Assembly (NCBI GenBank): GCA_001800675.1
Contig: MGVW01000022.1
Coordinates: forward strand, 5,130 to 44,699
Length of the DNA: 39,570 bases
Direction of reading: 5' to 3'
Source of the DNA: Euryarchaeota archaeon RBG_13_57_23
GTDB taxonomy: Archaea; Thermoplasmatota; Thermoplasmata; UBA10834
In this document: piece after piece, positions 1-39,570 of the stretch
How the letters are laid out: the number at the start of each line of letters is the position of its first letter
How positions within the stretch are numbered: the stretch's first letter is position 1
Notes under the pieces: generated by a model
The model's database searches: none
Told to the model about the DNA's origin: nothing
The model's input: only the letters and a program-made list of their open reading frames with translations
Position numbers and translations under genes: made by a program

Positions 1-1
1 C

Positions 2-718
2 GAGTATGTGGCTGAGGTTGCTCCGGCTTGCGTCCGCCAGGTCTGAAGGGCTCTCGTTCCCCGCCACGATCTGGATGGCTTTCATCCCGCATCGCTTCGC
101 TCCTTCGACGTCCTTCTCAGGGTCGTCCCCTATGTGCACCGCGGATCTCGGGACGACTTTGAGTTTGTCGAGAGTGACCCTGAAGGCCATCTCCGCGGGC
201 TTCCTGACCTGTATCTCGTTCGAGAAAGTCGTCACGTCGAAGTGTTCGAGTATGCCCATCCTGTCCATCAGAGTCCTCAAGACGGACCCAGGCGTCCTTC
301 CCGTATTCGAGATGAGCCCAATCCTGTACCCGCCGCCTCGTACTTCCTCGAGAGCCTTCTTCGCCCCCGTCAGCAGCACGGGCGGGTTGTCGAGTATGCT
401 CTCGCTATAGATCCGTTCTATCTCCGCCATGTCGTTCGCGGAGAGCCTGCTCGCGAGTTTCGCGTCCACCGAGCTGAGCATGAAAAGTACCTGGTCCCGG
501 GCGGACATGTCCCTCCTCTTGCTCCAGGTCAGGGCAAGGAAGTCTCCCGTCTCCCGATGGGCCGACTCGATCTCCTCTAGCGAATGCGTCGCACCCTTCG
601 CGCTCAGTATCTTACCTATCCCATCGATGCGCAGCTTCGCGACCTTGTCGGATCCTCCAGGATGCTCCTTGATGAGCGTGTCCCAGAGGTCAAAAGTGAC
701 TGCCGTTATCTTCCTCAT
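2..718 (-). CDS. HAD-superfamily hydrolase (runs off window edge)
   Basis: Not in ORF track. Manual translation from ATG 718 gives MRKITAVTFDLWDTL (motif I DxxxT), ISNT (motif II), RKP (motif III) and HIGDDPEKD (motif IV). No stop before the window edge. Confidence 0.9.
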   Translation of the reverse strand, partial: MRKITAVTFDLWDTLIKEHPGGSDKVAKLRIDGIGKILSAKGATHSLEEIESAHRETGDFLALTWSKRRDMSARDQVLFMLSSVDAKLASRLSANDMAEIERIYSESILDNPPVLLTGAKKALEEVRGGGYRIGLISNTGRTPGSVLRTLMDRMGILEHFDVTTFSNEIQVRKPAEMAFRVTLDKLKVVPRSAVHIGDDPEKDVEGAKRCGMKAIQIVAGNESPSDLADASRSNLSHIL

Positions 719-832
719 GCGTGTACCAGAGGCTAGGCGTGCCTCACTATTGAAATGCTCCATTCTACAACTCCGCTCGGACATCATGCCGCCCTGTCCC
801 CGCACCGCGTACCATGCGCGCGACAGACAACG

Positions 833-841
833 CTTATATAT
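833..841 (+). promoter_or_regulatory. TATA box of the 5S rRNA gene
   Basis: cttatatat lies ~30 nt upstream of the 5S 5' end. Confidence 0.6.
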
Positions 842-869
842 GACTTCGATATTAGATGGCCCGAAGAGC

Positions 870-1091
870 GGTCTGACGGCCAAAGTGGCGGGGCCACACC
901 TGGTCCCTTTCCGAACCCAGAAGTTAAGCCCGCCTACGTTCTTCGTGGTACTGAGGTGCGCGAGCCCTCGGGAAGCCCAAGGCCCTTCGGGGCCTCTTGA
1001 CCATAGCGGCTAGGTGTACTAGCCAGGTACCTTCGGGTACAGGGTGAACTGCACTGCTTGAAACCGTTATGGACTTGGTAAGCTGTCAGCC
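870..1091 (+). rRNA. rrf: 5S rRNA with ~100-nt insertion (expansion segment)
   Basis: Contains the canonical 5S motifs CCGAACCCAGAAGTTAAGCC and GGTACTGAGGTGCGCGAGCCCTCGGGAA. The helix I 5' strand CTGACGGC (873-880) finds its complement GCTGTCAG only at 1082-1089, giving ~220 nt instead of ~120. Confidence 0.9.
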
Positions 1092-1201
1092 ATCTCTTCA
1101 TTTCAAATCTTCATCCGTTCCATCCGGCGTAGCGGGAGTTGGTACTCACCGCGAAGCCTTTATAAGAACACAGATAGCTTGTCGCTCAGGAGCTGGCAAC
1201 G

Positions 1202-2089
1202 TTGGCTCTCTCCCTCGAAGAGAAATGGATTCTAGTCGCGATTTTCGCAGTCATCGGCATCGCGGCGGTGTACTTCGAGGTACGGTACATGAGGAGCAAG
1301 AGCAGGGAGATCCGAGAGGTGGATCAGAAAGGTGATGAGGCCCACAACGCGATCCTCACCACGCGGTCAGTTATCAACGCAATGCAGACCAGGGGCATGG
1401 ACACGGGCGCATCCGAGAGACTCATCCTGAGCGCGAGACAGGCCCTGCAACGGAAACAGTACGACCATTGCATGAGACTGTGCGAACAGGCAAGGCATGA
1501 GCTCACAAATCCCTCGACTTCAGCCTCCGCCTCGGACGAGGATGCGGGCGGTTCGGATTTGGAGGAGGTTGCGAAATCGATTCTCAGGTCGGACAGCGGC
1601 CCGTCGAGTGCGGACCTCTACACGGGCTCCAAACTGTCGGTAGACAGGGACGGGAACTACCTGAGCGCCAAGTTCGAAATCAACACCGCGAAGATCGACC
1701 TGAAGGAGGCCGTTGACCGAGGGTCGGATACTTCAGACGCTCAGGGACTCCTGACTGATGCCGAGGGGGCATTCGTCGCGGGCAATTACACGAAGGCGCT
1801 CTCCTTGGCGCTGAGGTCCAGGAAGGCCATAAGCTCGGAGGTCGAGCGGGAGACAATCCCTCTGAAGCGCGTCGATGGGGAAGAGTCGGAGACTGAACCC
1901 ATGCCCGACGAGTCGTCTGGACATCCAGCTCAGAGGTGCAAGGAGTGCAGTTCCCTGCTAGATTCCGGGGACACGTTCTGTGGAGTCTGCGGGGCCAAGG
2001 TCTTGGTCGAGCGCATTTGTGAGAACTGCGGGGCAAAGTCCAGGTCCGACGACAAGTTCTGCAGGAAGTGCGGTGCATCGCTCATCTAG
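1202..2089 (+). CDS. Membrane-anchored protein with two helical repeats and C-terminal double zinc ribbon
   Basis: N-terminal TM helix (WILVAIFAVIGIAAVYF), two similar ~55-aa helical units (…RGMDTGASERLI… / …RGSDTSDAQGLL…), and four CxxC pairs at the C-terminus. TTG start follows AGGAG. Confidence 0.8.
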   Translation: MALSLEEKWILVAIFAVIGIAAVYFEVRYMRSKSREIREVDQKGDEAHNAILTTRSVINAMQTRGMDTGASERLILSARQALQRKQYDHCMRLCEQARHELTNPSTSASASDEDAGGSDLEEVAKSILRSDSGPSSADLYTGSKLSVDRDGNYLSAKFEINTAKIDLKEAVDRGSDTSDAQGLLTDAEGAFVAGNYTKALSLALRSRKAISSEVERETIPLKRVDGEESETEPMPDESSGHPAQRCKECSSLLDSGDTFCGVCGAKVLVERICENCGAKSRSDDKFCRKCGASLI

Positions 2090-2847
2090 TGCGCGGAATA
2101 CTTGTTCTTGACGATCACGACCGCTAGGGCGCCCGCTCCGAAACCGTTGTCTATGTTCACGACGCCTATTCCGCTCGAACAGCTGGAGAGCATCCCGAGA
2201 AGTGCGGCGATGCCTTCGAAGCTCGCTCCGTAGCCCACGCTCGTTGGCACAGCCACGACCGGTTTGCTGGTCAGGCCTGCGACTACGCTCGGGAGGGCGC
2301 CCTCCATGCCGGCGAGGACGATGATCACATCTGCTTTGTCGAATTGTCCCATGTTCGATGTCAGTCTGTGAATCCCTGCGACGCCGACGTCGTAAAGCCT
2401 GTCCACCCTGCAACCCAGGAGTTCGCATGTGACCGCTGCTTCCTCGGCGACCGGTATGTCTGATGTGCCTGCGGTGACGATCAACACCCTCCCGATCGGC
2501 TGTCTCCTCAGCATGCCCACAGACAGCATCCTCGCTTCGGGGTACCATCTGACCTTCGAGCCGAACCTCGTTCTCAGCTTGCTAGAGATTTCCTTCGTCA
2601 TGCGGGTGAAGACCGCCTCGTCACGCCTGGCGAGTATCCTCTCCACGATGCCCACTATCTGCTTCTCAGTCTTCCCGGGTGTATAGATCGCCTCAGGAAT
2701 CCCCTTCCTCAACTCACGGTGGTGGTCGAGCTTCGCGAACTTGAGGTCGTCGTATGGCAGAGTGCGGAGTTGCTCGAGGGCTTCGGCAACCGTGCACTTT
2801 CCGCTCCCGAGTTCTTCGAGGATCTTCTTGATCTTCTTCGGGTTCAT
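2086..2847 (-). CDS. larB: Nickel-pincer cofactor biosynthesis carboxylase LarB (PurE-like)
   Basis: Motifs AGTSDIPVAEEA, DVGVAGIHR, AGMEGALPSVV, VPTSVGYG, SCSSGIGVVNIDNGFGA. Confidence 0.92.
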   Translation of the reverse strand: MNPKKIKKILEELGSGKCTVAEALEQLRTLPYDDLKFAKLDHHRELRKGIPEAIYTPGKTEKQIVGIVERILARRDEAVFTRMTKEISSKLRTRFGSKVRWYPEARMLSVGMLRRQPIGRVLIVTAGTSDIPVAEEAAVTCELLGCRVDRLYDVGVAGIHRLTSNMGQFDKADVIIVLAGMEGALPSVVAGLTSKPVVAVPTSVGYGASFEGIAALLGMLSSCSSGIGVVNIDNGFGAGALAVVIVKNKYSAH

Positions 2848-3656
2848 CTCAGGATCACCTCGTTCAGGCTCCCCGTCCTGTAACCTTCCAGATCGAGGGT
2901 CACATACGCGAACCCAAGCGCGCGCAACCTCTTCGATACAGCGGTTCTGGTCCCCGCGGAGGTGAGCCTCGAAATATCCTTGGGGGAAACCTCCACTCGG
3001 GCTGTGTTCCCATGCATCCTGACCCTCACCTCGTCGAACCCCTTCGCCTTGAGGAACTCCTCGGCCTCCTCTATCATGCCCAGCTTCTCCATGGTGATGA
3101 TTTCGCCGTAAGGGATCCTAGACGCCAGGCACGGACTTGAACTCTTGTGCGCGGTCGGGAGTCTGAGTGCCTTGGATATCATCCGCACATCTTGCTTGGT
3201 CAGGCCGAGCTGTGCCAGCGGACTCTTCACCTTCATCTCCTCCTTCGCCTTCAGGCCTGGCCTGTAGTCCTGCAAATCCTCCGCGTTCGAGCCGTCCAGG
3301 ATTTCCCTGAAACCTCGACTCTTCGCCACCTTCTTGAGCTGACCGAAATCATTCAGCTTGCACTGGTAGCACCTGTCCAACGGGTTGCTGACGAACACCT
3401 TGTCGTCGAGGGGATTGGTGTGGACAACCAGGTGTTCGATCCCGATCTTCTTGGCCACCTGTTCTGCCTGCTTCAGCTCCGATGCTGGATACAGCGGCGA
3501 GGAGATCGTGACCGCAATGGCTTTCTTCCCGAGCTCGTCGTGGGCGATCTTCGCAACCAGGGTCGAATCCGTTCCCCCGGAGAACGCGACGACCGCGGAG
3601 CCAAACGATCTGACGTTGGCCCTCAACTCCTTAAGCTTCCGCTCGATGGCCTTCAT
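2844..3656 (-). CDS. larE: ATP-dependent sulfur transferase LarE (PP-loop)
   Basis: PP-loop SGGTDS, RCYQCK, DYRPG, PCLASRIPYG, DLEGYRTGSLN. Overlaps larB by 4 nt. Confidence 0.92.
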   Translation of the reverse strand: MKAIERKLKELRANVRSFGSAVVAFSGGTDSTLVAKIAHDELGKKAIAVTISSPLYPASELKQAEQVAKKIGIEHLVVHTNPLDDKVFVSNPLDRCYQCKLNDFGQLKKVAKSRGFREILDGSNAEDLQDYRPGLKAKEEMKVKSPLAQLGLTKQDVRMISKALRLPTAHKSSSPCLASRIPYGEIITMEKLGMIEEAEEFLKAKGFDEVRVRMHGNTARVEVSPKDISRLTSAGTRTAVSKRLRALGFAYVTLDLEGYRTGSLNEVILR

Positions 3657-3691
3657 CGCAACTGTCCGAACAGCTGGCGCCTATTTTTAGT

Positions 3692-4057
3692 TTAGTAACA
3701 GAGCGTTGCGTCCGCTGACGACACCTCTGTCACGACCGTCCCCGCGGCGACCTGTTTCGTCCCCTCGATCAGCATGTCCTCCGTGATGTTCCTCGACTTC
3801 ATGCAGGGGACGCACGCGAAGATCTTCCCGCCCAATTCCTTGAAGTCCTTCATCAGCTGGTCTAACGGCGGAAATGCCTCAGCCCTCACGTGGCTCGCAT
3901 AATCCTTCACCGCGAGCCAGATACCAGTGGTCTGCAGGATCACTGTGACATCCATCTCCGTCGCCAGGGCCGCGTTGGCCATCACGAACGGTATCGTAGC
4001 CCTTTCTGGGTCCTCTCCCCCGTGGGTTGCTATAATGATTATGTTCTTCGTTGACAC
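3692..4057 (-). CDS. DsrE/DsrF-like family protein
   Basis: [22 protein letters not shown] and [10 protein letters not shown] are typical of DsrE-like proteins. GTG 4057 after GAGG is preferred to the ORF-track start at 4240. Confidence 0.8.
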
Positions 4058-4223
4058 CGCAACTGCCTCGCGCTCCAGAGGGACCCTGACGGTAAGCTCC
4101 TTGTCCCGAACGATGCGTGTCGGATTTGAGATGGTAGTATGGCAATTCCTGGGTCCAGTTGGACAAGTAATAAATAGCGTCAAACCCCCTTTGAAAAAGC
4201 CTGGCCGAGCCTTGGAGGAAGGA

Positions 4224-4496
4224 ATGGCAGAGGAGAACACAGTCTACATTGGAAAGAAGCCTACCATGAACTACGTCCTCGCTGTGGTGTCGCAGATCAA
4301 CTCCGGTTGCGATGACATCTGCATAAAGGCGCGAGGAAGAGCCATCAGCAGGGCTGTGGACGTCGCGGAGATCGTGCGCCACAGGTTCGTCCAAGGCCTG
4401 GACTACAAGGACGTGAAGATAACGACAGAGTCCTTGCCAGGCCAAGATGGCGCGAGCGCGAACGTCTCGTCGATAGAGATCTACATGTCGAAGTAG
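4224..4496 (+). CDS. albA: DNA/RNA-binding protein Alba
   Basis: [40 protein letters not shown] 4224 follows GGAGGAAGG. Confidence 0.95.
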
Positions 4497-4644
4497 ATCC
4501 TCAGTCAACAACGGTGTTCAGTCCGGGCTCAGGCGTCTTCTGAAGCGGCCTCGCCATGGGTGGTCGAGTGCGAGCAGCACGCGCGCTATGCAACGGTTTA
4601 TGTCAGGCTAGGCCAATCGGCCACACGTGGAACCCGGTGACAGG

Positions 4645-5421
4645 ATGATACTTGTCAAGCTCGGCGGCAGCGTGATCACGGACAAGTCGAGACTCAGGAC
4701 TTTCCGGAAGGCGTCTTGTGACAGGCTCTCTAAAGAGCTCGGCCAAGCGCGGGCCGCGCTCGCGGTCGTGCACGGTGCGGGCTCGTTCGGCCATATCGAG
4801 GCAAAGAAACATGCGCTCCACAAGGGCTACAAGAAGGAATCCCAGATCCAAGCGGTCGCGTCCGTTCAGCGCGATGTCAGGGAGCTCAACCTCAAGGTGC
4901 TGGAGTCGCTCATCGACTCGGGCATACGTGCGGTCTCCGTTCCCCCCGCGTCCGCGGGCACGTTCTCAGGCGGAAAGCTGAGTTCGTTCTCGAAGACGCC
5001 TTTCGAGGTGCAGCTCGACCTCGGCCTGATACCCGTCTCCTTCGGAGACGTTGTGCCAGACCGCTCAATGGGGTTCTCGATCTGCTCGGGCGACCTGATG
5101 ATGGAGGCTCTTGCCAAAGCATTTCGACCTAAGCTGGTAGTGTTCTGCGCCGATGTCGACGGCGTCTTCGACCGCGATCCGAAGCGGAGCGCACGAGCGG
5201 AACTGATAACCGAATTCGATGGCACTTCGCTCAGGAACATGAGGAGGACTCAAGCAAGACACGCGGATGTCACGGGCAGCATCTACGGCAAGTTGGAGCG
5301 CATGCTGGTCATCGCCCGGCACTGCGAAAAGTGTATGATAGTGAACGGCAATGTGCCGGGAAGGCTGAGAAATGCGATAGCTGGCAGGCAAGTGATCGCC
5401 ACGCGTGTCGTCCCGGGATAG
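4645..5421 (+). CDS. ipk: Isopentenyl phosphate kinase (amino-acid kinase fold)
   Basis: KLGGSVITDK, VHGAGSFGH, SGD, DVTGSIYGKL. Adjacent to fni. Confidence 0.9.
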   Translation: MILVKLGGSVITDKSRLRTFRKASCDRLSKELGQARAALAVVHGAGSFGHIEAKKHALHKGYKKESQIQAVASVQRDVRELNLKVLESLIDSGIRAVSVPPASAGTFSGGKLSSFSKTPFEVQLDLGLIPVSFGDVVPDRSMGFSICSGDLMMEALAKAFRPKLVVFCADVDGVFDRDPKRSARAELITEFDGTSLRNMRRTQARHADVTGSIYGKLERMLVIARHCEKCMIVNGNVPGRLRNAIAGRQVIATRVVPG

Positions 5422-5429
5422 GTGTATGA

Positions 5430-6515
5430 ATGGCCCCTCAGGATGAGCCCGACAAGAAGCTCATAGAGAAGAGAAAGCACGACCACATCGAGATTTGTGC
5501 GAGCGAGGATGTCGGCCAGAGCTACATGTACTGGGACGACGTGAAGTTCCTTCACAACCCTCTCCCCGAGGTCGACTTCGAGGAGATCGATACTTCGACA
5601 ACGATTTTCGGCCGGAAGCTGAAGGCGCCGATTGTGATATCCGCCATCACAGGGGGTTACGGCAAGGCGGAGGAGATAAACAGGAACCTCGCGTCCGTCG
5701 CCGAGGAGTTCGGGCTCGGCATGGGCGTAGGGAGCCAGAGAGCTGCCTTGGAGAACCCAGAGGTTGCTAGGACCTATTCAGTGATAAAGGAATTCGAAAT
5801 CCCTCTGCGCATCGGGAACCTGGGAGTCCCTCAGCTCATTCACCAGGGCAAGAAGCCGCCGCTCGATGTTGGGGACGGCAGAAGGGCCATGGAGATGGTT
5901 GATGCTCACATTCTCGCGGTGCATATGAACTACCTTCAGGAGATCGTCCAGCCAGAAGGCGATACCAAGAGCAAAGGTGGTCTGAAGGCTCTCGAGAAGT
6001 TCGCATCCGCACTTCCGGTCTTGGCCAAGGAGACGGGCGCGGGCATCCCGAAGGAGACTGCGTTGAAGCTCAAAAAGGCCAAGGTAAAGGGTCTCGATGT
6101 CGGAGGTCTCGGCGGAACCAGCTTCGCCGCGGTCGAGTATTACAGGGCGAAATCCGCCGGCGATTCGACGAGGGTGAACATAGGTAGGACATTCTGGGAT
6201 TGGGGCATCCCTACACCTGTGGCCGTGGTGGTCGCGAACGTCGGCCTGCCGATCATCGCGACAGGCGGGCTTAGAACAGGTCTTGACGTCGCTCGTGCGT
6301 TGTCCATCGGCGCTTCTTGTGGTGGCATGGCTGGCAGATTCCTTCCAGCGGCGCTGGAGGGTCGTGAGGCGCTCGTCGCGGAGGTCAGCACGATCCTAGA
6401 CGAGCTGCGAGCGGCGATGTTCCTGGTGGGCGCGAAGGACATCAGTGAGCTCGCCTCGGCAAAGGCGATCATGACCGGCAGGTCGAAGGAATGGCTCGAT
6501 CAGCTGACGGAGTGA
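5430..6515 (+). CDS. fni: Type 2 isopentenyl-diphosphate delta-isomerase (IDI-2)
   Basis: RKHDHI, GVGSQRA, QEIVQPEGD, KETGAG, GGTSF, DWGIPT. Confidence 0.95.
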   Translation: MAPQDEPDKKLIEKRKHDHIEICASEDVGQSYMYWDDVKFLHNPLPEVDFEEIDTSTTIFGRKLKAPIVISAITGGYGKAEEINRNLASVAEEFGLGMGVGSQRAALENPEVARTYSVIKEFEIPLRIGNLGVPQLIHQGKKPPLDVGDGRRAMEMVDAHILAVHMNYLQEIVQPEGDTKSKGGLKALEKFASALPVLAKETGAGIPKETALKLKKAKVKGLDVGGLGGTSFAAVEYYRAKSAGDSTRVNIGRTFWDWGIPTPVAVVVANVGLPIIATGGLRTGLDVARALSIGASCGGMAGRFLPAALEGREALVAEVSTILDELRAAMFLVGAKDISELASAKAIMTGRSKEWLDQLTE

Positions 6516-6520
6516 TTTCA

Positions 6521-7504
6521 ATGGCGTTCCCGGAGGACTACAGTGGCAGGGTTCGTGAGATAAACGAACAGCTGATGCATTCGTTCGATGTGATTCAGGA
6601 CAAGAACCTGAAAGGCGCGATGGCACATTATCCGGCGGCTGGCGGCAAGAGACTGCGCCCTCTGCTCGCCACCATCGCCAGCGAAGCAGTCGGTGGCAAA
6701 CCGAACTCTGCGATGCCTTTTGGGATCGCCCTCGAGATGGTCCACAACTTCACTCTGGTCCATGACGACGTCATGGACGAAGACGACACGAGACGGGGCA
6801 TCAAGACAGTGCACGCAGCGTACGGAATCCCGGAGGCCATCCTTTCAGGAGACGCGCTCTTTGCACGCGCGTTCGAGGTGGCGCTCGATTCAAAGGCGAA
6901 GGATAGCGACCTCGTTCGACTGGTCGAGACTCTGGCGAGGTCGGTCAGACTCCTTGCTGAGGGGCAGCAGATGGACATGGATTTTGAAACCGCGAAGACA
7001 GTGACCTCCGATCAGTACATGAAAATGATAGAGCTCAAGACCGCGGTCCTGTACCAGGCCGCGGCGCAGGGAGGGGCGATATGCGGGGGCGCAAGCAAGG
7101 CTCAGGAGGACGCGCTTGCGGAATACGGCAGACTGATGGGTCTCGGGTTCCAGATATGGGACGATGTATTGGATCTTCTTTCGGACCAAGAGACCTTCGG
7201 CAAGCCAGTGCTCAACGACATCCGCAATGGTAAGAAGACTCTGATCGTCATCCAGGCACTCGAAGATCTCAAGGGTCCGGAGAGAGCGGAGTTGCTGTCG
7301 ACCCTCGGGAACGAGAAGGCGACCAAGGAAGAGCTAGTGAGGGCGCGCGATATCCTGGACGAGGTCGGCGCGATCGACCATGCGACGAAGGTCGCGGATG
7401 GGCTGATAAAACAGGCGAAGGAGAAGTTGTCCGTTCTGAAGGACAGCAATCACAAGACCGCTCTGATCGCATTCGCGGACTTCATGGTGAAGCGCAAGAC
7501 CTAG
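6521..7504 (+). CDS. Geranylgeranyl diphosphate synthase (short-chain polyprenyl synthase)
   Basis: GGKRLRP, FARM NFTLVHDDVMD with Phe five residues before DDxxD (short-chain signature), GQQMD, KT, SARM FQIWDDVLD. Confidence 0.9.
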   Translation: MAFPEDYSGRVREINEQLMHSFDVIQDKNLKGAMAHYPAAGGKRLRPLLATIASEAVGGKPNSAMPFGIALEMVHNFTLVHDDVMDEDDTRRGIKTVHAAYGIPEAILSGDALFARAFEVALDSKAKDSDLVRLVETLARSVRLLAEGQQMDMDFETAKTVTSDQYMKMIELKTAVLYQAAAQGGAICGGASKAQEDALAEYGRLMGLGFQIWDDVLDLLSDQETFGKPVLNDIRNGKKTLIVIQALEDLKGPERAELLSTLGNEKATKEELVRARDILDEVGAIDHATKVADGLIKQAKEKLSVLKDSNHKTALIAFADFMVKRKT

Positions 7505-8166
7505 GACACGCCAGTCTTCGTTATCTTGAAATCCGCTTTCCGTCCTTCTTCCAAGTGTCTGTGCTTTATGACGGTCGCCCTCCTGGTTCCCGGGCTGACC
7601 TTGTCGAGCCTGATGATCGCCTTTGCGTTGTGGAGCAAGACGTGACCTCCGAGGGGTTCGAAGGTGCCCTTCTCGATATCGGTATAGACCTGGGAGGTCA
7701 CAATGACCGGGAGGTCCTTGCTCCTTCCCACTCCAAGCAGCTTCGCGAGCTGCGGGCTGAGGGACTTCCTCACCCCCCTCTCCTCGTCGTTCCTCGTGAG
7801 CCTGTAGTGGATGGTGGCAGAATCGAGTATGATGACGCCCACCTCGAGCGAGCTGTCTGCGAGCTTCACTGCCTTATCGACGAACTTCTCCTGCTCGTCA
7901 AAAGAGTGTGGCTCGAAGAAAAGGATGTTCTTGAGAACATCCTCGTATGAGTCCCCAGCCATCTGCTTGACCCGTTCGAGGGAGACCCCCTCTGTGTCTA
8001 TGAACAGGACCTTCTTGCCAGCGAGCGCCACGTCCTTCGCGACCTGGAGACAGATATTCGTCTTTCCAGAGCCCGCCTCTCCGAAAAGTAGAGTAATAGC
8101 TCCACCCTCAAACCCTCCTTCAAGGAGGTTGTCAAGAGTGGATGAGCCGGTCGATAGGTGAGTCAC
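7501..8166 (-). CDS. radB: DNA repair protein RadB
   Basis: Walker A GEAGSGKT, FIDTEG, C-terminal KHR motif characteristic of RadB, no N-terminal RadA domain. Confidence 0.92.
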   Translation of the reverse strand: MTHLSTGSSTLDNLLEGGFEGGAITLLFGEAGSGKTNICLQVAKDVALAGKKVLFIDTEGVSLERVKQMAGDSYEDVLKNILFFEPHSFDEQEKFVDKAVKLADSSLEVGVIILDSATIHYRLTRNDEERGVRKSLSPQLAKLLGVGRSKDLPVIVTSQVYTDIEKGTFEPLGGHVLLHNAKAIIRLDKVSPGTRRATVIKHRHLEEGRKADFKITKTGVS

Positions 8167-8268
8167 ACGCCTCGATTGGGGTCATTGGTGATAATCCTTC
8201 CTGATACATCTGGGTTGTGAGATGGGATAGCGCGAAGACTCCCTCTCGAATGTCTTAATATCGCGAAG

Positions 8269-8907
8269 GTGTTCCTTACACGCGTGGCTGTTCACAGAGT
8301 TGGTGCAGAGGCACGGTTGGACTCCGCGGTATGGTTGCGCAGATCCGTGGTTTTCAAGCAGCGCGTCGTGAAGGGCTATCGGCACCCAGTGCTCGACAAG
8401 TCGTTGCAGGCCGCCAGGATCAAGAACGAAGTAAGGCTGATGCTCGAGGCGCGCAGGGCGGGAATCGCAGTTCCAGTCATATACGCCGTCGATTTGGAAG
8501 GCAACAGGATCGTCATGGAGGAGATTCCGGGTGTGCGCGTCAAGGACGCGCTCGAATCGCTCCCGAAGGATCGAGCAGAAGAGATCTGTAGAAAGATCGG
8601 GGCGATTGCCGCGCGGATGCACATGAACGATATTGTCCACGGTGATCTCACGACGAGCAACATGCTCCTGGACGGAGAGCGTATCGTGGTGATCGATTTT
8701 TCCCTTGGCTCCAAGACCTCGGAGGTCGAGGACAAGGGCGTGGACATGCACCTGCTCGAGGAGGCTTTCCACTCCGCTCACTATAAGCGAATCGAGCTTT
8801 TCGAGGTTGTCAGAGACTCCTATGTGCGGTCATATCCAGGCGGAGCTGATGTGCTGCAGAAAGTGAAGGAGATCGAGAAGCGCGGACGCTACATGCGCAA
8901 GGAATAG
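8269..8907 (+). CDS. bud32: KEOPS complex kinase Bud32 (stand-alone)
   Basis: GAEA, KxYRHPxLD, HGDLTTSN, EDKGVD, C-terminal IEKRGRY. The start could be GTG 8284. Confidence 0.9.
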   Translation: MFLTRVAVHRVGAEARLDSAVWLRRSVVFKQRVVKGYRHPVLDKSLQAARIKNEVRLMLEARRAGIAVPVIYAVDLEGNRIVMEEIPGVRVKDALESLPKDRAEEICRKIGAIAARMHMNDIVHGDLTTSNMLLDGERIVVIDFSLGSKTSEVEDKGVDMHLLEEAFHSAHYKRIELFEVVRDSYVRSYPGGADVLQKVKEIEKRGRYMRKE

Positions 8908-8920
8908 CCGTAAGAACGGA

Positions 8921-8981
8921 AATAGAATAAATGGTTTGGACTGCGGAGAGAGTCGAGTTGGAGGAGGAACACCCTCCGCAG
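8921..8981 (-). terminator. Putative terminator: CTGCGGAG/CTCCGCAG inverted repeat followed by a pyrimidine-rich tract
   Basis: 8-bp inverted repeat at 8941-8948 / 8974-8981, then (minus strand) tccaaaccatttattctattt, between convergent genes. Confidence 0.45.
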
Positions 8982-8996
8982 CCTTCTAGATCAATT

Positions 8997-9764
8997 TCAG
9001 ACAGTCGTCTCTGGGAGCACGATGTCGTCGAATGCCGGGAACGCTGTCTCTACGGGATCCAGTGCTGCGCCGTCAACGAATATGCCCTTCAGGATCACGT
9101 TGACTGAGATGAAATCGCCCTCAGCGTATCCGACTAGCTGCGTGCCGGTCAGATCTGGTAGGGTGACCGTCACCAGAGTCCTAGCCTCGCCGATGACCAC
9201 ATCGACCGCATCTGCCTTGGAGCCGTCAGCAAACAGCGGCTCGCACCCGTTGACCATGAAGCTCGCAGAGATTTCGCCAAGCAACGCGGGTCCATAACCG
9301 ATGTCCAGTTGTCCGACGATCATACCTATTGGTTCAATCGACGCGAGGACGTTCATGTCCGGATCCTCGAAGGCAAGATCTCTGAGGCGCAAGTTCACCG
9401 TGTAGACTACCTTCTGCCACTTCAGGTCTGGATTCCCAGGTGATATGAAGGCGCCCTCCTTGACGGTCATCTCGCGCTTGGCCGCGAAGTCCATTGTGTA
9501 GGCGTCACTGTGCACTACATTGACTTCGCCCGTCAACTCGTCAGTCTGGTAGACGAGGTAATTGGTCCCACTGAGTATCTCCGTGTATTCGACCGGTCCT
9601 GCATACGCTGGTTTCGCTGCCGCACCGAAAACGGTTGCGGCACCGAATGCCAATATCGCACAGACGGCGACCGATAGAACCAAGAACTTGGTTTCGAAGG
9701 GCGATGCCCGTCCGCGGCCCGTCGAGATGCGCCTGGCCAGCTCACTCTTGTATGTCTTCCCCAT
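8997..9764 (-). CDS. Hypothetical exported/membrane-anchored protein
   Basis: ATG 9764 follows GAAGGTGA. Basic N-terminus, then a hydrophobic segment (FLVLSVAVCAILAFGAATVFG) and an acidic beta-rich body. Confidence 0.75.
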   Translation of the reverse strand: MGKTYKSELARRISTGRGRASPFETKFLVLSVAVCAILAFGAATVFGAAAKPAYAGPVEYTEILSGTNYLVYQTDELTGEVNVVHSDAYTMDFAAKREMTVKEGAFISPGNPDLKWQKVVYTVNLRLRDLAFEDPDMNVLASIEPIGMIVGQLDIGYGPALLGEISASFMVNGCEPLFADGSKADAVDVVIGEARTLVTVTLPDLTGTQLVGYAEGDFISVNVILKGIFVDGAALDPVETAFPAFDDIVLPETTV

Positions 9765-9923
9765 TTGCTCACCTTCTTTCGTTTCGGTTTCGAATCTGTC
9801 CCCGGAAGGCAAGCCAGTGAGCGCCAAAGCGCCCCGCCGAGCACCGACGGGCCCCCCGGGTCCTCGATTTCTGCCTTCGCCTTGATTCTAGTCCCGAGTC
9901 GCGACCGGCACGAACACGCTATA

Positions 9924-9956
9924 CGGTTTGTGGTGCAAATATCGAAGGTTAATACA
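9924..9956 (-). promoter_or_regulatory. Shared upstream motif, copy 1 (putative operator next to BRE/TATA)
   Basis: tggtgcaaatatcgaaggttaataca (9931-9956) matches 10569-10594 at 21/26 positions. Confidence 0.55.
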
Positions 9957-10107
9957 TTGCTCGAACAGTCTGGATGAACCCAATTCTCCGCAGCTACTGA
10001 GGGTCCGCCAGCGCGTCGCCGTGCGTGTTCTCGTCTTATCAGCGATTTGACTGCAGATCAAAAACAGAATGAGGTAAAGGGTTTGATTCCCGAGGTGCTC
10101 AAGTCAT

Positions 10108-10497
10108 TCAGGCCGGAGCGCACATGCATTGGGACTGCCACATGTATGGCGTCTCATCCTGCAGCTCAACGTAGTAGAAGTTCCAGAAGTGCACCCAAGG
10201 CTCTAGCGCAGCTGAGTCATCTTCGCTGGCCAAGGTATCGATGCAGGAACCGTCCTTCAGCTGCAGTTTGTCCTGTGTCATATTCTGCAGGCAGTCTCCG
10301 TTCAAGCCACCAGAAGCATCCGTGCTCTCGAGAGTCTCGTTGATGCAGGAACCGTCCTTCAGCTGCAGTTGATCCTGTATCTTGTCCTGTGTCTGGTCGC
10401 AATCACCGCTCATGCTTCCTGCCGCGGCGACCGTAGCGAGCCCGCCGACCAGCACGAAGGCACCAACCATCATCGCGATCCATGTTTTGCCTATCAT
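10108..10497 (-). CDS. Small secreted protein with internal QDxLQLKDGSCI repeat
   Basis: Signal peptide MIGKTWIAMMVGAFVLVGGLATVAAA, duplicated LQLKDGSCI, Cys-rich C-terminus, SD GAGGGG. Confidence 0.75.
   Translation of the reverse strand: MIGKTWIAMMVGAFVLVGGLATVAAAGSMSGDCDQTQDKIQDQLQLKDGSCINETLESTDASGGLNGDCLQNMTQDKLQLKDGSCIDTLASEDDSAALEPWVHFWNFYYVELQDETPYMWQSQCMCAPA
10240..10370. repeat. 29-bp exact direct repeat (2 copies, 102-nt period) within the CDS
   Basis: gatgcaggaaccgtccttcagctgcagtt at 10240-10268 and 10342-10370. Confidence 0.9.
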
Positions 10498-10561
10498 TTA
10501 GTTTCGCCCCCTCTTGTTCAGAGGATTACTCCGGACCTCTGAGGGAGCAGATTCTGATAAG

Positions 10562-10594
10562 TGGCTTATGGTACAAGTATCGAAGGCTAGCACA
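10562..10594 (-). promoter_or_regulatory. Shared upstream motif, copy 2
   Basis: tggtacaagtatcgaaggctagcaca (10569-10594). On the minus strand it is followed by taagcca-cttatc (BRE/TATA-like). Confidence 0.55.
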
Positions 10595-10709
10595 AGATTC
10601 AATGGGATGACTCACGGGTCAGCCAGATAAAATCATGGAAGGTGTTTGGATGGGAACGGCGCAGGATATTCCCGAACAACCGTTCCTTTAGGTTTGTCGT
10701 GCTACGGGA

Positions 10710-11447
10710 CTACCTGTTTCCTTTCCCGCCACCGCCGCCCTTGGTGATCAGCTTGCCGAGGTAGATGTACGCGTCGCCTGCATCCATACCGCCAGTTCCG
10801 CTGACGGGGATCATCGGATCTCCGAGCGGGAGCAGTTCGAATGCCGTCGCATCATCTTCCTCTGCAGCGACGTAGCTCCTGGCAGCCCAGCTGATCGGGT
10901 AGTTAGGCACGTTCACTGAGATCTTAGGAATCCCCGCATCCCAGCCAGTGGTGTCCCACAGCATGCCGTAGATCAGGTGACCAGCCTTGTTTATCTCCCT
11001 GCCGAGCACCTCATCGTCCGCGTCCGTGAAGTCCGCGGTGAAGGTCTCAGTCCTGTCTCCCACGGTCATGGTGACCGATATCACCGGTACTGATACCATC
11101 CAAGTGCTCAGGATCAGGCTCGGGTCCGCTATTAGGTCCGCCTGGTCGTAGACCACTGTTGGGTTATCCATTCTCGCGTTGACAACAATTGGCGTGGTCA
11201 GGTTGTTGTCCACGACGCCGGCCGGAACCTTGAGGACCATCATTTCGATCCTGACGAGGTTCCCGATTCTCCACTGCGGTGTGAACGCCATGTTGTCGGC
11301 GAAGTAAACCGCGTACCCAGGTGCGCTGTCTACCGGTGTGAACGGTATTGGGACAGGTGGCTCCTCTGCTGCTTTCACGATCATCGTCGATGACACCAAG
11401 ACCATTAGCAGTGTCATCGCTATCGCTGCGCCTTTCTTGTGCTTCAT
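10710..11447 (-). CDS. Hypothetical secreted protein
   Basis: Signal peptide MKHKKGAAIAMTLLMVLVSSTMIVKA, SD GGAGGAG, C-terminal GGGGGKGNR. Confidence 0.8.
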   Translation of the reverse strand: MKHKKGAAIAMTLLMVLVSSTMIVKAAEEPPVPIPFTPVDSAPGYAVYFADNMAFTPQWRIGNLVRIEMMVLKVPAGVVDNNLTTPIVVNARMDNPTVVYDQADLIADPSLILSTWMVSVPVISVTMTVGDRTETFTADFTDADDEVLGREINKAGHLIYGMLWDTTGWDAGIPKISVNVPNYPISWAARSYVAAEEDDATAFELLPLGDPMIPVSGTGGMDAGDAYIYLGKLITKGGGGGKGNR

Positions 11448-11522
11448 TTGTCACTACTCCTCCCCTACATCATAGCACAGTGCAAAACTGTGTCATGGCA
11501 TTCACGTCAGACAGAATATTAG

Positions 11523-11537
11523 TAGATTGTAGTACAA
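11523..11537 (-). promoter_or_regulatory. Shared upstream motif, copy 3 (half-site)
   Basis: Minus-strand TTGTACTA-caatcta-ctaatat aligns with TTGCACCA-caaaccg-tatag and TTGTACCA-taagcca-cttat. Confidence 0.45.
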
Positions 11538-11688
11538 TCCTCAACATAACGCCGTTACCAGAAATCGACAAAACGGTCAAATCTTGGTTGACGAACGTCA
11601 ACTCAACCACAGGACTTCACGCCACACTTTCGGGCACAGACTATATGTGGAAGGTACCGAGGGAGGATCAAGACCGTCTCTGGCATCG

Positions 11689-11720
11689 ACGTTCTATGCG
11701 TGTACCAAATAGATTATTAC
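11689..11720 (+). promoter_or_regulatory. Shared upstream motif, copy 4, plus TATA-like ttattac
   Basis: acgttctatgcgtgtacca matches gccttcgatacttgtacca (copy 2) at 14/19. The TATA-like element ends 25 nt before ATG 11746. Confidence 0.45.
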
Positions 11721-11745
11721 ACCGGGAAATAATGAAGCACTGCCC

Positions 11746-12996
11746 ATGACGCTAGCGAACATGAAGTCGATGACAGTCGCAGCAATCTTGATGCTGGGCA
11801 TTCTAGTGCTGCCGGATCTGCCGAGCACATCTGCTTCGCAGGAAGAGATCACATACACCATGACCGCAGACAAGGTCACGATCAACACGCCGAACATGAC
11901 AGTGGCGCTTTCTACGCACTTTCCGGCTGCCGTCGCCTTCACGAAGGGCAACGAGAGCGGACTTGGAGACGGTTTCGTCCTTTCCGCCATACTTGGGTAC
12001 AACAGGAGCATGGATGGACTGCTCAACCTCAGCTCCGTGCCATACCACGCGCCTCTTGACAACGCTACTTGGTCTCTGCTCGGTCCAGTTCAGGAGACCG
12101 ATACAGAACTGGGTCATTCGATAACCGTGTCTCTATTCGCATCGCTGAACATCGTGAAGAGACCCTTCAACTCGGGTGGTGGAGGCTCAGGGGGCTCGGG
12201 AGGCGCTGGCGCGGTGACGATACAAAACTGGGCAAATGTGACAGTCAAATACGTGGTCACGACCCGCAACTACTCTCAATCCTTCGACTTGCTTTCGAAC
12301 TCCCCAGCGTATCCAGTAAATGGCACGACAGAAATCAAGTTCGATGTGGATATCGAACCCAAGAAACCGCTGGATGTGGACATGCTCGCACTGGACATCG
12401 GCCTGATGAAGATGGACAATTCCAGCTTCGCGCCCCTGGCGACCGTAGGCCCATACCTGTTCAGAGGCTATCAGGCGAACGGTCTGAGCATCAGCGACCC
12501 GTCCTTGAATGAGACCGACGGGACCACTCCATTGATGCACGAGTTCACCTACAAGTACGAGTACAAGCAGATGTTCTGCTATCTCAACGAGACCAATGCC
12601 ACCGAGGGCTACTTCTCATGGGCGAACCGAGCTATGCTCAGCTGGTCCGGAGCCAACGACACACTCGCGAACGTCAGCACGTACTACAGGACGGACGGAG
12701 AATCCTTGAGGGTCTACACGGCCGTGCCCCTAGATGTCGAAGTGACCAGGATCGTCTGCGACCCGAGCATCGGCGTGTTCACCGTCAGCACCTCAGGTAA
12801 CGGGGGTGTCATCGACTATCCGGACGGCTTCTTGTCAGGCTCCTGGATATTTTCATTCGCGCTGGGAGCTGTGATTGGCGCCGCAGTCGTTGGCGGGGTG
12901 GGTGTGTACGTTCTCGTAAGGAGAGGTTCTCAGGATGAGGATCCCGCGGAAGTAGTCTCACTGGAGAAGAACAGGTACTACCGCGGAAAGCCGTGA
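11746..12996 (+). CDS. Cell-surface glycoprotein candidate with C-terminal membrane anchor
   Basis: N-terminal signal-like segment, 14 N-x-S/T sequons, Gly/Ser linker, C-terminal TM helix followed by RR and a short tail. Confidence 0.8.
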   Translation: MTLANMKSMTVAAILMLGILVLPDLPSTSASQEEITYTMTADKVTINTPNMTVALSTHFPAAVAFTKGNESGLGDGFVLSAILGYNRSMDGLLNLSSVPYHAPLDNATWSLLGPVQETDTELGHSITVSLFASLNIVKRPFNSGGGGSGGSGGAGAVTIQNWANVTVKYVVTTRNYSQSFDLLSNSPAYPVNGTTEIKFDVDIEPKKPLDVDMLALDIGLMKMDNSSFAPLATVGPYLFRGYQANGLSISDPSLNETDGTTPLMHEFTYKYEYKQMFCYLNETNATEGYFSWANRAMLSWSGANDTLANVSTYYRTDGESLRVYTAVPLDVEVTRIVCDPSIGVFTVSTSGNGGVIDYPDGFLSGSWIFSFALGAVIGAAVVGGVGVYVLVRRGSQDEDPAEVVSLEKNRYYRGKP

Positions 12997-13009
12997 TCTG
13001 TTCTTTTGG

Positions 13010-13573
13010 CTAGACTCGGTGTTTGTCTTCCTTCCGAGCAGGTTCGCTGGGTGACTTCCTGGCGACGTAGGCGGCCACGAAATCGTCAACCAGTTTGTCG
13101 AGGAAGGTTCGCCTGTACACTATCAGAAGGTCGGCGACCTTGTCGGGATCGATCACAGTCATCTTCGACTCCCTCCCAATCTTGTCGACCTTAATCACGC
13201 CCATCGAGGAGAGCTTGCTGGTATGGTAGGACAGGGTCCCTCCCGATATCGTGAAGTTCACCAGCAGCTCCCCGTGAGTGGTGCCAGGATTCATCAGCAA
13301 GAAGAGGACTATGCCTCGGGGAATCTCCTGCCTGAGCGCCGAGAGTATGCGCTGCTTGTCCTTGTCGATCTGCCCTCCTGGGAAGTATCTGGAGAAGTTC
13401 TCGGCCTTGTCCACGGTCAACAACCCTCTCACCACGAGGTGGTTGAGGTGGTATTCGAGGACCCCTATCGACAGGTTCGTGCGCCTCTGTATCTCCCTGA
13501 AGTGCACTCCGGGGTTCGTGCGGACGCACTCGTATATCCTCTTGCGGCTCGCTAGGTCAAGCGGATCCTTCAG
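13010..13573 (-). CDS. Double winged helix-turn-helix transcriptional regulator
   Basis: RKRIYECVRTNPGVHFREIQRR…LEYHL and a second unit NPGTTHGEL…LSYH. Homology-like sequence extends upstream of GTG 13507 to a CTG at 13573. Confidence 0.8.
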   Translation of the reverse strand: MKDPLDLASRKRIYECVRTNPGVHFREIQRRTNLSIGVLEYHLNHLVVRGLLTVDKAENFSRYFPGGQIDKDKQRILSALRQEIPRGIVLFLLMNPGTTHGELLVNFTISGGTLSYHTSKLSSMGVIKVDKIGRESKMTVIDPDKVADLLIVYRRTFLDKLVDDFVAAYVARKSPSEPARKEDKHRV

Positions 13574-13847
13574 CCAACCTCCCCCTCACCCTGCCCGCCA
13601 TCACCGCGACAACGAGTATGGCCGTCCCTGACGCAATTATGAAAATCCCGTCGACGTCGGCCAGCCAGTCGGTCGCATGACCCATAATGAGCACCGCAAC
13701 ATCGAAGGCTGCCGAGGCAGCGAGGAAGTAACATGACAGCGCGAGAAGCTTGACCCCGCTCCTCTTGTATGAGACGAGACAGATGACGAAAAGCAGGACT
13801 GAGACCGCCAGGAGCAAGCCCAGCATTGTATCCACCAGCACTATCAT
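13557..13847 (-). CDS. Small integral membrane protein (3 TM), coupled to the wHTH gene
   Basis: Three hydrophobic segments with an SYKRSG loop. Its 3' end overlaps the regulator start. Confidence 0.7.
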   Translation of the reverse strand: MIVLVDTMLGLLLAVSVLLFVICLVSYKRSGVKLLALSCYFLAASAAFDVAVLIMGHATDWLADVDGIFIIASGTAILVVAVMAGRVRGRLAEGSA

Positions 13848-13967
13848 TCGATGACCTAGCTTCTCTGTATGCTCTAGTGCTAAATAATATGTCTGGGATG
13901 GAGCTCCGCCCTATTGGAATGGCTTAATAGCGGTGAGGGCTTTTCGGGCATTGCGGGGTGTCAGTCC

Positions 13968-14531
13968 ACGCCCAAGATATCGTTCGTGACGACGAATGTT
14001 GGCAAGTTCAAGGAGATATCCGCGCTGATGCGTGAGCGGGGCGTTCAGCTAGAACACCTGAGGACCCCCTACCCTGAGATCCAGGCGGAATCCTTGGAGA
14101 TCACCATCATCCCGGGCCTCCAGTGGCTCTTGGAGAAGTACGAGAAGCCGCTCATGATTGACGACTCGGGCCTGTTCGTAGAATCCCTCAAGGGGTTTCC
14201 AGGAGTGTATTCCTCATATGTCTTCAAGACCGTCGGCTGTGACGGCATTCTCAACCTGATGAGGGGCATCAGTGATAGGCGCGCAAGGTTCGAGTGCTGC
14301 ATAGGGTTCATCGCTCCAGGAAAGGACCCGTTCATCGCTAAGGGCGTTTCGAAGGGTACAATCGCGCTCGCGAGGGCAGGGACTAGCGGATTCGGGTACG
14401 ACCCGATCTTCATCCCCGAGGGGTCGGACAAGACTTATGCCCAGATTGAGGTCAATGAGAAGAACAAGACGTCTCACAGAGGCAGAGCAGTCGAAGTGTT
14501 CCTACGGGAACTGCCAAGACTTCTACGCTGA
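13968..14531 (+). CDS. rdgB: Non-canonical purine NTP pyrophosphatase (RdgB/HAM1)
   Basis: FVTTNVGKFKE, DDSGL, GFPGVYS, GFGYDPIF, KN-x-x-SHR. The start is uncertain (ORF track gives TTG 13914). Confidence 0.9.
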   Translation, partial: TPKISFVTTNVGKFKEISALMRERGVQLEHLRTPYPEIQAESLEITIIPGLQWLLEKYEKPLMIDDSGLFVESLKGFPGVYSSYVFKTVGCDGILNLMRGISDRRARFECCIGFIAPGKDPFIAKGVSKGTIALARAGTSGFGYDPIFIPEGSDKTYAQIEVNEKNKTSHRGRAVEVFLRELPRLLR

Positions 14532-14593
14532 TGCGACACCAATCCTTTTATTGAGGGCTGTGATAATCCCGTAACCGGGACCAGTGCCATCGT

Positions 14594-14667
14594 GGGGTAG
14601 TGGTCTAGCTTGGTATGATACGTGCTTTGGGAGCATGAGGTCATCGGTTCAAATCCGATCTACCCCA
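14594..14667 (+). tRNA. tRNA-Pro (TGG)
   Basis: Acceptor stem GGGGTAG/CTACCCC, anticodon arm CGTGC-TTTGGGA-GCATG, T-loop GTTCAAATC. Confidence 0.95.
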
Positions 14668-14695
14668 CCTCACCCAAGCTTGTCTTTTCGTTTCA

Positions 14696-16120
14696 TCATG
14701 AGAGTGCATACAACGCAATTCCGTGGAGCGTGAATGCGAGTCCCAGGAACGTGATAGTGAACGCGAACAGGAAATCCTTCCTTCTATGCCAGACTATTCT
14801 CTCAGTGTCCGAGTTCATGAAGTTCTTCTCGATATCGAACAGGTAGACCGCCGCTATCATGCCCGCGAACGTAAGAAGGTTCATGAATCCAAGCGCTGCG
14901 AACATCTTCAGATCCGGTCCGAACGGCCTGTAGACGACCCAGCCAGCTGTGATGCTCGCGAGAACCGAGGCTCCAACGAGCGCTGCCAGGATGACCATCC
15001 AGCTGTTGTGATACACGAGATTGGTGGCTGCAACGCCAAGCTCCCATTGAGACTCGATCCAGAGGTCCTCTGTTAGATAGCTCGAAGGTCCTGCCATCGT
15101 TATGATCGTGAACTCGACATCACTCATATCTCCCATATCCAGATTCCTCGCCTTGAGCTCGTTCTGGAAGAACCACACGTTCTGCATGCTGACGTAGTAG
15201 GATGGGTCAACGCAGTGGTATACGTCGACCATTCCCTCCTCGTCGTCATCCTGGAACCGGACCGGGTCTGCTCTCCCCAGCACCTGGATGGTCATGGGGA
15301 TCTCGTGGTCATCGTAGATGCTCGTGAGCTTGAGAGGGTAGTACATCCTCGTGGTTGGGAAAGTAACAGAGACCCCGAGTCGATAGACGTAGCCTCCATA
15401 TCCCCACTGTTTCTGGGATTGGTTCGTGAAAGCGTCGATGTCCGATATCCAGGAAGCGACGAACGAGTAATCTTGACCAACATACTCGTCCAGGCGGTCA
15501 AGAGCCAGAGGTGACAACTCAAGGCCCTTCTCAGCGAGATAGCCGTCTATCGCTGTGGACTCGCCCGCGGATATCAGTTCGCTGGACAGTCCGAAGGCTT
15601 CGACGTGCTCCGATATCACCACACCTGAAATGCCATCGGAGGTGCCTTCGACCTCCTCGGAGAGCAACGGTCGTCCACCGCCATACCAGCCCGTCTGTGT
15701 TTCGCTAGATAGTCCGAGGGCCAAGAGCGGGTAGAGCTGAGAGCCGTAGACCCAGACGAAATTTTCGTCGACCTCCCTTCTCGCCAAGCTACTCAGGAAG
15801 TATCCGTCGAGTGAGTTGATAGTCTGGACGATCGTGATGTTTGCAGCATTTGGCTCACTGGGTATCGGGAAGAACCAGACGGCCTGTGCGCCGGCCTGCA
15901 AGCTGTTCGCCGAGATGCTCGCCTGAATGATCAGATTCTCCTTTCCGTCGACGAGGCTGATCATTGCGAACTGGGAATCCTCCATGGCAAGTTCCCATGT
16001 GTCGTAAGCCGGCACATAGACATGACTCACGCCATCAGCAGCCGCGCCGAGAGCGGTCAAGGGCAGCACTGTGAATATCGCCACAAGTCCGACGATGAAC
16101 CTCCTAATCACGCAAACCAC
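14696..16120 (-). CDS. Secreted/membrane protein, DUF2330-like N-terminal domain plus C-terminal TM helices
   Basis: Signal peptide, AVWFFPIPS, YLAEKGL…LDEYVGQDYSFVASW, FPT…YYPLKLTS, about 3 C-terminal TM segments. The family is recognised by eye only. Confidence 0.6.
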   Translation of the reverse strand: MVCVIRRFIVGLVAIFTVLPLTALGAAADGVSHVYVPAYDTWELAMEDSQFAMISLVDGKENLIIQASISANSLQAGAQAVWFFPIPSEPNAANITIVQTINSLDGYFLSSLARREVDENFVWVYGSQLYPLLALGLSSETQTGWYGGGRPLLSEEVEGTSDGISGVVISEHVEAFGLSSELISAGESTAIDGYLAEKGLELSPLALDRLDEYVGQDYSFVASWISDIDAFTNQSQKQWGYGGYVYRLGVSVTFPTTRMYYPLKLTSIYDDHEIPMTIQVLGRADPVRFQDDDEEGMVDVYHCVDPSYYVSMQNVWFFQNELKARNLDMGDMSDVEFTIITMAGPSSYLTEDLWIESQWELGVAATNLVYHNSWMVILAALVGASVLASITAGWVVYRPFGPDLKMFAALGFMNLLTFAGMIAAVYLFDIEKNFMNSDTERIVWHRRKDFLFAFTITFLGLAFTLHGIALYALS

Positions 16121-16201
16121 CGTTTAGTATTACGGGGCGACCCGCTATATTAACGGTGTGCGCGCGTTGACCTGGAAGTCATTCCTCTGCACTAGCACGC
16201 T

Positions 16202-16771
16202 TCACGGCGGGACTTTCTTGCGCTTGAGCTCCATGCCAACGCTCCATGCGCTTCCCAATTTCCTGCCCAGGCTCCAGTAGCCTCGGTCGTTCATCACGAA
16301 CAGCAGCGGGTCGACCTTGGCAAAATTGACCACTCCGCTGTCGAGGACCTCCTCGTCAGAGTAGGTTTCGACGACCTTCCCAACGAAGATGTCGTGGCTC
16401 TCGAAATCGAAAGTGTGAGTCAGTTCGCACTCCATGTTGATTGGGCACTCCTCGATCAAGGGCGCGGTCTTGAGCGCCCCATAGAACACCTTGAACATCT
16501 TGGCCTTGTCCTCTTTCTTTCCGGAGACGAGCCCGCAGTAGTCAGTCTCCTTCATGAGTTTAGTGCCTGGGATGTTGACGCTGAACGTCCCGTTCTCTTT
16601 GATGCCCTGGTTCGTGTAGTGAGATTTCGACATACTCATCGAGACCGAGCCAGGATCCACGATGCCGACATGTGCCATCGTTATGAAGTTCGGCTTTCCG
16701 TTGACCTGCGCGCCCACCAATACCGTGGGCAAGGGGTAGAGGCAATTCTTTGCTCCGAGCTGTTTCTTCAT
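16202..16771 (-). CDS. Flavin reductase family protein (flavoredoxin-like)
   Basis: LYPLPTVLVG, GKPN, FSVNIP, DYCGLVSG, APLIEECP, HDIFVG. ATG 16771. Confidence 0.88.
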   Translation of the reverse strand: MKKQLGAKNCLYPLPTVLVGAQVNGKPNFITMAHVGIVDPGSVSMSMSKSHYTNQGIKENGTFSVNIPGTKLMKETDYCGLVSGKKEDKAKMFKVFYGALKTAPLIEECPINMECELTHTFDFESHDIFVGKVVETYSDEEVLDSGVVNFAKVDPLLFVMNDRGYWSLGRKLGSAWSVGMELKRKKVPP

Positions 16772-16929
16772 CCCCGTCCCATCCGAGTTACGAATTGCAG
16801 TATCATCTATAAGAGAGGGAGCCTTCCGAAGGGGAATGGCATTAGCATACGGTGCCCCCTGCACTTACTCTATATAGCCGGACCCTATACCGAATTTTTG
16901 GAAGAGGCCTTTTTGGAGGCCTGAATGGC

Positions 16930-18234
16930 ATGAGAAGGTACAAGGACATCCCGCTTTGGAAGAACGTCTCGCCCAAGCAGTGGACCGACTGGAAGTGGCA
17001 GGTCAGGAACCGCATCATGGACGTCGACACCCTGGCTCAGGTCATCAATCTCACCGACGAGGAGGAGAAGGAGATCAGAGACTCGATGAAGTACCTGCGG
17101 ATGGCCATCACGCCCTACTACGCGACCTTGATGGATCCGGACGACCCGCACGACCCCGTCAGGAGGCAGGCCGTGCCAACATCGAACGAGGTCCAGATCA
17201 AGAAGTACGAGATGCTGGACTCCGTCGGTGAGACGGTGGACTCCCCTCACGAGGGGCTGACTCACAGGTACCCGGACCGCGTGCTCTTGCTTCTTACAGA
17301 CCAGTGCAGCATGTACTGTCGACACTGCTGCCGCAGAAGGATAGTCGGACAGACAGACCATCAGAGGTCTTGGGAAGAGATCAAGGAGGGGATCGACTAC
17401 ATCAGGGAGACTCCCGAGGTGAGGGATGTGCTCTTGTCCGGTGGAGACCCGCTCATGGTCTCGGACGAGTTCCTGGAGAAGGTCATCCGGGAAGTTAGGA
17501 AGATCAAGCACGTGCAGATTGTCAGGCTCGGCTCCAGGACTCCTGTCGTGCTTCCGTACAGGATCACGCCATCGCTCGTCAAGATGCTCAGGAAGTACCA
17601 TCCTGTCTGGCTCAACACTCATTTCAACCACCCGAAGGAGATCACGCCGGTATCGAAGCGTGCGGTCGAGACGCTCGTGGACGCGGGCATACCAGTAGGT
17701 AATCAGACCGTCCTGCTCAAGGGTGTCAACGATTGCGTGACCATAATGAAGAAGCTCTGCCAGGACCTGACGTCGATCAGGTGCAGACCCTACTACATCT
17801 ATCAGTGCGACATCGCAAGAGGGCTTGAGCATTTCAGGACCTCCACGGCCAAAGGGTTCGAGATAATCGAGTCGCTGAGAGGACACACTTCAGGGTTCGC
17901 AGTCCCTGAATTCATCATCGATGCGCCCACGGGCGGCGGGAAGATCCCGATCAGCCCCAACTATGTCATCTCGATGTCCGACAAGATGATAGTCCTGAGG
18001 AACTACGAGGGCGGCATATTCTCGTTCCCAGAACCCGAGGGCGACAGGACGAGCGTCTGCCCGCCGTCGTGCAAGATGTGCAAGCAGTATCCGGAGCTGG
18101 AGTCGAAAGAAGGCGTTGCGGGAGTGCTCGCGGGCAAGAAGATGTGCCTGATACCAGAGGGCTCCCTCAGAGAGGCGAGGCGGAAGGCATATCACAAAGA
18201 ATCGAAGCACTCAGGCAAGTGCCACGATTTCTAG
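16930..18234 (+). CDS. kamA: Lysine 2,3-aminomutase (radical SAM, PLP)
   Basis: HRYPDR, CSMYCRHC, LLSGGDPL, HFNHPKE, YQCD, DAPTGGGKIP. ATG 16930 follows GGAGG. Confidence 0.92.
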   Translation: MRRYKDIPLWKNVSPKQWTDWKWQVRNRIMDVDTLAQVINLTDEEEKEIRDSMKYLRMAITPYYATLMDPDDPHDPVRRQAVPTSNEVQIKKYEMLDSVGETVDSPHEGLTHRYPDRVLLLLTDQCSMYCRHCCRRRIVGQTDHQRSWEEIKEGIDYIRETPEVRDVLLSGGDPLMVSDEFLEKVIREVRKIKHVQIVRLGSRTPVVLPYRITPSLVKMLRKYHPVWLNTHFNHPKEITPVSKRAVETLVDAGIPVGNQTVLLKGVNDCVTIMKKLCQDLTSIRCRPYYIYQCDIARGLEHFRTSTAKGFEIIESLRGHTSGFAVPEFIIDAPTGGGKIPISPNYVISMSDKMIVLRNYEGGIFSFPEPEGDRTSVCPPSCKMCKQYPELESKEGVAGVLAGKKMCLIPEGSLREARRKAYHKESKHSGKCHDF

Positions 18235-18257
18235 TCCTCGCACCATCAAACCCATTC

Positions 18258-18932
18258 TCACTTCTTGTCCTCCAGGACCGCCCGCGTGATGACGTAGTTC
18301 CCGGAGTTCCTCTTCCAGTTCGAATGCGCTTCTAATATGCAGATCTCCTTCGAGAAGTTCGGGCCGTCGAGGACGAAGGTCTCGAGCTCCCCGCCTTCTC
18401 CGGTCACGCTTATCCTGTACTTCTCCCGGAGCTGTTCGAGTTCCTTGATCGAATGGACTGTGATGATCTTGCCCAGCCACCCTTCGTCGAACCCCTCGGC
18501 ATAGACTCCCGCTATCATGAATTTGAATCCAGCATGGACCATGTCCTCGAGCAGCATCAGCTGGTCTTTGCGCCACAGGGGGGCATACATCGGCTTGCCC
18601 AGCCTCTGCGCGATCTCGTTGAGTCGAGACCACTGGTAGTCGGAAGCGATCGCCCCGCAGACGAAGCCATCCGTGTCCTCGGAGCGCATCAGCTCTTCCA
18701 GGTCTTTGAGCTCCTCCTCCTTCAGGCCTGAACTCTCCCTTTGCTTGATGGGGATGCCCAGCGCCTCCGAGTGAAGCTTCGTCCAGCGGATGTTAGGATA
18801 GTGGAACATGTACGAATCGGAGGCCTTCGGAATGACCGTCAGCAAGCTCGCAACTTCCCATCCCTGCTGCTGTGTCAAGTACAACGCGTAAGTCGAATCC
18901 TTGCCCCCAGAGAATAGCGCAGAAACCCTCAT
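18258..18932 (-). CDS. Diphthine--ammonia ligase family PP-loop ATPase
   Basis: ALFSGGKDS, SYMFH, GAIASDYQ, PLW, GEGGELETFVLD. Confidence 0.88.
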   Translation of the reverse strand: MRVSALFSGGKDSTYALYLTQQQGWEVASLLTVIPKASDSYMFHYPNIRWTKLHSEALGIPIKQRESSGLKEEELKDLEELMRSEDTDGFVCGAIASDYQWSRLNEIAQRLGKPMYAPLWRKDQLMLLEDMVHAGFKFMIAGVYAEGFDEGWLGKIITVHSIKELEQLREKYRISVTGEGGELETFVLDGPNFSKEICILEAHSNWKRNSGNYVITRAVLEDKK

Positions 18933-19015
18933 CTCTGCTCCAGCGTTCATGTATCGGAGGGTCGCTATTTGGATGTTCTGCCCTTGCTTGATTGCGTTTA
19001 TATCTGGGCATAGCC

Positions 19016-19234
19016 ATGTGCGTGGACGTGTTCTACTGTCCAAGGTGCGACCGCACGATACCGAAGGAGCGTATCGAGAAGGCAGACAGGGAGCTCAAGC
19101 GGACATACGGAATCAGCAATCTGTCCGACCTGAGGTGCCCGGTGTGCGATTGCGAGTACATAGATTTGGACAAGGTTAGGAAAGGCGGGGAGGAGCATGT
19201 CGGCGAAACGAAGAGAAGGACCGCTGTTCCTTGA
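19016..19234 (+). CDS. Small zinc-finger protein (CPxC…CPxC)
   Basis: FYCPRC…LRCPVC. TATA-like tttata at ~18997. Overlaps the next gene. The start could be GTG 19022. Confidence 0.65.
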   Translation: MCVDVFYCPRCDRTIPKERIEKADRELKRTYGISNLSDLRCPVCDCEYIDLDKVRKGGEEHVGETKRRTAVP

Positions 19235-19943
19235 GGAGCTGACGAGCACTGAGTTCGCGAAGCTCGTCAAGAAGAAACCGCTCGTGATCATCCCGTTCGG
19301 ATCGATGGAAGAGCACGGCTCGCACCTTCCACTCGGGACGGACGCATTCCAGGCGGAGGAGATCGCTCGAAGGGTGGGGGCTGAGTTCGACGCGATATTG
19401 TGTCCGCCGATAAGGTACGGGGAGTGCAGGTCGACTCGCAACTACCCAGGCACATTGACTCTCACTTTCGAGACCGTCCAGGCGATGGCGTTCGAGTTGG
19501 TCTCAGAGCTCGCCCGGAACGGCATCAGACGGATCATGATACTAACCGGCCACGCGGGCTCGGGACATATGGCAGCTCTGAGGCTGGGCGCACTGAGGGC
19601 TGTCGAGAAGAATCGTGAGGTCAAAGTCATGGTCTTGTCGGACTACGACATCGCCTATGATCTCAGGGGTAAGGAATTCCCGGTCGAGGACGGGCACGGA
19701 GGCGAGATCGAGACGTCAAGGATTCTGAACATCCGGCCATCTCTGGTGCGCAAGACCAGACCGAAGGGAACCACGAGGCCTCCAGAGTACATGGTCCTGC
19801 CAGATCCCGAACGCCACATGCCGACGGGAATCTACGGGGATGCCGCCTACGGCTCTGCCAGAAAAGGCAGGACTATCGACGACTACGTCGTCAAGAAGTT
19901 GTGTGAGCTTGTCGAACGGAACTTCGGGATAAGGAGAGCGTGA
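19197..19943 (+). CDS. Creatininase-family amidohydrolase
   Basis: GSMEEHGSHLPLGTD, GHAG, DGHGGEIETS metal-binding motifs. Confidence 0.88.
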   Translation: MSAKRREGPLFLEELTSTEFAKLVKKKPLVIIPFGSMEEHGSHLPLGTDAFQAEEIARRVGAEFDAILCPPIRYGECRSTRNYPGTLTLTFETVQAMAFELVSELARNGIRRIMILTGHAGSGHMAALRLGALRAVEKNREVKVMVLSDYDIAYDLRGKEFPVEDGHGGEIETSRILNIRPSLVRKTRPKGTTRPPEYMVLPDPERHMPTGIYGDAAYGSARKGRTIDDYVVKKLCELVERNFGIRRA

Positions 19944-19947
19944 TAGG

Positions 19948-20619
19948 TTGAATCTCAAGGAGAAGGCCGCTGAGGCCGCTGTCAAGCACGTCAAGGAGGG
20001 GATGGTCGTCGGACTCGGGAGCGGCTCCACTGCGAGCATCGCCATCAAGATGATCGGGGAGAAGGTACGAGGCGGTATGTACATCATCGGCATCCCGACA
20101 TCTCGAGATTCCGAGATACTCGCCAAATCGGTGGGGATCCGGATAGGAGAACTGAAGGACCATCCGCAGGTGGACATCACGATAGACGGTGCGGACGAGG
20201 TGGACCCGAAGCTGAACCTGATCAAGGGTCTTGGGGGAGCTTTGGTCAGGGAAAAGATCGTGGCCGTCTCGACCTCGATGGAGATAATCGTCGTCGACAA
20301 CTCGAAACTTGTCGATCACCTGTGCCAGAAGGCGCCACTCCCGGTCGAGATCGTGAGGTTCGCCCATGATGCCACCGTGCGGAGGTTGGAGCAGTTCGGA
20401 TGCATGCCGAAGCTAAGGGTGAGGGTCGGAGAGCTCTACGTGACTGACAACGGGAACTACATCGCGGACTGCAAATTCGATCGGATAGACAACCCGGCGA
20501 AGATGGAGTCTGAGCTGAACCTCGTGCCCGGAGTGGTGGACAACGGATTGTTCGTGGGGCTGGCCCACAAGGTCATAGTCGCATCCGAAAAAGGCATCAG
20601 AACTCTTGAGAAGAAATAG
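19948..20619 (+). CDS. rpiA: Ribose-5-phosphate isomerase A
   Basis: GLGSGST, DGADEVD, KGLGGALVREK, TDNGN. Confidence 0.95.
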   Translation: MNLKEKAAEAAVKHVKEGMVVGLGSGSTASIAIKMIGEKVRGGMYIIGIPTSRDSEILAKSVGIRIGELKDHPQVDITIDGADEVDPKLNLIKGLGGALVREKIVAVSTSMEIIVVDNSKLVDHLCQKAPLPVEIVRFAHDATVRRLEQFGCMPKLRVRVGELYVTDNGNYIADCKFDRIDNPAKMESELNLVPGVVDNGLFVGLAHKVIVASEKGIRTLEKK

Positions 20620-20621
20620 AT

Positions 20622-20987
20622 CTACTTCGCGAGCTCCTTGAGCTGCTTGATGTTGTTCTCGATGCCCTCGATCTTCTTCCTCTCTTCGCTCTCGATGATC
20701 TCTATGATCTTCTCGAAGGGGATCGCGAGCTTGTTGGAGTGCACGGGTCTTCCCTTGCCCTCCTTCTTGATGTCCCGCTTGCTGACGTACTTGCGTCTCC
20801 GGAGCTCCTGCATCGCAATGGACACCTCTGGCTGCCGGAGGCTGGTGGCACTCTCGATCTCAACGGATGTGGTCTCTTCCTTCTTGCGGAGGAACACGAG
20901 CGTCTTTGCGATGTTCTTAGACAGGCCTGTGCGCATAAGAAGTTCGACGAGCATCTCGTCTTTCTTTGTTAGGCCTTTGTCCGTCAT
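20622..20987 (-). CDS. Archaeal HTH transcriptional regulator
   Basis: TSVEIE…LRQPEVSIAM…KGRP winged-HTH signature. Confidence 0.8.
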   Translation of the reverse strand: MTDKGLTKKDEMLVELLMRTGLSKNIAKTLVFLRKKEETTSVEIESATSLRQPEVSIAMQELRRRKYVSKRDIKKEGKGRPVHSNKLAIPFEKIIEIIESEERKKIEGIENNIKQLKELAK

Positions 20988-21198
20988 ATTATGTGCCTAG
21001 CCATTTATTAATTGCCAAATATTTATCCCTTTCTATGCTATTGGGCTGCTATTGAAGCGACAGCAGTCAGAAGCTTGATTACTGACGAACTCCAGCTGGA
21101 CAGATTCACTGGTGGTGGGTCAGTCTCATGTGTCGCGGAGAATGCTTTAATACAAGTTCTCGCTTACTCTTCGCCTGCGCTGAGGAACGCTGATTTCA

Positions 21199-21480
21199 AT
21201 GAAGATGCCCAGAGTCACCAAGGAGTACTGTCCTAAGTGCAAGAAGCACACGTCTCACGAGGTCGAGAGGGTCAAATCCCGACCGAGATCTGAGCTCAAG
21301 TGGGGGCAGAGGCGTTACAGGAGAGCGACCGCAGGATACGGAGGTTTCCCGAGGCCGAAGTACGAGGGCCGGCAGAAACCGACCGTCAAGGTTGCGCTCA
21401 GATACAGATGCAAGGTCTGCAAGAAGGCTCATCAAAGGACCTGTTTCAGGGCGAAGACCTTCGAGCTGAAGGAGGCCTGA
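21199..21480 (+). CDS. rpl44e: 50S ribosomal protein L44e
   Basis: [27 protein letters not shown]. Confidence 0.95.
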
Positions 21481-21483
21481 GCG

Positions 21484-21672
21484 ATGAAAGGTAAGGTCCC
21501 TGCTCCGAAGAGCAAGTTCGTCACGGTCAAGTGCCAGGATTGCGGGAACGAGCAGATCGCGTTCGACAAGCCTGCGACGCAGGTGAAGTGCAACGTGTGC
21601 GGTGCCACTCTGATCAAGCCGACGGGAGGCAAGGGCGTGATCAGGGGGCAGCTGCTCGGAGAGGTCCAGTAA
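21484..21672 (+). CDS. rps27e: 30S ribosomal protein S27e
   Basis: [15 protein letters not shown]…CNVCGATL…PTGGK. Confidence 0.95.
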
Positions 21673-22457
21673 TGGTGCACAAGGCTGAGTTCCCTGAAGT
21701 CGGAGATCTTGTAGTATGCACCGTCTCAAACGTCAAGAACTTCGGCGCTTTCTGCAACCTGGACGAGTACGAAGCTAAGGAAGGTTTCATCCACGTTCGC
21801 GATGTCGCCACCGGCTGGGTCAAGTACATAAGAGACCACGTCCGGGAAGGACAGAAGATCGTGTGCAAGGTGCTCGCCGTCGATTTGGACAGGGGGCACA
21901 TCGACCTCTCCCTCAAGCAGGTGAACGAGCACCAGAAGAGGGAGAAGGTCCAGGAGTGGAAGAACGAGAAGAAGGCTGACAAACTCCTCGAGATAGTCTC
22001 TGACAAGGTCGGCAAGAGCATGGAAGAGGCATGGGCCGAAGCTGGAGAGAAGCTGATCGAGGAGTACGGCACTCTGTACAACGCCTTCGAACAGGTCACA
22101 ATAGCTCCAGAATCACTCAAGGAAACGGGGCTGGACAAGAAGTGGGCAGCCGCTGTTATCGAGGTGGCGAAGGAGAACATCCAGGCTCCGATAGTCACGA
22201 TCGACGGTCTGCTCGAGGTAACGAATCCGAAGGGGGACGGCGTAGACCATGTCAAGAAAGCCCTGGCCGCGGGCAAGGACGTGGATGACTCTGCGATTGA
22301 CATTCACTACATCGGAGCTCCAAGGTACAGAATCACCGTGTCCGCAACAGACTACAAAGAAGCCGAGCAGGAGATGAAGGCGGCAGTCCAAAAGATAGCC
22401 GTGGCCGTCGAGAAGACAGGCGGGTCGTTGAGCTTCAAGAGGAAGGAGGAGAAGTGA
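21672..22457 (+). CDS. eif2a: Translation initiation factor aIF-2 alpha subunit
   Basis: S1 domain (FPEVGDLVVCTV…LDEY…EGFIH) and YIGAPRY. ATG overlaps the rps27e TAA. Confidence 0.95.
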   Translation: MVHKAEFPEVGDLVVCTVSNVKNFGAFCNLDEYEAKEGFIHVRDVATGWVKYIRDHVREGQKIVCKVLAVDLDRGHIDLSLKQVNEHQKREKVQEWKNEKKADKLLEIVSDKVGKSMEEAWAEAGEKLIEEYGTLYNAFEQVTIAPESLKETGLDKKWAAAVIEVAKENIQAPIVTIDGLLEVTNPKGDGVDHVKKALAAGKDVDDSAIDIHYIGAPRYRITVSATDYKEAEQEMKAAVQKIAVAVEKTGGSLSFKRKEEK

Positions 22458-22624
22458 AGACCCTTCTGAGGAAGTGCCCCGCATGCGTGGAGTACACACT
22501 TAAGGACACCTGCCCTAAGTGCGGCGGCACAACCTTCATGCCGATGCCCGCGAAGTACTCTCCAGAGGACAGGTACGGAGAGTACAGGCGCCGCCTGAAG
22601 AAGGAGATGACGGGAGAGGCCTAG
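22454..22624 (+). CDS. nop10: H/ACA RNP protein Nop10
   Basis: Not in ORF track (56 aa). Manual translation: MKTLLRKCPACVEYTLKDTCPKCGGTT…PAKYSPEDRYGEYRRRLK. Sits in the conserved operon position. Confidence 0.92.
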   Translation: MKTLLRKCPACVEYTLKDTCPKCGGTTFMPMPAKYSPEDRYGEYRRRLKKEMTGEA

Positions 22625-23383
22625 ATGGAAGACATCGTTGTCGTTTTCAAGGAGAAGCCGAATCTCAAAGATCCAGTGTTCGTCGAGGGGCTACCTGGCG
22701 TGGGCAACGTGGGCAAGCTCGCGGCAGAGCACCTAGTGGATCAGTTGAAGGCAGTCAAGTTCGCGGAACTGTTCTCGAAGTTCTTCCCGCCCCAAGTACT
22801 TGTTAACGATTCAGGGATAATCAGGCTTGTCAGCAATGACCTGTACTATGTGAAGCGACCTGACGCCAGTCATGACATAGTGATCATGACCGGGGACTAC
22901 CAGGGACTCACCCCAGACGGGCAGTATGAGCTCTCGGACAAGACGCTGAAGATCATAAAGGAACTCGGCGTGAAGCGGGTCTACACGTTGGGCGGGTATG
23001 GTCTCGGCAAACTGATCGAGAAACCCCGAGTGCTCGGGGCGGCAACGGACCCAGAGCTCGTCGAGGAGATGAAGAAGCACGGCGTGGTATTCTCGAAGGG
23101 AGAGCCAGGCAGCGGCATCGTCGGCGCGAGCGGACTCCTGCTCGGTCTGGGTGGCCTGTACGACATGAGGAGCGTCTGCTTGATGGGAGAGACCTCGGGA
23201 TACTTCGTGGACCCGAAGGGCGCCCAGGCGGTGCTCGAGGTCCTTTCCAAGATACTAGATGTCAAGATCAACTTCGCCGAGCTCGAGGCCAAGGCGGAGC
23301 AGATCGATATGATAACGTCCAAGCTCAGGGAGTCGGAGCCCGCTCCTGAGCCGAAGCGCGAAGACCTGGGCTACATCGGTTGA
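22625..23383 (+). CDS. Proteasome assembly chaperone PAC2-family protein
   Basis: EGLPGVGNVGKL, TLGGY, CLMGETSGYFVDP, C-terminal YIG. Conserved position after nop10. Confidence 0.9.
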   Translation: MEDIVVVFKEKPNLKDPVFVEGLPGVGNVGKLAAEHLVDQLKAVKFAELFSKFFPPQVLVNDSGIIRLVSNDLYYVKRPDASHDIVIMTGDYQGLTPDGQYELSDKTLKIIKELGVKRVYTLGGYGLGKLIEKPRVLGAATDPELVEEMKKHGVVFSKGEPGSGIVGASGLLLGLGGLYDMRSVCLMGETSGYFVDPKGAQAVLEVLSKILDVKINFAELEAKAEQIDMITSKLRESEPAPEPKREDLGYIG

Positions 23384-23414
23384 GCCAGTATCGCGAGAAC
23401 CCTCAGTGACTCAT

Positions 23415-23442
23415 TTGAAAAAATAAAAAAATAGGGGGGAGG
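23415..23442 (-). terminator. U-rich terminator tract
   Basis: Minus strand reads cctccccccctattttttattttttcaa downstream of the RHH gene. Confidence 0.5.
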
Positions 23443-23502
23443 TAATCCTGATTGATCAGTCGCTGAATAGCGTAGTTAGAGTGCATCCCATCCCGTTTCT
23501 GA

Positions 23503-23739
23503 CTACTTCTTCAGGTACTTCTCTTCGTATTGTTTGATTGACGCCAAACTCTGTTCGGCGTGTTCGAACTTCCTCATTCTGTCGACGACGAGCTCGAGTC
23601 GGGCATAGATGAGGTCCCTGATCGAAGCGCGGATCGCCTCGGATCGGGAGGGGAAGTCGTCGATCTCCACGAGGAAGTCAAGTGCCCGCAGGTGCCTCTG
23701 CGGTATGCGGATGGTGATTTTCTCAGTATCTGGCTCCAT
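23503..23739 (-). CDS. Ribbon-helix-helix (CopG/CdrS-like) regulator
   Basis: KITIRIP…LDFLVE…FPSRSEAIR. ATG 23739. Confidence 0.85.
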   Translation of the reverse strand: MEPDTEKITIRIPQRHLRALDFLVEIDDFPSRSEAIRASIRDLIYARLELVVDRMRKFEHAEQSLASIKQYEEKYLKK

Positions 23740-23977
23740 TCGAAATCGCCCCGCTTGCTGGTCCATTCCCCGCGGCGACCACGGCTGCCGTTTGTACCTC
23801 TTTTGCCTTACGGTCGTCCGACAGCCCCTTATATTGATGCTAAATATATAAAACTTAGGTTTTCTTTAGCGGCCCCCTTCGAAAAGCTTCCAGTTTGTCG
23901 TTCCGTGCTATCGAAAAACGCTTTATATGATACTCTTAATAAGGAGCGCGCAACTGTCATTCTTGCAACCAGCGAAT

Positions 23978-24091
23978 CCCGACTTAGCTCAGACTGGTTG
24001 AGAGCGGCTGACTGTAGTGTGGTAATCGGCACGACCGATCACGGTCGCTGAAATCAGCAGGCCCCCGGTTCAAATCCGGGAGTCGGGACCA
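23978..24091 (+). tRNA. tRNA-Tyr (GTA) with 35-nt intron at 37/38 (24018-24052), encoded CCA
   Basis: Acceptor stem CCCGACT/AGTCGGG, anticodon arm GCTGA-CTGTAG[intron]A-TCAGC, T-arm CCCGG-TTCAAAT-CCGGG, ACCA end. Confidence 0.93.
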
Positions 24092-24099
24092 TTCTTTTC

Positions 24100-25434
24100 T
24101 CAAATGGGTTCTGGGATGATCATCCACTTCTCGGGCGCGTCGGGCCTCACGACCTCCTTGTTGCGCTCAAGAAGCGCCAGCTCCTTCTGATCGAACGACT
24201 TGGGGTCGATCGCAATGATCAGTCTGGAGTTGCTCGTCATGGCGCTTTCGGTCCATCTGTCCACCGCCCTGATCACGCGCTGGAAGTCGTTCGTCGTGAC
24301 CAAATACTCCAGGCCGTCGATTAGGACGACCCCATTGTATGATTTCTCCATGAAGTTGGTTAAGAAATCGGTCAGCAGGTTCAGTTTCGCGGGATCCATG
24401 TTGTCCTTTCCCGCCACCGTCGAGAGCCATACGATCGGAGTCGTCTGCAGGTAGTTCTTCGCTCTGACCTCGTTCGGGAACTGTCTAGTCACCACCAATC
24501 CTTGCGGCCTGCTCTTGTACTTCTTGCATTCTCTGCACGGGCAAGGCAGCTTACACTGGGTGCAATCGAGGCTCTCGCACGGGAAGCTGTCATCGTTCTG
24601 GCAGTCCCAGCACCTTCCCTTCAGGATGTCCGCGAACAGCTTGAAGGAGAATTCCGGTTTCTGCTCCTCGACAAGGTAGACATACCTGAGGAACAGCCGG
24701 TAGTTGGATTTCGTGCTCGACACTAACCTCTCGGTAGTCGGGGTGCTCATGGCTATCTGTCCGATGGCGATCGAGTACGCGAACGTGATGCCTGCAAGTC
24801 CGTAGCATGCCGCCACCAAGACATACATTATGTCCTCTGCGAATGCGAGCGCCTCGGTGATGTACAGCACCCAGATGACTCCTCCAGCTGCGATGGTCCA
24901 GATGCCGATCAGGAATATCGTGCCCGAACGTTTGCCCTTCTCATCCACTCTGTGTCTGGAGAGCATTATGAACGCGGTCGTTAGGCACATCATCAGAGCG
25001 GCGACCGATATCACGGAGAGCATGCTCGAGTCGGTCAGCTCTGGTATCGGGCGGTTCACATAATCGATACTCGCGGTGATTCCTAAACCCACTGATGCGA
25101 TGATCGTCACGACCATGGCAAGACCTAGGCCGTTCAGAGGTTTGAACGAGACCCTCCTCTTGTATGGAAACACGATCGAAAGCTGCCAGATGAAGGTGTA
25201 CCCGAGCAGAGTCGATGTGACGAACCCCTTCGCGATGGCATTGCCCAAGTCGGCCTCGTTCCTATCAGTGGATGGATAGAGGGCGCCTGACAGTATCGAG
25301 ACAGTCAGAGAAGCCATCGCAAGGAAGAAGAGCCACGAGGCAATCGAATTCGGAGCTTTGCTCCTGGCGATGACTCCGGCGCCCAGACAGATGGCACCAG
25401 CCGCTACCGAAGCCGCAATAGCTAGGTCCGCCAC
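24100..25434 (-). CDS. 7TM membrane protein with C-terminal DUF835 domain carrying a Cys-rich insertion
   Basis: Seven hydrophobic segments. DUF835 motifs YLVEEQKP, GLVVTRQFP, IVWLS, VVLIDGLEYLV…NDF, ELALLER. Confidence 0.8.
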   Translation of the reverse strand: MADLAIAASVAAGAICLGAGVIARSKAPNSIASWLFFLAMASLTVSILSGALYPSTDRNEADLGNAIAKGFVTSTLLGYTFIWQLSIVFPYKRRVSFKPLNGLGLAMVVTIIASVGLGITASIDYVNRPIPELTDSSMLSVISVAALMMCLTTAFIMLSRHRVDEKGKRSGTIFLIGIWTIAAGGVIWVLYITEALAFAEDIMYVLVAACYGLAGITFAYSIAIGQIAMSTPTTERLVSSTKSNYRLFLRYVYLVEEQKPEFSFKLFADILKGRCWDCQNDDSFPCESLDCTQCKLPCPCRECKKYKSRPQGLVVTRQFPNEVRAKNYLQTTPIVWLSTVAGKDNMDPAKLNLLTDFLTNFMEKSYNGVVLIDGLEYLVTTNDFQRVIRAVDRWTESAMTSNSRLIIAIDPKSFDQKELALLERNKEVVRPDAPEKWMIIPEPI

Positions 25435-25507
25435 TTGGTCATCTCCGGTTCATGCGCACGCTGGTTGCAATGTGGATGAAATCAAGCTAGGATAAGTCCG
25501 ACCGAGA

Positions 25508-25873
25508 TCACGAGGCAGTCGTCGCAGCCCTGACGGCCTCGAGAAGCCTCTCCACCTGGAACGGCTTTGCGACGAAATCCACCGCCCCGGCCCTCATCGC
25601 TTCCTTTCTGAGCGCCTCTTTGACCAGGGCGCTGACCACTATGATCTTCGCCCTCGGGTCGATCTCGATGATTTTCATGATGGCAGAAAGGCCGTCCATC
25701 CCTGGCATCAGGATGTCCATGAGGACAACGTCCGGCTTGAGCGCCTTGAATTTCTCAATGGCCTCGAGACCATTCGCAGCCTCACCGGCTATCTCGTGGT
25801 CGTGGGATTCGAGTATGTCTCTGATCATCTCCCTTATAAAGGGCGCATCTTCGACTATGAGGACTTTTGACAT
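25508..25873 (-). CDS. Stand-alone response regulator receiver (CheY-like)
   Basis: VLIVED, phospho-acceptor Asp in LMDILMP, VSA, KPF. Confidence 0.92.
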   Translation of the reverse strand: MSKVLIVEDAPFIREMIRDILESHDHEIAGEAANGLEAIEKFKALKPDVVLMDILMPGMDGLSAIMKIIEIDPRAKIIVVSALVKEALRKEAMRAGAVDFVAKPFQVERLLEAVRAATTAS

Positions 25874-26186
25874 CGATTCCAACCCGATTTTTCACTGCTG
25901 TTGGTAAAGACGAACTCAATCATATATAAGTTGGCTAGCGTGATTATCGAATGCGATAACGTGAGCGAAATCGCTCATGAACTCACGCAAATCCTGCCTT
26001 CTCATCGGTACAGCCGACTTCGTTGCCGATGCGTGCAGCCAATGTAGATGATTGCTCGTACTGAATGCCGTAGGCATTCTCGTCTGACGATTTCAGATGC
26101 AAGAATCTGCCATACCAGCAACTCACAAGAAATAAATAGCACCAAGTGCATATGTGCTTCCGTCCGACACTCGTCGGACCGAAGGG

Positions 26187-27404
26187 ATGGGCATGGTATT
26201 CGGCTTCAGCAGAAAGGATGCTCGCGAAAACGAAGACCCCAGGAGTCAGAAGAGGGTTCCATACAGATTGGCGTCCTATGAACACGATGTCGAGGGCAAG
26301 CGATTCAAGGCAAGCAACGTCGTATATAGTTTCTGGAGCGCCTCCAAGTACGTCCTTGTTCTCTCGCTGATGCTGTGGTGGCTGCCCATGTTCGGGCAGA
26401 TGATCGCAGGGTACGTTGGTGGGCGCAGAGCGGGTGGCCCTTGGAAGGGTGTTGTGGCCTCCATCATTCCGGTTGTCGCAATCTGGGGTGTCATGACGGG
26501 CTTCGAAACGGGTTTGCTTCCTTCGCACATGTTCGGGGTCGCGATCGCCCCTGCCGCCATCGGTGCTGCTATCAATTCCGATATCCCCTTGCTCGCTCCA
26601 TATTTCCAATTCTCATCTGAGTACGTCGGTGGGTTCGTCGAGGGTCTCGCTGGCGCGAGCCCCTACGGTATCAACTACTACGTGCTGACTGTCGCATTCG
26701 CGTATGTCGGCGGCGTTCTAGCCGCGCAGAACAGACGCGAAATCGAGTTCACATCGGGCGCCGTGATGAACACGACCACGGTCCTCGTGCACGATCCTTC
26801 GGGATATCAGCAGGGCGTGGTTGAGCAGGGAGCCCCGCACGGACTGCTCAGCGGAGTCGGAGCGTTCTTCCATCTACCAGGCGGTCATGGCGACAGACAC
26901 TCGGGAACAGCTGCACGGTACTCCGCCCACAGACACAGCAGCCCATGGGGACGCGCGGCGGAGATGCACTACGAGGACGTCGACTACGGTCCGCGCGACC
27001 CTTACATGCTTCCCCCGGGTGATTTCGATGACAGCCGATCGGGCGGAATGATGTCATCTCGCCCGACGCGCGTGCGCAAGCAGAAGAGGAGGGGCGCGCA
27101 GAACTTCAGCTCGAAGCCTCGGTTCAACTACCAGCAGTACTCCTACTCCCAGAGACAGGATCCAGGATACAAGGGCGGCATCATCCGCAGGAACAAGGGA
27201 CCCAGCAGGTTCACCGTATCACCTGATGCGCACTCGATAAAGCGCGCGCAGAAAATCATCGACAATGAGTGGCGCGGAGGGCACAAGAGTCACGGCCCGT
27301 CGAGGTTCGCCGAGGATTTCGATGATGCGGAAGAATCAGAATCCGTTGCGGTCGAAGCGCCGAGAAGGAAGGAGCCGCACAACGGCCAGTGGGACTCGAT
27401 CTGA
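26187..27404 (+). CDS. Membrane protein with long low-complexity C-terminal tail
   Basis: TM region LWWLPMFGQMIAGYVGGRRAG. The C-terminal ~200 aa are rich in G/R/S/D/Y/Q/H. Confidence 0.7.
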   Translation: MGMVFGFSRKDARENEDPRSQKRVPYRLASYEHDVEGKRFKASNVVYSFWSASKYVLVLSLMLWWLPMFGQMIAGYVGGRRAGGPWKGVVASIIPVVAIWGVMTGFETGLLPSHMFGVAIAPAAIGAAINSDIPLLAPYFQFSSEYVGGFVEGLAGASPYGINYYVLTVAFAYVGGVLAAQNRREIEFTSGAVMNTTTVLVHDPSGYQQGVVEQGAPHGLLSGVGAFFHLPGGHGDRHSGTAARYSAHRHSSPWGRAAEMHYEDVDYGPRDPYMLPPGDFDDSRSGGMMSSRPTRVRKQKRRGAQNFSSKPRFNYQQYSYSQRQDPGYKGGIIRRNKGPSRFTVSPDAHSIKRAQKIIDNEWRGGHKSHGPSRFAEDFDDAEESESVAVEAPRRKEPHNGQWDSI

Positions 27405-27490
27405 GCCTAGTGGATGTCAGACCCGAACCTTTTTATTGTCTGACTGCTTCGCTCGCCTCCAGCACATGGTGGGAGCGGAGCGGTCTACTC

Positions 27491-27790
27491 ATGTTCTGTG
27501 AGAAGTGCAAGAGTCTGCTTTTCCCTCAGGATGGGAAGCTAATCTGTAGGAAGTGTGGAACGGTTCACGAGCCGGCCTCCAAGGCGCAAGTGATCAAGCA
27601 CAAGGGCAAGGACAAAGAGCTGGCCGTGCTCGGGGAGCTGTCCGGCACGCTGCCAACGGCCGATGCGGAGTGCCCCTCCTGTGGCCACAACAAGGCCTAT
27701 TGGGTATTGAGGCAGACCAGAGCGGCCGATGAGCCCGAGACGCGCATATTCAGGTGCGTGAAATGTGGGCACTCGTGGCGCGAGTACTAA
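27491..27790 (+). CDS. tfs: Transcription factor S (TFS)
   Basis: Two zinc ribbons and QTRAADEPETR with the catalytic DE pair. Confidence 0.93.
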   Translation: MFCEKCKSLLFPQDGKLICRKCGTVHEPASKAQVIKHKGKDKELAVLGELSGTLPTADAECPSCGHNKAYWVLRQTRAADEPETRIFRCVKCGHSWREY

Positions 27791-27856
27791 CGCTGGATGC
27801 ATGCACAGCTTTTTTAAATGCTGAAAGGTTACAGGTAAGGTACGGAAGGGGGGCTA

Positions 27857-28597
27857 ATGTTTCAGGCGAAAGCCAGAGCTGACACCTTGAAAGAAGTTGT
27901 GAACGTCATCTCCACGCTGGTGGACGAGGCGAAATTCACCTTGAACGCCGAGGGCCTGACAATCAGGGCCGTCGATCCCGCGCACATCGCAATGGTCGAC
28001 CTCAAGCTCGGAAAGGAGGCCTTTGAGGAGTTCAAGGCCGATGAGAGTGAGATTGGGCTTGACATAGACAAACTCAACCAGTTCCTGAAACTCGCACGCG
28101 CGGATGACATCGTCGAGATCAAGCACGACGAGGACAAAAGGCGCTTGAACATAGTCGTCGGGGATATCACACGGCGGATGAGCTTGATCGACACGACTGG
28201 GATGAGCGACCCGAAGGTGCCCAGCCTGAACCTGCCAGCGAAGTTGACGGTCAAGGTCGATGACCTGGTCCAGGGCATCAAGGCGAGCGAGACGGTCTCC
28301 GACCACATAGCTCTCGTGGCGAGTCAAGAGAGTTTCGAGATGACCTGCGAGGGCGATCTCGATCAGGTCAGCTGGAAGAAGTCAAAGAAGGACCTCGAGG
28401 AGCTCGACACGCCCAGCAGCGTCAGGAGCCTTTTCCCGCTCGAGTATTTCGCGAACATGCTCAAGGCGGTTTCATCTGGCAGCAGCGTGACCATGTTCCT
28501 GGGCAACGACTATCCGGTCAAGGTCGAGTTCAAGATAGCGGGCGGCAAGGGAGAGGTCAGCTACCTGCTGGCACCGAGGATCGAGAGCGGTGACTGA
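27857..28597 (+). CDS. pcn: DNA polymerase sliding clamp PCNA
   Basis: AVDPAHIAMV, C-terminal YLLAPRIE, 246 aa. Confidence 0.95.
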   Translation: MFQAKARADTLKEVVNVISTLVDEAKFTLNAEGLTIRAVDPAHIAMVDLKLGKEAFEEFKADESEIGLDIDKLNQFLKLARADDIVEIKHDEDKRRLNIVVGDITRRMSLIDTTGMSDPKVPSLNLPAKLTVKVDDLVQGIKASETVSDHIALVASQESFEMTCEGDLDQVSWKKSKKDLEELDTPSSVRSLFPLEYFANMLKAVSSGSSVTMFLGNDYPVKVEFKIAGGKGEVSYLLAPRIESGD

Positions 28598-28669
28598 GCA
28601 GATGCCAAAACCCTGTAAACCATTTTCTTCTTCTTGCGTTCAAGGCTGAGGGCAACCAGTGTGAGTTCC

Positions 28670-29296
28670 ATGCGGAGGATAAGGATAGGGGTCTTGGCCT
28701 CGGGTGGTGGGACCAATCTGCAGGCGATAATCGACGCCTGCGACCGCGGGGAGATCGACGGGGACGTCGTTGTTGTCATCTCGAATGTGCCCGAAGCTTT
28801 CGCCCTTGAACGCGCCCGGAAGCACAGGATCGCAGCGTTCGCGTTCCCACATAAGGGCATTTTGAGAGAGCAGCACGAGCAGGAGATCATTGACTGTCTA
28901 GAGCAGCACAAGGTCGACCTCGTCTGCCTTGCAGGGTACCTGCGCATGATGACTCCTCTGATCATCAGAAAGTACGCGGGCAGGATGATGAACACGCACC
29001 CGGCGCTGCTCCCATCTTTTGGAGGATCTGGCATGCACGGGCTCAATGTCCACCAGGCTGTCATCTCTTACGGATGCAAGGTCTCTGGTTGCACCATACA
29101 TTTCGTGACCGAGGAGGTCGACGGAGGCCAGATAATCCTTCAGAAGTCCGTGCCTGTGCTGGAGGACGACACGCCTGAGACCCTCCAAGAGCGAGTGCTC
29201 AAGGAGGAGCACAAGCTGTTCCCGCGGGCGATCGAGCTCTTCGCCAGAGGTAAGCTGAAGGTCGAGGGCCGCAGGTGCAGGATACTGGAGACATGA
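28670..29296 (+). CDS. purN: Phosphoribosylglycinamide formyltransferase
   Basis: ASGGGTNLQA, LAGYLR, NTHPALLPSF, SGCTIHFV…VDGG, EH. Confidence 0.93.
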   Translation: MRRIRIGVLASGGGTNLQAIIDACDRGEIDGDVVVVISNVPEAFALERARKHRIAAFAFPHKGILREQHEQEIIDCLEQHKVDLVCLAGYLRMMTPLIIRKYAGRMMNTHPALLPSFGGSGMHGLNVHQAVISYGCKVSGCTIHFVTEEVDGGQIILQKSVPVLEDDTPETLQERVLKEEHKLFPRAIELFARGKLKVEGRRCRILET

Positions 29297-29374
29297 GCGG
29301 CTTGAGCGCGCGAATACTTTAAGGCAGGCACACGGGATATCCCGAATGCAGACAACTGAACCAGGGGGGCGGAC

Positions 29375-30214
29375 TTGGAAGTCTACGATGGCGAGTTCGT
29401 TGCAGAACTCGAGGCGATTGCCAAGCGCATCAGGCGTCACTGCATCAAGATGATCTACGAGGCGGGGTCCGGTCACCCCGGAGGCTCGTTGTCCGCTGCG
29501 GACATCCTCGCAGCTCTATATTTTCATATAATGCGTCACGACCCGAAGCGTCCGGATTGGCCGGATCGCGACAGGTTCGTCATGAGCAAGGGCCATGCGG
29601 CCCCGGCGCTGTACGCAGTTCTGGCAGAGGCAGGGTACTTCCCCTTGGAGGAACTGAGCTCGCTGAGGAAGCTTGGGAGCAGGCTCCAGGGACATCCGTG
29701 CATGCGGAAGACCCCTGGCGTCGAGATGTCCACTGGTTCGCTCGGGCACGGGCTCGCAGCTGGAAACGGGATGGCCCTTGCTGCGAAGCTGGATCGCAAG
29801 CTGTACAGGATCTATGTGCTCTGCGGAGACGGCGAGATGGACGTCGGCGAGACCTGGGAGGCTGCGATGTTGGCAGCGCACTACAAGCTGGACAACGTCA
29901 CGGTCTACGTCGACAGGAACAAGCTGCAGCTGGATGGCCCAACGGAGAACATCATGTCCTTGGAGCCGCTCTCCGACAAGTGGAAGGCGTTTGGATGGCA
30001 CGTGATCGAGATCAACGGCCACAACATGAAGGAGATAATCCATGCGACCAACGAGGCTAGAGGGGTCAAGGGGAGGCCCACGGTCATCATAGCGCACACG
30101 ATTAAGGGAAAGGGCGTCAGCTACATGGAGGGCGCGCTTCACTTCCACGGCAAGGCCCCGACCAAACAGGAGTACGAGATTGCAATGAAGGAGCTCGGGG
30201 GTGACAAGCCGTGA
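29375..30214 (+). CDS. Transketolase, N-terminal subunit
   Basis: SGHPGGSLS, SKGHAAP, STGSLGHG, ThDP motif GDGE…N. Confidence 0.93.
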   Translation: MEVYDGEFVAELEAIAKRIRRHCIKMIYEAGSGHPGGSLSAADILAALYFHIMRHDPKRPDWPDRDRFVMSKGHAAPALYAVLAEAGYFPLEELSSLRKLGSRLQGHPCMRKTPGVEMSTGSLGHGLAAGNGMALAAKLDRKLYRIYVLCGDGEMDVGETWEAAMLAAHYKLDNVTVYVDRNKLQLDGPTENIMSLEPLSDKWKAFGWHVIEINGHNMKEIIHATNEARGVKGRPTVIIAHTIKGKGVSYMEGALHFHGKAPTKQEYEIAMKELGGDKP

Positions 30215-31155
30215 AGTGGAAGGAGGAGAGCCAGAGGAAGCAATATGGGCGCGCGCTCGTCGAGCTCGGCAAGGAGAGGAGCGACATAGTGGTGCTCGAC
30301 GCGGATCTGTCGAGCTCCACAAGGACCGCGGACTTCGCCGCCGCCTTCCCGGAGCGGTTCTTCAACTGCGGGATAGCAGAGCAGAACATGATGGACACGG
30401 CTGCGGGGCTCGCAGCGTCTGGAAAGACGGTCTTCGTGTCGACCTTCGCGGTCTTCGGGACCGGCCGATGCTACGACCAGATACGGCAATCAATTGCATA
30501 TCCGAATCTCAATGTCAAGATAGTCGTCTCCCACGCCGGAATAACTGTCGGCGGGGATGGCGCCTCTCACCAGATAGTGGAAGACATCGCGCTGATGCGC
30601 GTGCTGCCAAACATGACGGTGATAGTTCCCGCGGATGCGGTCGAGACCTACAAGGTGGTGAAGCAAATCGCCAAGATGAAGGGCCCGGTCTATGTCAGGA
30701 TCGGAAGGTCCGACGTCCCGACCATATCGGACCAGGCTTCTGAGTTCGAGCTGGCAAAGGCGCCTGTCGTCAGAGATGGAAAGGACGTGACGCTCATCGG
30801 GTGTGGCATCATGGTGTCGAAGTGCCTCGAGGCCGCTGATGAGTTGACCAAGCACGGCATAGACGCGCGCGTAGTCAACCTGCATACGATCAAGCCGATT
30901 GATGAGAAGACGATTGTGAAGGCTGCTCGAGAGACCGGAGGGGTGGTCACGGCCGAGGAGCACTCTGTCATGATGGGTATGGGCAGCGCGGTTGCGATGG
31001 TGCTTGTCGAGAACTTCCACGTGCCGATGAAGCGGGTGGGCATTCCGGATGTGTTCGGAGAATCAGGCGCCTGCGACGAGCTCATGAGCAAGTATGGACT
31101 CACGGCCGATAACATCGTAGAGGCCGCGCACGATGTGCTGAAGAGGAAGAAATGA
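30211..31155 (+). CDS. Transketolase, C-terminal subunit
   Basis: DADL, GIAEQN, DGASHQ, TIKP, EEH. Confidence 0.93.
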   Translation: MKWKEESQRKQYGRALVELGKERSDIVVLDADLSSSTRTADFAAAFPERFFNCGIAEQNMMDTAAGLAASGKTVFVSTFAVFGTGRCYDQIRQSIAYPNLNVKIVVSHAGITVGGDGASHQIVEDIALMRVLPNMTVIVPADAVETYKVVKQIAKMKGPVYVRIGRSDVPTISDQASEFELAKAPVVRDGKDVTLIGCGIMVSKCLEAADELTKHGIDARVVNLHTIKPIDEKTIVKAARETGGVVTAEEHSVMMGMGSAVAMVLVENFHVPMKRVGIPDVFGESGACDELMSKYGLTADNIVEAAHDVLKRKK

Positions 31156-31164
31156 GGTGTGTCG

Positions 31165-31815
31165 ATGAAGATCTTCATAGATACGGCGAACCTTGAGCAG
31201 ATCAAGGAGATCAACAGCTGGGGAATCCTGGACGGCGTCACCACGAACCCGACGCTCGTCGCGAAAGAGGGCTGCGACTTCGAGCGCAGGATTGAGGACA
31301 TATGCAAGATCGTCGACGGGCCGATAAGCGCGGAGGCGGTCTCCATGGATTCCGAGGGCATGATTCGGGAGGCCAGGGAGCTCTCGAAGATGCACAAGAA
31401 CGTCGTGGTGAAGATACCGATGACGGCCGAGGGGCTGAAGGCCGTCAAAGTGCTCTCAGGCGAGGGCGTCAAGACCAACGTCACGCTCGTGTTCTCTCCG
31501 AATCAGGCGCTCCTCGCGGCAAAGGCTGGTGCAACATACGTCTCGCCCTTCGTCGGCCGGCTGGATGACATCAGCCATGACGGCATGGACATCGTCCGAG
31601 ACATCATCACGATCTTGAAGAACTACGGCTTCAAGACGCAGATCATCGTCGCCAGTATCAGACATCCGGTGCATGTGACAGAGGCCGCGCTTGCGGGGGC
31701 GCACGTAGCCACCGTTCCGTACGATGTGCTGAAGAAGATGCTGAGGCACAACTTGACGGACGAGGGGATCAAGAAGTTCTTGGCCGACTGGGAGAAGATT
31801 CCCAAGAGGAAATGA
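31165..31815 (+). CDS. tal: Transaldolase (TalC/FSA family)
   Basis: FIDTAN, GVTTNP, Schiff-base VKIP, SPFVGR, ASIR. Co-operonic with transketolase. Confidence 0.9.
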
Positions 31816-31819
31816 TCGG

Positions 31820-32332
31820 TCAGTTGATGTAGTTCGACGTGCTCGACTTGTCAAAGCCCTTGACCAGTTCTAACTGGTAGTCCTCGGAAGGCTGCCATCC
31901 ATAGTATGGGTACACTAGTTTGGGGACGAACCTGGAGAGGTCCGCCGCCAGCTGCGTGACTGGGTGGTCCTTCCCGAATGTCATCGTGCTTATCTCGTAG
32001 GCCTTCTGTCGGGTTGCTGCCTCGTCGATGATCCCGAGCGTGTGCAAGTACTCGTGCAGCAGGATGTGGAATACGTACGGCTTGTAGAGTGCTGGATCCG
32101 TCTCTTTCACGCGTTTCAGCGGGAGACTGTTCATGACGATTATGTTCGTAGCGATTGGATAGAACGCTCCCACGAAACCCTGAGGTCCTCCTCCAAGGTT
32201 CGCCAATCCCAGCATCAGGCCAGCTCTCTCTTTGCCTGTGCTCTTGCGAACTGCAACCTTCACAAGTTCGAATATGTCTGGCAAGTCCTTGGCGGACTGC
32301 AATCTCGAGTCGAATCCTGACTCGCTGTTCAT
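31820..32332 (-). CDS. Hypothetical protein with HExxH (zincin-like) motif
   Basis: FHILLHEYLHTLG. ATG 32332. Confidence 0.7.
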   Translation of the reverse strand: MNSESGFDSRLQSAKDLPDIFELVKVAVRKSTGKERAGLMLGLANLGGGPQGFVGAFYPIATNIIVMNSLPLKRVKETDPALYKPYVFHILLHEYLHTLGIIDEAATRQKAYEISTMTFGKDHPVTQLAADLSRFVPKLVYPYYGWQPSEDYQLELVKGFDKSSTSNYIN

Positions 32333-32444
32333 GGTATCCAATAGGATCGAGGGGCGATTTATCATAATCGCCAGACACATGGAAGCCTAAAGATGTCGTT
32401 CCTTTCAGCAATCCTGAAATAACTGCGAACCCTCTCACGCGTTC

Positions 32445-33602
32445 GTGCATACGGATGCAGTGGTTGTAGGCGGGGGTCCGGCTGGGTCCACAGCTGCTCG
32501 CGTGCTGGCAAGAGAGCATCGAGTAACCATAGTCGAAGAACACGCTTCTCCCGGGGTACCCCTCCAGTGTGCTGGTTTGGTCACTCAACGGGGAGTCCCG
32601 ATGTTCGCGCGAGCAAGTGTCCTCGGCGAGGTGAAAGGCCTCAGGATACACTCCCCTCTTGGATTCACCTTGGAGCTGGAGGCCCGTTCCTCGCGCGCGT
32701 ACGTCATAGATAGGCCCATGTTCGACAGAATCATGTTCCACAAGGCCGTCGATTCCGGGGCGATTCCTCAACTGGGGACGTCCGTGCGTGGTATCTCTCA
32801 GTCCTCGGGGGCGGTGCGAGTCCAAGTCAGATCAGGAGGCTCCCTGAGATCATTATCGTGCTCGTGTGTCATAGGTGCGGACGGTTACAAGTCGGTGTGC
32901 AGGAAGGAGGCTAAGCTTCCGCCCCCGAAGCATATGTTGACTGGTATCCAGGCGGACCTGAAAGGTGCGAATATCGAAAAGGAATTCGTTGAGGTCTATC
33001 TCGGTCACGCTGTCGCCCCCGGATTCTTCGCTTGGGTGATCCCCGCAGGTGACGTGGCCCGGGTCGGCCTTTGCACTTGGGATGCAAACGACCTGCCAGC
33101 TAGCTACCTCAGAAAATTCCTGGCCCGTCCGGAGTTCAAGGGCGCGAGGAACGTCTCAACTACGTCTGGCAGGATTCCCATAGGTCCCGGCCGCTCGGCT
33201 GTCGGGGGCAGGATCATGCTTGTCGGGGATGCGGCGTGCCACGCCAAACCGCTCTCCGGAGGCGGGGTCTATACCGGAGTTCGCGGTGCGGAGCTGTGCG
33301 CTGAGGTAGCGGATGTGTTTCTCGAAACACACTCGAAATCAGCGCTACTCGAGTACGACAGGTTATGGAAGGATGAGTTCGGGAAGGAGTTGTCAAGAGC
33401 ATTCAGGATTCGGAGGATATTCCTCAATCTGACTGACAAGAAGATCGACAAAGCGCTCAGGATATTTGCAGAGCCCGACGTGCGGAAGTTGCTGGAGCAA
33501 CATGGAGACATCGACTATCCCGCATCACTTGCCTCTTCGGTACTTCGCTTGGCTCCTAAACTCGCTCAGTTTTCCCCGCAGATAATAGAATCGCTTCTCT
33601 AG
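32445..33602 (+). CDS. Geranylgeranyl reductase family flavoprotein
   Basis: GGGPAGS, CAG, GADG, APGFFAWVIP, VGDAA…KPLSGGG. Confidence 0.88.
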   Translation: MHTDAVVVGGGPAGSTAARVLAREHRVTIVEEHASPGVPLQCAGLVTQRGVPMFARASVLGEVKGLRIHSPLGFTLELEARSSRAYVIDRPMFDRIMFHKAVDSGAIPQLGTSVRGISQSSGAVRVQVRSGGSLRSLSCSCVIGADGYKSVCRKEAKLPPPKHMLTGIQADLKGANIEKEFVEVYLGHAVAPGFFAWVIPAGDVARVGLCTWDANDLPASYLRKFLARPEFKGARNVSTTSGRIPIGPGRSAVGGRIMLVGDAACHAKPLSGGGVYTGVRGAELCAEVADVFLETHSKSALLEYDRLWKDEFGKELSRAFRIRRIFLNLTDKKIDKALRIFAEPDVRKLLEQHGDIDYPASLASSVLRLAPKLAQFSPQIIESLL

Positions 33603-34361
33603 CATGGGGTGCTTTCCAGGATTGTCCAGGACGTAGTAGTAGAGTCCCATGAAGCTGAAACTTCCGGCGGCTGCGATGATCACTGCCAGTGGCCAGCGGG
33701 GTATTGGCACTTTGATGCCGAAGGATGTGTCTGGAAGCAGGCCGTCGACGCCGAGGCTCCTCATGTAGGTCGTGTTTACGATGGCATCACCAGACTCCCA
33801 TGATACCATCGTGTTCCACTGTTCATCCGTGAACGATCCCCGGGACTTGAGGACAACGACCGAGGAGTTGCCTTCGAAATTGAAGCTCAGGTTGAATCTG
33901 ACGAAGTAGGTGGCCTGAGAGAAATACGATCCGTGAGGTGTCTTCTCCGAGACCCAGAACGGAAAGTCGGCCCATTCAGAGAATGTGTCATTGAGGTCGT
34001 CGGGCTCATCCGGTGGTATTCTGTCGAACAAGACTGTCCTCTCTGTCGATATCCCTGCTATGAGAGGAGGATTGGGGAAATCTTCTGTTATGTACTCATC
34101 GCGGTCCTGGGTCGCATACCGGTAAACCCCGATTGTCAAGCTGATGTTCACCATGTCCTGCGTGAGATTCGAGTACGGGTTCGTCAATGTGACATTTATT
34201 CGAACGTTGTCTGGAGGCACGATCGTCGAGGTGGTGGCAAAGTCCAACATTCTGTTGGCGTAATGAGGGCTTCCGGGATCAGGCACATCGACGGATGCGG
34301 CGCTCGTCGAGAGGAGCGTGACGCCACATATGAAAGCGACGGTAGCCAGCCAGGCCTTCAT
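33525..34361 (-). CDS. Hypothetical exported protein with C-terminal TM anchor
   Basis: Signal peptide, several N-x-S/T sequons, TM WPLAVIIAAAGSFSFMGLYYY, basic tail. Confidence 0.72.
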   Translation of the reverse strand: MKAWLATVAFICGVTLLSTSAASVDVPDPGSPHYANRMLDFATTSTIVPPDNVRINVTLTNPYSNLTQDMVNISLTIGVYRYATQDRDEYITEDFPNPPLIAGISTERTVLFDRIPPDEPDDLNDTFSEWADFPFWVSEKTPHGSYFSQATYFVRFNLSFNFEGNSSVVVLKSRGSFTDEQWNTMVSWESGDAIVNTTYMRSLGVDGLLPDTSFGIKVPIPRWPLAVIIAAAGSFSFMGLYYYVLDNPGKHPMLEKRFYYLRGKLSEFRSQAKYRRGK

Positions 34362-34459
34362 CTGGTCGGAGAAGCAACAGAGCGACTATATCACTTTCGG
34401 TCTCTGACTTCGACTCCGCCCGGAGAACTGTTAATACCGGCCAGTGCATTGAGAAGGAC

Positions 34460-35488
34460 GTGCTTGGAGTCAAGGTGCGACGGAAGAGCGCAGAGGCCCT
34501 CAGAAAGACCATCGCACGAGCGGGTATGCTTGACAAGTCACACATGATCGTCGACGATGATGATGAGGTTGTGATTCCTGTTCTGTCGATGCCGCCTGCC
34601 GACCTATTGAGGGATCATTTCGCAATGGCTGTTGAACGTGACTTCCCCACGAGGGAGGCCATGAGAGATCCAATCGACGACATCAGAGACCGTGCCGCGA
34701 TTCCCGAGGATTTGAAGCATCTCCTCCCCGACAAGTGGGAGATGTTCGGGGATGTTGCCATTATCAAACTGGATCCGAGACTGGACGGATACGAACGTGA
34801 GATCGCCGAAGCGTATGCGTCAGTGCTCGGTCTCAAGGCCGTCCTCAAGGACCTGCTCGGCATCTCGGGTCAGTTCAGGACCCCCACGACGAAAGTGCTC
34901 GTTGGCACTGATACGGTGGCGACTCACATTGAGAATGGCGTGAAGTACAGGTTCGATGCTGAGAATATAATGTTCTCATCGGGTAACGTGGAAGAACGAA
35001 TTCGAATGGCGGGCGTGAAATGCGATGGAGAATTCATCGTGGATATGTTCGCTGGCATAGGCTACTTCTCGTTGCCTCTGGCTGTGTACCAGAAGCCTAG
35101 CAAGATTGTTGCGTGCGAGATCAACCCGGTCGCCCACAGGTATCTCGTGGAGAACGTGAGGTTGAATCATGTGGAGAAGCTGATTGAGCCGATTCTCGGG
35201 GACAACAGAGATCTCGCGGGGAAGAACCTGGCCGATCGCGTGATCATGGGGTACGTCAAGACGACCCATGAGTTCCTGCCAGTTGCCATGCGTCTGCTCA
35301 AGGATGGGGGAATTGTCCACTACCACGAGACGTGCCCCAATGAGCTGCTACCGCTTCGCCCGATTCAGAGGATAGTCGATCACCTTCACGGAGGGAGAGC
35401 GGAGATACTGCGATTCAAAGTGGTGAAGTCCTATGCTCCAGGGGTTTCACACGTGGTCATTGACGCTCGGATTTTCAAGCCCTCTTGA
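34460..35488 (+). CDS. Trm5/Taw2 (Met-10-like) SAM-dependent tRNA-modifying transferase, probably Taw2
   Basis: ENGVKY, MFSSGN…ER, DMFAGIGYF, ADRVIMGY, VHYH. The HYH motif favours TYW2/Taw2. Confidence 0.8.
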   Translation: MLGVKVRRKSAEALRKTIARAGMLDKSHMIVDDDDEVVIPVLSMPPADLLRDHFAMAVERDFPTREAMRDPIDDIRDRAAIPEDLKHLLPDKWEMFGDVAIIKLDPRLDGYEREIAEAYASVLGLKAVLKDLLGISGQFRTPTTKVLVGTDTVATHIENGVKYRFDAENIMFSSGNVEERIRMAGVKCDGEFIVDMFAGIGYFSLPLAVYQKPSKIVACEINPVAHRYLVENVRLNHVEKLIEPILGDNRDLAGKNLADRVIMGYVKTTHEFLPVAMRLLKDGGIVHYHETCPNELLPLRPIQRIVDHLHGGRAEILRFKVVKSYAPGVSHVVIDARIFKPS

Positions 35489-37031
35489 CCTCATCGGTGC
35501 ACCCGGCCTGTCTCAGGAACTCCACGAACGCATCATGGTGTTGTTCAGTCCCCTGGCTCTCCAAAAGCCTCTGGGCATACTGTTTCAGGTGCTCCCCGTA
35601 CTGCCTCTCCTCATCGGTGTACTTCCACGATTTGGTGGTCACGCCAAGCGCAAGGTAGAACGCGTGGGCCATCGAACGAATCCGGTGGTCGGGTGATTTA
35701 TCACCGTCTATGACCGCAATCGCTCCAGTGGAGCCCTTCGTCTTGTACGACCTAGCTACGCTTTCGGCGAACGATCCATGCTGTGACAGGCCGGAGTAAG
35801 TCGGAATCCTGGAGGAGATGGCGTCGTGCTCCTCCTCCTTGAGGGCACTTCTGATGGCCTTCAGCGGCGATTTCTCGGTCTCAGGTCTTTCGAAGTACTT
35901 GTTCGCCAGCTTCTCTGAGACCACCGCTCTGAGCGAGTCATGACCGTGCTCCTTCCAGAATGTGGTCAGCAGCTTGTTCGCCGAATCAGATTGCTCCATC
36001 ACGACTGGATGTTTCACGTTCGCCAAGATCCCCTTGAGCGCCTTCATGTCTGTTTCGTCGGATGCGAGGTCGCTCACAAATGAATCGACGTCCTTGCCGT
36101 AACAAATCTCTCCGCGGACATACATCTTCTTGTCGAGTGTTTTGACCGATTCGAGCACATTCTGCATGTGCTTCTCGATGAGATCCTTGTTCCCGAGCTC
36201 GCCGTTCGCATACTTCTCCAAGAGTTCGCTGTCCACGGGACTGTCCAACAAGCCATTGCACGCCTTCTGCCCAGACTTGTCTCTCAGAGTCCTGACAACA
36301 TCGACGGTGAATTCGTCCAGTATCCGCGGAACGGCCATCCCCTGCGCCAGCTCGCCAAGGCTGTTCTTGATTTTCCCAGAGCATTGGTCACACAAGATGG
36401 TCTTCGCCTTCGCATTGACCCACTCGAATACCATGTGGTTCATGTTGGTCGGGGAGTGCGGACAGACGAACGAATCCCCTTCCCGTTTCGTGGCCCCGAC
36501 AGATTCTGAGGCCGTCTCGACATACTCTGTTGGAGGCTTTGGCGTTCGACCGGTGCAGATGAAATTGTCACCATATGAGTAGAAGTGCAATCCTTTCTTA
36601 TGGACGAGGTCGGCGACGCTCAGCACGCGCCATTTCGGAGAGTCGAAATTCTGCACGCCAATAAGCTTCTCTTTCGTGGTCTTTCCCCGGAGAGCGTACG
36701 CGACTGTTCCCGCAGGATAGGTCGCAGTCGCCAGGTACGGAGTCTTCTCCTCGTGCGCGAGCCCTATGGTGGCCGCGTACGCGCGCGCTAGCTTGTCGCC
36801 TCCGCGCGCTAACTTCGCCAACCTGACAGGGTCGTCCTTGAATCGTTGTATCTTCTCGATGCGCGCACGAGTTTTCTTGAACGGGCACGACCCGCAGTCT
36901 TCGGCGCAGTCGGGTAGGATGAGATCGGGGTCGTCCCTAAGCAGCTTCGCTTTCTCGCGGAGGTCCTTCTCCATGACCTTGGACGCTATCCTCGCCTTGA
37001 GTCTCAGCCGAGGGATCCCTTTCTTTCTCAT
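35475..37031 (-). CDS. Hypothetical protein with several Cys/His clusters
   Basis: 518-aa ORF with native-looking composition. CAEDCGSC, FICTG, VCPH, LCDQC. Confidence 0.75.
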   Translation of the reverse strand: MRKKGIPRLRLKARIASKVMEKDLREKAKLLRDDPDLILPDCAEDCGSCPFKKTRARIEKIQRFKDDPVRLAKLARGGDKLARAYAATIGLAHEEKTPYLATATYPAGTVAYALRGKTTKEKLIGVQNFDSPKWRVLSVADLVHKKGLHFYSYGDNFICTGRTPKPPTEYVETASESVGATKREGDSFVCPHSPTNMNHMVFEWVNAKAKTILCDQCSGKIKNSLGELAQGMAVPRILDEFTVDVVRTLRDKSGQKACNGLLDSPVDSELLEKYANGELGNKDLIEKHMQNVLESVKTLDKKMYVRGEICYGKDVDSFVSDLASDETDMKALKGILANVKHPVVMEQSDSANKLLTTFWKEHGHDSLRAVVSEKLANKYFERPETEKSPLKAIRSALKEEEHDAISSRIPTYSGLSQHGSFAESVARSYKTKGSTGAIAVIDGDKSPDHRIRSMAHAFYLALGVTTKSWKYTDEERQYGEHLKQYAQRLLESQGTEQHHDAFVEFLRQAGCTDEVKRA

Positions 37032-37167
37032 GAGCGGCTCGGCATCGGATTATGACCGAGGGTAATAGCTTTTTTCGCGGTACCCCCACGGTCCTGCAGC
37101 AGCACGGCTGGAAAAGGATTATTAGTCTGGCTGTCCCATAAGGAAGGTGCGCGTTCGGAAGGGATAG

Positions 37168-37896
37168 ATGTCTAAGGAAGAGGACTCCGCCAGAGGCTAC
37201 ATCAAAGGTTTCCAAGAAGGCCTCCAGGAAGCTTGGGATGAGATCATCAAGCTCTCCACCAAGGGTTACACCCCCCGGGAGCTGCAGATCATGGCCAAGA
37301 CGAAGAAATCCATGGTCTTCCAGCGGGTCCAGCAGAAAGTTGACGAGATCGAACGTGCGCTCGGCAAGAGACTCACATCCCCGGAGGTCCCTATCACACA
37401 GCCGGTCGCGCAACCGGTACAGGCATTGCCTGGCTGGAGCTATGTGGTCAAGGAAGAACGGCCGGACAAGAGTTTCTCCCTTTTCACCAGCATTCTCTCT
37501 CAGGGGGGCAAAGGGCTCTGCATATCGCGAACTCACCCGGACGTGCTCAAGCAGAAGTACGGTTTCGATGCGGAATCGATCTGGTTGACGAAGACTGAGA
37601 CCGCCCAGCCATCCGCGGGACTGAAGTCAATTGAGTACGTTTCGCCAAACAACCTTGCCCGACTCGCGTCGTCCGTCAGGGACTTCCTCGCGAAGGGGCC
37701 GAACGGCGCGGTCATCATCGAGGGCCTTGAGTACCTCACAACTCAGAACGACTTCAGGAGCGTCCTCAAGTTCTTCCAGCTGATCAACGAGCAGGTCGTG
37801 CTCGACAAGGGATATCTGCTGGTACCTGTGGACGCCGCCACGATGGACCCGAAGGACTTCTCATTGATAGAGAGGGAGATGAGTCAGGTCCTCTAG
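37168..37896 (+). CDS. Soluble DUF835 domain protein
   Basis: YVVKEERP, GLCISRTHP, IWLT, VIIEGLEYL…NDF, LIERE. N-terminal helical region GYIKGFQEG. Confidence 0.85.
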   Translation: MSKEEDSARGYIKGFQEGLQEAWDEIIKLSTKGYTPRELQIMAKTKKSMVFQRVQQKVDEIERALGKRLTSPEVPITQPVAQPVQALPGWSYVVKEERPDKSFSLFTSILSQGGKGLCISRTHPDVLKQKYGFDAESIWLTKTETAQPSAGLKSIEYVSPNNLARLASSVRDFLAKGPNGAVIIEGLEYLTTQNDFRSVLKFFQLINEQVVLDKGYLLVPVDAATMDPKDFSLIEREMSQVL

Positions 37897-37908
37897 AACT
37901 CAAAAGAC

Positions 37909-38223
37909 TTAGGCGGGCTTTATCTCATCCCTGATGTATTTCATATACATTTCAGAGAACATACCCTCTCCGGGGTCGAACTCATGGCAGGGGTATTCCT
38001 TGCAGTCCGAGCACATGGACACGCCATGTTTTTCTGCGCAGTTGAGCTGCGTGCACCACTTGAGCATACCTTCCGCGGCTCTCTTGTCGGCCTGATATCT
38101 GCAGCCTAAGCAGATCCCCTTCTTGTACGCCAGGCAGAACCCACAGTAGAACCCACAGGGCCCTAACAGGTTCGAGTCGATGGATTTCTTCGCTCCTTTC
38201 TTCGAATGCCCTCGCTTCTTCAC
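37909..38223 (-). CDS. Cys-rich DUF3795-like protein
   Basis: PCGFYCGFC, CLGC, CxxxxC, CSDCKEYPC. GTG 38223. Confidence 0.75.
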   Translation of the reverse strand: MKKRGHSKKGAKKSIDSNLLGPCGFYCGFCLAYKKGICLGCRYQADKRAAEGMLKWCTQLNCAEKHGVSMCSDCKEYPCHEFDPGEGMFSEMYMKYIRDEIKPA

Positions 38224-38325
38224 GAGCGGGCACAATGGGTCGCTTTTATTTGAGTATTTTGACGGCGAGTAGAACGGCCTGGGCACCTACAACTGCTTTG
38301 AGCACCAGGTACGATGTGAGGAATG

Positions 38326-38400
38326 TGCTCCCGCCGGGATTCGAACCCGGGTATCCAGCTCGAAAGGCTGGAATGATTAACCGGACTACACTACGGGAGC
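38326..38400 (-). tRNA. tRNA-Glu (TTC)
   Basis: Reverse complement reads GCTCCCG…CCAGC-CTTTCGA-GCTGG…GGTTCGAATCC…CGGGAGCA. Confidence 0.95.
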
Positions 38401-38534
38401 GTCAGGCGCGATTGTATGGCTATTTCGCCTTATGAACTGTCCATATTTAATGGTTCTCGGCGACCTCTCCTTGCTTTCGGAGCGACCCAGCGAGTGCCAA
38501 AGCTTAATGATAAGAGTGCCAATTCGGCACTCGC

Positions 38535-39218
38535 ATGGAAGCGCCCAAGGTGAAGTCGAGCGCGGCCGAGTTGACAAGAAGATACATCGACCGCCATCCG
38601 AGCATCCGAGACTGCATCAGCAAGGATCTGATCAACTACTCTTCCCTGTCGCGACTCATCATGAAGGAGCTGGGGATCAAGAACGAGGAGGCAGTTTTGG
38701 CGGCGAGTAGGCGCTACGCGATGAAGCTCGCCAAGACAGATGCCGAGGGCGCGATTATCGATCTGTTCGAACAGAGTCGACTCGAGCTCAGGACCCGCAT
38801 CTGTATCGTAGTCGCCAAGAACGAATGGATAGTGTTGAAGAACCTGGATGATGTGGTCAAGAAATTCCTTGCTGAGAAGAGCACTATGCAGGTCCTTCAG
38901 AGCACGAACGCCATCACCGTGATATCGGAGGACAAACATCTGCCCGACATCACGAAAGCCATCGGTGGGGACCACATCATCACAGTAAAGGAGAACCTCG
39001 CCGAGATAACTGTCAAGAGCCCCCCCGATATCGAGGAGACTCCCGGGGCCTTCACTTACCTTATGACGATGCTGTCCGAGCAGGACATCAACCTGGTGGA
39101 GGCTGTGAGCTGCTACACTGACACGATCTTCATAGTCAGCAGGGAGGACATGATGCCAGCCTTCGACATTCTGTCGAAGGTGATCGAGGGAAGGATCATC
39201 CCGAACGATTCGCACTAG
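38535..39218 (+). CDS. ACT-domain-containing protein (archaeal)
   Basis: N-terminal LINYSSLSR, C-terminal ACT-like IEETPG…INLVEAVSCYTDTIF. Confidence 0.8.
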   Translation: MEAPKVKSSAAELTRRYIDRHPSIRDCISKDLINYSSLSRLIMKELGIKNEEAVLAASRRYAMKLAKTDAEGAIIDLFEQSRLELRTRICIVVAKNEWIVLKNLDDVVKKFLAEKSTMQVLQSTNAITVISEDKHLPDITKAIGGDHIITVKENLAEITVKSPPDIEETPGAFTYLMTMLSEQDINLVEAVSCYTDTIFIVSREDMMPAFDILSKVIEGRIIPNDSH

Positions 39219-39570
39219 CCTCGGAGCAGATCACCGATTTTCTCGGTCTGATGTCTCATACTGGCAACAGTGGACTCGTTTCTCGTGAGCGATGCAGCGG
39301 CATTGCTCATCTGCTTCGAGACGGACCTTGGAGAAGTCCCGCCGATGCCATCCCGTCGTGCAATTATGCTGTCGACGCTCAGGTAGTTCGATCTTACCTT
39401 TGCTTCGGAATACTTGCTCATGATGTTCCTGGCGAGCGCAAGGAATCTCGCATCGTCTCCATCCGCGTCAATTCCCTGCTGCTTGACGATGGCGTGGGCT
39501 TTTCGGAAGGGTACTCCCTTCTTTGTGAGGAAATCGGCGAGGTCGGTCGCGGTCATCAACCCGGCCTCGG
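39215..39570 (-). CDS. argH: Argininosuccinate lyase, C-terminal part (truncated by window)
   Basis: ATDLADFL…KGVPFRKAH and GGTSPRSV. Confidence 0.88.
   Translation of the reverse strand, partial: EAGLMTATDLADFLTKKGVPFRKAHAIVKQQGIDADGDDARFLALARNIMSKYSEAKVRSNYLSVDSIIARRDGIGGTSPRSVSKQMSNAAASLTRNESTVASMRHQTEKIGDLLRG

Follow-up and report, generated by a model that had tools for sequence, protein, structure and literature searches.

An expanded 5S rRNA gene with a conserved, self-folding segment in Thermoplasmatota archaea

Positions 870–1092 of a 39,570-nt stretch of DNA from Euryarchaeota archaeon RBG_13_57_23 (the window, meaning the whole stretch that was analysed) are confirmed as one 5S rRNA gene with an expansion of approximately 100 nt. 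Large rRNA expansions are considered rare in archaea. Here, an expansion of the Halococcus kind, at the Halococcus site, is nearly fixed in 12 of the 29 sampled families of the class and recurs in other classes, with a covarying fold and a presence in environmental RNA. We hold with considerable confidence that this is a single working 5S gene with its own promoter, combining a normal core with a retained, self-folding segment of 105 nt that is old and has most likely been lost repeatedly.

The expanded 5S rRNA gene

The 5S family RF00001 matched the window over the full model (model positions 1–120) at 872–992, a stretch of 121 nt (75.6 bits against a gathering score of 38, E-value of 2.1e-14); the split match predicted by the sequence-only reading was not obtained. 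Membership of the family rests on a score above the curated threshold and on the presence of helices II–IV and of loops C, D and E in the consensus fold, in which helices III and IV show compensatory changes. The core comprises the 5′ strand of helix I, helices II and III with loop C, helix IV with loops D and E, and the top pair of helix V (945–976). The segment begins directly 3′ of loop E (GGGAAG) and of C976, which belongs to the first pair of helix V, and normal relatives have 7 nt at its position, giving a net growth of approximately 98 nt. Its limits, and those of the other features, are given in Table 1.

The Rfam alignment takes 984–992 as the 3′ strand of helix I, which introduces four non-standard pairs. 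This placement (872–880/984–992) was rejected, as only 50.2% of its cells are paired, equal to shuffles. The strand at 1082–1091 is paired in 99.2% of cells, a figure inflated by the collecting pattern, which fixed most of that strand, and a compensatory change from U-A to C-G occurs in all five sequences of families f27 and f29. Helix I therefore forms only with 1082–1091. GGGAAGC at 970–976 and the beginning of this strand, GCTGTCAG at 1082–1089, were found where the sequence-only reading had put them, as were all the other strings that it named (checked twice).

Rfam detected no 16S or 23S gene in the 39.6-kb window, and the 5S gene therefore stands alone.

Table 1 Features of the expanded 5S rRNA locus (window coordinates)
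Feature	Position	Strand	Basis or remark
Archaeal promoter, BRE and TATA box AACGCTTATATAT	829–841	+	Motif at equal distance 5′ of the 5S gene in most of 27 related loci
5′ flank GAAGAG	863–868	+	Pairs with 1094–1099, lengthening helix I; minimum-energy fold
Whole expanded 5S rRNA	870–1092	+	~222 nt; helix I 870–880/1082–1091, RF00001 match, RNA contig over 882–1088
Canonical 5S core	870–976	+	Rfam alignment, consensus fold, coordinates
Expansion segment	977–1081	+	105 nt; defined against normal 5S of the class; model R1, 113.3 bits
H1 hairpin, cUUCGg loop	980–995	+	Compensatory changes in 5/5 pairs; 98–99% of cells paired
P1 5′ strand	996–1009	+	9-bp core at 1001–1009; outer pairs 996–1077 and 999–1074
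Conserved loop CUA	1010–1012	+	Opening CUA of the first CUAG; C 76/76, U 70/76, A 76/76
P2 5′ strand GGUGUA	1013–1018	+	Pairs with 1050–1055
Conserved CUAG and GAAC loops around the P3 arm	1019–1049	+	Loop conservation and P3 covariation
P2 3′ strand UGCACU	1050–1055	+	Pairs with 1013–1018
Conserved loop GCUUGAAA	1056–1063	+	G and one A invariant (alignment columns 230 and 236, 76/76)
P1 3′ strand	1064–1077	+	Covariation and coordinates
CUUGG with competing partners	1074–1078	+	CCAAG 977–981 or linker 996–999; no winner in the window's genus
Helix I 3′ strand	1082–1091	+	Pairing across 76 sequences (99.2% of cells)
3′ flank CUCUUC	1094–1099	+	Pairs with 863–868; T-rich tract next

Fold of the segment

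A consensus fold was derived with RNAalifold from 76 distinct full-length sequences, aligned with MAFFT without structure fitting; three further sequences were excluded, two for masked bases and one for its position at the edge of a contig. The consensus closes helix I across the segment, keeps normal helices II–IV and adds four new helices, with compensatory changes in 27 of 58 pairs. Within the segment, 24 pairs are formed in 91.8% of cells (70.3% in shuffles), and in 21 of them both sides have changed. The covariation score of the segment is 0.635 compared with 0.255 when shuffled; none of 500 shuffles reached it and slid controls gave at most 0.162. The comparison with 5S genes of related metagenome-assembled genomes (MAGs), by which the sequence-only reading had proposed that the fold be judged, thus supports a structured segment.

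The four helices are the hairpin H1 and the helices P1, P2 and P3. H1 is the AGGCCC-TTCG-GGGCCT element at 980–995 that had already been recognized in the letters, and the core of P1 is the likewise recognized 9-bp stem formed by CCATAGCGG (1001–1009) and CCGTTATGG (1064–1072); all seven counted pairs of P1 show changes on both sides. P2 has compensatory changes in four of its six pairs and is paired in 98% of cells. P3 (1022–1045) is built from a base of GCC/GGU (1022–1024/1043–1045) and from GTACC-TTCG-GGTAC (1027–1040), correctly called a hairpin beforehand, which ends in a cUUCGg loop; four of five P3 pairs have compensatory changes. Two other elements of the initial reading were not upheld. 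The motifs of its CTAG/CTAG hairpin (1010–1013/1019–1022) are present, but the pairing lacks covariation, with 147 of 500 shuffles scoring at least as high, and clashes with the covarying P2 (1013–1018/1050–1055), and it was rejected. Its separate third small hairpin is absent from both the minimum-energy fold and the consensus fold, and the stretch concerned is accounted for by conserved loops and the 3′ halves of helices.

Little or no variation is seen at the unpaired CUAG, GAA and G positions, several of which are the same in all 76 sequences. Because the helices vary with pairing kept, around loops that stay constant, the segment is taken to be a selected RNA structure. A kink-turn reading of the loops was rejected by eye, as tandem GA/GA strands are lacking. 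The minimum-energy fold of 860–1102 (−101.7 kcal/mol) closes helix I at 870–880/1082–1091 and includes the flank extension; shuffles of the same stretch have a mean of −88.25 (s.d. of 4.82, z of −2.79), and none of 200 folds as well.

Searched alone, the segment belongs to no Rfam family; the candidates PhotoRC-I (16.9 bits versus 45) and PyrR208 (10.7 versus 64) matched only a cUUCGg hairpin and were rejected. No segment match was found in phage records, and plasmid records matched the core only, in 14 haloarchaeal replicons with normal 5S, and never the segment.

Several clades have an extra 12–15 nt at the tip of P3 (L025, L032, L035 and L070; L033, L053, L090, L093 and L151; L048; L079), which brings the 5S rRNA to approximately 235 nt. 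The segment seems to be still growing at this one point.

Junction with the core

The first pair of helix V, 945–976, covaries (G-C 64, C-G 10 and U-G 1 in 76 sequences), and the normal continuation of this helix (columns 74–253) is paired in none of the 76. The stretch after the segment pairs with the linker that follows H1, at columns 136–252 (U-A 20, U-G 18, C-G 17, G-C 5) and at columns 134–254 (C-G 75, G-C 1); a rival pairing of 3 bp, with the linker before H1, is represented by columns 111–253 (A-U 35, G-U 24, G-C 12). Lower helix V (GUUC/GAAC) is kept in 56–63 of the 63 sequences from outside the window's genus. In all 13 sequences of that genus it reads GUUC/GUAA, with two of four pairs left, and on this comparison of sequences the core there is not fully canonical and appears to have co-evolved in part with the segment.

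A perfect 5-bp pairing of CCAAG with CUUGG (977–981/1074–1078) is found in the window's genus only, where three pairings compete for 1074–1078. The initial reading had pointed to alternative partners of CCAAG and to an ambiguous insertion boundary; CTTGG at 1074–1078 and the rival pairings counted above bear this out.

Flanks, promoter and neighbouring genes

The pairing of GAAGAG with CUCUUC was proposed from the letters as an extension of helix I, and coordinates and minimum-energy fold agree with it. The flanks of relatives compensate each other (GAGAG/CUCUC and GGGAAG/CUUCCC, read by eye at related loci), and the terminal stem covaries and is kept in relatives. Among the 27 related loci, the upstream promoter motif is most plainly conserved in those of family f1. 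From the usual spacing between TATA box and start, and with no start-site data, transcription is inferred to begin near 863. A GGTAC motif lies at 1141–1145, approximately 45 nt past the end of the 5S gene and at a similar distance in many relatives; it is followed by TATA-like TTTATAA (1159–1165), probably the promoter of the downstream gene.

That gene (1202–2089, + strand), directly downstream of the 5S gene, encodes a protein of 295 amino acids with a C-terminal double zinc ribbon. A divergent gene of approximately 250 amino acids lies upstream of 870 on the − strand. The two are syntenic with 5S in 51 and 52 related loci, respectively, all of which have 5S of the f1/f2 type, and neither is present in the other clades with the segment or in the 14 normal-5S loci. 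A protein partner of the segment encoded by a neighbour was rejected on the ground of this restricted synteny. An open reading frame of 194 amino acids (429–1013, + strand) overlaps the promoter together with the 5′-most 144 nt of the 5S gene. No Pfam family matches its product, and in all likelihood the frame is spurious. Farther along the window, Rfam assigns a tRNA to 23978–24088 (+ strand, 54.2 bits) that ARAGORN did not report; its anticodon stem is followed by an insert of 38 nt that is presumably an intron.

Copy number and presence in RNA

The window genome (G000; 66 contigs, 75% complete) contains one RF00001 match, and the 105-nt segment sequence is single-copy in it. Its limited completeness leaves a quarter of the genome out of view. 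Two relatives are closed in a single contig, one of the same genus (G001) and one of the same family (G024), and each has one 5S gene, of the expanded type. The question raised beforehand, whether this is the only 5S copy, is thus answered by one match in each of the three genomes.

Twenty sequencing runs contain the stretch, eight of them recorded as RNA, and contigs of four RNA runs from four studies were compared with positions 600–1400. Run X1 has a contig of 207 nt over 882–1088 with one difference, and run X2 one of 168 nt over 886–1053 with none. The 155-nt contig of run X7 (889–1043) has eight differences and is therefore from a relative. Also from a relative is the 229-nt contig of run X6 (depth of 646), which matches 896–1049 and whose loose 3′ end reads like the equivalent part of a congeneric 5S. 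Contigs in all four studies cross the 5′ junction of the segment, and only that of X1 crosses both junctions. The flanks (600–869 and 1113–1400) have no contig cover in any of the four runs, and the contigs contain neither joints indicative of a spliced form nor loose ends at 976–981.

Junction-spanning contigs, empty flanks and the absence of joints together argue for a contiguous RNA of approximately 220 nt, and against DNA carry-over or splicing. Contigs show presence better than absence and cannot give the ends, level or maturity of the RNA; strictly, they leave room for a precursor or for some carry-over of DNA. Retention of the segment in RNA, rather than its excision, is favoured. The sequence-only reading had left these two possibilities side by side; retention is supported by the contigs and by the poor helix V that a spliced product would have in this genus.

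Distribution

Among 41 related genomes, 38 have a 5S match. Thirty of these relatives' 5S genes were inspected; 20 have a homologous block after GGGAAG and 10 are ordinary, at approximately 122 nt. A pattern scan of public contigs (one genome per species) gave 81 stretches with the segment. All 80 of their titles that were listed name Thermoplasmata, Thermoplasmatota, Thermoplasmatales, Methanomassiliicoccales, Methanobacteriota or Euryarchaeota MAGs. The matches include RBG_19FT_COMBO_56_21, UBA10834 and UBA9653, the first with a 5S nearly identical to that of the window; a 2020 preprint places all three in the GTDB order UBA10834 and, in its accessible portion, is silent on 5S rRNA. The strict pattern proved too narrow, missing five families with a variant helix I (f8, f16, f17, f27 and f29); it was rejected as a census tool, and its counts of 74/401 and 5/401 are lower bounds.

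A covariance model of the segment, R1, was built from 83 sequences. It matched 60 of 151 genomes in a sample of the class, each time over the full model. Occurrence is nearly all-or-none per family: 12 families have the segment (f1 15/15, f2 2/2, f7 1/1, f8 9/10, f15 3/4, f16 15/17, f17 1/1, f21 4/4, f23 3/3, f25 4/4, f27 1/1 and f29 1/1) and 17 sampled families have no R1 match (for example, f6 0/16, f11 0/15, f19 0/12, f9 0/8 and f10 0/7). Inspection found normal 5S genes in f3, f4, f5, f6, f9, f10–f14, f18, f19, f22, f24, f26, f28 and f30. In a sample of the phylum, 19 of 151 genomes matched R1; outside the class, these were f47 (9/9), f49 (1/1), f45 (1/2), f58 (1/3), single genomes of f63, f65 and f67 and, weakly, two of f68. 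The f47 sequences have the same layout and motifs as the segment, and so do further sequences that were inspected. These figures are from samples in which genomes are often incomplete, and the lack of a match means only that none was found in the genomes searched. What had been proposed, a structured 5S expansion of approximately 100 nt in Thermoplasmatota, is real and adjoins loop E; that it is the property of a single lineage cannot be maintained.

Some individual cases stand apart. Two weak R1 matches lie 2.5 kb apart on one f68 contig (G514:C128:5906-6026 and 8442-8562), and genome G155 has a second weak match (G155:C76:1636-1761); these may be divergent or duplicated expanded 5S genes. 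In the expanded 5S gene L146 (genome G123, f27; 45.2 bits), approximately 10 nt are missing from helix III and loop C, which may reflect damage to this copy or a fault in the assembly. The single f20 genome at issue (G060, 98% complete) has no RF00001 match, its 5S gene being either unassembled or too divergent.

Alternative explanations

The segment could be an intervening sequence, either a bulge-helix-bulge intron or a spacer excised in the bacterial manner, which would leave a mature 5S rRNA of normal size or in two pieces. Excision cannot be excluded from gene sequence alone, as Stepanov and Fox (2021) state in the accessible part of their survey, and in most clades the stretch after the segment (CAUGGA, for example) could rebuild helix V, with columns 71–73/254–256 paired in 62–63 of the 63 sequences outside the window's genus. 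Within that genus, AGC/GCU, a UAA bulge and CCAA/UUGG resemble by inspection one half of a bulge-helix-bulge motif. Archaeal introns of this class also place an extra block in a stable-RNA gene, of rRNA or tRNA, and their boundaries are defined by two 3-nt bulges around a 4-bp helix. The locus does not meet this definition: only one bulge (UAA, 1079–1081) and a 4-bp helix are seen, there is no way to draw a second bulge and an inner helix, and the half-motif is lacking beyond the genus. In the genus, moreover, splicing would leave three of six helix V pairs, and the conservation of the internal loops exceeds what a spacer destined for removal would need. The block is present in RNA contigs, which cross the junctions (both of them in X1) with no joined form and no loose end at a junction in the four runs, and we consider excision improbable.

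A disabled 5S copy, with the normal gene in the unassembled quarter of the genome, is compatible with the 75% completeness of G000, and pseudogene-like expanded copies are known in some bacteria, going by the accessible text of Stepanov and Fox (2021). It is difficult to reconcile with the single, expanded 5S gene of each closed relative, with a promoter conserved in relatives, with structural selection on both core and segment across dozens of species, or with RNA that reaches a depth of 646 in one run; we give it very little credence. Virtually none is left for an assembly or binning artefact, or for a mobile element inserted in the gene, in support of which no evidence was found. The same architecture recurs in 81 independently assembled MAG stretches and in RNA contigs, and the segment, single-copy in its genome, is matched by no phage record, is missing from plasmid records that match the core, and belongs to no Rfam family beyond its tetraloop hairpin. 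The reading of a single working 5S gene with a retained segment is therefore the one followed below.

Evolutionary history

The history of the segment was traced on a tree of elongation factor EF-2 from 30 genomes, one or two per family, by a quick search with this single marker; verified labels were expanded for 14, normal for 15 and unknown for f20. The tree needs six changes of state, at least four of which are forced by well-supported branches, and an AU test rejects a tree uniting all carriers (p of 0.00028); the carriers are therefore not one clade. An earlier tree test (p of 0.118) used incomplete labels and is superseded.

Segments from different classes are clearly homologous, and their sequences differ in character from one group of related families to the next, as expected of vertical descent. 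Since the strand after the segment still complements helix V, one deletion would be enough in most clades to return a usable 5S of normal form. On these three grounds, an old origin with repeated loss by simple deletion is inferred to be most likely, over repeated gain, although 5S genes could also have been transferred between lineages.

A more ambitious version can be entertained only tentatively, and we think it unlikely to hold in full. The segment would be an ancient module that pre-dates the split of the classes and was later lost repeatedly, its invariant CUAG and GAA loops would dock a dedicated protein or touch the A-site finger to make a functionally distinct ribosome, and it might even share ancestry with the Halococcus segment, in which case it would be a module exchanged between phyla. 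The losses that this version entails include families of which near-complete genomes were sampled.

Relation to known 5S rRNAs

Compared with the canonical archaeal 5S rRNA of RF00001, with which it shares helices I–IV and loops A–E, the RNA described here is longer (222 nt versus approximately 122 nt), and its 3′ end is misplaced by the Rfam alignment. As the Rfam model reports a tidy 5S of 121 nt, MAG gene calls built on RF00001 may truncate the gene.

The expansion segment of the Halococcus morrhuae type (Luehrsen 1981; Tirumalai 2020; Stepanov and Fox 2021) is among the nearest known counterparts. In the available text of Stepanov and Fox (2021), who list 89 expanded 5S rRNAs from RefSeq, Rfam and 5SrRNAdb, the archaeal ones are confined to Halobacteriales (15 strains), and that text contains neither Thermoplasmata nor metagenomes. 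The Halococcus segment has 108 nt and is inserted between 104.1 and 105, beside loop E (Stepanov and Fox 2021; Tirumalai 2020, as far as accessible). Tirumalai (2020) describes for Halococcus, in the part available, a flexible arm located close to uL18, uL5 and helix 38, together with a four-way junction. Going by these partial sources, the two expansions have in common a large insertion in the 3′ strand adjoining loop E, at the 104.1/105 site, a near-doubling of the RNA, the status of only 5S type in the cell, a predicted extra multi-way junction and a core that is kept. They differ in host phylum, the carriers here being uncultured Thermoplasmatota by their titles, and in spread, which is far wider here (12 of 29 sampled families and further classes) than on the Halococcus side, where it covers four haloarchaeal genera in the text accessible to us. 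The secondary structure reported here is supported by covariation, and helix V is partly remodelled in the window's genus. It is a prokaryotic 5S expansion segment kept in RNA, at the Halococcus site.

The bacterial segments (Thermoanaerobacterium, Desulfotomaculum, Halanaerobium and others) are likewise self-folding modules on a conserved 5S core. To the extent that the source is available, they differ in being inserted at other sites (such as a helix III bulge), in being usually shorter (13–109 nt), in often occurring beside normal 5S copies in one genome and in a patchy spread at the level of strains.

No report of a 5S expansion in Thermoplasmatota was found in the literature searched, which left out most subscription journals and supplements, such as Table S1 and File S1 to the Stepanov and Fox survey, where known expanded 5S rRNAs are listed. 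What the analysis adds to the sequence-only reading is the true fold, in which P2 replaces the CTAG hairpin, the evidence from RNA, the phylum-wide breadth, the patchy but family-fixed spread and the omission of the segment by the standard 5S model.

Implications for the ribosome

As we understand the locus, 870–1092 would be the sole, functional 5S gene of the organism, transcribed independently from the BRE/TATA promoter at 829–841. The RNA would keep the normal 5S core and carry the 105-nt segment on its 3′ strand, after loop E and the first helix V pair. By itself, the segment folds into hairpin H1 and a long three-helix arm, P1–P2–P3, making a multi-way junction with the core. The fold of the segment, the conservation of that fold and the occurrence of the segment in RNA are shown by the data. 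Incorporation into the large subunit is inferred from the status of sole 5S, without evidence at the level of the ribosome; by analogy with cryo-EM of Halococcus, the segment would then project from the central protuberance. Contact of the invariant loops with protein or 23S rRNA is a further inference.

These archaea provide a second, much larger natural set for asking how a ribosome tolerates or uses a doubled 5S rRNA, how such a segment grows and whether it can be lost.

Follow-up and report, generated by a model that had tools for sequence, protein, structure and literature searches.

Archaeal transcription factors such as TrmBL1, SurR, Ptr2, TFB-RF1 and EarA follow a position rule, activating from sites upstream of BRE/TATA and repressing from sites over or downstream of TATA, and most known archaeal repressors bind over TATA/BRE itself or over the start site. 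In the haloarchaeal gvp (gas-vesicle) promoters, as described in excerpts of PMC2241852, the GvpE UAS consists of two portions with a 4-nt spacer and must abut BRE for activation, which is lost when the UAS-BRE distance is changed. In Bacillus subtilis, the ArsR-type repressor SdpR is captured at the membrane by SdpI, a polytopic protein of the same operon whose family includes 3-TM members (excerpts of PMC2910880). For a further group of regulators, the PF24266 (HTH_HVO_0163_N) family, our literature search for HVO_0163 and PF24266 returned no described target or function for any member; the one match for HVO_0163 was an acetylome study.

Here, we describe a promoter element of exported-protein genes in a 39,570-nt stretch of the genome of Euryarchaeota archaeon RBG_13_57_23 (hereafter, the window). 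With moderate confidence, we favor the reading that this element is the operator of a PF24266-type tandem-wHTH protein, probably activating and perhaps gated by a co-translated 3-TM protein. The genes concerned form an island in the window:

8997..9764, minus strand: gene A, a type-II membrane protein of 255 aa (open reading frame with orthologs in 5 relatives)
10108..10497, minus strand: gene B, an exported Cys-rich protein of 129 aa with QLQLKDGSC repeats
10710..11447, minus strand: gene C, a secreted protein of 245 aa with an Ig-like beta-sandwich (predicted structure, pLDDT 76.8)
11746..12996, plus strand: gene D, a surface protein of 416 aa (predicted structure, pLDDT 64.9; synteny)
13010..13573, minus strand: tandem winged-helix regulator of 187 aa, with an N-terminal PF24266 domain and an ArsR-like C-terminal domain
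13557..13847, minus strand: TM3, a 96-aa membrane protein (three TM helices) with TDW in one loop and a conserved SY(K/R)RSG in another

None of proteins A to D matched a Pfam or NCBIfam family. In protein A, a single TM helix joins a conserved cytoplasmic N-terminus (MxxxFESELAxRI) to an outside domain; orthologs of B range from 76 to 150 aa; and the model of C returned generic Ig-like structural matches only (Z up to 7.0). Between its signal peptide and C-terminal TM anchor, protein D has a predicted ectodomain of the galactose-mutarotase-like beta-supersandwich type; the protein carries 14 N-x-S/T sequons, and its model matched mutarotase-like domains at VIA-align Z scores of 12-15 (7ufs_A, Z 14.8, rmsd 3.4, 224 aligned; 3mwx_A, Z 13.9). 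Gene D is always convergent with the wHTH gene. The regulator scored 60.4 bits against Pfam HTH_HVO_0163_N (cut-off 31), a family also matched in our Haloferax volcanii, Methanocaldococcus jannaschii and Methanosarcina acetivorans controls, with sub-threshold HTH_34 and HTH_5 matches at residues 90-135. Its start codon at 13573 is CTG, and those of its orthologs are TTG, GTG or ATG. TM3 lies directly upstream; the two genes, described as coupled in the first-pass annotation, overlap by 17 nt, the TM3 stop falling 17 nt inside the wHTH gene. The TM3-wHTH pair is kept in 8/11 close relatives and in three distant families. TM3 gave no match to the Pfam SdpI models and remained below cut-off against DUF7471 (PF24283), where 3/11 members aligned at E<=10 (best 0.0075) and the window's copy had no match.

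The promoter sites considered here are as follows:

9931..9946, minus strand: proximal unit of the A promoter, TTCGAtattTGCACCA, kept in 6/6 A promoters, 28.5 bits
9950..9965, minus strand: degenerate distal unit of the A promoter, TTCGAgcaaTGTATTA, beginning 19 nt upstream of the proximal unit
10569..10584, minus strand: unit of the B promoter, TTCGAtactTGTACCA, kept in 10/10 B promoters, 30.1 bits, the genome's top match
11525..11539, minus strand: C site, GATTGTAcTACAATC, a perfect inverted repeat (7-1-7) that contains TGTACTA and matches the element weakly
11692..11707, plus strand: unit of the D promoter, TTCTAtgcgTGTACCA, kept in 12/12 D promoters, 26.6 bits
13875..13892, minus strand: promoter of the TM3-wHTH operon, TATA-like ACATATTATT (13883-13892) followed by TAGCACTA (13875-13882)

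In its fullest form, the element reads (G)TTCKA-N4-TG(T/C/A)ACCA-(A/C)A(A/T), a bipartite consensus with the shorter form TTCKA-N4-TGYACCA. It lies directly upstream of BRE or abuts it, with the TATA box 6-7 nt downstream, and is doubled in some promoters at a pitch of 19 nt. The four heptamers from which a shared motif had been proposed are all present (TGCACCA at 9931-9937, TGTACCA at 10569-10575 and TGTACTA at 11530-11536 on the minus strand; TGTACCA at 11701-11707 on the plus strand), and the first two copies are indeed identical at 21/26 positions, compared to at most 18 in 60 shuffled pairs.

One alternative is that there is no dedicated element, and that the repeated words reflect chance, a generic promoter or BRE extension, or the relic of a local promoter duplication. 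Within the window, the 8-mer core alone is not above chance: of 300 shuffles, 98% yielded a consensus 8-mer common to the four upstream regions with at most one mismatch, and the real sequence has 8 such words against a shuffled mean of 5.6, a count reached by 25% of the shuffles. We therefore take the motif as real from its conservation in orthologous promoters and not from window statistics. In related Thermoplasmata genomes, all 28 orthologous promoters of A, B and D keep the element while their flanks diverge and do not align, and the D promoters keep it even though D proteins are only 36-73% identical. When a scoring matrix built from 25 sites of other genomes was applied to the whole 1.52-Mb genome, the B, A and D sites ranked first to third, and the next match (19.6 bits) fell inside a coding sequence. 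The element was found at 0/23 tRNA promoters, and the generic promoter of the genome reads RAAAG-n-TTTAATAT; with no further comparable matrix match in the genome, the element is not a generic BRE extension. Copies also occur at unlinked loci and in distant families, and across 121 genomes the strict pattern matched 71 times compared to 3 for the reversed control. The no-element reading, extremely improbable in our estimation, is thus contradicted by conservation, matrix ranking, tRNA promoters and pattern counts, even with two of the proposed sites, at C and at TAGCACTA, unsupported.

The related genomes in these comparisons are not independent, and sites picked by the matrix inflate conservation within the matrix columns. 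Columns outside the matrix, taken from 51 distinct sites of at least 20 bits, are A/T in 51/51 (+15), T in 33 (+14) and T in 39 (+16), a bias which places the TATA box at a fixed spacing. The initial description of a core 7 nt before a weak TATA-like box was therefore accurate for spacing (6-7 nt over the 51 sites), and for weakness at A and B but not at D. At A, GTATAG (9919-9924) follows the proximal unit by 6 nt; this unit begins 182 nt before the ATG and its heptamer 173 nt before, indicating a long leader. The distal unit reads GTTCTAnnnnCGTTCCA in orthologs, and the 19-nt tandem spacing recurs at promoters of the E family of C paralogs. At B, CTTATCAGA (10553-10561) follows the unit by 7 nt, and the heptamer is preceded, at a start-to-start distance of 19 nt, by another, TGTGCTA (10588-10594). 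At D, the unit is followed by the TATA box ATTATTAC (11713-11720), which in most orthologs is TTAATAAA, near-consensus and close to the generic TATA of the genome. The D heptamer starts 45 nt before the ATG, a distance which is the same in 8/12 D promoters and from which a leaderless or near-leaderless transcript is predicted.

A regulon of exported-protein genes with a common element just 5' of TATA is thus borne out, with a membership that differs from the four genes initially listed. Genes A (ATG 9764), B (10497) and D (11746) retain their place. Membership of gene C is doubtful, as the quoted site scores 12.1 bits (genome rank 15) and its TGTACTA is kept in only 3/9 C-family promoters. Nor is the module confined to the island. 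A signal-peptide, Ig-like paralog of C (C21:17396-18115; E 3e-4) is preceded by two tandem units, GTTCTAcgaaTGCACCAatGTTCTAacttTGAACCA, and upstream sites were present at each of the 11 E-family loci scanned. Contig C61 adds a secreted clostripain-family (C11) peptidase (Pfam 4.4e-40) that also carries the element; among the peptidase homologs, 8/17 have upstream sites of at least 15 bits, and the site of the copy in this genome scores 12.3 bits. The set in this genome is therefore A, B, D, the Ig-like C paralog and the C11 peptidase. In distant families, the element precedes other signal-peptide proteins. Divergent promoter pairs share or neighbor such elements (B/D of four relatives, and L039).

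Co-occurrence in genomes and adjacency conserved in five families link the element to the neighboring tandem-wHTH gene. In a 41-genome sample, the 12 genomes with a D ortholog (E<1e-79) are precisely those that hold a wHTH ortholog (E<1e-77). The pattern TTYKANNNNYGNACCANA matched 49 times in these 12 genomes (reversed-pattern control, 2) and 5 times (control, 4) in 13 other genomes of the same family without the ortholog. In the class-wide sample of 121 genomes, the 71 strict matches fell in 40 genomes, 37 of which hold a wHTH homolog at E<=1e-28; a match lies within 3 kb of the homolog in 15 genomes from five families (f1, f14, f15, f21 and f29), where chance would give well under one case. 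The layout of TM3, wHTH and a convergent signal-peptide gene is found again, together with the element, where the regulators are 39% identical. Group-2 paralogs of the wHTH family, a separate clade (100/100) with different recognition helices, had sites nearby in 0/3 cases.

Other observations count against this link and could indicate that a real element is read by another transcription factor or by a specialized TFB/TBP paralog, with the linkage of wHTH and D otherwise explained. No strict match lies within 3 kb of the homolog in 22/37 genomes holding both, the marked genes of most families lying away from the regulator, and three of the 40 genomes (G031, G073 and G109) have strict matches and no wHTH homolog at E<=1e-28; G031, at 99% completeness, has none even at E<=1e-3. 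Against another reader stand the exact co-occurrence of D and the wHTH ortholog, the restriction of motif enrichment within the family to ortholog-holding genomes, the adjacency in five families and the reach of the element to ~20 nt upstream of BRE, which is too far for TFB alone. We regard such a reader as distinctly improbable. The strict pattern had no match in families f8 (homolog in 9/10 genomes) and f4 (5/5), showing that the wHTH protein family is wider than the motif.

The analysis shows a conserved element, its constant geometry, its specificity for genes of exported proteins and its co-occurrence and linkage with the regulator gene; from such sequence evidence, we infer binding by the protein encoded at 13010-13573, the sign of its regulation and a role for TM3. 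In the circuit that we propose, this protein would dock on the element at promoters of exported and surface proteins, where two wHTH domains in one polypeptide would fit an asymmetric two-part site with halves about one helical turn apart. The bound protein would then help TFB/TBP onto the marked promoters, acting as an activator, a role suggested by the position of the element immediately upstream of BRE/TATA. The argument that weak promoters need an activator holds for A and B, whose boxes (GTATAG and CTTATCA) are poor TATA-like sequences, but not for D. The 96-aa three-helix protein may hold or modulate the wHTH protein at the membrane, so that surface and secreted proteins would be supplied in step with the state of the envelope. 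With an outside loop of only 12 residues, TM3 would have little to sense with.

Because the D TATA is not weak and the element abuts BRE, we also considered repression, in which the same protein at the same site would keep TFB off competent promoters through BRE-proximal occupancy until capture by its membrane partner lifted the block. The near-consensus TATA of D orthologs fits this reading, as does the 3' part of the element (ACCAAAT), which overlaps the location of the A-rich BRE in the generic promoters of the genome. The C-terminal wHTH also weakly matches the SdpR autorepressor subfamily (25.7 bits; cut-off 100), and the excerpts of PMC2910880 establish sequestration by an SdpI-type protein as a mechanism for controlling an ArsR-type repressor. 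However, the element ends 6-7 nt before TATA and extends ~20 nt further upstream, unlike the repressor sites outlined above, the tandem units 19 nt upstream at A and in the E family look like activator arrays, and the TATA-like boxes of A and B are poor. On balance, we consider repression unlikely. Autoregulation, proposed earlier from TAGCACTA downstream of the TATA-like tract of the regulator's own operon, is unsupported in this family: the word is present at 13875-13882 on the minus strand but absent from the 8 orthologous TM3 promoters, and TM3 promoters of the family have no matrix match above 11 bits.

The activator reading offers a candidate control circuit for the archaeal cell surface that is previously unstudied and easy to test, with an element conserved throughout a whole class of uncultured archaea (Thermoplasmata). 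In its architecture, the element resembles the GvpE UAS as the available excerpts portray it: both have two conserved portions with a fixed 4-nt spacer directly beside BRE, both occur in divergent promoter pairs with shared or neighboring elements, and the proximal gvp portion, TGAACCAA, resembles TGAACCA(A) variants of the present element. The distal halves differ (TGAAACGG in gvp compared to TTCKA here), the organisms and target genes are unrelated, and activation is known for gvp whereas here the role is drawn from sequence. GvpE, to our knowledge, is not a winged-helix protein. As in SdpR/SdpI, so far as the excerpts cover that system, a small soluble wHTH regulator is encoded together with a multi-pass membrane protein; here, the gene order is reversed, with the membrane protein first and the reading frames overlapping, the regulator has two wHTH domains, and the targets are many exported proteins and not an immunity gene. 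In addition, the regulator's own promoter carries no element in the present family. With PF24266 proteins, the regulator shares an N-terminal domain scoring above the curated cut-off. We know of no case among TrmBL1, SurR, Ptr2, TFB-RF1 and EarA with the present motif or a pairing with a small membrane protein. SurR, like the present regulator, is a two-wHTH protein, and at every marked promoter the element lies upstream of TATA, in the activating position of the archaeal rule.

A conserved element at a fixed position marks genes for exported proteins. Its occurrence parallels that of a tandem winged-helix (wHTH) gene paired with a gene for a mini membrane protein, and element and wHTH gene are often linked. 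The genome behind the window, which is part of its contig C22, comprises 1.52 Mb in 66 contigs (57% G+C) and is 75% complete; no MCR alpha subunit was found when it was searched at that completeness. The genes under discussion are as follows.

Genes of the island and of the paralogous pair on contig C1 of the same genome
A: 8997-9764, minus strand, type-II membrane protein
B: 10108-10497, minus strand, small Cys-rich exported protein
C: 10710-11447, minus strand, secreted protein
D: 11746-12996, plus strand, protein with a signal peptide, 14 N-x-S/T sequons and a C-terminal anchor
Regulator: 13010-13573, minus strand, tandem winged-helix protein
TM3: 13557-13847, minus strand, 96-aa three-helix membrane protein
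Second TM + wHTH pair: C1:27228-28068, minus strand, 120-aa membrane protein and tandem-wHTH protein, 40% identity
wHTH gene of the second pair: C1:27228-27758, minus strand, with its own upstream TM protein, in the clade of the second paralog group

None of A to D nor TM3 has a family match in Pfam or NCBIfam. Eleven relatives from the window's family keep the cluster of TM3, the regulator and D in synteny, and C, B and A are present in part of them. D orthologs share just 36-73% protein identity, and the family is small: a search of 1.84 billion gave 128 representatives (E<=1e-3). Its ectodomain is modeled as a galactose-mutarotase-like beta-supersandwich (pLDDT 64.9) that matches 7ufs_A with a Z score of 14.8 (rmsd 3.4, 224 aligned), and 114 chains reach Z>=8; for the same protein, Foldseek gave weak matches and the ESM Atlas only "hypothetical protein" clusters. 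The model of C is a plain Ig-like sandwich, for which Foldseek and VIA-align returned generic Ig-like folds only. Protein B has a hydrophobic N-terminus followed by a variable number of D-Q-x-Q-L-K-D-G-S-C-like repeats, with orthologs spanning 76-150 aa and six cysteines in the window copy. The G+C-rich leader of A (9765-9897, minus strand) is 135-150 nt long, a length conserved in all six genomes, and a CCGCAGTTGCG hairpin is conserved in most of them. RNAalifold found no conserved overall fold in this leader, just a 3-bp hairpin in CCGCAGTTGCG, and an Rfam scan of 8900-14000 (E<=1) gave only a chance lncRNA match and none for the leader. Simple sigma-70 and terminator scans performed no better than on shuffles.

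The first-pass annotation had proposed that A, B, C and D share one promoter motif, and all the words it quoted were found where it placed them. The copies at A and B (copies 1 and 2) are identical at 21 of 26 positions, compared with 18 for the best of 60 shuffled pairs. Within the window, the 8-mer core alone carries no significance: in 98% of 300 shuffles, all four upstream regions shared a consensus 8-mer when up to one mismatch was allowed, and as many shared words as in the real sequence came up in 25% of shuffles. The evidence therefore has to come from other genomes. There, the motif recurred in 6/6 orthologous promoters of A, 10/10 of B and 12/12 of D; the claim was not borne out for C, with TGTACTA in only 3/9 C-family promoters. 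All 12 D promoters read GTTCTA-N4-TGTACCAAAT-N3-TTAATA, the heptamer beginning exactly 45 nt 5' of the ATG in eight and 27-49 nt in the rest, where start codons are less certain. The B promoters follow the pattern TTGTGCTAGC-n-TTTGAT-nCT-TGTACCACAA-n-CCACTTATCAA and the A promoters GTTCTA-N4-CGTTCCA-N3-TTTGAtACT-TGCACCACAA-cgGGTATAG, 172-189 nt 5' of the ATG. The flanks of these promoter elements do not align, and the unit common to them is TTCKA-N4-TG(T/C)ACCA; A and B have a second, degenerate copy or heptamer starting 19 nt further upstream.

The site at C lies within a perfect 7-1-7 palindrome, GATTGTAcTACAATC (11525-11539, minus strand). This palindrome had made C a candidate regulon member, which was rejected because the site is poorly conserved; the palindrome may be the site of a different factor, since it differs in form from the asymmetric element of A, B and D. 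Midway between the divergent genes C and D, positions 11587-11602 form a perfect 7-2-7 inverted repeat, GTTGACGaaCGTCAAC, of which the closest relative keeps just the left arm.

To score the element across the genome, we used a matrix of 26 columns built from 25 sites of other genomes, excluding the window's own three sites, all C sites, the second TGTACCA 10 nt before the D ATG in L015 and the upstream TGCACCA of B in L021 (both loci in relatives). On both strands, the top three matches were B (30.1 bits), A (28.5 bits) and D (26.6 bits), followed by a coding match (19.6 bits) and intergenic matches on contigs C21 (19.3 bits) and C23 (16.9 bits), with no further intergenic site in the genome above 19.3 bits. 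The site at C ranked 15th (12.1 bits). The 18-mer of copies 1 and 2, allowing at most four mismatches, had no other intergenic match in the genome save D, and 26 of the 157 KTGYACYA words in the genome are non-coding. An alternative explanation is that the motif is a generic extension of the BRE. The 23 tRNA promoters have the generic form RAAAG-n-TTTAATAT, and TGYACC is found in none of them; the element is therefore no such extension. In a set of 51 distinct sites scoring at least 20 bits (35 loci, duplicates removed), an A/T box starts 13-14 nt past the heptamer's first base in 51/51 and column +15 is A or T in 51/51, both outside the matrix columns. The element thus ends 6-7 nt before the TATA box, directly upstream of or abutting the BRE. 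Transcription is predicted to begin at about 11740-11746 for D, giving a leaderless transcript, at about 10530 for B and at about 9895 for A.

Beyond the island, two perfect tandem units 19 nt apart, GTTCTAcgaaTGCACCAatGTTCTAacttTGAACCA, make up the C21 site. Together with the gene that follows them, they occupy C21:17265-18115 (plus strand); the 239-aa product of this gene has a signal peptide and is distantly paralogous to C (23% identity across 128 residues, E 3e-4). Members of the family typified by this gene (the E family) were found in 7 of 41 genomes, each of them one of the 12 that have a regulator ortholog, and in 11/11 loci scanned one or two units lie 6 nt before TATTAA. In relatives, the E family forms arrays of two to four paralogs, each with its own site. 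The word AGTCAGTAC(G) stands in either orientation 15-25 nt 5' of many E- and C-family sites in relatives (L026-L037); as a second element it was rejected, being unremarkable in this genome, where none of its five non-coding copies is at a regulon gene. Strict matches at other loci of relatives pointed to a secreted peptidase of the clostripain family (Pfam Peptidase_C11, 4.4e-40), and a site of at least 15 bits was found at 8 of 17 homologs. The genome's own C11 gene (C61:19687-21006, minus strand) has TTCGAataaTGTTCCA-N7-TATTTAGCG, at 12.3 bits, and the C11 homolog of G024, the single one in a genome lacking the regulator, has no site. The peptidase is the sole regulon member of a recognisable catalytic family.

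Distribution across genomes links the element to the regulator. In a sample of 41 genomes, the 12 with a strong wHTH ortholog are exactly those with a strong D ortholog; in these, the pattern TTYKANNNNYGNACCANA has 49 matches (2 for the reversed-pattern control), compared with 5 (control, 4) in 13 other genomes of the same family. An even, class-wide sample of 121 genomes gave 71 matches in 40 genomes to the strict pattern TTCKANNNNTGTACCAAA, of the TTCKA-N4-TGNACCA type (control, 3), and a wHTH homolog (E<=1e-28) in 73 genomes, including 37 of the 40 that bear the motif, although counts over related genomes are non-independent samples. A strict match lies within 3 kb of a homolog in 15 genomes from five families. 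In f1, f14 and f29 the distance is about 1.3 kb and a D-like gene converges on the regulator; in f15 and f21 it is about 0.35 kb and the site lies in the divergent region beside TM3. In distant genomes, the element precedes TATA boxes of signal-peptide proteins of 310, 342, 359, 405, 894 (Big_5) and 1368 aa (PKD/Ig), and there too a TM3-like gene overlaps the regulator gene. Against this link, genomes G031, G073 and G109 carry strict matches without a homolog (E<=1e-28), 22 of the 37 genomes with both element and homolog show no adjacency, and families f8 and f4 have homologs and zero strict matches. Strict copies were seen at G031:C6:80506 and on several contigs of G073, and the homolog was not found in their family. 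G073 exceeds its genus mates in size and fragmentation, and its small contigs could stem from a different organism.

The N-terminal domain of the regulator belongs to PF24266 (HTH_HVO_0163_N; 60.4 bits at residues 10-76, cut-off 31); in a whole-genome search, this family scored 52.7 bits for the regulator and 45.3 bits for the C1 paralog. For the putative second wHTH domain, in the C-terminal half, matches are of ArsR type and below threshold in Pfam (residues 90-135; HTH_34, 24.6, cut-off 27; HTH_5, 20.9, cut-off 22), as is NCBIfam HTH_metalloreg (residues 75-140; 27.7, cut-off 55). The helix GTLSYHxKKL is invariant across 11 regulator orthologs. The codon taken as the start in the first-pass annotation (13571-13573, minus strand) is CTG, and the closest relative also has a non-canonical codon; ten orthologs have TTG, GTG or ATG at exactly the 13573 codon, so the gene is intact and overlaps TM3 by 17 nt. 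On the strength of the same codons, the reading of TM3 and the wHTH as one gene frameshifted at the G5 run of the junction was rejected. In the closest relative's public annotation, the regulator begins at an internal GTG (171 aa), 16-22 residues late, which cuts into the first wHTH domain; the orthologous codons indicate that this annotated start is late. TM3 and the regulator share one operon through the 17-nt overlap, and the pair is kept in 8 of 11 close relatives and in three distant families. DUF7471 (PF24283) did not match the window's TM3 at E<=10, matched 3 of 11 aligned TM3 members (best E 0.0075) and, genome-wide, found the C1 paralog only (12.6 bits, cut-off 27); TM3 may be distantly related to this family, below its cut-off.

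A tree of 36 homologs places the second paralog group, including C1:27228-27758, in a separate clade (support 100/100), with recognition helices GVVRYHLDRL and STLSTYLSILL versus GVLEYHLNYL and GTLSYHxKKL. The element was found near 0/3 members of this group, with no copy near the C1 pair, which presumably has a different specificity. The C1 pair adjoins a gene for a very acidic secreted protein.

The proposal that the operon regulates itself through TAGCACTA gained no support from comparison: the word is missing from eight orthologous TM3 promoters, which have a TTATA box and some downstream words in common, and autoregulation is unsupported in the window's family. In the TM3 promoters of L014, L016, L018 and L019, from three genera, an inverted repeat, GTGCCAGCGCAC, lies just 5' of GTATTATA, with CGTGAAGnCATAC 3' of it. 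This arrangement, absent from the window, could be the operon's own control site.

The element is asymmetric and in two parts, its halves about 10 bp apart, as would suit a single chain with two wHTH domains, and we infer that the tandem-wHTH protein binds it. The element's position upstream of the BRE and TATA box, the tandem copies further upstream and the poor quality of the TATA-like boxes of A and B point to activation of the marked promoters, while repression by a regulator occluding the BRE, which the element directly precedes or abuts, is a serious rival. TM3 might tether or gate the regulator, by analogy with SdpI-SdpR (PMC2910880). We speculate, as a possible but rather doubtful reading, that there is an "exoproteome switch" across the class Thermoplasmata, working as the archaeal equivalent of an anti-sigma/ECF-sigma pair in bacteria, in which the three-helix mini membrane protein would keep the tandem-wHTH activator at the membrane until envelope or secretion status triggered its release. 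The freed activator would then dock on the bipartite site abutting the BRE and recruit the basal machinery at dispersed genes for surface glycoproteins, Ig-like proteins and one secreted protease. Paralogous TM + wHTH pairs in the same genomes could be parallel switches with other specificities.

Uncultured Thermoplasmata dominate many sediments and guts. To our knowledge, very little is known about how archaea control cell-surface and secreted proteins, and nothing for uncultured Thermoplasmata. The finding provides a sharply defined cis-element, a conserved membrane partner, a list of target genes and a candidate regulator, enough for the direct design of EMSA or DAP-seq experiments; the regulator's Pfam family, itself uncharacterised, is also present in the model archaea Haloferax, Methanosarcina and Methanocaldococcus. 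The element could also be used as a search key predicting the surface and secreted proteins of these organisms, and if the membrane protein gates the regulator, archaea would have in this pair a simple and widespread means of passing signals from the membrane to transcription.

Our search of the open-access literature found no account of the motif, of HVO_0163-type targets or of such a regulon. Two aspects are already known in kind, namely archaeal wHTH regulators with upstream sites and regulators with a membrane partner; the specific element, its class-wide conservation, the exoproteome target set and the pairing with TM3 are new. The GvpE UAS has two portions with a 4-nt spacer and must abut the BRE (PMC2241852). 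Like a UAS of this type, the element is two-part with a fixed short spacer (28 orthologous promoters; 71 strict matches in 121 genomes) and sits at an invariant distance directly 5' of the BRE and TATA box. As in SdpR/SdpI, the regulator shares an operon with a polytopic membrane protein, here also in the second paralogous pair on C1, but it falls outside the SdpR subfamily (NF033789; 25.7 bits, far under the cut-off of 100).
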